64,000 nt of DNA. Origin: an uncultured Acidobacteriota bacterium. Lineage in GTDB: Bacteria > Acidobacteriota > Terriglobia > UBA7540. Positions 1 through 64,000 of the stretch are shown piece after piece; the first letter of the stretch is position 1; each line of letters opens with the position of its first letter. The stretch lies in the NCBI GenBank assembly GCA_963804995.1, contig CAWDSK010000006.1, positions 2,016,001 to 2,080,000 on the forward strand, given 5' to 3'. Position numbers and translations under genes: made by a program. The notes below the pieces were generated by a model that did no database searches, was not told the origin of the DNA, and worked only from the letters and a program-made list of their open reading frames with translations.

Positions 1-156
1 AACTGGGATGTGCTGAGTAATGAATTGAACGGCGGAGCACTTTCCGTGAATGGCACCACCCGAGCCAATCGCACCAATAAGATTTACATGGGCTCGGGGG
101 TCTATTCCATTGGCGCGCCCCGGACTTTCGAGTTCGGACTGAAAGTAATGTTCTGA
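1..156 (+). CDS. 3' end of a TonB-dependent receptor-like outer-membrane protein (partial)
   Basis: Frame 1 is open from the window edge and ends ...GAPRTFEFGLKVMF*: an alternating hydrophobic last beta-strand with terminal Phe. Confidence 0.7.
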   Translation, partial: NWDVLSNELNGGALSVNGTTRANRTNKIYMGSGVYSIGAPRTFEFGLKVMF

Positions 157-180
157 CGCTTCTGGGCGTGTATTCCTTAC

Positions 181-216
181 GGGGGTGAGGTTAGAAGCCT
201 CACCCCCTTTTTCTTT
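181..216 (+). terminator. Rho-independent terminator
   Basis: GGGGGTGAGG...CCTCACCCCC stem followed by TTTTTCTTT, 25 nt after the stop codon. Confidence 0.85.
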
Positions 217-490
217 CTCCCCCGACCGCGCACGGGGGAAAGGTTGGTCAGTGAATTTCTTACTAAGGACGCGAGGTTCCAGCAACGGAATTCGGGATTG
301 GGGACTCGGACTGGGGGGTTCAGCGAGGCGTGCGGTTACGAAAAGCTGCGTGGCAATTTAGCCGGATTGGAAATGAATAACACCCGTTCTGAAATTCGCC
401 AAGATGTTTGACACCACACGCGGCAGAACGTAATATCCTTACCCTGCTGTTCAATCGGACGTTTGACATCATCAGAAAGGACTGATACCC

Positions 491-1756
491 GTGCCTGGAC
501 AACCTGTGAGTCTCAACGTAACGATCGTGGGCGGAGGAATGATCACCTATGACTTGCTCCTCCCCTCTTTGTACCACCTGCAAAGGACCGGAATCGTTAA
601 CAAGATTGATGTCTGCGCGTTGAATTCTCCTCCCCTGCAAGCGTTGCGGGACAATCCGGATATGCATGAGGCTTTTCCGGGGCAGACCTTCACGCCCCAT
701 CCGGACTTCTCCGAGCCCGCCGACAAGCTTTATCCCAACCTTTACAAAGATGTCGTCGCGGCCATGGCCCCCGGCAACATGGTGGTTGTCGCCATGCCTG
801 ACGTCCTTCACTTCGAAGTGGTCATGCACGCTTTGCAGCACGACCAGAATGTGCTGTGCGTGAAGCCGCTGGTTCTCAAATACGATCAGTCGGTGGAGGT
901 GGAAAAGCTGGCGCTCGAAAAGGGCCGCTTTGTGGGCATCGAGTACCACAAGCGCTTCGATCGCCGGTCGCTGGTGGTCCGCCGCGCCTACGAGCTTGGG
1001 CAGTTCGGCACGTTCATCATGGGCGAGGCCAAGATGATTGAACCGTACTTTTACCGCCACTCGAATTTCCAGAACTGGTTTACGGTCGATCGCACCGACC
1101 CCTTCACCTACGTCGGTTGCCACTATGTGGACCTGGTTTATTTCATGACCGGATTGAAGCCGGTGAAAGTTTCGGTGCAGGGGATCCGGGGAAAATTCCC
1201 CAACGGGAACGAGGCTTTCATGTGGTCGCACGGCCGCGTGACCTGGGAAAACGACGCGATCCTGTCCGTGGTAGACGGATTGGGCTACCCGGACGACGCC
1301 GCCGGCAGCAACGACCAAGGCCTGATTATGTATTTTGAGGGAAACAATCAGACCGGTATGGTTTACCATGATGACCACAATCGCGGGGCGGCCTACTCCT
1401 ACCTCAAAGGCATCGGACCGGGCGGCACCAAATACAATTACGTCAGCCCGGACTTCTACCGGTTGGTTCCCTGGGAAGGCCCCGGCTACAAACCCATTGG
1501 CTACGGGTTCGAATCTGTCGCGGGCATTACGAACACCATTCAACGCATGGGAAACGCCACCGCGGGCCTTGACCCGGCCGCGGCGCTCGCCAAGCGCCGG
1601 GAAATCATGCACGAAGTGGACGCCAAAGGCTTGCTCGCCACACCTGCCAACAGCTACATCAACGAGCTGGTGGTGGAGGCGACGCGCGCGTCCATCCTGC
1701 GGGATGCCGCGCCCGTCCGCATCGTCTACGGCGACCACCCGCATATTGAAATCTGA
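491..1756 (+). CDS. Gfo/Idh/MocA-family NAD(P)-dependent oxidoreductase
   Basis: N-terminal IVGGGMI Rossmann motif, VLCVKPL, EYHKRFD, GCHYVD. Confidence 0.8.
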   Translation: MPGQPVSLNVTIVGGGMITYDLLLPSLYHLQRTGIVNKIDVCALNSPPLQALRDNPDMHEAFPGQTFTPHPDFSEPADKLYPNLYKDVVAAMAPGNMVVVAMPDVLHFEVVMHALQHDQNVLCVKPLVLKYDQSVEVEKLALEKGRFVGIEYHKRFDRRSLVVRRAYELGQFGTFIMGEAKMIEPYFYRHSNFQNWFTVDRTDPFTYVGCHYVDLVYFMTGLKPVKVSVQGIRGKFPNGNEAFMWSHGRVTWENDAILSVVDGLGYPDDAAGSNDQGLIMYFEGNNQTGMVYHDDHNRGAAYSYLKGIGPGGTKYNYVSPDFYRLVPWEGPGYKPIGYGFESVAGITNTIQRMGNATAGLDPAAALAKRREIMHEVDAKGLLATPANSYINELVVEATRASILRDAAPVRIVYGDHPHIEI

Positions 1757-1776
1757 AAACAGGCAAAGGAGAAAAA

Positions 1777-3150
1777 ATGGCCTCTTACGATTTGACGCCC
1801 GTGGATGTCCCCAAAGTAGAAACGAAGTACCGGAGCATCAAGACCAAGCTGCCGGTGCCGGAATCCTTGCCCATTTTCGAGATGCTGAAGGAGTCGGAAC
1901 CGCGCTCGATGATGGGGCAGCCCCCCATTATCTGGGATAAGGCCGAGGGCAGCGTGGTCAGCGATCGCTGGGGCAACCGCTGGATTGACTGGTCGTGTGG
2001 GGTGCTCATTACCAATGCCGGGCATGGAAGGAAAGAAATCCGGGATGCCCTGCGCCACCTGATCGACCACGGGCTGCTGGCTTCTTATGTGTTCGTGCAT
2101 GAGGGACGCGCCCACCTGGCGGAGATGCTCCGCAAGCTTTCTCCTGACCCCACGAAGTACCGCGCCTTTGTTTTGAGCACGGGTAGCGAGGCCTGCGAGA
2201 ACTGCATCAAGCTGTCGAAGACGTACGCGGTGGAAAAGCATGGCCGTCACAAGAAGTATTTTGTGACGTTTCAAAATGCCTTCCACGGCCGCACCATGGG
2301 CTCCCAACTCGCCGGGGGAATGGATCGGCAAAAGGCCTGGATGGTGGATCGCGACCAGACTTTCGTGCAGGTGCCGTTTCCGGATGGGTACAAGAATGAG
2401 AACACGTCGTTCGATCTGTTCCTGAGCAGCCTGGCGGAAAAAGGCGTGAAGCCCCAGGATATCGCCGGCGTGATGACCGAAACTTATCAGGGAATCGGCC
2501 CGGATTTCGTGCCCGTCGAGTACGCGCAGAAGCTCCAGGCGCTCTGCCGCGAGCACGACATCGTGATGTGTTACGACGAAGTGCAAGCGGGCTTTGGCCG
2601 CACCGGCAAGATGTTTGGGTTCCAACATTACGGTGTGAAACCAGACCTGATCGCCTGCGGAAAAGGCATCTCATCGTCTCTGCCTATTTCCGCCGTGATT
2701 GGGCGCTCCGACATCATGGATCTCTATGCGCCCGGATCGATGACCTCAACGCACTCGGGATCGCCTCTGCCCGTGGCCGCCGCCGTTGCTAACCTCGAGA
2801 TCATCATCAACGAACACCTCGATGAGCGCGCCGCGCGCATGGGTGAAATCCTTGTCCCCGAGGTCCACCGCATTCAGCAGAAGTATCCCAAGGTTCTGGG
2901 GTGCGCGCAGGGCAAGGGATTGGTGGCAGGCATCCAGGTGGTGAAACCGGGAACCAAGACTCCTGACCCTGACATGGCGCTGCGCATCAACGTGGCTTGC
3001 TTCCAGAAGGGATTGCTCATGTTTGCGCCCGTCGGCATTGCGGGCGAATGCCTGAAGATTTCCCCGCCCCTGACGATTCCTGAAGACGCCCTGCGCGAGT
3101 CGTTGCAGGTTCTGGAAGAGGCCGTGGACGAAGTCTTGGGAGGCAAGTAG
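1777..3150 (+). CDS. Class III PLP-dependent aminotransferase
   Basis: STGSEACE, AFHGRT, DEVQAGFGRTG, ACGKGI (PLP lysine), TSTHSG; AGGAG RBS upstream. Confidence 0.9.
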   Translation: MASYDLTPVDVPKVETKYRSIKTKLPVPESLPIFEMLKESEPRSMMGQPPIIWDKAEGSVVSDRWGNRWIDWSCGVLITNAGHGRKEIRDALRHLIDHGLLASYVFVHEGRAHLAEMLRKLSPDPTKYRAFVLSTGSEACENCIKLSKTYAVEKHGRHKKYFVTFQNAFHGRTMGSQLAGGMDRQKAWMVDRDQTFVQVPFPDGYKNENTSFDLFLSSLAEKGVKPQDIAGVMTETYQGIGPDFVPVEYAQKLQALCREHDIVMCYDEVQAGFGRTGKMFGFQHYGVKPDLIACGKGISSSLPISAVIGRSDIMDLYAPGSMTSTHSGSPLPVAAAVANLEIIINEHLDERAARMGEILVPEVHRIQQKYPKVLGCAQGKGLVAGIQVVKPGTKTPDPDMALRINVACFQKGLLMFAPVGIAGECLKISPPLTIPEDALRESLQVLEEAVDEVLGGK

Positions 3151-3193
3151 CACGACGAATTCGCATGCGAAAAGTCATGGGAAAATAACGCAT

Positions 3194-3278
3194 GAAGATA
3201 GGGGATTAAGTGGGACCTCGCTCGCTATACCCCGCGGAGAGCGACAAGTGGGACATGTCCCACATGGACGAAAAGTAG
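3194..3278. repeat. Diverged ~85-bp repeat, copy 1 (copy 2 at 41603-41687)
   Basis: Shared blocks GTGGGAC.TCGC.CGCTAT.CC..GCGGAGAGC and TGGGACA.GTCCCA. Confidence 0.7.
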
Positions 3279-3426
3279 CAGGCTTGGAAGAGTAAAGCGC
3301 CGCAGAGTCTTGTATTTTTTGAGGCTTTGCGGCTATTTTTGGGATAGTCGCGACCGCCGGCCATCGCTTGTGTCCTTCGAGGCAGTCGACTTCAGGAATG
3401 CGAGTCTGGGCGAGGACTTACCTTAC

Positions 3427-5800
3427 TCATTCCTGGATTCCCGCTCCCCAAACCTTTAACCCAGTGAGGGTGTCGAATCCACTCTCGACCCCCAGCTCCT
3501 CGATCTTCTCGAGTTCGGCCAGGGGAGGCGAGGATCGCACAGGTCCAGGGTGCGAAGCCGCTCGACCAACCCCGGCGCCACGGCCGAGGGATGGTGATAC
3601 AAGCCCTCCAGGGCGGCGCGGCGAAGCGCCAGGGGCTGGCCCGTATCGGCAATGATTTTCGCGAGCGCCTCAGCCGCCTGATCCGTGGGGACTGCAGCGA
3701 GGGCGATGACTGCTTTTTCCAGCACGCCCGCCTTGAAATTCCCTTTCCCCATGACCATTGACTCCAGGTGTTCAACTGCCGCCGGATCTTTCGAAATCGT
3801 CAGTTCGTTCGAGCACCATCTCGAGCAGGCCGGCGTGCAAGTGGGGCAAGGCTTCCGCCAGGACGCTTCCACGCCCGGCGGTGTGGCTCTGCAGAATGGT
3901 GGTGACGGCGGCCCGCTGCACTCTGAGGTCCGGATGACGCAGGGCGACGCGCAACTGGGCGGGCAGATCCTGGTCACCTAAATCCCCCAGAATCGACGCG
4001 GCATTGCGTACCACGTACCAACGCTCATCCGCCAGCCGCTTGCTGGTGGCCTCGATGGCAGGCGCACCCAGACCGCGGATCAGCCGAATCAGCGGCAAGC
4101 GGTTCGAAGCCGCCGACTCCTCGTCCAGACGGCGGAAGGCGATTTCCGCACCCGGAGCCCCGGCCATCAGCAACAAGGAGGTTACGCGTCGTACCCAGGC
4201 GGCCTCACTTCGCTTCTCGAGGAACAACTCGATGAGCTGCTCCAGAGCCTCTGCGGTCAGCAGCCCGGATAGGGCCTGGCCACAGCAGTCGCGGTGCCGC
4301 CCCGGGTCTCTCGCGAGCGACCGTTTCAGGTCCACGCCCAGCTTTTGCACAAACTCGAAATCCTCAAAGCGTCCGGCATTCTGCGCGAGGGTGGCGAGGC
4401 AGTTGGCGGCCTCGACGTGGCAGGGCCCATGCTGGCTGGCCTCCTCCAGAAGTTCCCGGACCAGCGGCTCTGCCAGGGTGTGCATCAGTGGCAACGTTTG
4501 CGCGGTGGAAAGAATGTGCAGGAGCTCCGGAGCCCTTTTGAGTTCTTCAGCGCGCGTCACCGGGGGGAGTTTCTTCGAGAACCTTGAAATAGTGCTGGGC
4601 AACCGCACTCGCCTCATCAGTCCGGCCCTCGTTCATCGCCTCTTTAAGATATTGGAGCAGCCGCGCAAAATCCTCTGGCGTGTAGCGCTCCAGGCGGAGG
4701 AATTGGACGTGCTTCTGCCCGGCCGCCAGCGTAAACCACATCACTTCGCGCCGGATGCGCTCAAAGACTTCTTTGGGCAGGTTCGCCTGCTCCACAAACT
4801 GCGCCAGCTTTTGCAGCAGACGTTCAGCTACGTGAGTAGCCTTTAGGCCACGCAACAAAGCCTGCAACACATTTTGGTCCCAATCCCCTGAACCCTGGCT
4901 GGGAGCGGAAACGGCCAGGCGCTCGGCCGCCCATCCCGCCATGGCGTCTTCCATCAAATGCGCCGCCATGACCCCCGGAGGGTGGCCGCGCAGGTCCTCT
5001 TGTTTTTCCGGGGGCACGCCGGCGAGCAGATCGTCAGGCTTCAGGCCCGCCAACATCTGGGTCATGGCGACTAACAATTCGGAAAGGTTTCCCCCGGGAT
5101 TTTCCAGGGTCGTGCGAGTGGCCCGGTCCGCCACTTCCAGTAATTCGCGGGGATCATCGGCAAATTCTGCCGAGTATTTTTTGCCGCCCGCCTGCAGTAG
5201 CATATCCAGCGCCACGGTACTCAGGCGATGTTCCGGTTCGAGGATGGCCTGCGCCGTCAGGTAAGATTCCATGTCCATCCCCACGTCGACCGCGTCACCG
5301 TCTTCTTCTTTGGGCTTGGCCGCAGGCGTGATGCGAACGCCTACAACTGGGGTCGCAGCCAGGAAACTCTTGATACCTCCCCGCTCCGCAATCACGGCCG
5401 GCCGGGTGGTGAGCAGGTCAAGCGCGGATTTGAAATCCTTAAGTGTCACGCCAGCCTGAAAGCAGACAGTACCGATTTCTCTTTTGGAGAACTGTGCGTT
5501 GAGATACGTCAGGTTGGGCGCCGCCACCAGACGGCTGTTCAGCAGCATGCGGTGATGCATGAAACCAAAAGTGAATTGCGGGCCTGACTTCAGCAAGGGC
5601 GCGAGGAGCTCCCAACTCTGCTGCATGGAGCGCGCCACGGCAGGATGGTCCGCTGAATACATGGCGCTTACCTTGAAGGTCGCTTGTAAGGCTTGCCCGA
5701 AGGCCAATCCTTGAATCTTAAGCTGGCTCTTATCATTCGAGGGGTCGGGCGGAGCATGAGGTTTGAGTGGCAAGGAGTATCCAAACCGGCCCTCGGGCCG
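3427..5800 (-). pseudogene. HEAT-repeat protein split by at least 2 frameshifts (true pseudogene or sequencing error)
   Basis: Consecutive overlapping ORFs 4547-5839, 3772-4617 and 3456-3977 form one protein with HEAT motifs (RLADERWYVVRNAASILGDLG, LRHPDLRVQRAAV). Both ends are approximate. Confidence 0.7.
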
Positions 5801-6003
5801 CAGAACGATTCTCGGAGCCGTTGACGGGCACGATCTCAACGCGTGGCCAGGAGCAACCTCGCGGGGCGCCTACCACAGGGGGAAGCACGTGCGTGGCCAA
5901 AAAGCGTGGCGCGCAGACTGACCACTTTGCCCACCAGTCGGGAAGATTCTGGCACGCTTCGCGAGGCGTCTGCGGTCCTGCGGCATGTCCAAAACAACGT
6001 CGC

Positions 6004-6035
6004 TCCGATCAGGGCATAAGCGTTAGGGAGAGTTG
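6004..6035. repeat. 32-bp direct repeat, left boundary of the defence islet
   Basis: TCCGATCAGGGCATAAGCGTTAGGGAGAGTTG matches 11564-11595 at 28/32. Confidence 0.75.
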
Positions 6036-6070
6036 GTAGCGCGGACCTGTCTGCCAGGTCCGTGGTATTT
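6036..6070 (+). repeat. GTAG-type REP hairpin
   Basis: GTAG-CGCGGACCTG-TCTGC-CAGGTCCGTG; same architecture as the REP interrupted by the intron. Confidence 0.6.
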
Positions 6071-6201
6071 TGCTGTCATTTGGGGACGAGCTACAAAACA
6101 GGTCCTCCCCACTCGCTGCGAGACCCGCGAAATGGAACCCTCGCGGCGATTCGCTTTGGTAAAATGTGAACTCTTGTAAGTCTCTTCAAATTAGGTCCGA
6201 T

Positions 6202-7086
6202 ATGAAGAAACTGTTTACCGAGCGCCACGGCATGAACGAGCCACGGGTCAAGGAGGAACTTGACGCGGGTCTGACTCAAGGACTTCTGACCGTCATTAAT
6301 GCCAAGATCGATCAGAATCTTTTTGGTGGACCGTTTTCGGAAGAGTGTCCGGACGGCGGCGGCAGGAGCATAGGGTGTGATTTCGAAAAGCTCAGAGCCG
6401 GGCTCGCTGCCTACAAAATTGTCTGGCCGCGCGGCTGGCCTAACCAAAATGATGAATGGCCGAGCGATCCTGAACTATTCGACTTGGTTGAATTTCTCTA
6501 TGAACACTCTGGCCTGCCCACGGCGTATTCGTACCATCAATTTTTCGGGCACAGCCATCTCAGCTATGACCAAGCAGCAGGAAGAGCTAATTTTGAGCAG
6601 GAAATTAATCGATTTTTCGAGCGGAATGGCCTGGCTTTCGAGCTCAAGAACGGCGAAGTTACGCGGATGGCACCTAGCGGTCTTCAAGAAGCTTTGGCGA
6701 GCACAGTGTTCGGAACCGGCGATGCACACCTTGACCGCTTGCTTGAAACAGCCCGCGAGAAATACCTGAACCGTTCATTGGACATTCGGAAGGAGGGGCT
6801 CGAGAAGCTTTGGGACGCGTGGGAGCGCATAAAGACAATCGAGAAAGGCAAAGACAAGGCCGCTCAGGTCAAGGCTATCCTCGATCGGAGTGCCACTGAA
6901 CCCGTTCTGCGCGAGCGTTTGGAAATCGAAGCGCGTGAGTTAAACTTTATCGGCAATAACCTGATGATCCGGCATACCGAAGTCGGCAAACCTCCGATAG
7001 GCGAATCTGCTCAGGTTGACTACCTTTTTCACCGTATGTTTGCCATGATTCGGTTGCTCTTGAAGTCTACTCATCGTGGTGGCTAG
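6202..7086 (+). CDS. AbiJ-like protein (N-terminal AbiJ-type domain plus putative HEPN-like C-terminus), candidate defence gene
   Basis: Starts LFTERHG; C-terminal LEKLWDAWERIKT and GNNLMIRH resemble AbiJ/HEPN proteins; GC lower than flanks. Confidence 0.5.
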   Translation: MKKLFTERHGMNEPRVKEELDAGLTQGLLTVINAKIDQNLFGGPFSEECPDGGGRSIGCDFEKLRAGLAAYKIVWPRGWPNQNDEWPSDPELFDLVEFLYEHSGLPTAYSYHQFFGHSHLSYDQAAGRANFEQEINRFFERNGLAFELKNGEVTRMAPSGLQEALASTVFGTGDAHLDRLLETAREKYLNRSLDIRKEGLEKLWDAWERIKTIEKGKDKAAQVKAILDRSATEPVLRERLEIEARELNFIGNNLMIRHTEVGKPPIGESAQVDYLFHRMFAMIRLLLKSTHRGG

Positions 7087-7117
7087 CAGGTGCCTATTGA
7101 TGCGAAACAGTGAAAAG

Positions 7118-9859
7118 CTAATCACCTTCAACCCATGACGGTGGAGAGATTATTGTCGCGATTCCCGCAGTCACAGCGGCACGAAGACTACTGTCTGCGG
7201 GTAGTTTGTCCTCCCCGAGCTTAACGTCGTCCAGTACGTCGCCATTACCAGCACTGACTGGGGTGCCGTCATCCTTTGTACCACCCCATCTAGCGTTCTG
7301 CGCCAATGTGAACTTCAGTTTTGGAAGCCTCGCCGAGGCCAGTAGTCGAGTAAACCTAGCGATAGAGGATTCCTGTTCGGGCGACGAATAATCAAGTGGC
7401 CCATGCTTTTTCAATAAATCCTCCAATTCCCGCAACGGGAAAAGCTCCGAAAGAGCCTCAAAAGTACCGACACTGGCGCTCTGTTCCATCGGAAATAGAT
7501 AATTGAGAAAGGTTCCGAGACTCAGTGGCCGTTTCCCAAATTCGTCCCTTAGATACGATCTCATCTCTTCCTTCCCACCTAGGCGAACCCAAAGCTGGAG
7601 TGAGCGTACCGCACCCTTTTGATTCGTTGAGTCGAAAATCGAAGCCGTTCCCCCTGCGAAGTACTTTTTCTCAAGCCGCGAGCGGCATGCACTTTTTAGC
7701 AGGTCTAGTTTGACATTCTCCCATTCGGTAAGGATTTGATTTTTGTTCCTATCCTCGCACGCCGAGAGAATGAGAGCCGCAAAATAGTCTGCTGAGGAAA
7801 CGCGAATCGAACATTCAAGAAAATCCTGCACCTTGCTGCTTCGCGCGAATCTAGTTGCCACGGTAAATATAATGCGTCCTGCAACTTCAGCCTCGGCCAA
7901 ACCAAGAATCGGCGGCTCGAGCTGGTCGGATAGCTCCGCCATTGCCAATCCCAAGGCCTCGGCCTGGAGAGGATGGAATTGCTCCATTTTCGCGGGGATG
8001 AGGTCTAGGAAATTCCACCTCCTCCGGGAGTCCATTGGCAGATTTCGGAACTCGCTGATTATTCGATCCTTGCAAGGGTCAAGCTGATCGATCCTATTAA
8101 GCGCATAAGCAAACTCTTTGAATTCGGCCTCTCCATACTGGCCAGATTGGACGCCGAAGATAAAGTACCGTGCGAAAAACGCCGGGTGGTATATCCTCCT
8201 ACTAACCTTACCCTCTGTTGACTCTGCCACTCCTCCCAAGGCATCTCCGCGGTACGCCTGTACAACCGGAAACAATTCACATAGTAGGGTGGTAATCAGC
8301 TCTCTTTTTCGCACATCCAAAGGTTGGAGCAAATCATCGAGGAATTGCTTGCGCATGGCGTTGGCTTCGTTCTGGTCGGGGTGCAAAGTCTCGATCCAAG
8401 TTTCGGTACGCCAGCTACCATAATAGAAATAGCGCCGATGGGTGTATATAGCTTCGTAGATCTCCGGGGCTGAGTCCCGGATGATTTCCAAAAGGATGAA
8501 ATCTATCAAGTTTATCTCATCAGCGATGGGGCCTATGCTTGCGGTGAGCCGGTTGAAAAAAAGTTTGATTCGGCGGAGATTGGTAAAACGGTGATTGAGG
8601 TGCACCTGCCAGAGCTGCCCAAATTTCTCGTTAAATCGGTTCTGCTCCTCCTTGGAAGGCAGTAAGTTGTATTTCTTGCAAAGTGCTTCGAAACTCCTGT
8701 CAAACATTTTCCCGAGGAGATTCACGTCAATTTTGGGTAGTGGTGTCTGCACCGGGAAGAATTTTTCAAGATAGCGCCTCCCCTCATCCATATCACCAAA
8801 TTGCCGGGCAACCAATCGCACCAACGCTTCTTTCTCGAACGCACACATGTATGTGAGGTTCGAAAACTCGGTCGCGCCCCGCATCAACTTCAATAAGACT
8901 TCCAGTTCTTCCGCTTCCATTCGGTCCATGTCATCGACCACCACCACTACCCGCGCAGTCAATTCTTCTAGGGACTCTTTTAATTGTCGAATTTGATCTT
9001 CCTGCGATGGGTCATGAAATAGCTCTTTTAGTGCATCGCCATACTTCGGCACAACCCCCACGAGCGATCTGGCGTAAAGGGCTAGTCGCCCCGCAGGAGA
9101 TGCATGGGCGAATCGCTTCTGGACTTCTTTGGCAATGCTGTTAAACAACGTGCCTACAAGGATTTCCTTGCTTGTAGCTAGCGAGGATACGAACGGTACA
9201 ACAACAAAGTCATCATGCTCTTGCTTGAGGGCCTTTTTCAGCAGATTAAGGACCGAAGTCTTCCCATCACCGTAAGGGCCCACCAGCGCAACCACCGACG
9301 AGCAACCGCTTGCCAGTTCTTTAACTAATCTTGAGGTCAAACCCTGACAACCCAAAATATCTTCCTCCCAAGTCTCGATCGGGAGATCGCGGTCGAATTC
9401 GATTTGCACATTGGGTAGTTTCAGTTTGCTTACCCAGATCAGAAGGGCGAAAGATAAGCACAGCGAAGCCAGGAGGGGGAGGAATGCGCAGCGATAATAG
9501 CTGTTACTGAATAATTCGACCGTCCAGAGCGAAAGAGGCAGCCATAACCAAAATAACCCGCCCGAAGGCCTAACCTGCAACGAGTTTCGGACTTTTCCGC
9601 AAAATGTCGTAAGCGTCTTGCCGAATAAGAAGAGTCCGGAAATCGCGATTACTGCCAGGAACAACCATGTATCTTGTGGCCATTGGACGAACTCGTGGTA
9701 CAGCTCCGCGAGCCGATTAAGCTGGGGACGAGCTAAGTTGTAAACTGTCGGAAACGCTAGGCCGACAGCACTCCCCGCAAGTACCCCACGCAGTATAGCG
9801 AAATAGTGAGCAGCTCCTGACTTATGGATGGCAGATATGTTAAGGTCAAAGAAGGGCAT
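7118..9859 (-). CDS. KAP-family P-loop NTPase with N-terminal transmembrane helices
   Basis: Walker A GPYGDGKTS, Walker B VVVVDDMDR, YLEKFF, TNLRRIKLFFN; about 4 hydrophobic segments at the N-terminus; low GC. Start uncertain (ORF extends to 9919). Confidence 0.85.
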   Translation of the reverse strand: MPFFDLNISAIHKSGAAHYFAILRGVLAGSAVGLAFPTVYNLARPQLNRLAELYHEFVQWPQDTWLFLAVIAISGLFLFGKTLTTFCGKVRNSLQVRPSGGLFWLWLPLSLWTVELFSNSYYRCAFLPLLASLCLSFALLIWVSKLKLPNVQIEFDRDLPIETWEEDILGCQGLTSRLVKELASGCSSVVALVGPYGDGKTSVLNLLKKALKQEHDDFVVVPFVSSLATSKEILVGTLFNSIAKEVQKRFAHASPAGRLALYARSLVGVVPKYGDALKELFHDPSQEDQIRQLKESLEELTARVVVVVDDMDRMEAEELEVLLKLMRGATEFSNLTYMCAFEKEALVRLVARQFGDMDEGRRYLEKFFPVQTPLPKIDVNLLGKMFDRSFEALCKKYNLLPSKEEQNRFNEKFGQLWQVHLNHRFTNLRRIKLFFNRLTASIGPIADEINLIDFILLEIIRDSAPEIYEAIYTHRRYFYYGSWRTETWIETLHPDQNEANAMRKQFLDDLLQPLDVRKRELITTLLCELFPVVQAYRGDALGGVAESTEGKVSRRIYHPAFFARYFIFGVQSGQYGEAEFKEFAYALNRIDQLDPCKDRIISEFRNLPMDSRRRWNFLDLIPAKMEQFHPLQAEALGLAMAELSDQLEPPILGLAEAEVAGRIIFTVATRFARSSKVQDFLECSIRVSSADYFAALILSACEDRNKNQILTEWENVKLDLLKSACRSRLEKKYFAGGTASIFDSTNQKGAVRSLQLWVRLGGKEEMRSYLRDEFGKRPLSLGTFLNYLFPMEQSASVGTFEALSELFPLRELEDLLKKHGPLDYSSPEQESSIARFTRLLASARLPKLKFTLAQNARWGGTKDDGTPVSAGNGDVLDDVKLGEDKLPADSSLRAAVTAGIATIISPPSWVEGD

Positions 9860-10136
9860 CGTCGTGTGCAAGTGATTTAAGTCAGTTACTACGCCGAAAT
9901 GAGGCGAGCCGAGGATCACTCGCGATTCGGGCGTGATTCGCTTAAACTGTTAATAATGTCAATCTTGCCAGCACGCGAGCGTCCCTCCCTCTATACGCCT
10001 GTTAAACTGATATAGCAAGCATGCTGTGGTGTTGCGCCGTCGGAGTCGCAATGAGCCACATTGATGTATAGCGGTCTACCCGTACAGGCGCTGCGCGACC
10101 GCGAATAATCCGAACCTGTCCTTGGCCATTACCGGT

Positions 10137-10233
10137 GATAAACGCCGTAGGGTACCCTGTATCGTTGCCTATTCGGAAACTCCGCTTCAATCCGCCGGCG
10201 CCGGCTCAACGTTGACTGGGGCTTAGGTTAACG
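10137..10233. repeat. 97-bp structured direct repeat, copy B
   Basis: 89/97 identical to 11461-11557, no indels. Confidence 0.95.
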
Positions 10234-10318
10234 CCTATACCCCTCGTGGGTGCCCTCAAGTCGGCGCTGCCGAGGGGGGGCAGGGAGCAGACGGCTTTCG
10301 GCGTCTGCGCTTTGTCCC

Positions 10319-10897
10319 CTATCGGAGGGCGCGGAGGGCCGCTTCGGGTTCGCGGCTGATAATGGTTAACAGGATGCGAGCGGCGCCGGTAGGTTCACGT
10401 TCACCGTTTTCCCATTGACGCAGCGCCGCCGGACTCACGCCAAAGGCGCGGGCAAAGGCCTCGCGGCTCAGTCCTACTCTCTTACGGGCGGTTTTGATAT
10501 CCGCCGGTTTCACGGCAACGCGGCCGGTTCGCCCGGCGGCAGACTTATGGGCCAGGGCTCCCTCCAAACCGTGCCGGGTTGCCTCCCCAGGCCGTCGCGG
10601 TCGCACGACGACTTGAACTTGCTGGTTGAGAGCCTTCGCAATGCGGTTTAGCATCGATAACGAGTGCCCTTCGTAATCCGCATCTTCCAGGCGGCTGATG
10701 ACGGATTGGGTGGTATCCACTCGATCCGCCAACTCTTTTTGGCTCAGCCCCGCTTGCTCGCGAAGTTCATAGATGGTGCGGGCAACCTCGGCGTTTACCC
10801 GCTCCCGTGCCAGGGATGCCTTCCGCTGTACGTCCTCTCCGACGTAGCGATGATGAAGAATCCGAACGCCGTTCGTTGTCTTCCGAGTGTTATTCAT
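10319..10897 (-). CDS. HigA-like antitoxin with two XRE helix-turn-helix domains
   Basis: HTH1 LREQAGLSQKELADRVDTTQSVISRLE; HTH2 ARKRVGLSREAFARAFGVSPAALRQWENGEREP; overlaps the toxin stop. Confidence 0.85.
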   Translation of the reverse strand: MNNTRKTTNGVRILHHRYVGEDVQRKASLARERVNAEVARTIYELREQAGLSQKELADRVDTTQSVISRLEDADYEGHSLSMLNRIAKALNQQVQVVVRPRRPGEATRHGLEGALAHKSAAGRTGRVAVKPADIKTARKRVGLSREAFARAFGVSPAALRQWENGEREPTGAARILLTIISREPEAALRALR

Positions 10898-11264
10898 GGT
10901 CGGGCTCCTCATAGGTGTATTTAGCTGCGTCCTTCTCGAATAGTTTGCGATGGCGTATCGCCAATTCAATCTCCCTGTCGGGAACCTGCTTCTCCTTAGT
11001 CAGCCCATGGGAGATCACCGCGGTTTGTTGGTGGAAGAAATAGAGCATCCGATAGTTCACCGACTGAAAGCTGGTCCGCAGCTCGTAAATGCCGTCCCGG
11101 AGCAGGTCCGCCTCCGGACGGCGCAACTCGTGCCCCAGTTCTGCCAACCGCTCGATGCGCACAATGCATTTGTCCTGCACTTTAGAGGGCATCCGGTCCA
11201 ACCACAGGAGCAGGGGGCATATTCCCTCTTCGTCTACAAAAAAGACCACCCTGGTGACAGGCAT
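10890..11264 (-). CDS. RelE/HigB (Gp49-like) toxin
   Basis: LRRPEADLLRDGIYELR, YRMLYFF, ISHGLTK; toxin-first order upstream of an HTH antitoxin. Confidence 0.9.
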   Translation of the reverse strand: MPVTRVVFFVDEEGICPLLLWLDRMPSKVQDKCIVRIERLAELGHELRRPEADLLRDGIYELRTSFQSVNYRMLYFFHQQTAVISHGLTKEKQVPDREIELAIRHRKLFEKDAAKYTYEEPDHE

Positions 11265-11460
11265 TAGCTTCCTCTCCCAGCTACGAGCAGAATATCGCAA
11301 TATTGCGATTAGGTCAAGAACTGTTCTTTGAGGCCTCTAACTCTTGAGCCCCAATCTGGCCGAGACTCGTCGAATTCATCTTCAGGCACGGAGGACGTGG
11401 AAATGTCCTACCCCCCGCACAGGATCGCAGTAGAAAAATCTGCCATCGGCGACCACTCGC

Positions 11461-11557
11461 GATAAACGCCGTAGGTTACCCACAATCGTTGCCTATTCGG
11501 AAACTCCGCTTCAAACCGCCGGCGTCGGTTCGACGTTGACTGGGGCTTAGGTTAACG
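11461..11557. repeat. 97-bp structured direct repeat, copy A
   Basis: 89/97 identical to 10137-10233. Confidence 0.95.
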
Positions 11558-11563
11558 ATTATG

Positions 11564-11595
11564 TCCGGCCAGGGCATAGGCGTTAGGAAGAGTTG
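11564..11595. repeat. 32-bp direct repeat, right boundary of the defence islet
   Basis: TCCGGCCAGGGCATAGGCGTTAGGAAGAGTTG, 28/32 to 6004-6035. Confidence 0.75.
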
Positions 11596-11791
11596 TTGTC
11601 GAGTACGACGGAACTTCGGATCGGCCCCGCGGGTTGGTCGGTAAACAGGGAGAGTATCCGGGAGGGGCGTTTTTCGGGCCGAATCCCGCTTACGGTCGGC
11701 GACCAAGGCTAGCTTTGCGAGCCCCGCACGCAGCACCCGAACCAGGTTGGCGAGAAACACCAATCCCGGCGCATGCGGGTGGCACAACAGG

Positions 11792-12796
11792 TTATGGCGA
11801 TGGTTTGCTGGGAGGGGCAGACTCGAGCGCTGGGTAGTAGCCATGGCGGGCAAAAATCCTGTACGGGTGTTTTGAATTCTGGGCGCGGTCGGAGAGGCGG
11901 ACGTCGATCGAGCGGAAGGCACGATCACGGCGGGTGTTAGAACTCTGGTAGCCGAGTGTATAGCGCTGTTTCAGCCGCGTGATGACGGCGGCCATCGCCT
12001 TTTGCGCCGATCCTACGGCAGCCATATCGATTATCTCGCCGCCCGTTTCGAGCATGATCTTGTTTACCCAGCGCGCGCCAGGAATCCAGCCCGGCTCGTC
12101 CAGCGTACCTTCCAGGCGGTCACGTCCGAACCTCACACTGTAAACGATCGTCTGGGTCTCGAGCGCCAACCGAGTCACGTCGTCGCCGTTAAACTCTCCT
12201 TTCGCAGTAGGCTGGTTGTCCGAGATCATGATGACCGCATGGCGCCGGTCACGAGCCTCCTGCCCCAGATACTCGATCGCTGCGTAAAGGGCGTCAGCGA
12301 TGTTGGTGCCGCCCGCGGAACCAATGCCTATGATGCTATCGGCAATCGATTTGCGGTCAGTCGTCAGATCTACGAGTCGCTCAGGGTGCGCGGCGAAGGC
12401 ATACAGGGCGATTTGATCCTCTGGCTTGAGCTGCGAGAGGGTGTCGTAGGCGGCGTGGTGCAGTTCATTTAGCACTGGCGAAACGCTGCCACTGCCGTCC
12501 ACCACCAGCGCCACGGCCAAAGGCAACTCGTCACGTGAGAAATACGTGATTTGCTGCTCCACGCCATCTTCAAACACGCGGAAATCATCCCGCTTAAGAT
12601 CATTGGCCATCCTGCCCTTGTCGTCTCGAACCGTAGCCTCCACCAGCACCATGCTTACATCCACCTTGAGCGTGAATCCGCCTTTTTCAGGCGGCGGCAG
12701 TTGGCTCCCGGGCGCAGCAGGGCCTTGCGCCCCAAGTTCTACACAGAGCGCGAACGCCCAGAAAGCAAGAGTGCAAGCTGCTAGCGCCCGTTTCAT
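11792..12796 (-). CDS. Secreted VWA-domain protein
   Basis: Signal peptide, VEATVRD, DDFRVFEDGVEQQI, MIDAS DGSGS, GGTNIADAL, ISD, YTLGY. Confidence 0.9.
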   Translation of the reverse strand: MKRALAACTLAFWAFALCVELGAQGPAAPGSQLPPPEKGGFTLKVDVSMVLVEATVRDDKGRMANDLKRDDFRVFEDGVEQQITYFSRDELPLAVALVVDGSGSVSPVLNELHHAAYDTLSQLKPEDQIALYAFAAHPERLVDLTTDRKSIADSIIGIGSAGGTNIADALYAAIEYLGQEARDRRHAVIMISDNQPTAKGEFNGDDVTRLALETQTIVYSVRFGRDRLEGTLDEPGWIPGARWVNKIMLETGGEIIDMAAVGSAQKAMAAVITRLKQRYTLGYQSSNTRRDRAFRSIDVRLSDRAQNSKHPYRIFARHGYYPALESAPPSKPSP

Positions 12797-13160
12797 AGCT
12801 CACCGGCGGGACTCCCTCGATAGCTCTTCCTCGGGAGGTGCCCCGATCAGACGTCAGGTTGTATCGAGAGCGGGTAGCCATCTCTGAAACCGCGATGCCG
12901 TGTCAAGCGGATTTTAGGTGCCGATTGACAGAAGTCTGCACCTAGTTTCAGAATGGCAGTCAGCCGGCGAAGCGGAAGCGGGCTCTGCTGGCGAGCAACC
13001 CGCCGAGGAATAGCCGGTGGGAGGCTCATCGTAACGACGAGCAGGGGGGCGATGGGATGATCGCTCCTCCTCCTGGTGGTTACGATAGCTTCCCCATGCC
13101 TGAGAAAACGCCCGGCCAATTACGATCCTCGCCGAGTTCGCCACTCCGAAACTTGCACGG

Positions 13161-13474
13161 CTAAGTTAAAACACCTCCCTGGGGTAGGGCCAGGTTCTCA
13201 CCCTGGCCTGCCGGTGGTGCGGTGGCCCAAGAGAAATCCCCAGGCCACGCACCCCCGACCGCGGCCGAGGAGAAGAATTCTCGCTCGGCCCTTTCTGAAA
13301 CTCGGAGCCCAGGACGTGGGCGCTTGTCGCTTGCCACGATGTCGCCGGCGGATGCGCCGATTCCAGTCATCTCTACAGGATCACTGCGGGGGTCTCCCGC
13401 AGGCCTCAGTCTGTTGTTCGAGGGGCAGTTCCTCATCACGGTTCGGGTTTGGTTTCCCCATGGCTACCTCAGGC
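13161..13474 (-). ncRNA. Candidate bridge/seek RNA region of the IS110 element
   Basis: ~310 nt non-coding, hairpin-rich region downstream of the recombinase, with a segment matching the reconstructed target. Confidence 0.5.
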
Positions 13475-14515
13475 TTACTGCCCCAGCTTGCCGGCTCTCC
13501 GGCCCCAACGTTCGGCCTGGAAAGGTGCTCCGTGTTTCAAAACTCCGTAAACGCAGCGGGCGACCGAACCCGCCACCGCCGTCTTGGCCACATTGGGGTG
13601 CTTGTGGCAGCGCCGCAGGTGCCAGTAACGCTGGCCGAGCGGGCTCTTGCTGCGCGTCAGGGCGTTGGCGGCGGTGATCAAGGCCCAGCGCAACCAGACC
13701 GGACCTTGGCGGGTGATCGGACCATGAATCGAAACCTCGCCACTATCGTAGGAACTGGGCACCAAGCCGGTATAGTTCAACAGCGCGTCGGCGGAGTCGA
13801 AACGCGCCAGGTCTCCGATCTCGCTCCAGATGACCGCCGCCAGCATGTGCCCGAGGCCGGGGATGGTCTGCAGGAGCGCCACCTGGGGGAAAGCCGCGGC
13901 GGCCGCCAGCAGTTCCGCCTCGCTGGTTTCGCGCTCGGCGCTGAGAAAATCGTACAGGCGAAACATCCGCTCGAAACACAACTGCGCCGCCGACGAGAGC
14001 GCTTGCTGCTGGATCCAGGCTCGCCCCTTGGCGGTGAAGACGCACCGCTGCGGTCGCAGCCCGTGCATCTCCAGCAGGCTATTGACGCGGTTCTTCGTCT
14101 GGGCCCGCAGCCGCGCCAGGCCGCACCGCTGCCGCGCCAGCAGGCGTAATTCCCGGATGGAAGGGGGCGGAAACCAAGCCTCCGGTAGCGGCTCCACGTC
14201 GTGCACCGCCAGTTTCTTCACCAAGCGCCGAGTGTCCAGCCGGTCCGACTTCTGCTTGCGCAAGCTGTCGATCCCCGCCGTGTGCACCCAGTGCGCCCGA
14301 TCCCGCCACCCCGCCTCTTCCAGCACACTCATCACAAAATAACCGCTGGTGGAAACTTCCAGAGCGATCTCCGCATCCGGCGGCAGCTCCGCCAAGCGCT
14401 GCCGCCACGCTTCCCGCGTGCACTCGATCGGCTCCAGCATTTTTACGTCTTCCCCGGGCGGAATCATCGCCATCCAACAACGTCCCTTGTGAACGTCCGA
14501 CGCAACCGGTATCAT
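13475..14515 (-). CDS. IS110-family DEDD recombinase/transposase
   Basis: SDVHK, ALEVS, KSDRLD (DEDD); C-terminal LQTIPGLG...EIGDLARF...GLVPSSYDSG...GPITRQG...LRWAL; GAGGAGG RBS. Confidence 0.95.
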   Translation of the reverse strand: MIPVASDVHKGRCWMAMIPPGEDVKMLEPIECTREAWRQRLAELPPDAEIALEVSTSGYFVMSVLEEAGWRDRAHWVHTAGIDSLRKQKSDRLDTRRLVKKLAVHDVEPLPEAWFPPPSIRELRLLARQRCGLARLRAQTKNRVNSLLEMHGLRPQRCVFTAKGRAWIQQQALSSAAQLCFERMFRLYDFLSAERETSEAELLAAAAAFPQVALLQTIPGLGHMLAAVIWSEIGDLARFDSADALLNYTGLVPSSYDSGEVSIHGPITRQGPVWLRWALITAANALTRSKSPLGQRYWHLRRCHKHPNVAKTAVAGSVARCVYGVLKHGAPFQAERWGRRAGKLGQ

Positions 14516-14890
14516 CGTCTTGCCTCCTCGTTGAATTTCTTTCCCAGGTCCAGTCTACCTGGACCCGAGGAGGCATCGCCGTTTCATAACATCACGGTGT
14601 CGCCGCGGCGACCTTTCCTGACCGTGGGCTTTTCTCACGCCCGATATCCCAGAGACAACCACCCATAGTAAATCCGTATGGGGCGCACTGCCACCCTGGT
14701 CTCACCCGAATCAGACGTGTTGTAACTCAATTCTCGCGATCAATGGAAGAACCCACAGAAAAGCGCTGACCGTGGCTACCCCACTGAGGACTCAGGCAAA
14801 TCTCGAAAACTTCGGTGCGCGGATTTCGGATGTTTGGCGTATGATATTGTGTCGAGGCGAATTTACACTCAGGGATGGCGTCCAAAAACT

Positions 14891-15223
14891 ATGTCCACAA
14901 TCGAGGAACGGAAGGGAGCTCCACGGCTCAGCGCAGATTTGACAGTCATCCTGTCGACAGGGGAGGCTCACTACTTCGTGGAGGTTGAAAACGTGAGCGA
15001 CACGGGGCTCCGCCTCCGTGCGAAAGAGGTGTTCCCCGTCGGCACTCAAATTCATATGGTCTTTGGTCGACCGCCTGAGTTGCCCCGGGTAACTGCGGAA
15101 GGAATCGTGAGGTGGTCGGAAGCCGGAAAGGGAGTCGGGGTGGAGTTCACCTCGATCAGTCCGGATGACCACCAGGCCCTCTTGAGATTCATGAAATCGC
15201 AGTCCCAATCTGAGCAAGCTTAG
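14891..15223 (+). CDS. PilZ-domain protein
   Basis: ERKGAPR (RxxxR), NVSDTG, GIVRW, GVGVEF. Confidence 0.85.
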   Translation: MSTIEERKGAPRLSADLTVILSTGEAHYFVEVENVSDTGLRLRAKEVFPVGTQIHMVFGRPPELPRVTAEGIVRWSEAGKGVGVEFTSISPDDHQALLRFMKSQSQSEQA

Positions 15224-15319
15224 GCGGTTGCTTCTCCTCATCTACATTCTCCGATTGACAAACTATCTTTTCCTACCTATATTACATTTCGATATCGAAA
15301 CAGGACATCGGAAGTCGAT

Positions 15320-15628
15320 ATGGATGACCGCAGTCTCTATTCAGGGTTGATCCGGCTCCACATTCTCCACCACGCGGCGGAGAGGCCCGTCTACGGAATC
15401 TGGATTGCCGAGGAGCTGGAGCGGCACGGATACAAGTTGAGTGCCGGAACCCTCTACCCCATCCTGCACGCGCTCGAACACAAAGGCTATTTGCTTTCGC
15501 ACCAGGAGCGGAACGGAAAGCAGGCGCGGCGCGTTTACCAAGTGACCCCACTCGGTCGCAAAGCGCTGCGCGCCGCACGCAAACGTGTGCAAGAACTCTT
15601 TGGAGAAATGTTCGGAAACGGGCACTGA
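15320..15628 (+). CDS. PadR-family transcriptional regulator
   Basis: YGIWIAEEL, SAGTLYPILHALE, RRVYQVTPLGR. Confidence 0.92.
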   Translation: MDDRSLYSGLIRLHILHHAAERPVYGIWIAEELERHGYKLSAGTLYPILHALEHKGYLLSHQERNGKQARRVYQVTPLGRKALRAARKRVQELFGEMFGNGH

Positions 15629-15678
15629 GCCTGCCCTCGTTACCGAGGGACAGGCTTCATATAAGAAGGGTTGTGATC

Positions 15679-17382
15679 ATGCCTACATGGAACAGCAAGA
15701 ACCTTTGGTTAGCCCTAACGGTGGGACTCCTGCTGATGACGGGCGCAGGTCGTTTTGCCCAGGCGGCACCCGCGACCGTCAGCTTTTCGCAGTCGGCGGA
15801 GACCCTGGAAGCTTACGACTTCGTGGAAGTCACCCTTAACGTGTCTTCCCCGGACGCCAAGAATCCCTTTACGGACGTCGTTGTGGAAGGGCAATTCGGG
15901 AAAACCGGCGGCGGCCAGCAACTCAACGTGACAGGCTTCTGTGACGCGGCGGATGGGAGCGTCTATCGCATCCGCTTCATGCCGGCTACGCCTGGCGAGT
16001 ACCGCTACTCGCTCGTCTTTCGGCAGGGCAGTTTCGAAAAGACACATTCCGGTACGTTCCGTGCGACGGACGGTCACCGGCGCGGTCCCATTCGCGTGGA
16101 CCCCCAATACCCCTGGCATTTCATCTGGGAAGGCACCGGGGAGCACTATTTTTTCAACGGCACCACGGCGTTCTGGCTGGTGGGGTGGCGTGAGGATCGG
16201 ATCATCGATTACAGCATCGAGCGTTTGCACAAATTGAAGATCAACCGGATGCGCGTGTTGCTCTCGGGAGCCGCGGACATCTTCTGGGGTGATGCGGTAA
16301 TGGCCGGCGGGAATTTCAGCCTGATTGTGCGCCCCTGGGTCGCGCAGGCGCCAGAAAGTGTCAACCACCCGGGGAACGACTTTACGCGTTTCAACGTTCC
16401 CTACTGGCAAAAATGGGAACGCATGTTGCGCTTCGCCCGGGACCGCGACATGATCATCTCAGCCATCCTGGATATCTCCACGCACAAAACCCAGCCGGTA
16501 GCGGGCAGCGAGGACGAACATCGATACATTCGCTACATGATCGCACGGTTAGGCGCCTTTTCGAATTACACCTACGACCTGGGTGACGATCTTGACAGTT
16601 TCCGCGACGAGAAGTGGGCCCACGAAACCGGCACCTTGATCGAGGGCTGGGATCCCTACCATCACCTTGCCACCAGCCACCCGACGAATCGCGCGCACCA
16701 GGATCGCGCTTCGGATTGGTTTGGCTTCACTTCCATCCAGAATTGGTCGCGAGAACAGCATACGCTGATGCTCGAGGAGCGGGAGATCCAGAAAAAGACC
16801 GGCCGGATTATTCCGCAAGCGAACGAGGAGTACGGTTACGAGGACCACTATCCGCACTGGGCGCCGACCCCGCCTGCGGATTCTGCCGAAACCTTGCGCC
16901 TGATGGCGTGGCAGATCGCCATGGCCGGAGCTTACGGAACGGCGGGAGAAACCGCGCGCCGCGGCACCAACATCTGGCCGGATACGGGCGGCGGTTGGAT
17001 TAACGGGCGCGGCGACAACACCATGGTCATGCTCAAAGGGTACGAGCACATGGTGGATTTCTTCACCAGCTTCGAGTGGTGGAAGACGGAGCCGCACGAC
17101 GAACTGGTGAACCAGGGCGCTTATTGCCTCGCCAAACCCGGGGAGATCTATGCGGTGTATGTCCCCATCCGTCCACTGTGCGGGAACCAGGAAAATTACC
17201 GGTTCCAAAACGAATGCGCCGAAATCTCAATCAAGCTGGAGCCGGGAACTTATGATGCGAAGTGGTTCAGCGCCTTCACGGGGGAAACGGTCCCACTGCC
17301 GGCTGTCCAGGGAGGGGCATGGACAATTCCCAATCCTCCCGGCTGGCTGGATTGGGCGCTATTGCTGACGAAGGCTCATTGA
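15679..17382 (+). CDS. Secreted DUF5060/DUF4038 glycosidase-like protein
   Basis: Signal peptide, NPFTDV, GFCD...YRIRFMP..PGEYRY, NEEYGYE, C-terminal PGWLDWALLL. Confidence 0.7.
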   Translation: MPTWNSKNLWLALTVGLLLMTGAGRFAQAAPATVSFSQSAETLEAYDFVEVTLNVSSPDAKNPFTDVVVEGQFGKTGGGQQLNVTGFCDAADGSVYRIRFMPATPGEYRYSLVFRQGSFEKTHSGTFRATDGHRRGPIRVDPQYPWHFIWEGTGEHYFFNGTTAFWLVGWREDRIIDYSIERLHKLKINRMRVLLSGAADIFWGDAVMAGGNFSLIVRPWVAQAPESVNHPGNDFTRFNVPYWQKWERMLRFARDRDMIISAILDISTHKTQPVAGSEDEHRYIRYMIARLGAFSNYTYDLGDDLDSFRDEKWAHETGTLIEGWDPYHHLATSHPTNRAHQDRASDWFGFTSIQNWSREQHTLMLEEREIQKKTGRIIPQANEEYGYEDHYPHWAPTPPADSAETLRLMAWQIAMAGAYGTAGETARRGTNIWPDTGGGWINGRGDNTMVMLKGYEHMVDFFTSFEWWKTEPHDELVNQGAYCLAKPGEIYAVYVPIRPLCGNQENYRFQNECAEISIKLEPGTYDAKWFSAFTGETVPLPAVQGGAWTIPNPPGWLDWALLLTKAH

Positions 17383-17446
17383 TTGATGTGAGGGCTCTGC
17401 GCTGGGTGGGGCAACAGTCGGAATTCCAAGCGGGGATGGGAATAGC

Positions 17447-18866
17447 ATGAGGCGGAGAATCCAAGTTGTATGGTTCGGCCTATTTCTGGTTCTGGTCTTA
17501 GGGCGAAGCCTGAGGGCGCAAGCGGATGCTCCGCCCGCGCACCCCTTGACCCTCAGTGAGGCCATTGACTATTCCCTGGCGCACTACCCCGCCGTCCGCG
17601 CGGCGCTGGAGCAACTGGACAGTGCGCGGAATGGCGTAGCGTTGGCGCGGAACGTCATACCTCCCCCAATTGAATCCGATCTACCAAATTAATCGCGCCA
17701 CGCAGAATCAGGTTGCCGGCATTTTCCTCCCGGCGTCGATTACCCCTTCAGTCGAGGGTCCGGTTCAGCCGTACTCGGGGACAAGTTTCTGGAACACGCA
17801 GGGTGGCGCGCTGCTTTCCTGGGAGCCTGTGGACTTTGGATTGAGGCGGGCCGCCGTGGATCAAGCCCGTTCCCTGGAGCATAAGTCGAACGCCGAAGTG
17901 GAACTGACGCGCTTGCAGGTTGCTTCCGCCACGGGCGGCTATTTCCTGAATTCTGTTTTGGCGCAACAGGCGGTAGCAGCGGCACAGGCGAACGTCCACC
18001 GCTGGGAGGTCTTCGACCAGGCGGTGCATGTGCTGGTCCAGCAGGAACTCCGTCCGGGTGTGGACGCCTCGCGCGCCGACGCGGAATTGGCCATGGCCCG
18101 CACGCAGCTTATCCAGACGCAGGCCGCCGGCCAACAGGCGAAGGTGACGCTTGCTTCACTGCTGGGAGCGGCGGGAGTTGCCCTCGAAGTCGAACCTTCC
18201 CCGCTCCTCGCCTCTCCTACCGCTGCATCGTTGCCGGCTACCCCAGCCTCGGCGCATCCGCTGGCCCTTGACCAACAGGCGAGCGTCGATGAGTTGCGGG
18301 CGCAGGAGCGCGTGCTGAATCGGACCGACTACCCGCGTCTCATTCTGCAATCGGAAGCCTTTGCCCGAGGCAGCGGCGCGAATCCCGACAACTCCGCGGC
18401 GGGAGGCTTGAAGGGTCTGGGCTTTGGCCGCGCCAACTGGGTCGCCGGTATTTCCGTGGTGTTCCCGAACTTGTTCGATTTCTCGGCGCTGCGGGACCAG
18501 AAGCGCATGGCGCAGGCGCGGGAGCGCAGCCAAGCGGCGAAATATCAGCAGACTCTGCAGGACCTGACCGGCCAGATTGCCTCGGCGCAGGCGGGGCTCG
18601 ATGCCGCCACCCAGGTTGCGCAGAATACTCCCATTGAGCTTGCGGCAGCGCGCCAGACGGAGACCCAGGCACGGGTCCGCTACCAGTCAGGCCTCACCAA
18701 TCTGGTGGAGGTTGCCGAGGCCGAGGGCTTGTTGGCCCAGGCCGAAAGGGACGACGCCGTGGCTCACATCAACGTCTGGCGCGCGATGTTCGGCGTCGCC
18801 GTGGCCCAGGGCAATCTGGAACCGTTCCTGGGGATTCTTCGTTCGGACTCTGGGAGGAAACCCTAG
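17447..18866 (+). CDS. TolC-family outer-membrane efflux protein (one frameshift near 17655)
   Basis: Signal peptide plus LTLSEAIDYSLAHYP in one frame, continuing in 17670-18866 (LSWEPVDFGLR, RYQSGLTNLVEV). Confidence 0.85.
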
Positions 18867-18990
18867 CAGGCTGATGAAAAACGACGTAGCGGCGGGTTTA
18901 CCCCGCCATCCGCGGTTGAAATCGTTGGCGATATGGCGGGGTAAACCCGCCGCTACGTCGCACGGGGAGGGTTTTTCAACAGCCTGCTAG
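18863..18990. mobile_element. 128-bp MITE-like element with a nested GTAG REP pair, copy 1
   Basis: CTAGCAGGCTGATGAAAAAC...GTTTTTCAACAGCCTGCTAG terminal IR; inner GTAGCGGCGGGTTTACCCCGCCAT / ATGGCGGGGTAAACCCGCCGCTAC; near-identical copy at 30123-30249. Confidence 0.8.
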
Positions 18991-19069
18991 AAGGGAGAAG
19001 CTGGCGACGCTCGGCAGTCAGAGGAAGGTCTTGTCTGATTACTGATAGCTGATCGCTGAAAGCTGAATT

Positions 19070-22000
19070 ATGTGGCTCATCCGCACCGCCCTGCGGCGGC
19101 CCATCACGGTGATTGTCGTTGTCCTCGCCGTAGCGCTCTGCTCGATTCTGGCGGTCCTCCGGATGCGCACCGACATCTTCCCGGATTTGAATCTTCCCGT
19201 CATCTACGTGGCCCAACCCTATGGCGGAATGAGCCCTGCCCAGATGGAAGGTTACCTTGTCTATTATTACGAATATCATTTCCTTTACATCAATGGGATT
19301 GAGAGTGTAGAGGACAAGTCGATTCAGGGCAACGGCTTGCTGAAGCTCACCTTCCACCCTGGCACGGACATGAGCCAAGCCCTTGCCCAGACCATCGCCT
19401 ACGTGAACCGCGCCCACGCCTTCATGCCGTTTGGCGCCGTCAATCCCTTCGTGATTCGATTTGACGCGGGCACAGTGCCGGTGGGCTATCTCGTGTTCTC
19501 GAGCCAAACCCGCACCATAGGGGAAATCCAGGACCTGGCGCTCAATCGCATCCGCCCGCTATTCGCCACGCTTCCCGGCGTGTCAGCGCCACCACCCTTC
19601 GGCGGCAATCAGCGAACCATCGTCGTCACGGTCAATCCGGATCGACTCCGGTCGTACAATTTATCGCCCGATGCAGTGGTCAAGGCCATCAGTTCCGGCA
19701 ACATCCTCATGCCCGCCGGCAACGTGCGCACTGACAGCCTGCTGCGCATCGTCTCAAGTGATTCCGTTACCCCGGACATTCACTCCCTGCTCGATGTGCC
19801 CATCCGCACCGGCGCGGGGCCAGCGGTCTATCTGCGCGATATCGGCGCGGTGGCGGACAGCACCGACATTCCCACCGGTTACGCACTCGTGAACGGTCGC
19901 CGGGCGGTGTACATCCCGGTGACCAAGCGCCCGGACGCTTCTACGCTCACCGTCGTCGAGGAAGTCAAACAGAATCTGGCGCGTTTCCGCACCCTGGTTC
20001 CTTCGGACATCGACATCAGCTATCAATTCGACCAATCCGGATACGTCAAGAGTGCTCTCCTCTCCGTGGTGCGAGAAGGATTGCTGGGCGCCTTGCTCAC
20101 CGGTCTCGTAGTTCTGCTATTTCTGGGGGATTGGCGAAGCTCCTTCATCGTCTTGACCACGATTCCCTTCGCCCTGTTGGCCTCGGTGGTCGGCCTGTGG
20201 GTCAGTGGCCAGACGATCAACATCATGACGCTCGGAGGCTTGGCGCTCGCGGTGGGCATTCTGGTGGACGAGGGCGTGGTGGAAATTGAGAATATCGACA
20301 GCACACTCGCGCAAGAGCCAGGTCTTCCGCCCGCCCGTGCTGTGCTGCAAGCTACGCAGAGGACCGTCGTGCCTCGCTTCCTGTCGATGCTGGCCATCGT
20401 GGCCGTCTTCGTTCCGTCGTTTTTCATGACGGGCGTGGCAAAGAACCTGTTCGTGCCGCTCTCGCTAGCCGTGGCCTTTGCGATGGTGGCTTCGTTCCTG
20501 CTATCGAGCTCCCTGCTGCCGGTCTTGTTTCTCTGGATGCACCGCAAGCGCAACGTCGGGTCTGGAGCATCTTCATCCGGCTGGCTGAATTTCGACAAAG
20601 TGCGCGACCGCTGGGGCGCCGCGCTCGATCGCCTCGCCCCGTTCCGCTGGCTCGTGGTCGGGATTTACGTGGGCGTGGCGATAGTCATTCTGGGCTGGCT
20701 CGGACCGCGCGTGGGCAGGGATCTGTTTCCCAACGTGACGGGCCATCAATTCCGGCTACGTTTTGACGCTCCTACCGGAACCCGCGCCGAGGACACTGCG
20801 CGTTTGGTAACCAACGTTCTCGAGGAGATTCAGACCGCCGCCGGACCCGGAAACGTCGGCATCAGTCTGGGTTATGTCGGCACGCAAGGCGCGAGTTATC
20901 CCATCAACACCGTGTTCCTCTGGACTAGCGGACCGCACGAGGCGGTGATGAACGTGGCCCTCGCGCCCCAGGCGGGCATTGATGTGGCGGCCTTCGAAGA
21001 AAAACTTCGCGCCATCCTGCCGCCCAAATTTCCGGGCTGCACGTTCTCGTTCGAGCCGGGCGACATCGTGAGCCAGATTATGAATTTTGGCGCGCCCACT
21101 CCGGTTGAGTTGGCGGTTATGGGGCCGGACTTCGCCGCGGCCCGCGCCTACGCCGGAAAGGTGCGCGACGAGTTAAGCAATGTGCCGGCCCTTCGCGACC
21201 TCAAGTTTGAGCAGCCGCTCGATTATCCCAGTGTCGACGTGAAGGTGAACCGCGAACTGGCGGGCCAACTCGGCGTGACGGCGGAGCAGGTGGGCCGTTC
21301 GCTTTCAGAAGCCACGGCCTCCAGCCGCTTCACCACCCCCATCTACTGGGCGGATCCGAAGACCGGCGTCGGATTCCAGGTCCAGGTTCAATATCCCCAA
21401 CCGAGAATGACCTCCGTGCAGGACATCCAGAATATCCCCGTGATGCCGGGTGACGCGCCGCACCCGCTGATCGGGGACGTGGCCCGGGTGGCGGAGGGCA
21501 CCATCGTCGGGGAATACGATCGCATCAACGGCCTGTGGCTGCTGTCCCTCTCCGCAAATATCGCGAACCAGGACCTGGGCAGCGTTGCCAGCAGCATCAA
21601 CGCGGCCGTCGCGAAAGCCGGAGCACCGCCACGGGGCGCCACGGTGCAAGTGCGCGGGCAAATCGCTCCCATGCGCACAACTTTCTCGAACCTGGGAATT
21701 GGCCTGCTGCTGGCGATCGCCGTGATCTTCCTGCTGCTCGCCGCCAACTTCGAATCGATGCGTCTTTCCTTTGTCATCTTCACCACGGCGCCCGCGGCCA
21801 TCTGCGGAGTCCTCCTGATGCTCCTCGCCACGCACACGACTTTGAATATTCAATCCTATATGGGAGCGATCATGGCCATCGGCGTAGGGACGGCCAACGC
21901 CATTCTGCTCGTGACCTTTGCGGATGAGCGCCGCCGCGCGGGTGGCAGTGCGCTCGCCGCAGGCCTTGAGGGAGCGCGAGCCCGCATGCGTCCGATTGTG

Positions 22001-22204
22001 ATGACCAGCGCCGCCATGATCGCGGGCATGATTCCCATGGCCTTGGGCCTCGGCGAAGGAGCAGAGGCGGCGGCGCCACTCGGCAGGGCCGTTATCGGAG
22101 GACTCCTGGCGGCCACGCTGGTCAACCTGACGGCGCTGCCCTTCGTATTCTCTCTGGTTCAGGCGCGCGCCAGCACTGCGTCTGCTTCGCTCGAACCCGG
22201 ATGA
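19070..22204 (+). CDS. RND efflux permease (AcrB/CusA family)
   Basis: 1044 aa; DIFPDLNLPVIYV, INIMTLGGLALAVGILVDE, RMRPIVMTSAAM, PLGRAVIGGL. Confidence 0.95.
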   Translation: MWLIRTALRRPITVIVVVLAVALCSILAVLRMRTDIFPDLNLPVIYVAQPYGGMSPAQMEGYLVYYYEYHFLYINGIESVEDKSIQGNGLLKLTFHPGTDMSQALAQTIAYVNRAHAFMPFGAVNPFVIRFDAGTVPVGYLVFSSQTRTIGEIQDLALNRIRPLFATLPGVSAPPPFGGNQRTIVVTVNPDRLRSYNLSPDAVVKAISSGNILMPAGNVRTDSLLRIVSSDSVTPDIHSLLDVPIRTGAGPAVYLRDIGAVADSTDIPTGYALVNGRRAVYIPVTKRPDASTLTVVEEVKQNLARFRTLVPSDIDISYQFDQSGYVKSALLSVVREGLLGALLTGLVVLLFLGDWRSSFIVLTTIPFALLASVVGLWVSGQTINIMTLGGLALAVGILVDEGVVEIENIDSTLAQEPGLPPARAVLQATQRTVVPRFLSMLAIVAVFVPSFFMTGVAKNLFVPLSLAVAFAMVASFLLSSSLLPVLFLWMHRKRNVGSGASSSGWLNFDKVRDRWGAALDRLAPFRWLVVGIYVGVAIVILGWLGPRVGRDLFPNVTGHQFRLRFDAPTGTRAEDTARLVTNVLEEIQTAAGPGNVGISLGYVGTQGASYPINTVFLWTSGPHEAVMNVALAPQAGIDVAAFEEKLRAILPPKFPGCTFSFEPGDIVSQIMNFGAPTPVELAVMGPDFAAARAYAGKVRDELSNVPALRDLKFEQPLDYPSVDVKVNRELAGQLGVTAEQVGRSLSEATASSRFTTPIYWADPKTGVGFQVQVQYPQPRMTSVQDIQNIPVMPGDAPHPLIGDVARVAEGTIVGEYDRINGLWLLSLSANIANQDLGSVASSINAAVAKAGAPPRGATVQVRGQIAPMRTTFSNLGIGLLLAIAVIFLLLAANFESMRLSFVIFTTAPAAICGVLLMLLATHTTLNIQSYMGAIMAIGVGTANAILLVTFADERRRAGGSALAAGLEGARARMRPIVMTSAAMIAGMIPMALGLGEGAEAAAPLGRAVIGGLLAATLVNLTALPFVFSLVQARASTASASLEPG

Positions 22205-22421
22205 TCCGGAGAGCCGGTACGCACGGTAGCGGGGGAGAGGACCCTGCCAGGCAACAGGGCCGCAAAAGAAAGGCAAAAGGCAAAATGCAAAAGGCAAAAG
22301 TGAAAAAACCATGCTTTGAGAATCCTCGCTGGTGAAACTAGAGATTACTGGTAGGCAATTCAGAGGATGAAAGCGTGGCCCGGCAACATCGCGGGCTAAG
22401 AATCCGCACGAGGAAACATCT

Positions 22422-23597
22422 ATGAAGGTCAAACGAACCGCCGCACTCCTCACACTCTCGGCCGCAACTCTATTGTTTGTCTCCTGCAGTCAGGACCGCA
22501 GTGGCGCAACGCCGGTGGCCGGCCTGGGGGCTGCGGCTCCGGCCACTGCCGAGGTGGAAGTGACCCGCGTGGTCTCGCAAAAACTGAACACCACAGTCAA
22601 ACTTCCTGCCCAGCTTACGGCCTATGAAATCGTGGACGTTTATCCCAAGGTGACAGGGTTCGTGAAGTGGATCAAAGTAGACCGCGGTTCGAGAGTGAAG
22701 ACCGGGCAACAGATCGCGCTGCTCGAGGCGCCGGAAGTTCTGGCACAACGCGCGGAAGCGGAATCCAAATTCCAAAGCGCCGAATCGCAGCTCACCGCGG
22801 CACAAGCCAAACTCGCGTCAGACCAAGCCACCTACCAGCGGATGAGCGCGGCTGCGAAGACCCCGGGCGTGGTGGCGCTGAACGATCTGGAGATTGCACA
22901 GAAGACGGCGCAAGCGGATGAGGCGAACGTCGCGGCCTTCGACAAGAGCGCCAAGGCAGCGCAGGAGGCGCTCCGCGCGGTTTCACAGCTTGAAGCTTAT
23001 CTCAGCATCACCGCGCCCTTTGATGGTCAGGTCACAAATCGCTATGTGCATCCGGGAGCCCTGGTCGGTCCCGGGGGCGGGCCCGGCGCGATGACCCCGA
23101 TCGTGCAGATTCAAACGCTCACTCGGCACCGCCTGGTAGTGCCTGTGCCGGAGTACGACGCGGCCGGAATCCCCGCAGGGACGGAAGTGAGTTTCAGCGT
23201 GCCCTCTTTTCCCGGTAGAGTCTTCACCGCCCCTATCGCCAGGGTTTCAGGCGCGGTGGACGTCAAGACCCGCACCATGCCGGTTGAATTGGATGTCAGG
23301 GATCCAAAGGCTGAACTCGACCCCGGCGCGTTCTGCGAAGTCGTGTGGCCGGTGCGTCGCGCTTACCCCACGCTGTTTGTTCCCACCACGTCCGTGGGAA
23401 GTGACCTGGAGCGAACCTTTGTGATTCGGGTGCGGGGGAATCACGCGGAATGGGTGGATGTGAAGACAGGCGTCACCTCCGCGAACCTTACCGAGGTCTT
23501 CGGCGACTTGCACGAGGGAGACGAGGTGGCAATTCGCGGCACCGACCAAATTCGCTCGGGTACTGCGGTTTCACCCAAGCTTGTCAGCTCGAAATAA
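22422..23597 (+). CDS. RND membrane-fusion (periplasmic adaptor) lipoprotein
   Basis: Lipobox-like FVSC, VYPKVTGFV..VDRGSRV, ITAPFDG, VDVKTRTM. Confidence 0.93.
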   Translation: MKVKRTAALLTLSAATLLFVSCSQDRSGATPVAGLGAAAPATAEVEVTRVVSQKLNTTVKLPAQLTAYEIVDVYPKVTGFVKWIKVDRGSRVKTGQQIALLEAPEVLAQRAEAESKFQSAESQLTAAQAKLASDQATYQRMSAAAKTPGVVALNDLEIAQKTAQADEANVAAFDKSAKAAQEALRAVSQLEAYLSITAPFDGQVTNRYVHPGALVGPGGGPGAMTPIVQIQTLTRHRLVVPVPEYDAAGIPAGTEVSFSVPSFPGRVFTAPIARVSGAVDVKTRTMPVELDVRDPKAELDPGAFCEVVWPVRRAYPTLFVPTTSVGSDLERTFVIRVRGNHAEWVDVKTGVTSANLTEVFGDLHEGDEVAIRGTDQIRSGTAVSPKLVSSK

Positions 23598-23741
23598 TGG
23601 TCGGGTAGCGCTGGGCTTATGGTTTTTGAATTTATGAGTTGCAAATTGTTCCGACGCCCCGCGCGTGGAAGTAACCCCTCATCCGGCCTCCTACGTCAGC
23701 CACCTTCTCCCCTGGGAGAAGGCTGGGATTCACGATACCTG

Positions 23742-23811
23742 GCCCTCTCCGAGGGGAGAGGGTGGACCGCAACCGGCGTTTTCATCAGCCGGGGCGGGAC
23801 GGGTGAGGGGT
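23742..23811 (-). repeat. ~70-bp palindromic repeat, CCCCTCACCCGTCCCGCCCCGGCTG family
   Basis: Near-identical copies at 25664-25737, 25987-26060, 48460-48532 and 50164-50232. Confidence 0.9.
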
Positions 23812-23904
23812 CACTTGGGCGTTTGAGAATTCCAGCAATTCAAAACCCATTAGCCCGGCATGTAGCGCCCAAAATGAGGGCGCTAAAAGTAAAAGAGACA
23901 CCCC

Positions 23905-25422
23905 ATGGAAAACCATAATGAGTCACGACGGAGATTTCTAAAGGCTACGGGCTTCGCCGCCGGAGCATCCTTGCTCCGCGTGACCCGCACCGCGGCTGCC
24001 CCGGGGATAATCGCGCCAACTGGCACATCCCCCGCGCCGCCCGATCAGTCCGGCCCTGCGGACTACACCCTGCACATCAAAACGTCACCCGTGGAAATTT
24101 CGCATAAGCGGATCATCTCCACCGCAACCTACAACGGGCAATTCCCCGGACCCCTGCTTCGCTTCAAGGAAGGGCAGCAGGTCACGATCGACGCGTACAA
24201 TGACACGGACACGCCGGAACAACTGCACTGGCACGGGCAGAAGGTATCGACTGACGTGGACGGGGCGGCGGAGGAAGGCACGCCGTTCATTCCGGCGCGT
24301 GGCCAGCGGCGGCTCGTGTTCACGCCCAACCCGGCGGGCCTGCGTTTTTACCACACCCACAACCGCGCGGGCGCTGACCTGGCCGCAGGACAATACAGCG
24401 GCCAAGTCGGGCCGGTCTATATCGAGCCCAAGAATGACCCAGGCAGATACGACCGCGAAGTCTTTCTGGTTCTGAAAGAGTTCGACCCTTCCTTCAGCCG
24501 CGGCGGCGATATGGCGATGGACTTTCTTTATCCCTCGGCGCGGGTTAAGGCGCTCGAAGACGCGGGTGAATCCGCGATGAAGGCTTCGCTCGCGAAGGGT
24601 ATGCCGCACGGGTATGAGGTCGGCTACGACTCGTTCACGATCAACGGGCGCATGCTGGGGCATGGTGAGCCCATTCGCGTGAAGCAGGGGCAACGAGTCC
24701 TGTTCCATATTTTAAATGGAAGCGCCACGGAGATTCGCAGCCTGGCCTTGCCGGGGCACACCTTCCAGGTGGTGGCGCTGGACGGCAATCCGGTCCCGAA
24801 TCCCGCTGCGGTTCCTGTACTCTGGCTGGGCACGGCGGAGCGCATCTCCGCCGTCGTGCAAATGAATCACCCCGGGGTGTGGATCATGGGTGATCTCGCG
24901 GACGACGATCGCCATCATGGAATGGGCGTCATCGTTGAGTATGCCGGAAGCACCGGTAAGCCGGCATGGATCGCTCCGCCGCCCTTCAAGTGGAATTACA
25001 CGCACTTCGCGAAACCCGGAGCCACGGCGCCCCCGCCCGACGAGACGTTCGAGATGTTGATTGCGAAAGACAATGCCGCGGAGGAAGGCTTTAATCGCTG
25101 GACCCTAAACGGGGTGGCTTACCCGATGATGGGCGGGATGGCCCCCGCGTCATATCACCTGAAGCAGGGCAAGCGCTACCGCCTCCGATTCCGCAACGCG
25201 AGCGATGATATCCATCCCATTCACCTGCACCGCCACAGCTTTGAGTTGACGAACTGGGCCGGGAAGCCCACGGCAGGAATATTAAAAGATGTCGTGATGT
25301 TAGGCGGCTACCAGCAGGTCGAACTGGATTTTGTCGCGGACAATCCCGGCCTGACGCTCTTCCACTGCCACCAGCAATTGCACATGGACTTCGGTTTTAT
25401 GACGCTGTTCGACTATGTGTAG
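23905..25422 (+). CDS. Tat-exported multicopper oxidase
   Basis: SRRRFLK Tat motif; HWHG, FYHTH, HPIHLH, HCHQQLHMDFGFM copper-binding motifs. Confidence 0.95.
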   Translation: MENHNESRRRFLKATGFAAGASLLRVTRTAAAPGIIAPTGTSPAPPDQSGPADYTLHIKTSPVEISHKRIISTATYNGQFPGPLLRFKEGQQVTIDAYNDTDTPEQLHWHGQKVSTDVDGAAEEGTPFIPARGQRRLVFTPNPAGLRFYHTHNRAGADLAAGQYSGQVGPVYIEPKNDPGRYDREVFLVLKEFDPSFSRGGDMAMDFLYPSARVKALEDAGESAMKASLAKGMPHGYEVGYDSFTINGRMLGHGEPIRVKQGQRVLFHILNGSATEIRSLALPGHTFQVVALDGNPVPNPAAVPVLWLGTAERISAVVQMNHPGVWIMGDLADDDRHHGMGVIVEYAGSTGKPAWIAPPPFKWNYTHFAKPGATAPPPDETFEMLIAKDNAAEEGFNRWTLNGVAYPMMGGMAPASYHLKQGKRYRLRFRNASDDIHPIHLHRHSFELTNWAGKPTAGILKDVVMLGGYQQVELDFVADNPGLTLFHCHQQLHMDFGFMTLFDYV

Positions 25423-25548
25423 CGGCTGAACCCACACCTTTTCCCACCTCGCATTGCCTTACGCAGCGGCTTGTTGCTCGCGGCTTTATGTTGTAGTGTC
25501 AATTCCTGGTCAAGCTTGTCCATGTTACGCTTATATGGGCGGGTAGCG

Positions 25549-26144
25549 ATCTGCGGCTCCGGTCGCCGCGGCGACAAGGGCTGAGCCCTTCCCTGGAGTT
25601 TCTACATTTGAAATGAGAGGTCTAATCCCCCTCCGAAAGGGCGGACCGCTTCTTGGATTTACCGCCCTCGCCCCCTTGGGGGAGAGGGTGGACCACCGCC
25701 GGCGCACTTATCAGCCGGGGCGGGACGGGTGAGGGGGTCTAAGCCGTGAATACTGGAGATAGGATGAAATCCGCACCTCCCCGCCGCAAGATTCGGTCGT
25801 TGGCGCGCCGCGTAGCGCAACCCGATCGAGCGCGCGTCGCCCCCACCGAAACCGAGCCAGCGGCAGGGGGCTGGCTGCATCGTTCTGGAAGCGCCGGAGA
25901 GGTGGGTGGAGAAAGTGCTGCGCGGGGTAGGGTCCGTGCCGGAGGTCTTGGCAGGAGGGGGTGCCGGAGAGCGCCTCGAGCCTCAACCCCCTCACCCGGC
26001 CCGCCCCGGCTGGTGAAAGCGCCGGTTGCGGTCCACCCTCTCCCCCAAGGGGGCGAGGGCAGAGATTCTTGATTGGGCACTTTGAAAATGTACAAACTCC
26101 AGGGAAGGGCTGAGCCCTTGTCGCCGCGGCGACCGAAGCTCATC
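25549..26144. repeat. Nested inverted-repeat structure
   Basis: Outer ~60-bp IR (GGTCGCCGCGGCGACAAGGGCTGAGCCCTTCCCTGGAGTTT and its reverse complement) encloses an inverted pair of the 70-bp repeat. Confidence 0.9.
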
Positions 26145-26307
26145 AAACGCCAGGAGCGCTCGCTAATTGGGAAAGCCTTGGTTCCTGGTTAGCCTAGGGT
26201 CAGACTCAACGCGTTATCGCGTTAGCAGGCGAAACCGTACGAATCCAGCTTCAGAACTCAGGTCAGCGTGGGGGCAGTGGTTGAAAGGCAGCGGAGAAAA
26301 CGCGCGA

Positions 26308-28494
26308 ATGGTTCCGGCGAAAGGCGGGCAGGCGACCCCTGCGGCCAATCCCGCGGGGGGCGGCGCAGTCGCTGCTTCTCAGCGTCCCCCGGCGCCATCT
26401 ATCCTTCAAGCACCAACACCCGGCGGGGATATTGCCGCCCTCTTGCAGCGCACCTTCGGTTTCAATTCCTTTCTCCCCAATCAGGAGGCCGTCTGCCGGG
26501 CGGTCATTGAAGGCCGCGACGTGCTGCTGGTGATGCCCACGGGGTCAGGCAAATCACTGTGCTACCAATTGCCGGCCCTGGCGCGCGGTGGGACGACGCT
26601 CGTGATCAGTCCTCTCATCGCCCTGATGGAGGACCAGGTTGCCAAGCTTAAAGCGCTGAACTTTGCCGTGGAGCGCATCCATTCCGGGCGCGGCCGGGGT
26701 GACTCGCGCCGCGTCTGCATTGACTACCTGGCGGGCAAACTGCAATTCCTGTTCATCGCGCCGGAGCGGCTGCGTGTGGCCGGCTTTCCTGAGATGCTGG
26801 CGAAGCGGCAGGTCTCACTCATCGTGGTCGACGAAGCGCACTGCATATCCCAGTGGGGACATGATTTCCGGCCTGACTACCGCCGGCTCGGCAAGCACGT
26901 GCCCAGCCTGCGCCCGGCGCCGGTGATCGCGCTAACCGCCACCGCTACGCCACCCGTCCAGAACGACATCGTCGAGCAACTGGGGCTCGTGCGGCCGGCA
27001 CGTTTCATTCATGGCTTTCGGCGTACCAACCTGGCGATTGAAGTGGTGGAAGTTCCGCCCTCGGAACGCCCAGAGCTCACGCTGGAACTATTGTCTGACT
27101 CCGAGCGGCGGCCGGCAATTGTCTACACACCTACGCGCAAGCAGGCGGAATCCCTGGCCCTCGAACTCGGTGCCCACTTCACGGCTGCCGCCTATCACGC
27201 GGGACTCGATGCCGAGCGTCGCAAACAAGTCCAGGGGGAGTTCTTGGCGGGCAGGCTTCAGGCTACCGTGGCGACGATTGCCTTTGGCATGGGAATCGAC
27301 AAGCCCGATATCCGCACCGTGATCCACACTGCTTTGCCGGGGAGCATTGAAGCCTATTACCAGGAAATCGGCCGGGCCGGGCGGGATGGCCAGCCCAGCC
27401 GCGCCATCCTGATGCAATCCTACGCGGACCGCTACACGCATGACTTCTTCTTTGAGCGGGATTATCCGGACGTGATGTTTCTGGACGAAATCTTCGCGCG
27501 CCTCACTCCTGAGCCGCAGGCGAAACGCGAGCTACAAAGGAAATTGCTGATGGAGCCCGAAGTGTTTGACCGGGCCCTCGAAAAGCTGTGGACCCATGGC
27601 GGCGCCGTGGTGGACTACGCCGAAAACGTTACGTTGGGGCAGAACGATTGGCGGGAGATGTACCTGGTCCAGGGTGAGCAGAAGCGCCAGCAGATTGAGC
27701 TCATGATCCGCTACGCAGAGAGCAACCTGTGCCGCATGGCGAGCGTGGTGCGCCATTTCGGCGACCTCGCCGATAGTCAGAAGCCCTGCGGGATCTGCGA
27801 TCATTGCGCTCCGGCAGGATGCGTCGCACAGCACTTCCGGACCGCCACGAAGGCAGAGCACGCGGCGGTGCTGCGCGTAATTGACGAGTTGCGCGGCGGG
27901 GGCGCAAGGTCCACGGGCAAACTGCATACGGAACTCTTGGCGGGCCACGAGATGAGCCGCGACAGGTTCGAGGATCTGCTGGGGGCTATGGCGCGCGCCG
28001 GAATTGTGCGCTTGCAGGATGCGGTTTTTGAAAAGAATGGCCGGCAGATTCCTTATCGTACCGCCAGCCTCACGCGAGCCGGGCATGCGGTGGACGAACG
28101 TACTCCGCTCGACCTGGTAATGAAGGTTCTTAAGCCGCTTGCCGCTCAGCCCAAACGCCGGAAGAAACCCAGACGAGCCACGATGCCGGGGCTGGAACCT
28201 GCCGGCCCGGCGGCGGCGCTCGCGGCGCGCGCCACGAAGAGACAGCCTGACCCTGCGGCGGACCTTCGGGCCGAAGAGGCGCTGCGTGCCTGGCGGTTGG
28301 CGGAGGCCCGGCGACTTGGCGTGCCTGCCTTCCGCATCCTCACGGACAGGGCACTCGAAGGACTGGTAAAGCTGCGCCCCCATAATACCGCTGAGATGCT
28401 CGCCATTCCGGGCATCGGACTCCGCACGGCGGAGAAATACGAAGGCGACATCCGCAAAGCCTTGTACGGCGCCAATCGGCAGCCATCCTCGTAG
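26308..28494 (+). CDS. recQ: RecQ-family DNA helicase with HRDC domain
   Basis: MPTGSGKSLCYQLP, DEAHCISQWGHDFRPDY, ATIAFGMGIDK, YYQEIGRAGRDG, Zn-binding CR...CGICDHC, HRDC (LRAWRLAEARRLGVPAFRIL). Start uncertain. Confidence 0.93.
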   Translation: MVPAKGGQATPAANPAGGGAVAASQRPPAPSILQAPTPGGDIAALLQRTFGFNSFLPNQEAVCRAVIEGRDVLLVMPTGSGKSLCYQLPALARGGTTLVISPLIALMEDQVAKLKALNFAVERIHSGRGRGDSRRVCIDYLAGKLQFLFIAPERLRVAGFPEMLAKRQVSLIVVDEAHCISQWGHDFRPDYRRLGKHVPSLRPAPVIALTATATPPVQNDIVEQLGLVRPARFIHGFRRTNLAIEVVEVPPSERPELTLELLSDSERRPAIVYTPTRKQAESLALELGAHFTAAAYHAGLDAERRKQVQGEFLAGRLQATVATIAFGMGIDKPDIRTVIHTALPGSIEAYYQEIGRAGRDGQPSRAILMQSYADRYTHDFFFERDYPDVMFLDEIFARLTPEPQAKRELQRKLLMEPEVFDRALEKLWTHGGAVVDYAENVTLGQNDWREMYLVQGEQKRQQIELMIRYAESNLCRMASVVRHFGDLADSQKPCGICDHCAPAGCVAQHFRTATKAEHAAVLRVIDELRGGGARSTGKLHTELLAGHEMSRDRFEDLLGAMARAGIVRLQDAVFEKNGRQIPYRTASLTRAGHAVDERTPLDLVMKVLKPLAAQPKRRKKPRRATMPGLEPAGPAAALAARATKRQPDPAADLRAEEALRAWRLAEARRLGVPAFRILTDRALEGLVKLRPHNTAEMLAIPGIGLRTAEKYEGDIRKALYGANRQPSS

Positions 28495-28840
28495 CCTGGC
28501 CGCCCACCGTCCGACTGGGGTGGTAGCCACGGACAGTGCCTTCCTGTCCGTGGGCTTTTCTCAGGCGCGATATCCTATGGGAAATCTCACGTAATCAATT
28601 TGAATGGGGCAGGCCTCGAAGGTTGCTTTGTCCAAGGCGAAATTGCGGTAAGTTGCAGCCACAATTCATGGCGGGTTTGAGATCATGGGAAGAGCCCACT
28701 TTCATCCGCGATTCGAAGCCGCGCTCCAACCAGCAGCGATCGATTCACGATGCATCAATACCCCTCGATCCAGAGATTGTCAATCTCTCAATATGTCCGA
28801 AGCATAACCTGAGGTGGTTTTGGCAATGGCGAGAAAAATC

Positions 28841-28951
28841 CAGGCTGGCGCAGAGCGAGCCCAGCTCTGCGATTTCGAGCGGTTCAAGCAAGCCGGTCCG
28901 AGGTCAAGGCCGACGTGAGTCGCAGAGCTGAGCTCGCTCTGCGCCAGCCTG
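28841..28951. repeat. 32-bp inverted repeat pair (REP-like)
   Basis: CAGGCTGGCGCAGAGCGAGCCCAGCTCTGCGA ... TCGCAGAGCTGAGCTCGCTCTGCGCCAGCCTG. Confidence 0.85.
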
Positions 28952-29119
28952 CGCTTGCTGGTCAATCGTATTCACATGCTTTCGTCCCTGGGGTTTGAAC
29001 CCGGGAATTGACTTGGCACGATGGCGGTGCTTGATTATGATTGCTGCCTCATAACCCCCTGAGGAAAAGTGTGCGCTTTCCGCAACTGCGGGGGGAATCA
29101 ACTTCAGAAAGGACTCGGT

Positions 29120-30118
29120 ATGGCAAAAATCGGGGTGGGGGTTATTGGCGTAGGGTCATTTGGCGAGCTGCACATCGAAACTTACCGATCGCTCCCGGAT
29201 GTTGAGGTTCGAGCCATCTCAGACGTTAATGAAAGCCGTCTGCGCGAGATAGCCGGCAAGTACCAGATCCCTCACACCTATACTGACACCAAAGAGTTGT
29301 GCGCGCGGAAGGATATTGAGATGGTGAGCGTCGTGACACCCGAACCCCTCCATCTCGCGCCGGTTTTGGCTGCGGCCCAAGCGGGAAAACACATTCTGCT
29401 GGAGAAACCTATCGCCACGAATCTTGCAGACGCTCAGAAGATCATGCAGGCGGCGGAACAAGCCCACGTCCATCTCATGGTGGGCCACATCCTGCGCTTT
29501 GAAACCAACTACGGGAGCCTGCAGCGGGAAATCCGAGCCGGCAACCTTGGCAAGATTGTTTCAATTCATGCACGGCGCAACCGGCCGAGGAAGCTATATG
29601 CAATTTACTCGCGCGCTCACGCCATACTCGAGAACTCCATTCACGACATCGACATGTGCCTCTGGTACACGCAGGACCGTGTCACGAACGTGCGAGCGTT
29701 TACGCGCAACATCCAGGGCGGGGAGAATCCCGATATCAACTGGAGTTTTCTTGAATTTGCGGGCGGCGCCGTGGCTTGCGTTGAGACCCATTGGCTGATT
29801 CCCGACCAGGCCGGAATCATGACCAACGACTCCATGCAGGTCATCGGAACCAAAGCCGTGGCGGACCTTCACCTGGTGCCCGCGAGTTTGAGTTTGTGGA
29901 AGGAGCAAGGGACGGAATCTCTCAACACGAGTTACGACGCGCGATTCGCAGACCGCATCTGGGGAGCGATCAAGGAAGAAGTTGGCTACTTTGTGGACTG
30001 CGTGAGACGGGGCGAGTCACCAACGGTCATCACTCCACGCGAGGCCTGCGAGGCGCTGAAGGTTACTCTGGCCTTGATCCAATCCGCCCAAGAACAGCGT
30101 GACGTGAAAGTGCAATAG
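29120..30118 (+). CDS. Gfo/Idh/MocA-family oxidoreductase
   Basis: GVIGVGSFG, VVTPEPLH, GKHILLEKP, VGHILRF, IHDID. Confidence 0.92.
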   Translation: MAKIGVGVIGVGSFGELHIETYRSLPDVEVRAISDVNESRLREIAGKYQIPHTYTDTKELCARKDIEMVSVVTPEPLHLAPVLAAAQAGKHILLEKPIATNLADAQKIMQAAEQAHVHLMVGHILRFETNYGSLQREIRAGNLGKIVSIHARRNRPRKLYAIYSRAHAILENSIHDIDMCLWYTQDRVTNVRAFTRNIQGGENPDINWSFLEFAGGAVACVETHWLIPDQAGIMTNDSMQVIGTKAVADLHLVPASLSLWKEQGTESLNTSYDARFADRIWGAIKEEVGYFVDCVRRGESPTVITPREACEALKVTLALIQSAQEQRDVKVQ

Positions 30119-30122
30119 CGGC

Positions 30123-30249
30123 CTAGCAGGCTGATGAAAAACGACGTAGCGGCGGGTTTACGCCGCCATCCGCTGTTGAAATCGTTGGCGATATGGCGGG
30201 GTAAACCCGCGCTACCTCGCACCGTGAGGATTTTTCAACAGCCTGCCAG
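30123..30249. mobile_element. MITE-like element, copy 2
   Basis: Near-identical to 18863-18990. Confidence 0.8.
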
Positions 30250-30322
30250 GCTTTGCCTGGGACCGACGAGCCGAAGTGCCGTGAGCGTGCCACGTGTTTC
30301 CCATCACCAGAGGACAGGAACC

Positions 30323-31486
30323 ATGGAACCTGGCTTGAAAATAAATTCCGAAGAGATTTTCGCCACGCTGGCCGATCTGATTGCAATCAACAGCGTCAAT
30401 CCCGGCTATCCCGGAGGACCGGGAGAAGGACGGATCGCGGAATACGTGGGAGAATTCTTTCGGAAGAATTCCATCCCCTGCGAATTCCAAACGGTATTCG
30501 AAGGCCGCCCCAACGTGATCGCCAAACTCGCAGGGCAGCCGGGAGGTCCCACCTTAGTCTTTGAAGCCCACATGGACACGGCCTCCGAATTAGGCATGAG
30601 CATCGAACCGTTCCAGCCGGTCCGGAAAAATAATCGCATGTACGGCCGCGGGAGTTGCGATACCAAGGGTGGGTTGGCCGCCATGATGCACGCGCTAAAA
30701 GCCGTGCGCGATGCCGGAACCCTACCCCGGGCCTCAACCGTGCTGGTGGCGGCTGCGGATGAGGAACATTCGTTTCGCGGGATTGTGAAGTTTGTGGAAA
30801 GAGGGGTGAAGGCTGAAGGGGCGGTGGTTGCGGAACCTACCGAGCTTGAGATCGTCGTAGCCTCCAAGGGAGTCCTGCGCTGGCGGATGCACACCCGCGG
30901 TCGCGCCGCCCATACTGCCAAGCCGCATTTGGGCATCAATGCGGTCACCAAAATGGCCAAGATCATCCTGGCCATCGATGAAAAATTGGTGCCCAGCTAT
31001 AAACTGCGGCAGCATCCGCTCCTGGGATCGCCGGCGCTCACGGTGGGAACAATTCGCGGCGGAATCCAGGTGAATCAGGTCCCGGAATCTTGCACGGTTG
31101 AAATCGACCGCCGTCTATTGCCCGGTGAAACCAAGGACTCCGTGTGGAAGGAACTAAACGACCTGCTTTCCGAAATGGGTGCGGAAGACCCCGAGTTGAA
31201 AGTAGAGATGGATCCCCCGATGCTGGAAGATCAGGCTATGGAGACTCCAGCTTCGGCGCGAATTGCCCAGATTGCGCGTGAGGTCTCTCAAAACCTTCGA
31301 GGGGTAAGTCGTTTGGTGGGCGTGCCTTATGGTTCGGATGCCAGCAAACTCGCGAGGGTAGGAGTGCCCAGCATTATTTTGGGCCCGGGAAGCATTGATC
31401 GTGCCCACGCGGCCGAGGAGTATGTGGAGCTTGATCAAGTGGCCTGCGCGGCGGAAATGTACGCACGGATCATTCTGGGCTTTTGA
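30323..31486 (+). CDS. M20 metallohydrolase (ArgE/DapE family)
   Basis: AHMDT, GRGSCDTKGG, ADEE, VAEPT, GRAAH, GPGSIDRAHAAEE. Confidence 0.92.
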   Translation: MEPGLKINSEEIFATLADLIAINSVNPGYPGGPGEGRIAEYVGEFFRKNSIPCEFQTVFEGRPNVIAKLAGQPGGPTLVFEAHMDTASELGMSIEPFQPVRKNNRMYGRGSCDTKGGLAAMMHALKAVRDAGTLPRASTVLVAAADEEHSFRGIVKFVERGVKAEGAVVAEPTELEIVVASKGVLRWRMHTRGRAAHTAKPHLGINAVTKMAKIILAIDEKLVPSYKLRQHPLLGSPALTVGTIRGGIQVNQVPESCTVEIDRRLLPGETKDSVWKELNDLLSEMGAEDPELKVEMDPPMLEDQAMETPASARIAQIAREVSQNLRGVSRLVGVPYGSDASKLARVGVPSIILGPGSIDRAHAAEEYVELDQVACAAEMYARIILGF

Positions 31487-31950
31487 TGCTTGACAACACC
31501 CCCCTTTGGGTTAGAAGCCCTTCGTGGGGGTTCATATCGTGGCGGATCAGCCTTTTTCGATGTAACTGACAAATTGTCAGGACATTGAGAATCTATGGTC
31601 AAGTTGCCCGAATTCACCAAGCATCGAACGCGAAAACCATCGGTCCTATAGTCTCCTGCAGCATAATTGTTTATAATGGGTATTCCAAATGGAGAGCCTG
31701 ATTCGTCCAAAAGTCAAAATGAGAGGCTCCTTCGTTCAAACTATCTAGTGCCGCCGCCGAATTGACATTTTGCCCCACGCCCGCTTGGCGATTTGTGGAG
31801 TGGCAGACGAAATGCACGAATTTGCGATCGCTAGGTGAGATGGCCCTCTAGTTCCAGGCGACAATCTGCAGATTTTTCCCTTCCGTCCCCGGAACTAGTA
31901 ACGCCGATCTCAACGTCAACGTCTATTTCTATTTATAGGGGAAAATCACG

Positions 31951-33177
31951 GTGATTAGGGGTTTATCTTTCTTTGCAAAGGCTTGTTTGTACCTGACCGT
32001 AGTGGTTAGCCTGGCAAAAGCTCAGGTGCCGAACGCCCAGGCGCCGCTGGCGGCTAAAGCCCTCGGAGACGTCACCAGCATCCAACCCGGCAAACTAACC
32101 CTGCACACAGAAAAAAGTGGCGACGTCCAAGTCCTTTTGGGCGACAACGTCTCCGTTCTGCGGGTTCCGCCGGGCGCAAGGGATTTGAAGACCGCAGCCA
32201 AAATCACGGTAGGTGAAATCAGTGTGGGTGACCGGGTATCGGTGATTGGCCACCTCTCGGACAACCAGAAATCCCTGCAGGCGAGCCGCGTCATTGTGAT
32301 GACGAAGTCAGATCTTGCCAGTGCACATCAAGCCGAAGCACTGGATTGGCAGCGGCGCGGAATCGGGGGGGTGGTTAAGGCGGTGGACCCGGCAACCAAA
32401 GAGATTACGGTTGCGGTTCCGAACACGCCCCCTACCCCGGGGAATCCGACTCATCCTGTCATCCTGACTCAAACGCCGAAGACTGTGCTCCTGCGCTACG
32501 CTCCAGACTCGGTAAAGTTCAGCGACGCCATACCCAGCACCTTTGACGCGATCAAGGTGGGTGATCAAGTCCGCGCCCTGGGCACCAAGAGCGACAACGG
32601 CACTCACTACGCGGTCGAGAAGTTAGTTTCAGGAACCTTCCGTAACCTGGGCGTGACCGTGATGTCCGTGGACGCGCAAGCGAACACTCTGACAGTAAAG
32701 GATCTGACTTCCGGGAAGCCCCTGTTGGTACATACGACCCCGGATTCCAAGATGCACCAACTCCCGCCTGAGGTGGCCGAGCGGATTGCCCGTTTCAACT
32801 CGGGGGCACCGGCTCCGGGGGCGGCGGCAGGGGAAACGCCCCGCGCCGGAGGGGCCGAAGGAGGCGGGGCCCAAGGCGGTCCTGGTGCTCCAGGCGGTCC
32901 CGTTGGCCCAGGCGAGGGAAACGGTAACCACCGTGGCGGGGGAATGGGTAATTTCAATCAGATGCTTGAACACATGCCGGCGCTGACTCTCAGCGAACTG
33001 AAATCCGGCGATCCCCTCATCGTGGTCTGTACGGCGGGAGCGAATCCCTCGGAAGTAACGGCCATTGCCATTCTTTCCGGTGTGGAACCCATTCTTACTG
33101 CCCGACCAAAGGGTGGGGGCGACGTGAATCTGGGGTCTTGGAACCTTAGCATGGGCGGTGGCGGAGGCGAGCAGTAG
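31951..33177 (+). CDS. Secreted DUF5666-like repeat protein
   Basis: Signal peptide; repeated VGDRVSVIG / VGDQVRALG / SGDPLIVV modules; Gly-rich linker. Confidence 0.6.
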   Translation: MIRGLSFFAKACLYLTVVVSLAKAQVPNAQAPLAAKALGDVTSIQPGKLTLHTEKSGDVQVLLGDNVSVLRVPPGARDLKTAAKITVGEISVGDRVSVIGHLSDNQKSLQASRVIVMTKSDLASAHQAEALDWQRRGIGGVVKAVDPATKEITVAVPNTPPTPGNPTHPVILTQTPKTVLLRYAPDSVKFSDAIPSTFDAIKVGDQVRALGTKSDNGTHYAVEKLVSGTFRNLGVTVMSVDAQANTLTVKDLTSGKPLLVHTTPDSKMHQLPPEVAERIARFNSGAPAPGAAAGETPRAGGAEGGGAQGGPGAPGGPVGPGEGNGNHRGGGMGNFNQMLEHMPALTLSELKSGDPLIVVCTAGANPSEVTAIAILSGVEPILTARPKGGGDVNLGSWNLSMGGGGGEQ

Positions 33178-33293
33178 AACCATCCCCGAGCCGTGATTCT
33201 CTTCCTAAGGTGATCGGTACTGCCAGACCGACCCCGAGTGCCGCAACACTTGGGACATGGCCTCTGCGAAAGAATTATGGAGGATTAGTCAAG

Positions 33294-36191
33294 GTGAACG
33301 ACTTGTTAAGAAATCCGCAGCGAACGTTCTGCGCAGTGTTGCTGGCATTTTTCCTGGTTCCTATTTGTATTTTCGGCCAAGCCAGCCGCCCCAGCCTGAG
33401 CGGCCAAGTTCTTGACCCCTCGGGCGCGGCAGTTCCTGCCCTTACCGTCTCGGTCACTGGGCCGGGAGGGACAGCCCTGGTTGCTCAAACCGACGATCAG
33501 GGCCGGTACGCTTTCCGCAACCTGCCCCCTGGCACTTACAAGCTCCAAATCCAACTCAAGGGATTTACCGACTTCGTGAAGACCGGCATCGTAATCGCCC
33601 GCGGCCAGCCCCAGGTCGTGGATGTTCATCTGGAAGTGGCTCTTGAGAAGCAACAGGTCACGGTGACCGATGAGACGACCAAGGTCAGTGTGTCACCGAC
33701 CGAGAACGCCAGTTCGTTGGTCATCAAAGGGAAAGACATTGAATCGCTCTCGGATGACCCTGATGAATTGCAGTCGGAGTTGGAAGCTCTGGCGGGGCCT
33801 GCCGCGGGGCCCAATGGAGGCCAGGTCTACATCGACGGATTCACCGGCGGCCAACTTCCGCCCAAATCCTCGATCCGGGAAATCCGCGTCAATCAGAATC
33901 CCTTTTCCGCCCAATATGACTCTCTGGGCTATGGGAGGATCGAGGTTCTTACCAAGCCGGGCACGGACAAGCTGCATGGCCAGGTTTTTTATAGCGGCAA
34001 CGACTCCGCATTCAATACCCGGAATCCCTTCGCGGCGCAGGTGCCGGCTTACCACTCTGAACTCTTCGACGGGAATATTGGCGGCCCTATCAACAAGAGA
34101 ACCTCGTATTATTTTGACGGGCAGCGCCGCAATATCCAGGACGACTCCGTTGTGAGCGCCGTAATTCTCGATTCCAACTTCGACCAGGTTCCCTTTAGCC
34201 AGGCACTCCCAGCTCCTCAAACGCGCACCAACCTCAGTCCCCGGGTTGACACTCAATTCGGCACCAATAATACTTTGACGGTTCGTTATCAGTTGTGGCA
34301 GGACAACGAAACCAATCAAGGTGTGGGCCAGTTCAATCTTCCCTCGCAGGCCTACAGCTACGGCAGCACGGATCACTCCATTCAAGTCAGTGATGCCCAG
34401 GTGTTAAGTGAGAAGGCCGTAACGGAGGTCCGGTTCCGTTTTCACCATTACATCTACAATCAATTGCCGCAGAGTCTGGCGACAACGATTTCAGTCCCAG
34501 GGGCATTCTACGGCGGTGGAAATAGCTCCGGGACAAGCCATTACACTGAAGATTCCTATGAATTTCAGAACTATACCTCCTGGTCTCTAAGCAAACACTT
34601 CCTGAAGTTTGGAGCGCGACTTCGGGATTATGTCCCCGCCTCGAGTTCGACCTCGAACTTCAATGGCACTTTTACCTTCCCCTCGCTCAATGCCTATCAA
34701 ATTACGGAGCAGGGTCTCGAAGCGGGGATGACTCCCGCCCAGATCAGTGCCGCCGGGGGCGGAGCGAGCCAGTTCGTCGTCGTGGCAGGAAACCCTGTTG
34801 CTCAGGTTCACTACCTTGACTTTGAACCCTACGTGGAGGACAACTGGAAGGCGCTCCCCAATCTGACGGTCAGCGCGGGGCTGCGCTTTGAAACCCAAAC
34901 CCACATTCACGATCACGCCGATTTCGCTCCTCGTCTTGGCATCGCCTGGGGCTTTGGAAAAGGGAAATCACCCAAAACGGTTTTGCGCGCGGGCAGCGGA
35001 GTCTTTTACGACCGCTTCGGCGAGAGCTTGATCCTTAACGCCGACCGCCTGAATGGGGTCAACCAGCAGGAGTACATTGTCCCCTCGCCCAACTTCTTCC
35101 CCACCATTCCCCCGGTCAGCACGTTCGCGGGGAATCTGATTGCGTCCACGGTCTACCAGATTGACCCGAACTTACGCGCCCCTTATACGATCCAATCAGG
35201 GGTGGGGCTGGAGCGGCAAGTTTCCAAGATCGCCACGGTCTCCGTGACCTATCTCAACGCCCATGGCGTTCATGAACTTCACTCGCGTAACATCAATGCG
35301 CCGGACCCGGCGAATCCCTCCAGCAGCCCGTACCCTTTGGGCAGCACGGCCCCCTTGTATCAATACGAATCCGACGGGCTCTACAACCAGAACCAGATGA
35401 TCTCCAACTTTAATATTCGAGGCCCGAAGTTCTCGCTTTCTGGTTTTTACACTCTCAGCTACGCCGACAGTAATATCGCAGGATCTGGCAGCTTTCCCAT
35501 GAACCAATACAACCTGGAAGAGGACTATGGACGCTCCTCGTGGGATGTGCGCCATCGCGTCTTCCTGGGAGGCAGTTGGAACCTTCCGCGGGGCTTCCAG
35601 CTCTTTCCCTTTGTGGTGGCGAATTCCCCCCGTCCTTTCAATATCACGGTGGGTAAGGATTTGAATGGCGATTCGATTTATAACGACCGGCCCACCTTTG
35701 CTACCAACCTGTCAGCTCCCGGCGTGATAGTTACGCGCTGGGGTGCCTTCAACACCACCCTCCCAACCGCCGGTGAAACCGTCATCCCCCCTAATTACGG
35801 CATAGGGTACTCCCAGTTCGCCGTCAATTTGCGCCTCAGCAAGACATTCGGATTCGGCAGAGAAATCGCCCACGGGGCGGGTGCTGGAGGTCCTGGCGGG
35901 GGAGGCAATCGTGGCGGCGGAGGATACGGCCGCGGTCTGGGCGGTCAGGGACTCAGCAGCGGAGGGGGAGGTGGCGGATTTTGGGGAGGCGGAGGAGCCT
36001 CGACGAACCGCCGTTACAACCTTACGTTAAGTGTCTCTGCGCGTAATCTCTTAAACAACGTCAACTTGTCGTCGCCGACCGGTAATCTCAGCTCGCCGCT
36101 TTTTGGTCACTCCAATGGACTGGCGGGCGGGTTCTTCGGTAGCAGCGCTGCAAATCGCCGAATCGACTTGCAGGCGCGGTTCACTTTCTAG
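33294..36191 (+). CDS. TonB-dependent receptor-like protein with carboxypeptidase regulatory-like N-terminal domain
   Basis: GQVLDPSGA..TDDQGRY..LPPGTY, NQNPFSAQYD, FAPRLGIAW, C-terminal RRIDLQARFTF; GGAGG RBS before the GTG start. Confidence 0.88.
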   Translation: MNDLLRNPQRTFCAVLLAFFLVPICIFGQASRPSLSGQVLDPSGAAVPALTVSVTGPGGTALVAQTDDQGRYAFRNLPPGTYKLQIQLKGFTDFVKTGIVIARGQPQVVDVHLEVALEKQQVTVTDETTKVSVSPTENASSLVIKGKDIESLSDDPDELQSELEALAGPAAGPNGGQVYIDGFTGGQLPPKSSIREIRVNQNPFSAQYDSLGYGRIEVLTKPGTDKLHGQVFYSGNDSAFNTRNPFAAQVPAYHSELFDGNIGGPINKRTSYYFDGQRRNIQDDSVVSAVILDSNFDQVPFSQALPAPQTRTNLSPRVDTQFGTNNTLTVRYQLWQDNETNQGVGQFNLPSQAYSYGSTDHSIQVSDAQVLSEKAVTEVRFRFHHYIYNQLPQSLATTISVPGAFYGGGNSSGTSHYTEDSYEFQNYTSWSLSKHFLKFGARLRDYVPASSSTSNFNGTFTFPSLNAYQITEQGLEAGMTPAQISAAGGGASQFVVVAGNPVAQVHYLDFEPYVEDNWKALPNLTVSAGLRFETQTHIHDHADFAPRLGIAWGFGKGKSPKTVLRAGSGVFYDRFGESLILNADRLNGVNQQEYIVPSPNFFPTIPPVSTFAGNLIASTVYQIDPNLRAPYTIQSGVGLERQVSKIATVSVTYLNAHGVHELHSRNINAPDPANPSSSPYPLGSTAPLYQYESDGLYNQNQMISNFNIRGPKFSLSGFYTLSYADSNIAGSGSFPMNQYNLEEDYGRSSWDVRHRVFLGGSWNLPRGFQLFPFVVANSPRPFNITVGKDLNGDSIYNDRPTFATNLSAPGVIVTRWGAFNTTLPTAGETVIPPNYGIGYSQFAVNLRLSKTFGFGREIAHGAGAGGPGGGGNRGGGGYGRGLGGQGLSSGGGGGGFWGGGGASTNRRYNLTLSVSARNLLNNVNLSSPTGNLSSPLFGHSNGLAGGFFGSSAANRRIDLQARFTF

Positions 36192-36281
36192 TGATTCGGG
36201 GCTCGGCTTTTAGTTCTTAGCCCTCTCCCTGGGGCACGCTCAGCCCGCGGGGAGAGGGCTTGCTATTTGGATCTTACGCTT

Positions 36282-38111
36282 ATGCTTCACGCGAAAACCC
36301 AAAGGCCCCGCCCAGCCGCGGGTTTGGGATTGTTCATCTTCCTCTGGTGCCAACTCTGTGTGGGCGCTGCAGCACCTCCCGACGTGAGCCCTTCCACCCC
36401 CATCATCCTAATCTCCATTGACACTCTCCGCGCCGACCATCTCAGCGCCTACGGGTATAGCAAGATTCAAACGCCCCACTTGGACTCGTTCGCGAAGGGA
36501 GGCACGCTATTTAAGCAAGTTGAGTCGCAAATCCCGCTCACGCTACCCTCCCACACCTCCCTATTCACATCCACGTATCCCTTCCAGAATCGCATTGAAG
36601 AAAACGGTGAGCGCGTGCCCCCCGGGGCCGTGACGCTCGCCTCCGTACTGCGGTCGCACGGCTACAAAACCGCCGCCTTCATCGGCAGTGATTTCCTGGA
36701 CAGCCGTTTCGGGTTGGACCAGGGCTTCGACTTTTACGAGAGTCCTTTCAATCTGGAAGCTGCCCGCGTCACGAATCCCTTCTCCATGACCGTGCGGCGA
36801 AACGGCGCCCTGGTAGTGCGCGCCGCGCGCCAGTGGCTTAACGCGAACCGCGGCCAGCCGGTTTTCGCCTTTGTTCACCTCTATGATTTACACGAGCCCT
36901 ATGACCTCCCGCAGGATGCGGCCCGGCAGCGGGGCATCTCACAGTACGATGCGGAGCTTGAATACGTTGACCAGGTGCTGGGCGAGTTCAAACAAACCCT
37001 GATCGAGTCGGGATGGTGGGAGAAGTCCTTAGTGATCCTGCTCTCAGACCACGGCGAAGGTCTGGGGGAGCACCAGGAGTCCGACCACGGCTACTTTATC
37101 TACGAAAGCACGCTTTGGGTGCCGTTGATTCTGCATTGGCCGGCGGGCGCCGCGGGCTATCCGGCCGTCGCACCAGTCCCTTGCGGTTTGATCGACGTGG
37201 CGCCGACCATTCTGGATTTTCTGCACCTCCCCACCCCGGGTTCCTTCGTGGGCAGAAGCCAGCTTGGCACGATCAAGGCAGGGGATGCCGGCGGCCCCAG
37301 CGCGGTCTACAGCGAAAGTCTCTATGCTCACGACGCCTTCCGCTGGGCACCGCTCCGCTCTCTGCGCGCTGAAAGATACAAACTCATTGACGCGCCCAAG
37401 GCGGAACTTTACGACCTCGATGCCGACCCCCACGAAAAAACCAACCTCCTGCCCAGGAAATCCGCAATCGCCTCCGAACTTCACACCCAGCTTGACACTC
37501 TGCTCGCTCACTACGCACCCACGAGCCCAGCCCCGACCCAGCAGATTTCGCAGGAAACGCTCGCCGCCCTTGAGTCTCTCGGCTACCTCGCGGTGGCGCC
37601 TCCCGCCGAAGCAGAGGGCCCCGGACCCGACCCCAAGGACCGCCTGGAAGAGTACCACGCATACGCAGCCGCCCTCTTGGCGCTTGAGGAGGGACACGCG
37701 AATCTGGCACTCCCCAAGTTTCGCGAGATTCTGGCAAAGTCCCCGCACAACACGCTGGCGCGGTTTCATCTGGGCGAATGCTACTTCAAGACTGACCAAC
37801 CCGAGAATGCCCTGCGGGAATGGACCACGACGCTCAAGCTCGATCCCGCCTACGCGCCCGCTGCCGAAGCCCTGGGAGAGTACTGGCTGGAGCGGGGGGA
37901 CTACACCAAGGCGCGCCTGCGCTTTGCACAGGTGGTGGCGCTGACCCCAGATAGTTACACCGGCCAATTCAAATTAGCGATCGCTGAGGAGCACCTGGGA
38001 CTTCTCAAGGAAGCTCTGGGGCATCTTGAAGCCGCCTGCAATATTGCCCCCCACTCTGAAAAGTGCGCCGAGGAATTGCAGGCACTCCGGCAGAAGACGA
38101 AGCAAATGTAG
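36282..38111 (+). CDS. Sulfatase-like hydrolase with C-terminal TPR domain
   Basis: ISIDTLRADH, TLPSH, HLYDLH, SDHGE, ELYDL; TPR helices at the C-terminus. Confidence 0.9.
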   Translation: MLHAKTQRPRPAAGLGLFIFLWCQLCVGAAAPPDVSPSTPIILISIDTLRADHLSAYGYSKIQTPHLDSFAKGGTLFKQVESQIPLTLPSHTSLFTSTYPFQNRIEENGERVPPGAVTLASVLRSHGYKTAAFIGSDFLDSRFGLDQGFDFYESPFNLEAARVTNPFSMTVRRNGALVVRAARQWLNANRGQPVFAFVHLYDLHEPYDLPQDAARQRGISQYDAELEYVDQVLGEFKQTLIESGWWEKSLVILLSDHGEGLGEHQESDHGYFIYESTLWVPLILHWPAGAAGYPAVAPVPCGLIDVAPTILDFLHLPTPGSFVGRSQLGTIKAGDAGGPSAVYSESLYAHDAFRWAPLRSLRAERYKLIDAPKAELYDLDADPHEKTNLLPRKSAIASELHTQLDTLLAHYAPTSPAPTQQISQETLAALESLGYLAVAPPAEAEGPGPDPKDRLEEYHAYAAALLALEEGHANLALPKFREILAKSPHNTLARFHLGECYFKTDQPENALREWTTTLKLDPAYAPAAEALGEYWLERGDYTKARLRFAQVVALTPDSYTGQFKLAIAEEHLGLLKEALGHLEAACNIAPHSEKCAEELQALRQKTKQM

Positions 38112-38227
38112 CCCAGTTAGATAGTTGTCAGCGGCTTAAGGGATGGCGTCGGGGGAGGGAGAAGGTCCTTCTCAGTAAGACATTTTGTCATAGCGATATC
38201 CAGTTTTTGGTAGGCCTTGTAAGTGGG

Positions 38228-38311
38228 TTTGTTTTCAGAATGTTCTCAGCTTTGGGGGAACGAAAATCGCCTTTCCCCGCCCTTTGTTTTCAGTATGTTC
38301 TCAGCTTTGGG
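38228..38311. repeat. Two 29-bp direct repeats with a 26-bp spacer
   Basis: TTTGTTTTCAG(A/T)ATGTTCTCAGCTTTGGG at 38228-38256 and 38283-38311. Confidence 0.9.
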
Positions 38312-38863
38312 AAAATGGCGTCTTGGGCGGACATAAAGGCGCTGTGAAATCCGGGGTGTGGCTGCGGCTACATAACTCCCTTCTTGCCCCACTTGCCCAG
38401 CCCAGCCTTGCCCTGTACGCGCCTTGGCGCCGGGGGGGGTCACGCGGTACGATAACAATTATACCTCACTAGTAAACAATGTCAAGCACATAATTCCGGT
38501 GAGTGGTGTCGCAGTTTGAGGTGCCACGGGCGTCCCGCCCGTGCTCGGGCATGGCCGGGACGGCCATGGCACGGCTTTGGTTGCGGCTCCGCCGCGCTGC
38601 GCCTCTGCGTCTCTGCGCGAGATGCTTTGGCTCGTTCAGGGATTTTTTCACAGCTTCAGAGGGCGGGGCTTCACAGGCTGCGGAAAAGTCTTCGGTATGC
38701 GAGGTGGCGGCGACTTTACCTCACCTTGACTTCAAAGGGTGAGCAGCATTGAGGGGGGAAATCGGAATCCCCGCTCAAAAAAACGGCGTACAATGGGGAC
38801 CGCGGAGGGCTCTATTCTGCCTTCCGCCGCAATTATAATTCTCCGCGTACGCGGGGGTGTTTC

Positions 38864-39343
38864 ATGGCGAAAGTCACGGAACTGCTGATCAATGGTGTGG
38901 AGTATTCCGTTGAGGTTGACTCGGACGCGAGTCTCCTGAGCGTCTTGCGCAACGACCTCAACCTGACAGGAAGCAAATATGGTTGTGGTGAGGGCCAGTG
39001 TGGCGCCTGCACGGTATTGATCGGGGGATTACCGCGACGTTCCTGCATTACTCCTGTAAGCGATGCCGCGCGGAAGCCCATCACGACGATCGAGGGCCTG
39101 GAGAAGGATGGCCAACTGCACCCCGTTCAGCAAGCGTTTCTCGATGAAGGTGTCATGCAGTGCGGCTATTGTACTTCCGGCATGATCATGACCGCGGTGG
39201 GCTTGCTGAAGGTCCACCCTGATCCGACGGAAAAGGAGATCGCTCACTTCCTGGAGGGCCACGTCTGCCGATGCGGAACCTATGGGCGCATCATTGCTGC
39301 CGTTCGCCGGTCGGCAAAATCCCTGCAGGAGGTGCGCTCGTGA
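38864..39343 (+). CDS. (2Fe-2S) subunit of a xanthine-dehydrogenase-family enzyme (IorA/CoxS-like)
   Basis: GSKYGCGEGQCGACTV, QCGYCTSG, CRCGTY. Confidence 0.95.
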   Translation: MAKVTELLINGVEYSVEVDSDASLLSVLRNDLNLTGSKYGCGEGQCGACTVLIGGLPRRSCITPVSDAARKPITTIEGLEKDGQLHPVQQAFLDEGVMQCGYCTSGMIMTAVGLLKVHPDPTEKEIAHFLEGHVCRCGTYGRIIAAVRRSAKSLQEVRS

Positions 39344-41556
39344 AAACACTTTGGAACCACCCCCCGACCCACTCCTTGGAAAGGAGAGGAGCCGAAACTC
39401 CCCTCCTTAGTAAGGAGGGGTGCCCGGAGGGCGGGGTGGTTGAACCCGAACGCTACGAATTGAGTGCTCCCGCCACTTATCACTTTGCGCTGCCACGGCG
39501 CGATTTCTTCAAGGTGTTGGGCGGCGGCATCGTGGTTTTCTGCCTCCTTGATAGCCCTTTGATTGGGCAGGAAGCCGGTCGCGCCCGCCGTCGGCCCGAG
39601 GAATCTCTGCCGCAGGACATCGCTGCCTGGCTGCACGTCACCGAAAAGGGTGAAGTCAACGTTTGCACGGGCAAGGTGGAGGTGGGGCAGAACATTCGCA
39701 CCTCGCTCACGCAGGCCGTGGCCGAGGAGTTGCGGATTGCGCCCGGCTCGATCCACCTCCTCATGGGCGACACCGACCACGTTCCCTTTGATATGGGGAC
39801 TTTCGGCAGCCGGACAACTCCCACCATGAACCCGCAACTTCGCCGGGCGGCTGCTACCGCGCGGGAAGCCCTCATCGACCTCGCCGCCGAGGCTTGGAAA
39901 GTAGACCGCACGAAACTGGTGGCGGCCAATGGCGCCGTAACAAATCCGGAAACACGTCAAGCCGCAAGCTACGCGGAACTGGCCAAGGGGCGCGAACTCG
40001 CGAAGACCATTCCTGCGGAAGACCCTCTCACTCCTGCGACCGGATGGACGGTCATGGGCAAGCCGCTCCCGAAGGTCACGGGCCGCGACATCGTTACGGG
40101 CAGGCATCGCTACCCTTCTGACATCAAGCTGCCCGGGATGCATTACGGCAAAATTCTGCGGCCGCCTGCTTTCGGCGCCACACTCACTTCTCTCGACTCG
40201 CACGAGGCGCAATCGATGCCCGGCGTAACTGTGGTGCACGACGGTAACTTTGTGGGCGTTACTGCCCCCAATCCATACCTTGCCGAGAGTGCTCTCGCTG
40301 CTTTGCGCGCCACGTGGAAATCCCCGCCGCAGCCCTCCAGCGATGAGTTGTTCGATTACTTGAAGAAGAATGTGGAGCACGGAGAGGACCGCAACCGCCA
40401 CGCCGTCGGCTCAATGGAAAAGGGCCTGGCGGACGCGAGCCTGCGGCATAAACAAACCTACACCGTCTCCTACATCGCGCACGCGCCGCTGGAGCCCCGC
40501 GCCGCCGTGGCCGAATGGAAAGACGGCAAGCTGAGCGTGTGGACCGGAACCCAGCGGCCTTTCGGAGTGCGCGGCGAACTGGCGGAAGCCTTTCACCTGC
40601 CGGAAGACCAGGTGCGGGTCCAGATGCCTGACATGGGCTCGGGCTACGGCGGCAAGCACACCGGCGAAGCGGCCGTGGAAGCGGCGCGCCTGGCCCAGGC
40701 CGCGCGCCAGCCCGTGAAGCTGGTGTGGACGCGCGAGGAGGAATTCACCTGGGCCTATTTTCGTCCGGCCGGAGTCATCGAAGTTTCCGCCGGCCTGCGA
40801 AGTGATGGCACGATCACCGCGTGGGAATTCCACAATTACAATTCCGGCGGCGCCGCCATCGGCACGCTCTACAACATACCGAATCAGCTCATTGAGTTTC
40901 ACTCCACCCAATCACCTTTGCGCCAGGGCTCGTATCGCTCGCTCGCTGCCACGGCCAATCATTTTGCGCGCGAGTCTTTCATGGATGAGCTTGCACACCT
41001 GGCCAAGATGGACCCACTGGAATTCCGGCTCAAGAACCTCGAGGATGCGCGCTTCCGGGCGGTGCTCGAAGCCGCCGCGCAGAAGTTCGGCTGGGGCCAA
41101 TCCAAGCCTCAGCCGGGGCATGGCTTCGGCATTGCGGGTGGGTTTGATAAAAATGGCTACGTGGCGACCTGCGCGGAAGTGGCGGTCGATCCTGAAACCC
41201 ACCAGGTAAACGTGGTGCGTGTGGTGACGGCCTTCGATTGTGGCGCGGTGGTCAATCCCGATCAGCTTCGCAATCAGATCGAGGGCGCGAATGTGATGGG
41301 TCTCGGCGGCGCATTGTTTGAAGCCATCAAGTTCGAAAACGGGCGCATCCTGAACCCGCACTTTGCGCAATATCGCGTGCCGCGCTTCAGTGACGCTCCC
41401 GCGCTGGAAGTCGTCCTGATCGATCGGAAGGATGTGCCTTCGGCGGGGGCGGGGGAAACTCCCATCGTGGGCATCGCGCCGGCCGTCGGTAATGCTATCT
41501 TCGCGGCTACAGGCAAACGCCTGCGCGGCCTGCCGATGGCTCCGAAGGGGGTGTAG
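39340..41556 (+). CDS. Molybdopterin-binding subunit of a xanthine-dehydrogenase-family enzyme (IorB-like)
   Basis: GTG start overlapping the upstream TGA; RRDFFK Tat-like motif, GKVEVGQ, AEEL, HAPLEP, GSGYGGK, GAGETP. Confidence 0.92.
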   Translation: MKTLWNHPPTHSLERRGAETPLLSKEGCPEGGVVEPERYELSAPATYHFALPRRDFFKVLGGGIVVFCLLDSPLIGQEAGRARRRPEESLPQDIAAWLHVTEKGEVNVCTGKVEVGQNIRTSLTQAVAEELRIAPGSIHLLMGDTDHVPFDMGTFGSRTTPTMNPQLRRAAATAREALIDLAAEAWKVDRTKLVAANGAVTNPETRQAASYAELAKGRELAKTIPAEDPLTPATGWTVMGKPLPKVTGRDIVTGRHRYPSDIKLPGMHYGKILRPPAFGATLTSLDSHEAQSMPGVTVVHDGNFVGVTAPNPYLAESALAALRATWKSPPQPSSDELFDYLKKNVEHGEDRNRHAVGSMEKGLADASLRHKQTYTVSYIAHAPLEPRAAVAEWKDGKLSVWTGTQRPFGVRGELAEAFHLPEDQVRVQMPDMGSGYGGKHTGEAAVEAARLAQAARQPVKLVWTREEEFTWAYFRPAGVIEVSAGLRSDGTITAWEFHNYNSGGAAIGTLYNIPNQLIEFHSTQSPLRQGSYRSLAATANHFARESFMDELAHLAKMDPLEFRLKNLEDARFRAVLEAAAQKFGWGQSKPQPGHGFGIAGGFDKNGYVATCAEVAVDPETHQVNVVRVVTAFDCGAVVNPDQLRNQIEGANVMGLGGALFEAIKFENGRILNPHFAQYRVPRFSDAPALEVVLIDRKDVPSAGAGETPIVGIAPAVGNAIFAATGKRLRGLPMAPKGV

Positions 41557-41602
41557 AGCAGGTGGAGTAGCCGTAGACAAAAAAGGGGGGCGCAAAACGT
41601 CT

Positions 41603-41687
41603 GAAGACGGGGAAGTTGGTGGGACGTCGCGCGCTATGCCGCGCGGAGAGCAACTTCTGGGACAAGTCCCAAGATGACAAAAAGTCG
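41603..41687. repeat. Diverged ~85-bp repeat, copy 2
   Basis: Similar to 3194-3278. Confidence 0.7.
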
Positions 41688-41857
41688 TGGACGGATTGCC
41701 CCTCCACCGTGCCGCACACTTGGCCGCGCGGAAAAATATACCGGAATTATCCCAATACGCGGCGGGGGCGTAACCCGCCGTTTGAAAAGCCGCAGGGCTG
41801 GAAAGCGAGCCCTGCGCTACATGCTGCCCAAGGCACCGAAGGGGGTTTAGCTGCGCT

Positions 41858-44296
41858 ATGCAAATCAGAACCCATTATGTGTTCCGTTCCATCCTGATCC
41901 TAGGATTCGGTGCCGCGTTGTGGGCGGCCACTCACGTGTCGCGCGTCGCGGGTGAGGCGGCGTCTCCACGCGCGCAAGCTTCATCCGGCACATCACTCGA
42001 AGTACAGGCCCACGCCGCACTTTCCGTCATCGATGGGAAAATCAAGCTCACCGGACTGCATCATCCCGTCACCGTGTTGCGCGATCGTTGGGGAGTGCCG
42101 CACATCTACGCCCAAGATCAGCACGACTTGTTTTTCGCCCAGGGCTTCGTCGCATCGCAGGACCGCCTGTTCCAGATGGAACTCTGGAAGCGCTTGGGGC
42201 AAGGGCGATTGGCGGAAATCTTCGGGCCCTCGATGCTCGAACGCGACGTGAACGCGCGGCGCCTGCGCTATCGTGGGGCGATGGCGGCTGAGTACGCGAG
42301 TTACTCTCCCGACACAAAGGAAATTCTGGAGGCCTTCACCGAAGGGATCAATGCTGAACATCCGATACCTCACGTCGCCAGGCGGCCCCGGCCTCCCCTT
42401 GGAATTCCGGCTCGCGGGCTTTTCCCCCGAGCCTTGGAAACCTGAGGACTGCATTCTGCGCATGGCGGGATTTCCCATGACCGGCAACGCGGCGCGCGAA
42501 CTTTTTCACGCTCAACTGGTGGCGCTGGTGGGAGCGGAGGGTGCCGCGAAGTTGCTGGACCTGGATCCCGCCGTCAAGCTCGATCCCGCCCCGGGCCTGG
42601 ACCTCACCGGCCTGACGGCTGATTTTCTGCGCAACCTGCCGGGAAGCGATGATCGCCTGGAATTTCCACCCGAGCCGGGAGTGCAGGGCAGCAACAACTG
42701 GACGGTGTCCGGCAAGCTGACCAGTACGGGGCGCCCGATTCTGGCGAACGATCCCCATCGCGGCATCGCCTTGCCCTCGCTGCGCTACGTCGTGCACCTG
42801 GTGGCGCCCGGTTGGGATGTTATTGGAGCCGGCGAACCGGCCTTGCCGGGCGTGGCGATTGGACACAATCAGCACGTCGCCTGGGGCATCACGATTTTTG
42901 CCGTGGACCAGCAGGACCTTTACGTTGAGACCATCGATCCCGCTGACCCGCTTCGTTACAAAACCGAAACGGGCTGGGAGCGGATGCGCGTGGAGGAGGA
43001 GGAAATCCGCATCAAGGGCAAGCCCTCCGTGCGAGCCCAGATGAAGTTCACTCGCCATGGCCCCGTGCTGTGGGAGGACCCGGCCCACCACCGCGTCCTG
43101 GCCCTGCGTTGGGTGGGAGCGGAACCGGGGACGGCGGGCTACCTGCCTTCCCTCGCCATCGATCGCGTCCAGAACTGGGAACAGTTTGAAGCGGCCATGC
43201 CGCGCTGGAAAGTGCCTCCGGAAAACATCGTCTACGCCGACACGGCGGGAAACATTGGCGAGCACTCCATGGGCCTCACGCCCCTGCGCAAGAATTGGTC
43301 AGGGCAACTGCCGGTGCCTGGAGACAAGGGATTATGAATGGTCAGGTTGGATTCCCGCCGCGAAATTGCCGCACCAGTTCAACCCCGCCGAGGGCTTCGT
43401 CGCCACCGCCAACCACAAAATGATTCCTGAGGATTACCCCTTTAAGGTGGGAAACGAATGGTCGCCTCCCTACCGCTTCCTGCGGATTCACGAAGTGTTG
43501 CGCGACGCCGCAACGCGAGGGAAAAAGCTGAGCGTAGAAGATTTGGGCCGCCTGCAAAGTGATGTCGTGTCACTGCCCGCGCGTGAGCTTCAGCCGCTGC
43601 TCGCACATGCGGTGGGCAACTCGCGTAATGCGGCGGCGCGCTTGCTGCTCGACTGGAACTGTTCACTCGATCGCGACTCTGCCGCGGCAGCGCTATTTGA
43701 ACTGTGGCTTCCGGAAGTCCAGCGCTCCGTATATCACCTTCTGGCGCAGCAAAGCGCTTGGGCACTTATGGAAGGTCATGGAGCATTGCCTGTCGTTATG
43801 CGCCACCTCGAGCACCCTGATGTGGCAACCTTCGGCCCTTCGCCTGAAGCCGCGCGCGACCGCTTGCTGCTCTCAACCCTCGCCATCGCCGTCGACAAAC
43901 TCAGCAGGCTTGAAGGCTCCGACCCCAAGCAGTGGTCCTGGGGAAAGATTCACGTCGTCCACTTCCGCCATCCTCTCGATCGCCTGCCCGGCGCAGCCGC
44001 GTTGATGGATTTGACGCCGCTGGCCAGACCAGGTGATGGTTTTACCGCCTGCGCCACCAGCTTCTCCGGAAATAGGCTTCGAGCAGACGCATGGGGCAAG
44101 CTATCGCGAGGTGATGGATGCGGCGGATTGGGACCGGTCGCAGGGGATCAATGTGCCGGGCGAAAGCGCCCAACCCGGCAGCCCTCACTATGGTGATTTG
44201 TATCCTCTCTGGATCGAGGGCAAATACTTCCCGCTCGTCTACTCTCGCCCCGCCGTGGAAAAGGAAACCACGGGGCGGTTGGTGCTGGCGCCGTGA
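41858..44296 (+). pseudogene. Penicillin acylase-family (S45) Ntn hydrolase with 3 frameshifts (pseudogene or sequencing error)
   Basis: RDRWGVPHIYA, QDRLFQM, GSNNW, LANDPH, ATANH, GASYR and PGES..PGSPHY are spread over four successive frames. Confidence 0.85.
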
Positions 44297-44444
44297 GAGG
44301 GGAAACCTTTGGGTCGGGTCATCGGTTCATCGGGCCATCGGGCCATTGAGTGATGGGTGATTTGCGATTGATGATTTGCGGATTGTGATTGGTGATTGAG
44401 GTCCGCCCGGAACACCCTTCTCCTGCCGCATGTACGGCGTAGCG

Positions 44445-46357
44445 GTTGCGGTAGGGATACCGGTTACCCGGTACCCCCCGCACGGATCCGTACGTGCGCT
44501 GGTTAGCGCATACGGCTCTTATCTCGGATGTGTGGCGGCGAACCGTTGGGATGGCCAAGGATGCACAACGTGCGGAGCAGGCAACCAGCAGGCCGCAAGC
44601 TTCCCCAGTCGGTCCCAGTTGAGGCGGTGGCGTTGACTGCGTTGACGCAGTTGTGTTCGCCACAGTCGGGTCAACCGTTCCCGAAAGATTCGCAGGCGGT
44701 CGAGGTTTCCCGGTACCGCGTGATAGTTGAAGTAGCCTTGCACGACCGACCGGAGCCATTTACCCGTATCCGCGATGGGATCGTGCCGACGCTGCCGGAG
44801 TTGTTGCTTGAGTTCCTGCAACTTCCCCCGCAGGCGCTTGCTGATCGTCTTCCGCTTCACGGTAAATTGCCCCCTCCGGTTCTTCCCGCTGATATGCGTG
44901 AAGCCCAGAAAGTCGAACGTCTCCGGCTTACCTTCTCCTCTCCGTTTCCGGTAAAGTTCGGCAAACGGCCCGAACTCGATCCGGCGCGTTTTGTCAGGAT
45001 GCAGTTCCAATCCAAACTTCCCCACCCGCTCCCGGAAATCCTCCAGAAAGCGGTCGGCTTCCGTCTGCGATTGGAATCCAAGGACCGTATCGTCGGCATA
45101 CCGCACCACGACCACGTCTCCCCGGGCGTGCTTCTTGCGCCACGCCTGCACCCACAGGTCAAAGACGTAGTGCAGATAGATATTCGCCAGCAGGGGCGAG
45201 ACCACCGCCCCTTGTGGCGTACCCATCTCCGTCTCCGACCATTCGCCTTCCTCCCTCACCCCGGCTTTCAGCCATTTCTGGATGAGCCGGAGAATCCGGG
45301 GGTCGGCGACGCGATGCTGCACGAACTTGAGCATCCATTCGTGGGATATCGAATCGAAAAATCCACGAATGTCCGCGTCAAGAACGTAGTTCACGTGCTT
45401 CACCGTGAGCGCGTACGAGAGCGCGTCCAGCGCTTGATGCTGGCTGCATCCCGGTCGAAAGCCATACGAGAAGCCCAGAAAGTCTTCCTCGTAAATCGCA
45501 TTGAGGATGGTGACCACGGCCTGTTGGACGATCTTGTCCTCCAGTGCCGCAACCCCCAACGGACGTTGCCGCCCGTCGCCTTTCGGGATATACGCCCTTC
45601 GCGAGGGCTTCGCTCGGAATGCTCCGCGGTGGACCCGGCTGTGCAGATCGACGAGTCGACCTTCCAGCCCGCTTTCATACTCCTGCCACGTCATGCCGTC
45701 TACTCCCGGTGCAGCTTTTCGCTTCAAGGCGTAAAAGCTTTCCCGCAGCAGATCGACCGTTAAGTGGTGGAGCAAGGCCGTGAACTTCATCTCCCTGTGT
45801 TCCTTCGCGGCTTTCCGCACACCCGCGAGTCCCTGGGACACGCGTGCCCCGCTCTGTGTCGGGTGCGTGTTAGGCCAACGGGTGTTCTCCTTGATCAGCG
45901 GCCTTCCCTCCTCATTCTCCGCCAACGGCTTCCCGTCTTTGTTCAAATGATTCATCGGTACTGTTCCGCTGTCCGACTCCTCGAAAGCGTGCAGGCGGGC
46001 TGTACGGCCATCGCCTTTTCCCGCCGTCCGGCCACGATCTACGGCGGCCGGCGCCTCCGAGGTCTCCCGGTTCTCGTGCAGAAAGTGTCTAGGCGTGTCT
46101 GGGGTCTACGACTACGCAGGACTGTGCCGGAACTCGCGTTGGCGTCCCGGCCTCATGTTGCCTTCCGTTTAGTCTGAAAACGTCGGCGTCCTGATTGGAC
46201 ATTTTCGAAGCTCAATACCCAGCCCACCTATTCCCCTGTTTACGCTTCACCGTGCGCCTCACGACGCCCAGCGCAAAACTCGGGGCCGAGTGGATCGCTG
46301 CTCCTTCCTCGTGAGAAATTTTCATTCTCTGCTTTCTGCCGGTTTATCCCGGCGCAC
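44445..46357 (-). mobile_element. Complete group II intron (resembles bacterial class E)
   Basis: 5' GTGCG at 46357; domain V/VI GAGCCGTATGCG...CGCACGTACGGATCCGTGCGGGGGG...CCCTACCGCAAC ending at 44445; internal RT ORF. Confidence 0.93.
44519..45955 (-). CDS. ltrA: Group II intron reverse transcriptase/maturase without an endonuclease domain
   Basis: APGVDG, YIPKGDGRQRPLG, SYGFRP, DADIRGFFD, GTPQG, RYADD, FDFLGF, domain X GYFNY. Confidence 0.96.
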   Translation of the reverse strand: MNHLNKDGKPLAENEEGRPLIKENTRWPNTHPTQSGARVSQGLAGVRKAAKEHREMKFTALLHHLTVDLLRESFYALKRKAAPGVDGMTWQEYESGLEGRLVDLHSRVHRGAFRAKPSRRAYIPKGDGRQRPLGVAALEDKIVQQAVVTILNAIYEEDFLGFSYGFRPGCSQHQALDALSYALTVKHVNYVLDADIRGFFDSISHEWMLKFVQHRVADPRILRLIQKWLKAGVREEGEWSETEMGTPQGAVVSPLLANIYLHYVFDLWVQAWRKKHARGDVVVVRYADDTVLGFQSQTEADRFLEDFRERVGKFGLELHPDKTRRIEFGPFAELYRKRRGEGKPETFDFLGFTHISGKNRRGQFTVKRKTISKRLRGKLQELKQQLRQRRHDPIADTGKWLRSVVQGYFNYHAVPGNLDRLRIFRERLTRLWRTQLRQRSQRHRLNWDRLGKLAACWLPAPHVVHPWPSQRFAATHPR

Positions 46358-46439
46358 CAGACCTCCGCCGTTGAGGTCTGCGGCTCTTCGTATGTCATCG
46401 GAGCGAATGGTGGGTGGCGAAGAACCAGCCTTTCAAACC

Positions 46440-46476
46440 AAGAACCGCGGCCCCCAAAACCGGGGGACCGCGCTAC
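46440..46476 (-). repeat. GTAG-type REP, inverted partner of the intron-interrupted REP
   Basis: Minus strand GTAGCGCGGTCCCCCGGTTTTGGGGGCCGCGGTTCTT. Confidence 0.75.
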
Positions 46477-46884
46477 GAAACATCGCCGCCGGTAGCGGGG
46501 AAGCCTTGCGGCAGGCGGTCGGCAGTAACCACTGGCGCTGGCCCAAGCCGAACGGTTGCCGCGGCGACCCCTACGATGTGCGCGAAAATTCTTGTTGTTA
46601 AACACACCTTTCTCTGTGTCCTCTGCGGCCAGAAGAGCTTTCACACAGAGGCCACGGAGATACTCTGTGCGCTCTGTGTTGAAGCTTGAGAGGCACGGAG
46701 GACACAGAGAGATTCGTTTTGATTGCGGCCTCCTGCCGCGCTGCTACCTGCTAAATTGGTTGCGAGGTGACCCCCTCACCCGCCCCGGCGACTTTGAGTT
46801 TTGCGTTTTGCGCTTTGTGTTTTGACTTTCTCTTCCGGCTCTGCCGCGCTCCGCTCCCGGCTCGACTACCCCATCGAATTCCCC

Positions 46885-48387
46885 CTACGGCAGCGTGACC
46901 ACGGCCACGGCGAGGCCTCCCAGGGTTACCTCATCGCTGCGCAACTGGCCCTGCGCGGGCGGCTCGAACGCGGTCTGCTGATCGACTACTTCCATGCGGC
47001 CACCGGCGGCGCCGGGGATGGAAACCACCTGTGCCCAGAGGCGCTTATTGATCAGCAGCACCTTATGCTTGCCGTCGCGAGTCACGAAGCCTTGGATGAA
47101 CAGTTCCTCATCCGGCGGGTCGGTATCAACCAGTTTATCCCCAGGCCCGAAATTCTCGCGCAGAAGTTTCAGCACCCAGGCGCGCGCATTCGGTTTATTC
47201 AAGGCCCAGTCCACCAGGCTGACGCTGGGATACTGCGTCGGGTAGCCCACAAGCTGCGATTCCCCGACCACTTCGATCCCCATGCGGGCCAGCTCGCCGA
47301 AAGCGTAGGCGTAGAGCGCGCCTGAAAGGTTCCAAAAGAAATTGGGGATCGGCTTGACGACGTGCCCCGGTAGTGACTGAGTGCGATCATCGCCGGAGAT
47401 CGCCCCCAGCTCATCGATGTCCGTCTGCGTTTGGGGAGAGAGCCGCTGGCGAATGCTGTCCACGTAGCGCACCACATTCAGGAAACCATTCATCTGATCG
47501 AAGAAAGTGTACTGCTGGCCCTCTGGCGACTGCTCCGCCGTGGGGGAGGCGTAAAAGTGGTAGCTGACCATGTCCACAGGAATTCCCGGCTTGTGGTGGC
47601 GCGGATTCAAGAAATACTCAAAGATCTCCGGATGGTGTCCCGTCTCGTCCAGCGCCAGCGACACGAACTTCATGTGGGGCGCCACTTGCCGGACGGCTTC
47701 CACGATGGCGTCGTAGCTGGCCGTGTATTCCTGCGGGGTCATGGAGTGTTCGTCATCAACCTCGTTGAAAACTTCCCAGTAGTCGATTTTGTAGTGATGG
47801 TCGGAGGCGTGGAACTTTCCATACTCGTCCTTGAATCCACCCTGGGTGTACCAGCTCACCAGGCGCTGGTAGTAACCCGCCAACTCTTTGCGCGAGGGAT
47901 CACGCAACTCAGTTCCCTGCTGGTAGGTCCAGGTCACCTGGTCGGGATCCGCGGGATAGGGCACGGGCTCGGGGGTTTTGTACATCCATTGCGGGATGGC
48001 GCTGAAATTGATCACGACGGAATGGTCGGCGGTCGCTTCCATAAAGTCCGCCATGACGGGGTCGATCAGGGAAAAATCCCAGAATGTCTTGCCGTCGTGC
48101 GGCGGATCGAGTTCCGCCACCGACAGCTTGGGGTAAGGCAACCAGGGCACGTAACGGACGTAGTCGCAGCCCAGATCATGCAGGGTGCGGAAAGCCGCGT
48201 CGTGCATGGAGGCGCCCCGGCGCAGCATGGGGTTCACCACCACTTGCAAGGTGGGATTGGTACGGGAGACGCGCACCACTTTGTTCCAGTCGATTTTGAT
48301 TTTATTTGCGGAGTCAGCAGCCTGAAGTGCGGGGCTGATTGAGAAAAGTATAAGGATTGGTAGGACTAATAGGCTTCGATTCTTCAT
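46885..48387 (-). CDS. Secreted glycoside hydrolase (clan GH-A, GH39-like)
   Basis: Signal peptide; YWEVFNEVD (acid/base), VSYHFY, IDELG (nucleophile). Confidence 0.75.
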   Translation of the reverse strand: MKNRSLLVLPILILFSISPALQAADSANKIKIDWNKVVRVSRTNPTLQVVVNPMLRRGASMHDAAFRTLHDLGCDYVRYVPWLPYPKLSVAELDPPHDGKTFWDFSLIDPVMADFMEATADHSVVINFSAIPQWMYKTPEPVPYPADPDQVTWTYQQGTELRDPSRKELAGYYQRLVSWYTQGGFKDEYGKFHASDHHYKIDYWEVFNEVDDEHSMTPQEYTASYDAIVEAVRQVAPHMKFVSLALDETGHHPEIFEYFLNPRHHKPGIPVDMVSYHFYASPTAEQSPEGQQYTFFDQMNGFLNVVRYVDSIRQRLSPQTQTDIDELGAISGDDRTQSLPGHVVKPIPNFFWNLSGALYAYAFGELARMGIEVVGESQLVGYPTQYPSVSLVDWALNKPNARAWVLKLLRENFGPGDKLVDTDPPDEELFIQGFVTRDGKHKVLLINKRLWAQVVSIPGAAGGRMEVVDQQTAFEPPAQGQLRSDEVTLGGLAVAVVTLP

Positions 48388-48459
48388 GGTGTCACCTTCG
48401 GAGGGGAATTAAAGTGATTCATTATTACTGAGCTTTGCATAATTAAGGTGAGGCAAAGA

Positions 48460-48532
48460 CCCCCTCACCCGTCCCGCCCCGGCTGGTGAAAGCGCCGGCG
48501 GCGGTCCACCCTCTCCCCCAAAGGGGCGAGGG
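48460..48532 (+). repeat. 70-bp palindromic repeat copy
   Basis: Nearly identical to 25987-26060. Confidence 0.9.
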
Positions 48533-48607
48533 TTGTAAATTCAAATCGACTCTCCCCTCGGAGAGGGCCATGCCTTGCGCGCACGCGCGGGCGCGAAGCG
48601 CCGGGGC

Positions 48608-50020
48608 TCAGATCCTGACCAGCGGAATTTTCATGACGGAGGCCAGCTTCTCGATTCGTCCCGCCAGGTGCCCCACCCCCAACGCGACGTGGTGCGTGGG
48701 AGCTTCGTGGCACCAACGATTGACGAACTCCGCGGGGGGCTGGGCAAATTTCAGCCGCGAGTTGGTGTTGCCGATGCGCAGCGTGGGGCCGGGTAGGGAT
48801 TCACCTTCCGCCATAAGCATTTTCAGTTTGCCTTCGGCAGTCTGCGTTACTCCCAAAATCGTGATGGGGCCTTTCGCGACTTTGAATTCCACCGATACCC
48901 CGTAGCCGCGCTTGCCGTGGTAAAGCCCCAGCCCGCGCAGGAGCGGGCGTTGATCACTGATGGTGATGTGCCCGGGCCCGTCGTGACCCATCAGCAGAAA
49001 GTCTTCGCGGAAATCCATGGCGTAGAATTCCGTGTAGGAGCCGCCCGCGCCGAACTGGTCGATGATCTTCATACCCAGACAGGTTTTGAGGTCCCCCTCT
49101 CCACTGGCGGGAATGCCACGCGCCGTGAGCAAGGAATTGCCCATAATCAGGCCCGCGCCCAGACGCTCGTATTCGTTGCCATCCAGGCCGCGGTAATAGT
49201 AGGTCAGGCCGTTGAGCGCGAAGTCCGCCACCAACCGGTCAAGACCCACGGCGGCCTGGGCTGACCAGACCAGGTCCTCCGGTTTGACGCTGGGGTCGAC
49301 GTCGAAGACGGCGCGCGCTTCCTCCAACTTCTTCTGCACCTCAGCATCGCCGACTGCAGGGACGCGCTTTTGGAGGTCGCACATCTCCAGGACTTCGACG
49401 TGCGCGCCCACTTGCCCGTGCACGGCGGTGAAGTCCGAATACATGTCGAGCATGCCGGGATAATTGTGGCCGAGGAACCCGATGCGGGCGCGGCGCAGGG
49501 TTCGCGCCACACCGGCGGCGGAGCACCAGTCTTCAATCTCGCGCCAGGCCGACGCGTCATCACGCAACATGCCGGAGACCACGCGGAGGTCGATTGAAGA
49601 GCGCGCAAAGGCGTTCGCGATTTCCGGCGCGCAGCAGGTGCAACAATTCGCCAGCCACTCGCCCGTGTCTGTCGCTTCGTAATCGAGCGCCGCAATGGGC
49701 TGAAGATTCAGCACCACCACCGGCACGCGCGCGCGCTGCACCACCGGCAAAACCTGCGAGGAGGTGGCGTAGGTCGCGATGTAACAGATGATCAGGTCAA
49801 CACCCTCGCGCCGGAAGAGGTCACCGGCTTCCTGGGCGCGCTCGGGCGTGTCCACCAGGCCGCTCGAAATTATTTTCGCCCCGAAGCCGGCGAGGCGGCT
49901 TTCCACTTCGCGCTGGTAGCCTTCCAGGCGCTCCTTGAGGCCGGGAAACTGCGGCCAGTAGGCGGCGAGGCCGATTCCAAAGACCCCGAGGTTGGCCGGG
50001 GTCTTGCTGCCGGAAGTCAT
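48608..50020 (-). CDS. L-fucose/L-arabinose isomerase-family protein
   Basis: YPGMLDM, GEGDL, YTEF, MGHDGP, PTHHVALGVGH; AGGAG RBS. Confidence 0.85.
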   Translation of the reverse strand: MTSGSKTPANLGVFGIGLAAYWPQFPGLKERLEGYQREVESRLAGFGAKIISSGLVDTPERAQEAGDLFRREGVDLIICYIATYATSSQVLPVVQRARVPVVVLNLQPIAALDYEATDTGEWLANCCTCCAPEIANAFARSSIDLRVVSGMLRDDASAWREIEDWCSAAGVARTLRRARIGFLGHNYPGMLDMYSDFTAVHGQVGAHVEVLEMCDLQKRVPAVGDAEVQKKLEEARAVFDVDPSVKPEDLVWSAQAAVGLDRLVADFALNGLTYYYRGLDGNEYERLGAGLIMGNSLLTARGIPASGEGDLKTCLGMKIIDQFGAGGSYTEFYAMDFREDFLLMGHDGPGHITISDQRPLLRGLGLYHGKRGYGVSVEFKVAKGPITILGVTQTAEGKLKMLMAEGESLPGPTLRIGNTNSRLKFAQPPAEFVNRWCHEAPTHHVALGVGHLAGRIEKLASVMKIPLVRI

Positions 50021-50163
50021 GTTCACTCCTTGAAACCCGCGCTCATAGTATCTCGGAGTGCGCGCGGCTTCAAGCGCAGAGCGGCGGAGTCGCAACTAAA
50101 CTAGAAGGGGCGCTGCCATTTCCGTAGTTGCGTGCGGGTCCCGCTCCTGGGGTGGTGAAGTAA

Positions 50164-50232
50164 CCCCTCACCCGTCCCGCCCCGGCTGATGAAGACGCCG
50201 GCGGCGGTCCACCCTCTCCCCTCGGAGAGGGC
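50164..50232 (+). repeat. 70-bp palindromic repeat copy
   Basis: Same family as 23742-23811. Confidence 0.9.
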
Positions 50233-50367
50233 TATGATTTCTATCCTGTGTGGTTGAGCAAACCGGTAGCGCACAGTCTCGTAGGGGCACCCCACGAGAT
50301 GCGTTGGTTGCGGCCACGCCGCCCTGCGCTATCCCGCATGATTCACCGGTTGAACCGCCGCCAGGAA

Positions 50368-51096
50368 GTGAGTACACTGACCGCCGTGGCTCTCGACCAA
50401 CCTCTTTCCGAATCCGAACTCGAGGAACTGGAAAGCTTCCTTGATTCCGATCTCGTCCCGGAAGAAACGATGAACCTTTGCATGCTCAACGGCTATCTCA
50501 CCGCTATTGCCGTCGGGCCGGTCACGCTGCTTCCCAGCGAATGGTTCCCCAGGATTTGGGGCGAGGGAGATGAACCGGCCTTCGACTCTCTCGAGCACGC
50601 GCAGCGCATCTTTGATTTGATCACACGTTTCTACAACCATATCGTCCGGAAATTCATGAAGGCGCCCGAAGAATTCCAGCCCTTCTTGTACGAGGACGTG
50701 CAGGATGGCCAACCAACTCTTTCCGCAGAGGAGTGGTGCATTGGATTCAGCCTGGGGATTCATTTGAGGTCCGAAGCCTGGGAGCCACTCCTCAAGGACG
50801 AGGAGAATTCGGGGATACTTGCTGCAATCGTCGCCTTCTCCCTGGATGATGCCTGGGAAGAGGTCACCGAGGGTCGTGATCCGGTAGAGGTGCGTGACGA
50901 GTTAATCGGCTTGCTGCCGGCGACCGTGTTCGCAATCCATGCCTACTGGCAACCCCTTCGCCAGAAAAGAGCTGCCGGCCTGACGCCGGATTCCGTCCGC
51001 CTGGGTGGAAGCTCGAAATCCGGCCGCAATGCCCCTTGCCCCTGCGGCAGCGGGAAAAAGTTCAAAAATTGCTGCGGAGTCGCGGGTAAGAACTGA
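50368..51096 (+). CDS. YecA/UPF0149 protein with C-terminal SEC-C motif
   Basis: LNGYLTAI..GP..LLPSEWF, WCIGF, GRNAPCPCGSGKKFKNCCG. Confidence 0.9.
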   Translation: MSTLTAVALDQPLSESELEELESFLDSDLVPEETMNLCMLNGYLTAIAVGPVTLLPSEWFPRIWGEGDEPAFDSLEHAQRIFDLITRFYNHIVRKFMKAPEEFQPFLYEDVQDGQPTLSAEEWCIGFSLGIHLRSEAWEPLLKDEENSGILAAIVAFSLDDAWEEVTEGRDPVEVRDELIGLLPATVFAIHAYWQPLRQKRAAGLTPDSVRLGGSSKSGRNAPCPCGSGKKFKNCCGVAGKN

Positions 51097-51511
51097 ATCT
51101 CCCAACACGCGCCATCCGCCAGCAGGTGGATACAAGCGCAGCGCGGGGCAGCGGCAAACAAGGCGACTCGTAGGGGCACCCCATGGCTCAAGCTTGTCCA
51201 AATTATGCCCTACTTACACCAAGCTAATCATTATTAGGCCAATAAGTTGATAAAATGGCTTGAGATATTAGCCGCAGGTGGAGGAGTGACTTCCTGTCTG
51301 AAAAATAGGAGAACCCGCCCCGAGGTTTCGAATCGGAAAGCCGTTCCGACCCCTCCAATCGGTATGCGCCCTGAATTTCCTGGATGGAATTGAAGGATAT
51401 TGGAACATTCCGCCAACCTCTCTTGGCAAAGCGATTGCTGTGAATCTAAGCCTACCCGCCCGGTTCACGCGAAGCGCCGCAGGGCGGAACCTAAGCATCA
51501 GCGAGAACCTT

Positions 51512-52813
51512 TTGAGCGATTCCATCGAACAAAACGGCGTAGTGGGCGCAGGGGGAGCCGGGTTCCCCATGGCCGTGAAGCTGCAGAGGCAGGCTGAGAC
51601 CTACATCGTGAACGCGGCGGAGTGCGAGCCCCTGCTGCACAAGGACAAGGAATTGCTGCTCCACTACGGGGTGGAGATGCTCGCCGGCCTGCGGATTTCC
51701 ATGGAACGCGTGGGCGCGCGGCGCGGGGTTATTGGCATCAAGGAAAAGTATGAGGACGTGATTCGGAGCCTCTCGGGTCAGTTGCCGAACGATATCGAGA
51801 TCCAACCTCTGCGCGATGTCTACCCGGCGGGTGATGAGTTTGTTCTGGTCTATGACGTGACCGGCCGCGTGATCCCGCCCGGCGGTCTGCCGCTGGATGT
51901 GGGCGCGGTGGTCTCAAACGTCGAGACGCTGATCAACGTGGCGCGGAACCGTCCGGTGACGCACAAATATCTGACCGTGGCAGGCGCGGTGGCTGAACCC
52001 GTGACGCTGCGCGTGCCTGTGGGCATGGCGATTGGAGAGGTCATTGCCGCCGCGGGTGGCGCGACGGCGAGCCCCTTCGAAGTCCTGGTGGGTGGCGCCA
52101 TGATGGCGCATCTGGCCGCGGGGCTTGAGCAGCCCGTCACCAAAACTACCGGCGGGTTGATCGTGCTGCCGCGCGAGCACGGATTGATCCGCCGCTACCT
52201 GCGCTCGTGGCCGGCGATGGACCGCATCGGCAAGTCGGCGTGCGACCAATGCTCGTTCTGCACCGAACTCTGCCCGCGCTATCTGCTGGGCCATCCCATC
52301 GAGCCGCATAAGGCCATGCGCGCGCTGGGCTTTGCTCCGGATAAAGACCGGTTGATGATGGGCACGCTCTATTGCTGCGAGTGCAACCTGTGCAGCCTGT
52401 TCTCTTGCCCCGAAGATCTGGATCCTAAGGACGTCTGCGCTCACGACAAGAAAATTGCCCGCGAGCGCGGCTTGGGATGGCAGGGCAGGGCGGAAGACAT
52501 TCGGCCGCATCCCGTGGCAAACCAGCGCCGTATTCCTACGCACCGCTTGATGGCGAAGCTTGGCCTCACAGGATTTCGCAACGTGGGTCCGCTGGAAGAT
52601 CGGGGGCTCGCACCGCGGCGCGTGGTCATCCCGCTCCAGCAACATGCGGGTGCACCGGCCGTGCCCACAGTCCGCCCTGGAGAATCGGTGCGCATGGGTG
52701 ACTTGATCGCTTCACCTGCGGCCGGGAAACTGGGCGCCAACATTCACGCCAGCATTTCGGGAATGGTACGCGCTATCGATGGCGCTGTGATGATAGAGGC
52801 AAGTAGACAGTGA
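51512..52813 (+). CDS. pduS: PduS-like Fe-S flavoprotein (RnfC-related), microcompartment-associated
   Basis: GVVGAGGAGFP, NAAECEPLL, YPAGDE, CDQCSFCTELCP, CCECNLCSLFSCP, C-terminal LQQHAGAPA..IHASISG. Start uncertain (ORF extends to 51440). Confidence 0.85.
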   Translation: MSDSIEQNGVVGAGGAGFPMAVKLQRQAETYIVNAAECEPLLHKDKELLLHYGVEMLAGLRISMERVGARRGVIGIKEKYEDVIRSLSGQLPNDIEIQPLRDVYPAGDEFVLVYDVTGRVIPPGGLPLDVGAVVSNVETLINVARNRPVTHKYLTVAGAVAEPVTLRVPVGMAIGEVIAAAGGATASPFEVLVGGAMMAHLAAGLEQPVTKTTGGLIVLPREHGLIRRYLRSWPAMDRIGKSACDQCSFCTELCPRYLLGHPIEPHKAMRALGFAPDKDRLMMGTLYCCECNLCSLFSCPEDLDPKDVCAHDKKIARERGLGWQGRAEDIRPHPVANQRRIPTHRLMAKLGLTGFRNVGPLEDRGLAPRRVVIPLQQHAGAPAVPTVRPGESVRMGDLIASPAAGKLGANIHASISGMVRAIDGAVMIEASRQ

Positions 52814-52895
52814 TCAGTGGACTGTGGCCAGATGGTGAGCGTTCTTTCGGACAACTGGCTACTGACAACTGACTGCTTCAAGGAAGGAAACGTAC

Positions 52896-53456
52896 GTGGC
52901 TGAAATGGACACCATCGGGCTCGTGGAAGTTACGAGCATCGGCATTGGCTACAAGGCGCAGGACGCCATGCTCAAGGCCGCTTCGGTAGAACTGCTGCTC
53001 GCGCGCACCATCTGCTCCGGCAAGTACCTGATTGCGGTGTCAGGCGACGTGGCCTCCGTCGAGTCGAGTGTTGAGGCCGGCGCCACCGCCTCCGAAGGCG
53101 CACTGATCGAGCGGCAAGTTATCTCGCGGCTCCACCCTTCCGTCTTCCCGGCGATTTCTTCGGCAGTAGATTTGCCCACGGAGCAGTTCGAAGCGCTCGG
53201 CATCATCGAGACGTTTTCCGCGTCCACCATCATCGAGGTCGCGGACGCCGCCGCCAAAGCTGCCAACATCAAACTCTTCCGCATTCATCTGGCCATGGCC
53301 ATCGGGGGCAAAGGCTTTGTGCTCCTGACCGGTGACATCTCAAGCGTCGAGGCCGCGGTGGCCGCCGCTACACCCGTCGCCGGAGCCGAGGGCATGTTGG
53401 TGAGCGCCGTCGTCATCCCCGCCCCGCGCCGCGAGCTGTTCCGCGAGTATATTTAG
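52896..53456 (+). CDS. pduT: BMC-T tandem shell protein (PduT-like)
   Basis: Two BMC domains; TICSGKY Cys at the PduT Fe-S ligand position; follows pduS. Confidence 0.88.
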   Translation: MAEMDTIGLVEVTSIGIGYKAQDAMLKAASVELLLARTICSGKYLIAVSGDVASVESSVEAGATASEGALIERQVISRLHPSVFPAISSAVDLPTEQFEALGIIETFSASTIIEVADAAAKAANIKLFRIHLAMAIGGKGFVLLTGDISSVEAAVAAATPVAGAEGMLVSAVVIPAPRRELFREYI

Positions 53457-53465
53457 TGTAGTTAT

Positions 53466-53876
53466 TTACTGATTCCAGTCCTCGACCCGGGCACCGGCGT
53501 CCTGGAAGTGCTCGGCGTTGCCGGTAACGATTACGGCGCCGTACTCGATGGCATGTGCTGTGATGAGGACATCAGCATCCTGGTGGGAGCGACCCCGTGA
53601 CCGCAAGTCCGCCCAGAGACTTGAGGCGCGTTCCCAGGTTGCCGCGTTGAACTCTCTCCAAACCATCGCTTCGGCCAACTTCTTGAAGGCTGTGAGTTGC
53701 GCCACCGCGTTCTTGATCACCAGCTCCCGCCGGATTTCATAGAATACCACCGGGCACATGATGAAGAGTGCGTTCCGCCTGATCTCCTTGCGGAATCGGT
53801 CGAGGACGCGCTGATTCCCTGGATGTTTTTTGAGAAGCTTGGTGACGGTGTCGGTGTCGAGTGAGTAACTCGTCAT
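53466..53876 (-). CDS. vapC: PIN-domain (VapC) toxin
   Basis: LDTD, VFYEI, DADVLI, IVTGN.EHF. Confidence 0.88.
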   Translation of the reverse strand: MTSYSLDTDTVTKLLKKHPGNQRVLDRFRKEIRRNALFIMCPVVFYEIRRELVIKNAVAQLTAFKKLAEAMVWREFNAATWERASSLWADLRSRGRSHQDADVLITAHAIEYGAVIVTGNAEHFQDAGARVEDWNQ

Positions 53877-54091
53877 CCTGTTTGGGTAGGCGTGAATGTG
53901 GAGCGATGGTTCCGAATGTCGTCCTCAAATCCGTTCCACCACTTTTCATCACGATCATCGGGTGTGGCAAGCCAGGTATCGAGCCACTTAAGCAGCTTCC
54001 GATTCTGCGGGCGCAGAGAGCTGTTTTGCCGGCCGGCGCCAGATGCCGTCGGCCCGGAGCGCCGCTTGTGCAGGGTTGTTGCGTTTGCCAT
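53873..54091 (-). CDS. Putative antitoxin
   Basis: Small ORF overlapping the vapC start by 4 bp. Confidence 0.65.
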   Translation of the reverse strand: MANATTLHKRRSGPTASGAGRQNSSLRPQNRKLLKWLDTWLATPDDRDEKWWNGFEDDIRNHRSTFTPTQTG

Positions 54092-54172
54092 GAACTTTCC
54101 CCAGCTCAAATGATAACACAAAGGAGCTTCGACATCGCTAGGCATAACGCCAACCGCAGTGCGCGCGAGCCC

Positions 54173-54928
54173 TCAAGCCAGCACCAATTCCACTCCGCAC
54201 TTTTCGAGCAGCTTCTCGAACCGCGGGGGCAGCTCCTGGTCGGTCACGATTACGTCCACGGCCTCCAGCGGCGTGAGGTGCGCCATGGTTTGGCGGCCAA
54301 ATTTCGAATAATCGGCCACCACCATGACGCGGCGGGAGACCTCAATCATCTTGCGCTCCGAGCCCACCACCAGCGTGTTCGTGTTGCTCAGGCCTGCCTC
54401 GGTGATGCCGCCCGTCCCCATCACCAGGACGTCCGCCGCTACGCGCGTCAGCATCTCCTCGCAGATCGGCCCCAGCAGAACACCCAGGCGCGGGTAGAGG
54501 TATCCGCCCGTGAGCGTCAACTCCACACTTTTGGAATCGTAGAAGATTTGCGCAATGAGGATGGAATTGGTGATGACCTGCAGCGAGTGGCCCAACAGTT
54601 GGCGCGCCACCTCCGCCACCGTCGAGCCGCCGTCCATGATCAGGGTCTGGCCTTCTTCGAGCAGGGCCGCAGCCGCCTTGCCGATGCGTTGCTTCTCTTC
54701 CCGGGCACGACTTGGCACCCAGCCCACGCCTCGCGACTCTTTCTGAACCTGCAGCGAGATGGCGCCGCCTCGGACCCTCCGCACCATACCCTGTTGTTCG
54801 AGCTCCATGAGGTCGCGGCGAATACTGGATTCCGAGACTCCCAGTTTGGACGCCAAGGCTGCGGCGTCAATGAACTCCTGACTTCGAATAGCGTTGTGGA
54901 TTTCAATTTGTCGTTCGGCAGCTCGCAT
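54173..54928 (-). CDS. DeoR/GlpR-family transcriptional regulator
   Basis: LGVSESSIRRDL, RVRGGA, EKQRIG, DGGST, VITNS, ADYSKFG. Confidence 0.95.
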   Translation of the reverse strand: MRAAERQIEIHNAIRSQEFIDAAALASKLGVSESSIRRDLMELEQQGMVRRVRGGAISLQVQKESRGVGWVPSRAREEKQRIGKAAAALLEEGQTLIMDGGSTVAEVARQLLGHSLQVITNSILIAQIFYDSKSVELTLTGGYLYPRLGVLLGPICEEMLTRVAADVLVMGTGGITEAGLSNTNTLVVGSERKMIEVSRRVMVVADYSKFGRQTMAHLTPLEAVDVIVTDQELPPRFEKLLEKCGVELVLA

Positions 54929-55051
54929 GGGAAGGAAGATAGCACAGAATCGGCCTAAATAGAAATAATATGCATGGATATGAAATAATCTGAACGTCTA
55001 TAGGAATACACATTGCACAATAACCCAATACCAGTCAGTTTGGTGCGTGAA
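54929..55051. promoter_or_regulatory. AT-rich divergent promoter region between the DeoR gene and the BMC operon
   Basis: Markedly AT-rich spacer between divergent starts; exact -10/-35 not assigned. Confidence 0.55.
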
Positions 55052-55726
55052 ATGACACCACAACTCGATCGCGCCGTCGTGGAGACCATCGTCCGGGAAA
55101 TCGTCCTCAAGCGTATGGGTACCTGTCCGGACAAGGAAACGGCAGAGCAACCCTCACGCCTGGTGGTGAACGCCTCCGCGCGCCACATGCACGTAAGCCA
55201 GAAAGACCTGGAAGCCCTGTTTGGAGCCGGGCACCAATTGAAGCCGCTACGACCCCTGTATCAGACCGGCACCTTCGCTGCGGAGGAGACAGTCGTGCTC
55301 ATCGGGCCGCGCGGCCGGCTGATTTCTAACCTGCGAATTCTGGGGCCAACCCGTGCTGCCTCGCAGATTGAGCTTTCCTTCACGGATGCCATCATGCTGG
55401 GCATCGAGAATCTGCCCGTCCGCCTCTCAGGCGACATCGAGGGGACGCCGGGAGCCTTCGTCATGGGGCCGCAAGGAGTGGTGGAGATCAAGAAAGGTTT
55501 GATCCGCGCGGCGATGCATGTACATATGACGCCGCTGGACGCGGAGTCGCACGGGGTTCGGCACAAGGATGTTATGAAGCTAAGGGTGGGTGATGGTACG
55601 GCGGTAACTTTCGACAAGGTGCACGTGCGCGTCGATCCCACTTTTCGGCTGGAAGTCCACATGGACACGGACGAGGCCAATGCTTGCGCGTTGCATCTGG
55701 CCAAGCAAGTGGAATTGATTAAGTAG
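55052..55726 (+). CDS. pduL: PduL phosphotransacylase with N-terminal encapsulation peptide
   Basis: SARHMH, LYQTGTFAAEE, RILGP.R, RLSGDI.GTPG, HVHM, HMDTDEANA; N-terminal LDRAVVETIVREIVLKRM. Confidence 0.93.
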   Translation: MTPQLDRAVVETIVREIVLKRMGTCPDKETAEQPSRLVVNASARHMHVSQKDLEALFGAGHQLKPLRPLYQTGTFAAEETVVLIGPRGRLISNLRILGPTRAASQIELSFTDAIMLGIENLPVRLSGDIEGTPGAFVMGPQGVVEIKKGLIRAAMHVHMTPLDAESHGVRHKDVMKLRVGDGTAVTFDKVHVRVDPTFRLEVHMDTDEANACALHLAKQVELIK

Positions 55727-55781
55727 GGGCGCTGCAAGAACGGGCGATCGAATCAGGAGTGAGTGATTAGGAGAAGAACCT

Positions 55782-56084
55782 ATGAATCAAGCCTTAGGGA
55801 TGATTGAGACGAGAGGGCTGGTGGCCTTGATGGAAGCCACCGACGCCATGTTGAAGGCCGCCAACGTTACCTTTGCCCACTGGGAACCGGTGGGCTCGGG
55901 GCTGGTCACGGCTTTCGTAGAGGGTGATGTGGCCGCCGTCAAGGCCGCTATCGACGCCGGGGCCGAAGCTGCCTCACGCTTGGGTGAAGTGGTAAGCGTG
56001 CAGGTGATTCCCCACCCGCACGAGGATCTGAGCATCTTCACGGAGCCGCCCACGGAATCGGGAACAACCAAGAAGGCGGCCTGA
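55782..56084 (+). CDS. BMC-H shell protein
   Basis: [33 protein letters not shown]. Confidence 0.96.
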
Positions 56085-56105
56085 GAGGCCACCAAGGAGA
56101 AGGTC

Positions 56106-56375
56106 ATGAATCAAGCATTGGGATTACTTGAAACCAAGGGATTGGTGGGGCTCGTGGACGCGAGCGACGCCATGTGCAAGGCCGCCAACGTCCAACTGGT
56201 CAAAATGATTCAGATTGGCGGCGGCTACGTCACCACCATTGTGCGTGGCGACGTGGGCAGCGTGCGAGCGGCGATTGATGCCGGAGCCGCGGCGGCGAAG
56301 GCCCTGGGTGAACTGGTGGCGGCGCACGTGATCGCTCGCCCGCATGAAGGGGTCTCGGAAGGTTACTTGAAGTAA
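56106..56375 (+). CDS. BMC-H shell protein
   Basis: ALGLLETKG..DAMCKAANV..RGDVGSVRAA..HVIARPH. Confidence 0.96.
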   Translation: MNQALGLLETKGLVGLVDASDAMCKAANVQLVKMIQIGGGYVTTIVRGDVGSVRAAIDAGAAAAKALGELVAAHVIARPHEGVSEGYLK

Positions 56376-56400
56376 GGCGTTTCGGGTTCCGGTGGTAGGA

Positions 56401-56473
56401 TCGAAACTCGAAATTCGAAACTCGAAAATCGGCGACTCGCCCACGAGTTTCGAATTTCGAGTTTCGAGTTTCG
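56401..56473. repeat. Inverted heptamer (TCGAAAN)n tandem repeat
   Basis: TCGAAAC TCGAAAT TCGAAAC TCGAAAA followed by the reverse-complement array; also at 57135-57207 and 58995-59062. Confidence 0.9.
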
Positions 56474-56506
56474 TTCTCTCCCCGGCGCCTGGCAAAGGAG
56501 AATCCG

Positions 56507-56779
56507 ATGGTACAGCAAGCAATTGGAATGATTGAGACGCGTGGATTGGTGGCGCTGGTGCAAGCCACTGACGCCATGTTGAAAGCGGCCAACGTGCAGT
56601 TCAAAGGCTGGAGAAAGATCGGTGGAGGGCTCTGCACCAGCTTCGTCGGTGGCGACGTGGCAGCGGTGAAAGCCGCGGTTGACGCAGGCGCTGTCGCCGC
56701 CAAAAACGTTGGTCAAGTGGTCAGCGTCCAGGTAATCCCCCGCCCGCACGACGATCTGGGCGCGATTTTACCGGAATAA
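56507..56779 (+). CDS. BMC-H shell protein
   Basis: [33 protein letters not shown]. Confidence 0.96.
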
Positions 56780-56805
56780 CGCAAAGCTCGATGGAAGGTG
56801 CGGCC

Positions 56806-57102
56806 ATGTTCCTGGCCAAAGTAATAGGCAATGTTGTTTCGAGTCATAAGAACGCCCGCTTCCAGGGTATGAAGCTGCTGTTGATTCAGCCCTACGTTAC
56901 GCGCGAGGGCAAGCTGGTGGAATCCGGAAGCTCAGTGGTGGCGGTCGATAGCGTAGGTGCGGGCGAAAGCGAACTGGTGATGTTCACCCAGGGAAGTTCC
57001 GCGCGTCTGACCGACACCACCAAGGACTGCCCTGTCGATACGGTCATCATCGGCATCGTGGACACCGTACAAGTGGCGGGCCAGCGGCTGGAAAAACCCT
57101 AG
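56806..57102 (+). CDS. BMC-P vertex protein (EutN/CcmL family)
   Basis: MFLAKVIGNVVS..KLLLIQP..AVDSVGAG..GSSAR..PVDTVIIGIVD. Confidence 0.95.
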   Translation: MFLAKVIGNVVSSHKNARFQGMKLLLIQPYVTREGKLVESGSSVVAVDSVGAGESELVMFTQGSSARLTDTTKDCPVDTVIIGIVDTVQVAGQRLEKP

Positions 57103-57134
57103 TGCGGTAGTTTGAGGTCGGCGGCCAAGAGTTA

Positions 57135-57207
57135 TCGAAACTCGAAAATCGAAATTCGAAACTCGCGAGCGTTCCACCGATTTCCGAGTTCCGACTTTCG
57201 AGTTTCG
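57135..57207. repeat. Inverted heptamer tandem repeat
   Basis: Same TCGAAAN array and complement. Confidence 0.85.
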
Positions 57208-57254
57208 GTACGGGCTGCTGACTCCTGGATTCTGGTGTTACAGAGGCTTGGCAA

Positions 57255-58691
57255 ATGAGCACAACCACTGATCCCATGATCGCGGCAATCGTCGAAGAAG
57301 TAATTGAACGGCTAAAACCGCGCCTGGCGGGGCGACTGCCGGAGCGGCAGGCAGCCGCAGGCGACGGCGTGTTTTCCACGGTTGACGACGCCGTGAAGGC
57401 CGCGCGCGTTGCGCAAGCGCAGTTGGCGGCGCGCAGCTTGCAAGACCGGGCGGAGATCATCGCCATCGTCCGCCGCCTGTGCATCGAGCGCGCCGAAGAA
57501 CTTGGCAAAATGGAGTATGAAGAATCGCGCCTGGGCCGGTTGGACCACAAAATCGTAAAGGTGCGGCGGGTGGAGAAGGTGCTGGGCGTGGAAGCGCTCC
57601 GGACCGAAGCCCGCAGCGACTCCACGGGGCTCTTCTTCATCGAGTACGCACCCTTCGGCGTCATCGCCATGGTTCTGCCCAGCACGCACGGCGTGCCCAC
57701 TATGGGCAGCAACGCCATCAGCGTCCTGGCCGGCGGAAACACCCCGGTGTTCACTTCCCACCCCTTGACGGCGCGCAGCGTGGCGTACGCGGTGCGGATG
57801 TTCAATCGCGAAATCGAAAAGCGCATGGGCCTGCGCAATCTGCTTTGCGCGGTGGAGTCACCGACCATCGAATCGGTAAATGAGCTTTTCCGTCACCCCG
57901 ATGTGGCGCTGATTTGCGTTACGGGCGGCGGCGCCGTGGTTCACGCCGCCATGCAGGCCGGCAAGCGGGTGGTGGCGGCGGGTCCGGGCAATCCTCCCGT
58001 GCTCGTGGATGAGACGGCTGATCTCGCGAAAGCTGCGGAATCCATCATCTTGGGCGCCTCGTTTGATAACAACCTTCTTTGTACCAGCGAAAAGGAGGTC
58101 TTTGTGGTTGCCAAGGTCGCCGACGAATTCATTATGGCGATGAAACGGGCGGGCGCTGTGCAATTGAACCATGCGCAAGTGGAGAAACTGGCGCAAGCCG
58201 TTTTTGATTTTGAGCCGGGAAAAGACGGTGGCCGCGCCCGGGCTCGCGTGAAGCACGAATTTGTGGGAAAGGACCCGGCCGTGCTGGCGGGCGCCATCGG
58301 CATGACCTTGCCTGCCGGAACCCAATTGCTGTTTGGCGAAACCGAAGAAGACCATCCCTTTGTGCAGACCGAGCAAATGATGCCCTTTGTGCCCGTGGTG
58401 CGCGTGGGATCCGTTGACGACGGCATTCGCGCCGCCCTCAAGGCCGAACACGGCTTCCATCACACGGCGCTCATTCATTCTCGCAACGCCGAAAACGCCA
58501 CCAAGATGGCGCGCGCGATGAATACCACGATATTCGTTCAGAACGCGCCTTGTTATGCCAGCCAGGGGGACGGCGGTCCGGGCTTTCTGAGTTACAGCGT
58601 GGCCACGCCCACCGGCGAAGGCGTGACCACACCCCTGACGTATACGCGACAGCGCTCGTTCACTATCGCCGGCGCGCTACGCATTATCTAG
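57255..58691 (+). CDS. CoA-acylating aldehyde dehydrogenase (EutE/PduP family) with encapsulation peptide
   Basis: APFGVI, TGGGAVV, AGPGNPP, FDNNLLCTSEKE, EQMMP, EHGFHHTA, TPTGEG; N-terminal MIAAIVEEVIERL. Confidence 0.95.
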   Translation: MSTTTDPMIAAIVEEVIERLKPRLAGRLPERQAAAGDGVFSTVDDAVKAARVAQAQLAARSLQDRAEIIAIVRRLCIERAEELGKMEYEESRLGRLDHKIVKVRRVEKVLGVEALRTEARSDSTGLFFIEYAPFGVIAMVLPSTHGVPTMGSNAISVLAGGNTPVFTSHPLTARSVAYAVRMFNREIEKRMGLRNLLCAVESPTIESVNELFRHPDVALICVTGGGAVVHAAMQAGKRVVAAGPGNPPVLVDETADLAKAAESIILGASFDNNLLCTSEKEVFVVAKVADEFIMAMKRAGAVQLNHAQVEKLAQAVFDFEPGKDGGRARARVKHEFVGKDPAVLAGAIGMTLPAGTQLLFGETEEDHPFVQTEQMMPFVPVVRVGSVDDGIRAALKAEHGFHHTALIHSRNAENATKMARAMNTTIFVQNAPCYASQGDGGPGFLSYSVATPTGEGVTTPLTYTRQRSFTIAGALRII

Positions 58692-58700
58692 GTCAAGCTG

Positions 58701-59066
58701 ATGTTCATTGCCCGCATCGACGGATCGATTACCTCCACGGTCAAACACCCGAGCTTGCGAAGCCAGCGCTTGTTGATCGGCCAGAGGCTGGAAGCGGATG
58801 GTAATGAGGTGGGTGAACCCATCGTGCTGCTTGACGATCTGGGCGCGGGGTTGGGTTCCCAGGTGCTGGTTACAACCGACGGAGACCTGGCAAGACAGAA
58901 ATTGGGGGACAACACCACCCCAACACGCATGATCGTGGTGGGGATCATTGATCGCAATCCCCAAACCGGATGTTCTGAGTCTTCCGTCACCCATTCGAAA
59001 CTCGAAAATCGAAAAACGAAAATCGCGCCGAGTTTCGAGCTTCGAGTTTCGAATTTCGATTTGTAA
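58701..59066 (+). CDS. BMC-P vertex protein with a repeat-derived C-terminal tail
   Basis: MFIARIDGSITSTVKHPSL..DDLGAG..IVVGIID; the tail is encoded by the TCGAAAN array. Confidence 0.9.
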   Translation: MFIARIDGSITSTVKHPSLRSQRLLIGQRLEADGNEVGEPIVLLDDLGAGLGSQVLVTTDGDLARQKLGDNTTPTRMIVVGIIDRNPQTGCSESSVTHSKLENRKTKIAPSFELRVSNFDL

Positions 59067-59070
59067 GCGT

Positions 59071-59406
59071 ATGCGCCTGGGAATCGTTCGCGGAAATGTC
59101 GTGCTGAGCGTCTCGGATCCAAGCCTGGAGGGGACGCGATTCTTGATCGTCGAACCCGTGACCGGCGGGGCGCTCGCGGCTCAGGACGGATCGGGTGGCG
59201 GAAAGCAACTGATCGTCGCTGACCACCTGGGCCCCGCTGAGGGCGAGATGATTGCCTTCGTCGAAGGGCGGGAAGGCGCCAATCCTTACTGGCCCGGCCG
59301 GGCTCCGGTGGACGCCTATTGCAGCCTGCTGGTCAATACGGTGGACTACCACCCACCGGGTGCTGAGGCTGCAAAGGAAATCAGGCCGTCTTCTGGAAAA
59401 CGCTGA
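59071..59406 (+). CDS. BMC-P vertex protein
   Basis: MRLGIVRGNVVLS..FLIVEP..DHLGP..EGREG..PVDAY. Confidence 0.88.
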   Translation: MRLGIVRGNVVLSVSDPSLEGTRFLIVEPVTGGALAAQDGSGGGKQLIVADHLGPAEGEMIAFVEGREGANPYWPGRAPVDAYCSLLVNTVDYHPPGAEAAKEIRPSSGKR

Positions 59407-59453
59407 TGCCAGGAGCGGGTGAAAGCACAGGCCGTTAAAGGCAGGGTTTAATT

Positions 59454-60575
59454 ATGAAGAGGGTTGATTTACAAAGCCACAAAGTGCTGACCGGCAAGAA
59501 TCTGGAAGCCGCAGTGTCCGCAGGGGCGAGTGAGATTGTGCTCGCGGAGGGCGCGGTCCTGACGCCCACCGCGCGCGACATCATTCGCCGCGCCGGTTTG
59601 ACGATCATCGGCAACCACCACGGGCCGAGCACTCAATCCGCCGGAACTGGCGCTGCCGCGCCTGCGGTCCAGCGGCTTGCGCCGTCTGTTGCAAGCCCTA
59701 TTCTCTCCAAGTCCGCGCGCTCGGAAGAAGCCCTTCTGAATTCGCCTGAGGCGCAAGTCATCAAGCAGGAAATGATTCGGGTGGGAAGGAAACTCTGGGA
59801 CCGGCAATATGTGGACGGGAATGGCGGCAACATCACCTATCGCATCACGCCCGACCGTGTAATCTGCACACCTACCCTGCTGAGCAAGGCTGACCTGACC
59901 CCCGACGATTTCTGCCTGGTGGATTTGGAAGGAAACCAATTGGCAGGGAAGACCAACCGCACCAGTGAGGTCTATCTGCACTTGCAGGTTTACAAGACGG
60001 TCCCTGAAGCGCGCGCGGCGGTGCACGCCCATCCGCCCCACGCCACGGCTTATGCTATCTCGGGGCGGGTGCCTCCTCGCTGCGTCATTCCTGAGCAGGA
60101 TGTCTTTGTCGGATCGGTCGCCATCTCACCGTATGAGACGCCCGGCACGCGCGAGTTCGCGAAGACCATCATTCCTTATGTGAAGGACCACAACACCATA
60201 TTGTTGTCTAATCACGGCATCATCTGCTGGGCTGACACCGTTACGCACGCCGAATGGTACGTGGAAGTTGTCGACACTTACTGCCGCACGCTGATGCTGG
60301 CCGCGCAACTGGGCGCCGGCATCACGCGCATTCCTCCCGAAAAGGAAAAGCTACTGCTGGAAGTTAAAAAGCGCCTGGGGTTGCCCGATGCCAAGTTCGG
60401 CCTCGAAGAGTGCCAGCTCTGCGACCAGCCGGAAACTCCCGGAGGCATCACCGTCTGCCCCACCACCTGCCCGAAGAATTGCCCCGGCGGGTGTGGCGGG
60501 AAGACTCAGGATGTGGAAGCCCTCGTAAAGACCATCACTGACGAAGTCATGGCCGCGCTAGAGACGAAGGCTTAG
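59454..60575 (+). CDS. Class II aldolase (FucA-like) with an extra N-terminal domain and C-terminal encapsulation peptide
   Basis: GNGGNI, TPT, TSEVYLH, VHAHPPHATA, LSNHG; C-terminal DVEALVKTITDEVMAAL. Confidence 0.92.
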   Translation: MKRVDLQSHKVLTGKNLEAAVSAGASEIVLAEGAVLTPTARDIIRRAGLTIIGNHHGPSTQSAGTGAAAPAVQRLAPSVASPILSKSARSEEALLNSPEAQVIKQEMIRVGRKLWDRQYVDGNGGNITYRITPDRVICTPTLLSKADLTPDDFCLVDLEGNQLAGKTNRTSEVYLHLQVYKTVPEARAAVHAHPPHATAYAISGRVPPRCVIPEQDVFVGSVAISPYETPGTREFAKTIIPYVKDHNTILLSNHGIICWADTVTHAEWYVEVVDTYCRTLMLAAQLGAGITRIPPEKEKLLLEVKKRLGLPDAKFGLEECQLCDQPETPGGITVCPTTCPKNCPGGCGGKTQDVEALVKTITDEVMAALETKA

Positions 60576-60622
60576 CCCGGGTTCACAAACACGATGCCCC
60601 AAAGCCCTCATGCGCCTGCACA

Positions 60623-60880
60623 CTATCGGTACACCTCGCGCCGGTGACCCACCTTCACTACCAGCACCGTTAGTTCTGCATCCGAAACGGAGTACACAAC
60701 CCGGTAGGGGCCCTGACGCACTCGGTATTTTTCCTGCGCGGAGAGCTTCTCTGAGCCGGGTGGCCGGGGATTGTCGGAAAGGGTTGCGATTCTCTTTGCG
60801 ATGCGGGCACGGTCTTTCCCGGGGATGGCCTCGATTTCTTTTACCGCAGAGGGCTTGATCAATACCCTATAGCTTTCCAC
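60623..60880 (-). CDS. RelE/ParE-family toxin
   Basis: YRVLIKPSAVKE, NPRPPGSEKL, YRVRQGPYRVVY, KVGHRREVYR. Confidence 0.92.
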   Translation of the reverse strand: MESYRVLIKPSAVKEIEAIPGKDRARIAKRIATLSDNPRPPGSEKLSAQEKYRVRQGPYRVVYSVSDAELTVLVVKVGHRREVYR

Positions 60881-61100
60881 GTCGCCTCAGGTCCTTAAGG
60901 ACTAATTCGAAAGCGAGGTTAGGCTCCTTCGCCCGCTCTTCAAAGGCTGCCAAATCTTCCGCATCTTCAGCCAGGCTCCGCTTCACAGCGTCATTTACGA
61001 TTTCAGATAGACTGCGCTCAGTCCCCGCAGCTTTGACCTTCAGCGCTCGGTGGAGGCTTGCGTCGAAATAAACCGTGGCACGCTTCTGCGTTGCTCCCAT
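60867..61100 (-). CDS. CopG/ribbon-helix-helix antitoxin
   Basis: KRATVYF..LHRALKVKAA..SLSEIVN..LAEDAEDL; overlaps the toxin start. Confidence 0.85.
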   Translation of the reverse strand: MGATQKRATVYFDASLHRALKVKAAGTERSLSEIVNDAVKRSLAEDAEDLAAFEERAKEPNLAFELVLKDLRRRGKL

Positions 61101-61322
61101 GTGCTGATTATGACGTTTCGATGTTATAACGTCAAGACGTTTGCCCGGGCCATGGAAGCGATGGTCTTCAAAGGGGCAAACCCTGCCGCCCACCTGGAAC
61201 TACGGTTGTCCCCAAGGCGAGTGTGGCGATGTGAAATCGCCGCTACCGGTTGCGTCATTCCCACCAGGGCGGGAATTCAAGTCAAACAATGAATCGCGCT
61301 CTCCCCAGCGGACCAAACCATC

Positions 61323-63341
<2,019 letters not shown>

Positions 63342-63442
63342 TCACAGGTTCGAGCACGATGTAGAAGAGGAATTATAACCCCGGTGGGGCCGGCGGGTGG
63401 GAAGCGGAGTTTGCCGCCCTTCTCCAGCCTGCGCGCCGCGCT

Positions 63443-63547
63443 TTGGATTGCGGTAGCAGCAGCTACCGCCTTGCTTCCTCCCCACATTGCACATTTGCCG
63501 TATGAACAGAAGGCGGAAAGCGGTAGCTGCTGCGACCGCAGTCCAAG
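63443..63547. repeat. Inverted hairpin pair (REP-like, possibly Acido-Lenti-1-like)
   Basis: TTGGATTGCGGTAGCAGCAGCTACCGC ... GCGGTAGCTGCTGCGACCGCAGTCCAA. Confidence 0.6.
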
Positions 63548-63604
63548 GTGCCTTCGGCACACATGCTTTCAGGGTAGCAAGCGGTAGTGTCCTGGATTAA
63601 ATTC

Positions 63605-63660
63605 ATTGAACGCTGGCACAAATCGCTCAAGAGTGCGTGCATCAGGCGGGGACCAACTCC
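63605..63660 (+). pseudogene. Tiny remnant of an IS3-like integrase core
   Basis: Translates IERWHKSLKSACIRRG, resembling the catalytic-Glu helix of IS3-type DDE transposases; no other part of the gene is present. Confidence 0.45.
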
Positions 63661-63780
63661 GAGAGCCGTGTTGCGTAGGCCTCCGGCAGAGAAATGGCCG
63701 GAAAATATTCCCCTGTTCAGCACCACCCCGTCGCTCGGCCCCGATGATCAATTTGGAAAGAACACGCTATCGGCGCTCGG

Positions 63781-63870
63781 CGCGCCACCCCTCCTCATCA
63801 GAGGCGGGGAGTTCCGAAACAACTCCCCTCCTAATTTAGGAGGGGTGGCGCGCCGAGCGACGGGGTGGTT
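63781..63870. repeat. Palindromic repeat, CTCCCCTCCT..AGGAGGGG family
   Basis: Related to the in-frame insert at 39355-39441. Confidence 0.7.
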
Positions 63871-64000
63871 ACGATGGGTGGCGCCTTGGGCGCCGGGGTG
63901 GTTATTCCCTTGAGCATTTCCGCCGGGGTGGCTATCCGCAGTGAGGCGGCATTCATCCCGATCTGATCGGGACGCCGCCATATGGCGAGGTAAACTCGCC

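Follow-up and report, generated by a model that had tools for sequence, protein, structure and literature searches.

The usual example of group II intron proliferation in bacteria is Thermosynechococcus elongatus. As described in PMC2882425, 28 intron copies make up about 1.3% of its genome, with EBS divergence, ORF-less derivatives and non-essential targets, which lie in introns or IS and have diverged in a way that avoids saturation. Three specificities are distinguished for bacterial group II introns, namely homing sites, terminators and attC sites (PMC4424553), and class E fragments and a CL1 intron are found near attC sites (PMC7923331). Class C introns, which lack an endonuclease, always insert at an inverted repeat in a manner that fits single-stranded DNA at the replication fork; their IBS1 measures 3–4 nt and insertion takes place after the stem (PMC4424553, PMC1702495, PMC7923331). 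The class D introns RmInt1 and RmInt2 of Sinorhizobium meliloti also lack the endonuclease, favor the lagging-strand template and have spread to 7–10 copies in a repeated, non-essential target, the inverted repeats of ISRm17 (PMC4615759). For RmInt2, the rules comprise EBS1/2/3 pairing with a 2-nt linker and a relaxed EBS2, and protein-read positions −20 to −15 and +2 to +5 (PMC4615759). Class E introns, such as S.me I4 (PMC5894124) and Cl.be.I2 and others (PMC3753933), have no endonuclease, an EBS1, an EBS3 and a weak EBS2; a REP target and a high copy number were not encountered among them.

GTAG REPs are defined by a GTAG head, a stem of 5–13 bp, extragenic copies or doublets and a flanked RAYT gene (PMC3733652), and RAYT binding and cleavage need the GTAG (PMC3479197). 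REPs are hit at one fixed position by IS1397, IS621, ISPa11, ISPpu9, ISPpu10 and ISRm22, and ISPa11 breaks the REP between bases 6 and 7, as does the intron reported below; the REP-targeting IS, however, are DNA transposases, whereas the intron is an RNA-guided retroelement (PMC1525189). A table entry in the same source lists two of nine copies of a Pseudomonas putida group II intron as REP-associated (PMC1525189), and the passages considered from 10.64898/2026.09.22.753630 mention REP and group II intron terms, though not together. In the full-text literature, with supplements and most subscription papers outside the scope, we found no description of group II intron homing into REPs.

Here we analyzed a stretch of 64,000 nucleotides (the window) in which an intron resides inside a REP hairpin, together with the genome that carries it. 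The intron shares with RmInt1 and RmInt2 the absence of an endonuclease, the bias for the lagging-strand template and multi-copy spread, and with RmInt2 the pairing scheme, but it belongs to another class (34–35% protein identity to the presumed RmInt1), has about 40 copies rather than 7–10 and uses a host REP hairpin rather than an IS. Like class C it is found at inverted repeats; unlike class C it has a 6-nt IBS1 inside the stem, probably an EBS2, and a target conserved in sequence beyond mere shape. In copy number it surpasses T. elongatus, with its 28 copies, and it did so by another route, one guide set directed at one abundant host repeat: nearly all copies share one EBS set, and roughly half of the best sites are filled. 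The mechanism is most likely standard retrohoming; what the literature searched did not describe for group II introns is the REP as a landing site. With about 40 insertions and several hundred near-identical targets that differ by base, arm or strand, the genome constitutes a clean natural experiment in which the homing rules of the little-studied class E group can be read from sequence.

The intron and the REP that it divides

The minus-strand intron starts with GTGCG at 46357 and ends with CGCAAC at 44445 (Table 1), so that the stretch 44445–46357 has group II ends (5′ GUGYG, 3′ AY) as well as domains V and VI. In a Pfam search, RVT_1 was the sole match of the 478-aa ORF, its TIGR04416 score was 342.7 (cut-off 300), and no endonuclease family was matched in these searches, in agreement with an initial annotation, made from the letters of the window, that had described the reverse transcriptase (RT) as lacking this domain. 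The analysis thus confirms 44445–46357 as an intact, endonuclease-less group II intron that is closest to class E. As judged by the predicted fold, the unpaired A in domain VI is the likely branch point. From the 38 near-identical copies with exact junctions we infer splicing and retrohoming, and an intron that is active, or was so very recently, would best explain them. No sequencing run contained half of the sequence words, and the DNA (X1–X3) and RNA (X16) data consist of contigs. A joint across 44445–46357 was absent from the 15 of 16 joints listed, and 26 of 28 RNA contigs were 90–95% alike and therefore derive from relatives, so that these data speak neither for nor against splicing.

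Table 1. Features of the intron and of the REPs within the window.
Feature	Position	Strand	Details
Group II intron	44445..46357	minus	1913 nt; 5′ GUGCG, 3′ AAC; one of 38 complete near-identical copies
Intron-encoded RT/maturase ORF	44519..45955	minus	478 aa; YADD motif
Domain I core	46102..46322	minus	Rfam RF02005 group-II-D1D4-6, 170.2 bits (gathering 49)
Domain V	44485..44518	minus	AGC triad, AC bulge, loop AACC (not GNRA); predicted fold, z −4.4
Domain VI	44447..44483	minus	unpaired A at 44452, eight bases before the intron end; predicted fold
EBS1 (CAGACU)	46171..46176	minus	pairs with exon −1 to −6; covariation
Candidate short EBS2 (UGUC)	46198..46201	minus	would pair with exon −9 to −12, leaving a 2-nt linker
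EBS3 (G)	46109..46109	minus	pairs with exon +1 C; covariation
REP head GTAG plus CG	44439..44444	plus	3′ exon +1 to +6 on the invaded minus strand
Remainder of the split REP	46358..46388	plus	head arm (IBS1 46358–46363 on minus), loop, tail arm 46373–46382, tail
Candidate IBS2	46366–46369		in the loop of the split REP
Inverted partner REP	46440..46476	minus	GTAG outside, at 46476–46473
Unoccupied REP, CGGAC variant	6036..6065	plus	one EBS1 mismatch and a mismatch at candidate IBS2

Excision of the intron in silico yields GTAGCG/CAGACCTC-CGCCGTT-GAGGTCTGCG (the slash marks the junction here and below), a GTAG-headed hairpin with exact junctions, as had been proposed initially. The 5′ exon ends in GGTCTG (IBS1), and the CAGACU loop, which lies within the RF02005 match, pairs with it at six of six positions, one of them a G-U; this pairing was likewise anticipated and is now backed by covariation over 84 sites. 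The inverted partner REP that had been pointed out is present, with two mismatches to EBS1 in its arm and in the disfavored orientation. A similar empty REP had been placed near 6036, and a REP does exist there, but it is not an equivalent site: it is a CGGAC variant and, since it mismatches both EBS1 and the candidate EBS2, a poor target.

Relatives for the covariation analysis were taken from GTDB (79 loci), the family (52 of 133 genomes matching), two genus-mates and metagenomes. Boundary mapping gave 101 rows, of which 87 sites were left once duplicates and six loci whose ends were spurious or interrupted had been removed, and 84 were used; row L136, from a genome marked unpublished (G033), supports no claim. 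Intron bases 182–187 against exon −1 to −6 gave the six best complementarity pairs (EBS1; 73–94% Watson–Crick versus 26–45% expected) and base 249 was 94% complementary to +1 (EBS3; 69% expected), with weaker covariation of bases 157–158 with exon −8 to −11; since the rows include non-independent kin, these figures locate the guides and are no significance tests. The covariation confirms the assignments of EBS1 and EBS3, whereas the signal at 157–158 likely reflects a short EBS2 whose linker varies in length. The first three positions of UGUC (157–160) against −9 to −12 are paired in 31 of 36 occupied sites, and the difference in occupancy with EBS2 pairing (20/39 versus 4/14 filled) is not significant (p 0.21).

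Copies, targets and occupancy

A blastn search of the genome (7.55 Mb, nine contigs; identity of at least 99%) gave 40 near-identical matches, which bears out the expected multi-copy state. Thirty-eight are complete, one lacks 9 nt and one is partial, the latter two both lying at contig starts; the 39 near-complete copies differ on average by 3.6 bases, and together the copies account for about 1% of the genome. There are two tandem pairs at contig ends (the C6 end and C7), and the number of independent insertions is therefore about 38.

In all 37 copies with both flanks, excision restores a stem of 7–11 pairs (at least 9 pairs in 35) that closes at +2 and is cut at the same base; the other three copies sit at contig ends, where the remaining flank conforms to the pattern. 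The heads of the restored hairpins are GTAG (23), CTGG (13) and ATGG (1), so that an unpaired GTAG head, a palindrome and a 5–13-bp stem are combined in 23 of the 37 targets; the CTGG head does not occur in the main text of PMC3733652. The initial annotation had named copies at unrelated sites sharing just IBS1 as the outcome that would speak against it, and 37 of 37 were instead found at a REP-type hairpin. It had also proposed specialization on one abundant REP family; REP targeting stands, but the single family does not, as both GTAG- and CTGG-headed REPs are used. In the 36 copies for which 45 nt of 5′ flank are available, no variation occurs at positions −5 to −3, −1, +1 to +3 and +5; position −2 is T in 32 copies and C in the other four, and position −10 carries C in 35 copies.

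The repeat is numerous, with 84 (CAG-type) and 118 (CGG-type) exact 12-mers of two GTAG REP variants in the genome, often in inverted pairs or in alternating clusters (on contigs C1 and C5). Among 14 Y1_Tnp matches, one gene on C5 comes directly after an intron copy, with GTAG REPs clustering beyond it, and another on C6 has a CTGG hairpin on either side, of which one contains the intron; both genes exceed the NCBIfam RAYT cut-off (NF047646). As judged by these sequence features, the target is a REP, and each main family (GTAG, CTGG) has a RAYT alongside. Only 3 of 36 insertion sites are in coding-like ORFs, all near the ORF end, compared with 73% of random positions (codon model), which fits the description of the target as safe; empty REP sites are in such ORFs in 6 of 128 cases.

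The copies are oriented with respect to replication. On C6, every one of the 15 copies lies on the minus strand, and this strand is G-rich and bears 16S rRNA and S10; on C2, where the skew minimum lies near dnaA, the two copies to the left are minus and the three to the right plus. With fork direction taken from skew and dnaA, the sense sequence is on the lagging-strand template in 28 of 29 assignable copies (7 of 36 were unassigned); by local skew alone, 30 of 35 copies have this orientation versus 87 of 220 empty sites. Local transcription was rejected as the source of the bias, the upstream gene having the same orientation as the copy in 21 cases, the opposite in 12 and being absent in 3 (n = 36), which is much weaker than the replication bias.

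Occupied GGTCTG/C sites number 32 of 300 in hairpins and 1 of 1171 elsewhere, the single exception being a degenerate hairpin. REP head arms with GTCTG are filled at 24 of 53 sites in the fork orientation and at 1 of 72 on the other strand (p 4e-10); head arms of the GTCCG type (CGGAC variant, one EBS1 mismatch) are filled at 3 of 49 sites in the fork orientation (p 5e-6). Of 80 hairpin arms that share IBS1 and IBS3 yet lack CGCYA, most of them REP tail arms, none is filled (p 5e-12); a stem together with IBS1 is therefore insufficient. Hairpin stability was rejected as a predictor of occupancy, filled and empty sites being alike (p 0.7). Non-hairpin sites that pair fully with EBS1/2/3 in the fork orientation are filled at 0 of 55 positions, besides the one filled degenerate hairpin; 39 of the 55 are in coding-like ORFs and 16 outside, and none carries CGCYA. 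Fully pairing non-hairpin sites that do carry CGCYA number four in the genome, including the degenerate hairpin. Since the full site occurs almost only in REPs, sequence and structure are inseparable in this genome. These counts show that: (i) EBS1 match and replication strand matter for occupancy and (ii) base pairing and a stem do not suffice, occupancy also requiring bases +3 to +5, which are complementary to the REP head, or the loop, or the two together.

How the intron may reach REPs

Based on these observations, we consider it probable that the intron spreads by ordinary sequence-guided retrohoming of the kind measured for RmInt2 (PMC4615759), with the lagging-strand template as the point of entry and a plentiful intergenic repeat, the REP, as the target. 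At the fork, the RNP would enter the lagging-strand template by reverse splicing while this is single-stranded, the invaded strand being the complement of the one that carries GTAG. Pairing would involve EBS1 over 6 bp, EBS3 over 1 bp and, in the REP loop, a short EBS2 over 3–4 bp. The protein would probably contact +2 to +5, the REP-head complement, and perhaps an A at −14/−15, and the nascent lagging strand would prime reverse transcription. The hairpin would be a passenger, which must be opened because IBS1 lies inside the stem. Outside REPs a site of this length is hardly ever found, and since REPs abound between genes, the intron could expand to about 1% of the genome without much cost. 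Sequence matching and replication strand would thus suffice to explain the specialization, the reading of the hairpin as a structure being a hypothesis beyond them. This explanation is supported by use of non-hairpin sites in a G018 lineage with the same EBS1, CAGACU (3 of 4 copies), and in a G021 relative (1 of 3). Against it stand the empty state of all 55 fully pairing non-hairpin sites and, with it, the absence of any clear non-hairpin insertion from this genome; the effect of EBS2 is also not significant (p 0.21), and five of six targets of the G018 sister mismatch EBS1 once.

A bolder reading, which we regard as possible but unlikely, is that a non-class-C intron came to use REPs in their folded form: its protein would recognize the hairpin and the head complement and open the stem for EBS1, possibly with a primer nick by RAYT replacing the absent endonuclease. 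If true, this would add a fourth target mode to the three listed for bacterial group II introns, and the intron would live as a parasite on the REP/RAYT system, inactivating every REP that it enters, since the GTAG ends up 1.9 kb from the hairpin. In the structure-guided form of homing, as in class C, the RNP would recognize the hairpin folded on single-stranded DNA, by its stem, its loop and the head complement, and then open the 3′ arm for EBS1. Such recognition would account for a stem that is kept at 37 of 37 sites despite a variable loop and inner stem and two REP families, for the unfilled non-hairpin sites, and for hairpin targets recurring in separate branches with varied EBS1. The position of IBS1 inside the stem argues against it, class C introns inserting downstream of the stem-loop (PMC1702495), as do the unused hairpin arms with the same IBS1 (0/80), the lack of an effect of stem stability and the close relatives at non-hairpin sites, and we find this route quite doubtful.

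Selection after insertion might by itself leave the same pattern, if the intron entered any EBS-matching site on the lagging template and genic insertions were purged, so that those in REPs remained. The location of 39 of the 55 fully pairing non-hairpin sites in coding-like ORFs is in keeping with such a filter, but the 16 sites outside are all empty, and tail arms, which are intergenic, are filled at 0 of 80 sites compared with 24 of 53 head arms; a survival filter alone is improbable.

Priming assisted by RAYT is suggested by geometry: a nick 5′ of GTAG on the uninvaded strand would leave a 3′-OH facing the insertion site, like that made by an endonuclease. On the bottom strand the head occupies +3 to +6; RAYTs (NF047646) adjoin copies of both REP families, and the GTAG is required if a RAYT is to bind and cleave (PMC3479197). 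Fork priming, however, predicts just the replication bias that is observed (28 of 29 copies), and most relatives, with proteins 72–85% identical, home at non-REP sites, which makes the involvement of RAYT very improbable. Independently of such priming, each insertion parts the REP head from its hairpin, so that the intron could be a competitor of the RAYT for these repeats.

Multiplication at the DNA level (REP doublet transposition or gene conversion) or misassembly, to which the tandem pairs at contig ends and the seven variable sites (all four gametes in 20 of 21 pairs, from recombination or polishing noise) might point, is equally improbable and largely refuted by flanks that differ beyond the REP, REP loops that vary between copies, the use of two REP families and both IBS1 variants with exact junctions, and a strand bias that tracks the origin. 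Per-copy SNPs were rejected as a genealogy.

Relatives and class

In the sister intron of assembly G018 (also present as G001; 90% DNA identity, EBS1 CGGACU), six of six copies are at CCG/CGCT REP-type sites, with one EBS1 mismatch in five of the six targets and weak stems in three. The second G018 lineage is 82% identical, and the G021 relative (88%, EBS1 CAGACC) has three copies: one in a CTGG REP, one behind the 5′ half of a REP with a foreign 3′ exon, and the non-hairpin one. Further REP-type sites are occupied by L012, L171 and L101 and by the ORF-less or shortened L102, L203 and L170, and the EBS1 variants at hairpin targets in separate branches comprise CAGACU, CGGACU, CAGACC, CGGACC and CAGAGC. 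Among the relatives, 71 of 87 sites are non-hairpin, most with other guides; the other 16 include the window's own copy, four weak stems labelled by hand and one chance stem. Specialization on REPs therefore holds for a few lineages and not clade-wide, most relatives having another EBS1 and non-hairpin targets.

The RT phylogeny that had been suggested for assigning the class was run with FastTree on 69 proteins (extra copies from the same genome left out, RmInt1 on a long branch). In this tree the seven REP rows need four changes, three of them forced by starred branches, which suggests that REP use was either gained several times or lost several times. That EBS1 follows the commonest REP variant was rejected as a rule: CGG- and CAG-type REPs number 31 and 14 in G018 (EBS1 CGGACU), which fits, but 137 and 16 in G021 (CAGACC) and 118 and 84 in this genome (CAGACU), which do not.

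Plasmid pRmeGR4b bears a disrupted class E intron (S.me I4) and one RmInt1 copy (PMC5894124). Of its two RT matches, a frameshifted one has 57% protein identity and an intact one 34–35%, and given this content the former was taken as class E and the latter as RmInt1; the disrupted intron also shows 60% DNA identity over 1.5 kb to intron 44445–46357. Two class C features are not seen: IBS1 has 6 nt instead of 3–4, and at all 37 sites the junction is located within the stem, by two pairs. The six-base EBS1 covariation and the greater identity to class E than to RmInt1 uphold the earlier view of a non-class-C intron. The lack of an endonuclease and the presence of EBS1 and EBS3 are class E features, with an EBS2 that is short and weak, but the domain V loop is the 4-nt AACC, or 6 nt with a U-A pair open, where class E and F introns have a 5-nt loop (PMC3753933); the intron is therefore filed as class E-like and not as a proven class E member. 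Overall, these comparisons suggest a class E-like (IIB-type) intron and disfavor class D, class F and C references being outside the comparison.

An order-wide scan for the same 3′ junction gave 4 of 137 genomes, including the intron's own, a figure that is not a measure of absence since short-read assemblies lose repeats. Among 80 listed of 95 metagenome stretches in which an intron is followed by CGCYA, seven are credible complete introns: two at clear REP hairpins, two borderline and three not at hairpins.

Target sites and arrangement of related introns

Target sites of related introns were collected from other genomes and metagenomes. A large clade of related introns in Acidobacteriaceae (many loci within L031–L087) shares one conserved target motif that does not form a hairpin, with a consensus near AAATCGCCATTACA|CTCAT. 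A separate group, formed by L013, L014, L021, L028, L116, L118 and L121, has another target motif in common, near GCGGGAATG...GAAAACAAA, which is possibly a dispersed repeat. In genome G018, introns L099 and L101 occupy CTGG hairpins on the strand that bears the head, and there they use the tail arm, in which the studied intron is never inserted.

As inferred from the position where EBS1 pairs, ten relatives (L012, L022, L101, L102, L120, L141, L151, L170, L171 and L203) have unusual 5' ends that are longer by one or two bases: GAAAGCG, GATAGCG, GTAAGCG and GTAGCG. Among the relatives at L050, L084, L062/L126 and L255, some are arranged in head-to-tail tandems, and two appear to lie inside other group II introns, as judged by what we take to be domain II–III motifs of the latter.

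Variation and integrity of the copies in the source genome

The near-identical intron copies of the source genome (contigs C1–C9) differ at seven two-state sites that are distributed as if unlinked, with four gametes in 20 of the 21 pairs; the probable source is noise that mis-mapped reads introduced during polishing, with heavy gene conversion as the alternative. The per-copy variants should not be trusted. One copy on C6 carries a 1-nt insertion that breaks its ORF. Copies are also located in or adjoining four contig ends (C2 start, C6 end, C7 start and C9 end), where two tandem pairs are found.

Other introns and neighboring features

The source genome also holds fragments of related introns, namely 5' fragments and one 3' fragment. 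The C1 fragment with EBS1 CAGAGC follows the arm of a hairpin of the CAGAGC type, and similar hairpins are present beside Y1_Tnp genes on C2 and C3. About eleven additional RT matches, with 32–37% identity, are distributed over C1, C3, C4, C5, C6 and C9, and several of these are repeated.

Upstream of the intron in the window, a penicillin amidase gene is broken across several reading frames, and represents either a pseudogene or the result of assembly indel errors. Two more low-complexity repeats lie beside the intron locus, and metagenome contigs stack up on both.

Coordinates of features in the source genome and the window
Feature	Location	Detail
Related-intron fragment	C1:441114	EBS1 CAGAGC
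Other related-intron fragments	C1:206552, C2:652257, C5:460087, C6:842676, C9:36979	
Additional RT matches (examples)	C9:154739, C6:296931, C3:1126646	
Intron copy with broken ORF	C6:1168363-1170276	
Two-state sites	Alignment columns 58, 373, 732, 858, 910, 1658, 1705	
Penicillin amidase gene	Window 41858-44296	(+)
Low-complexity repeats	Window 44300-44400, 46580-46800
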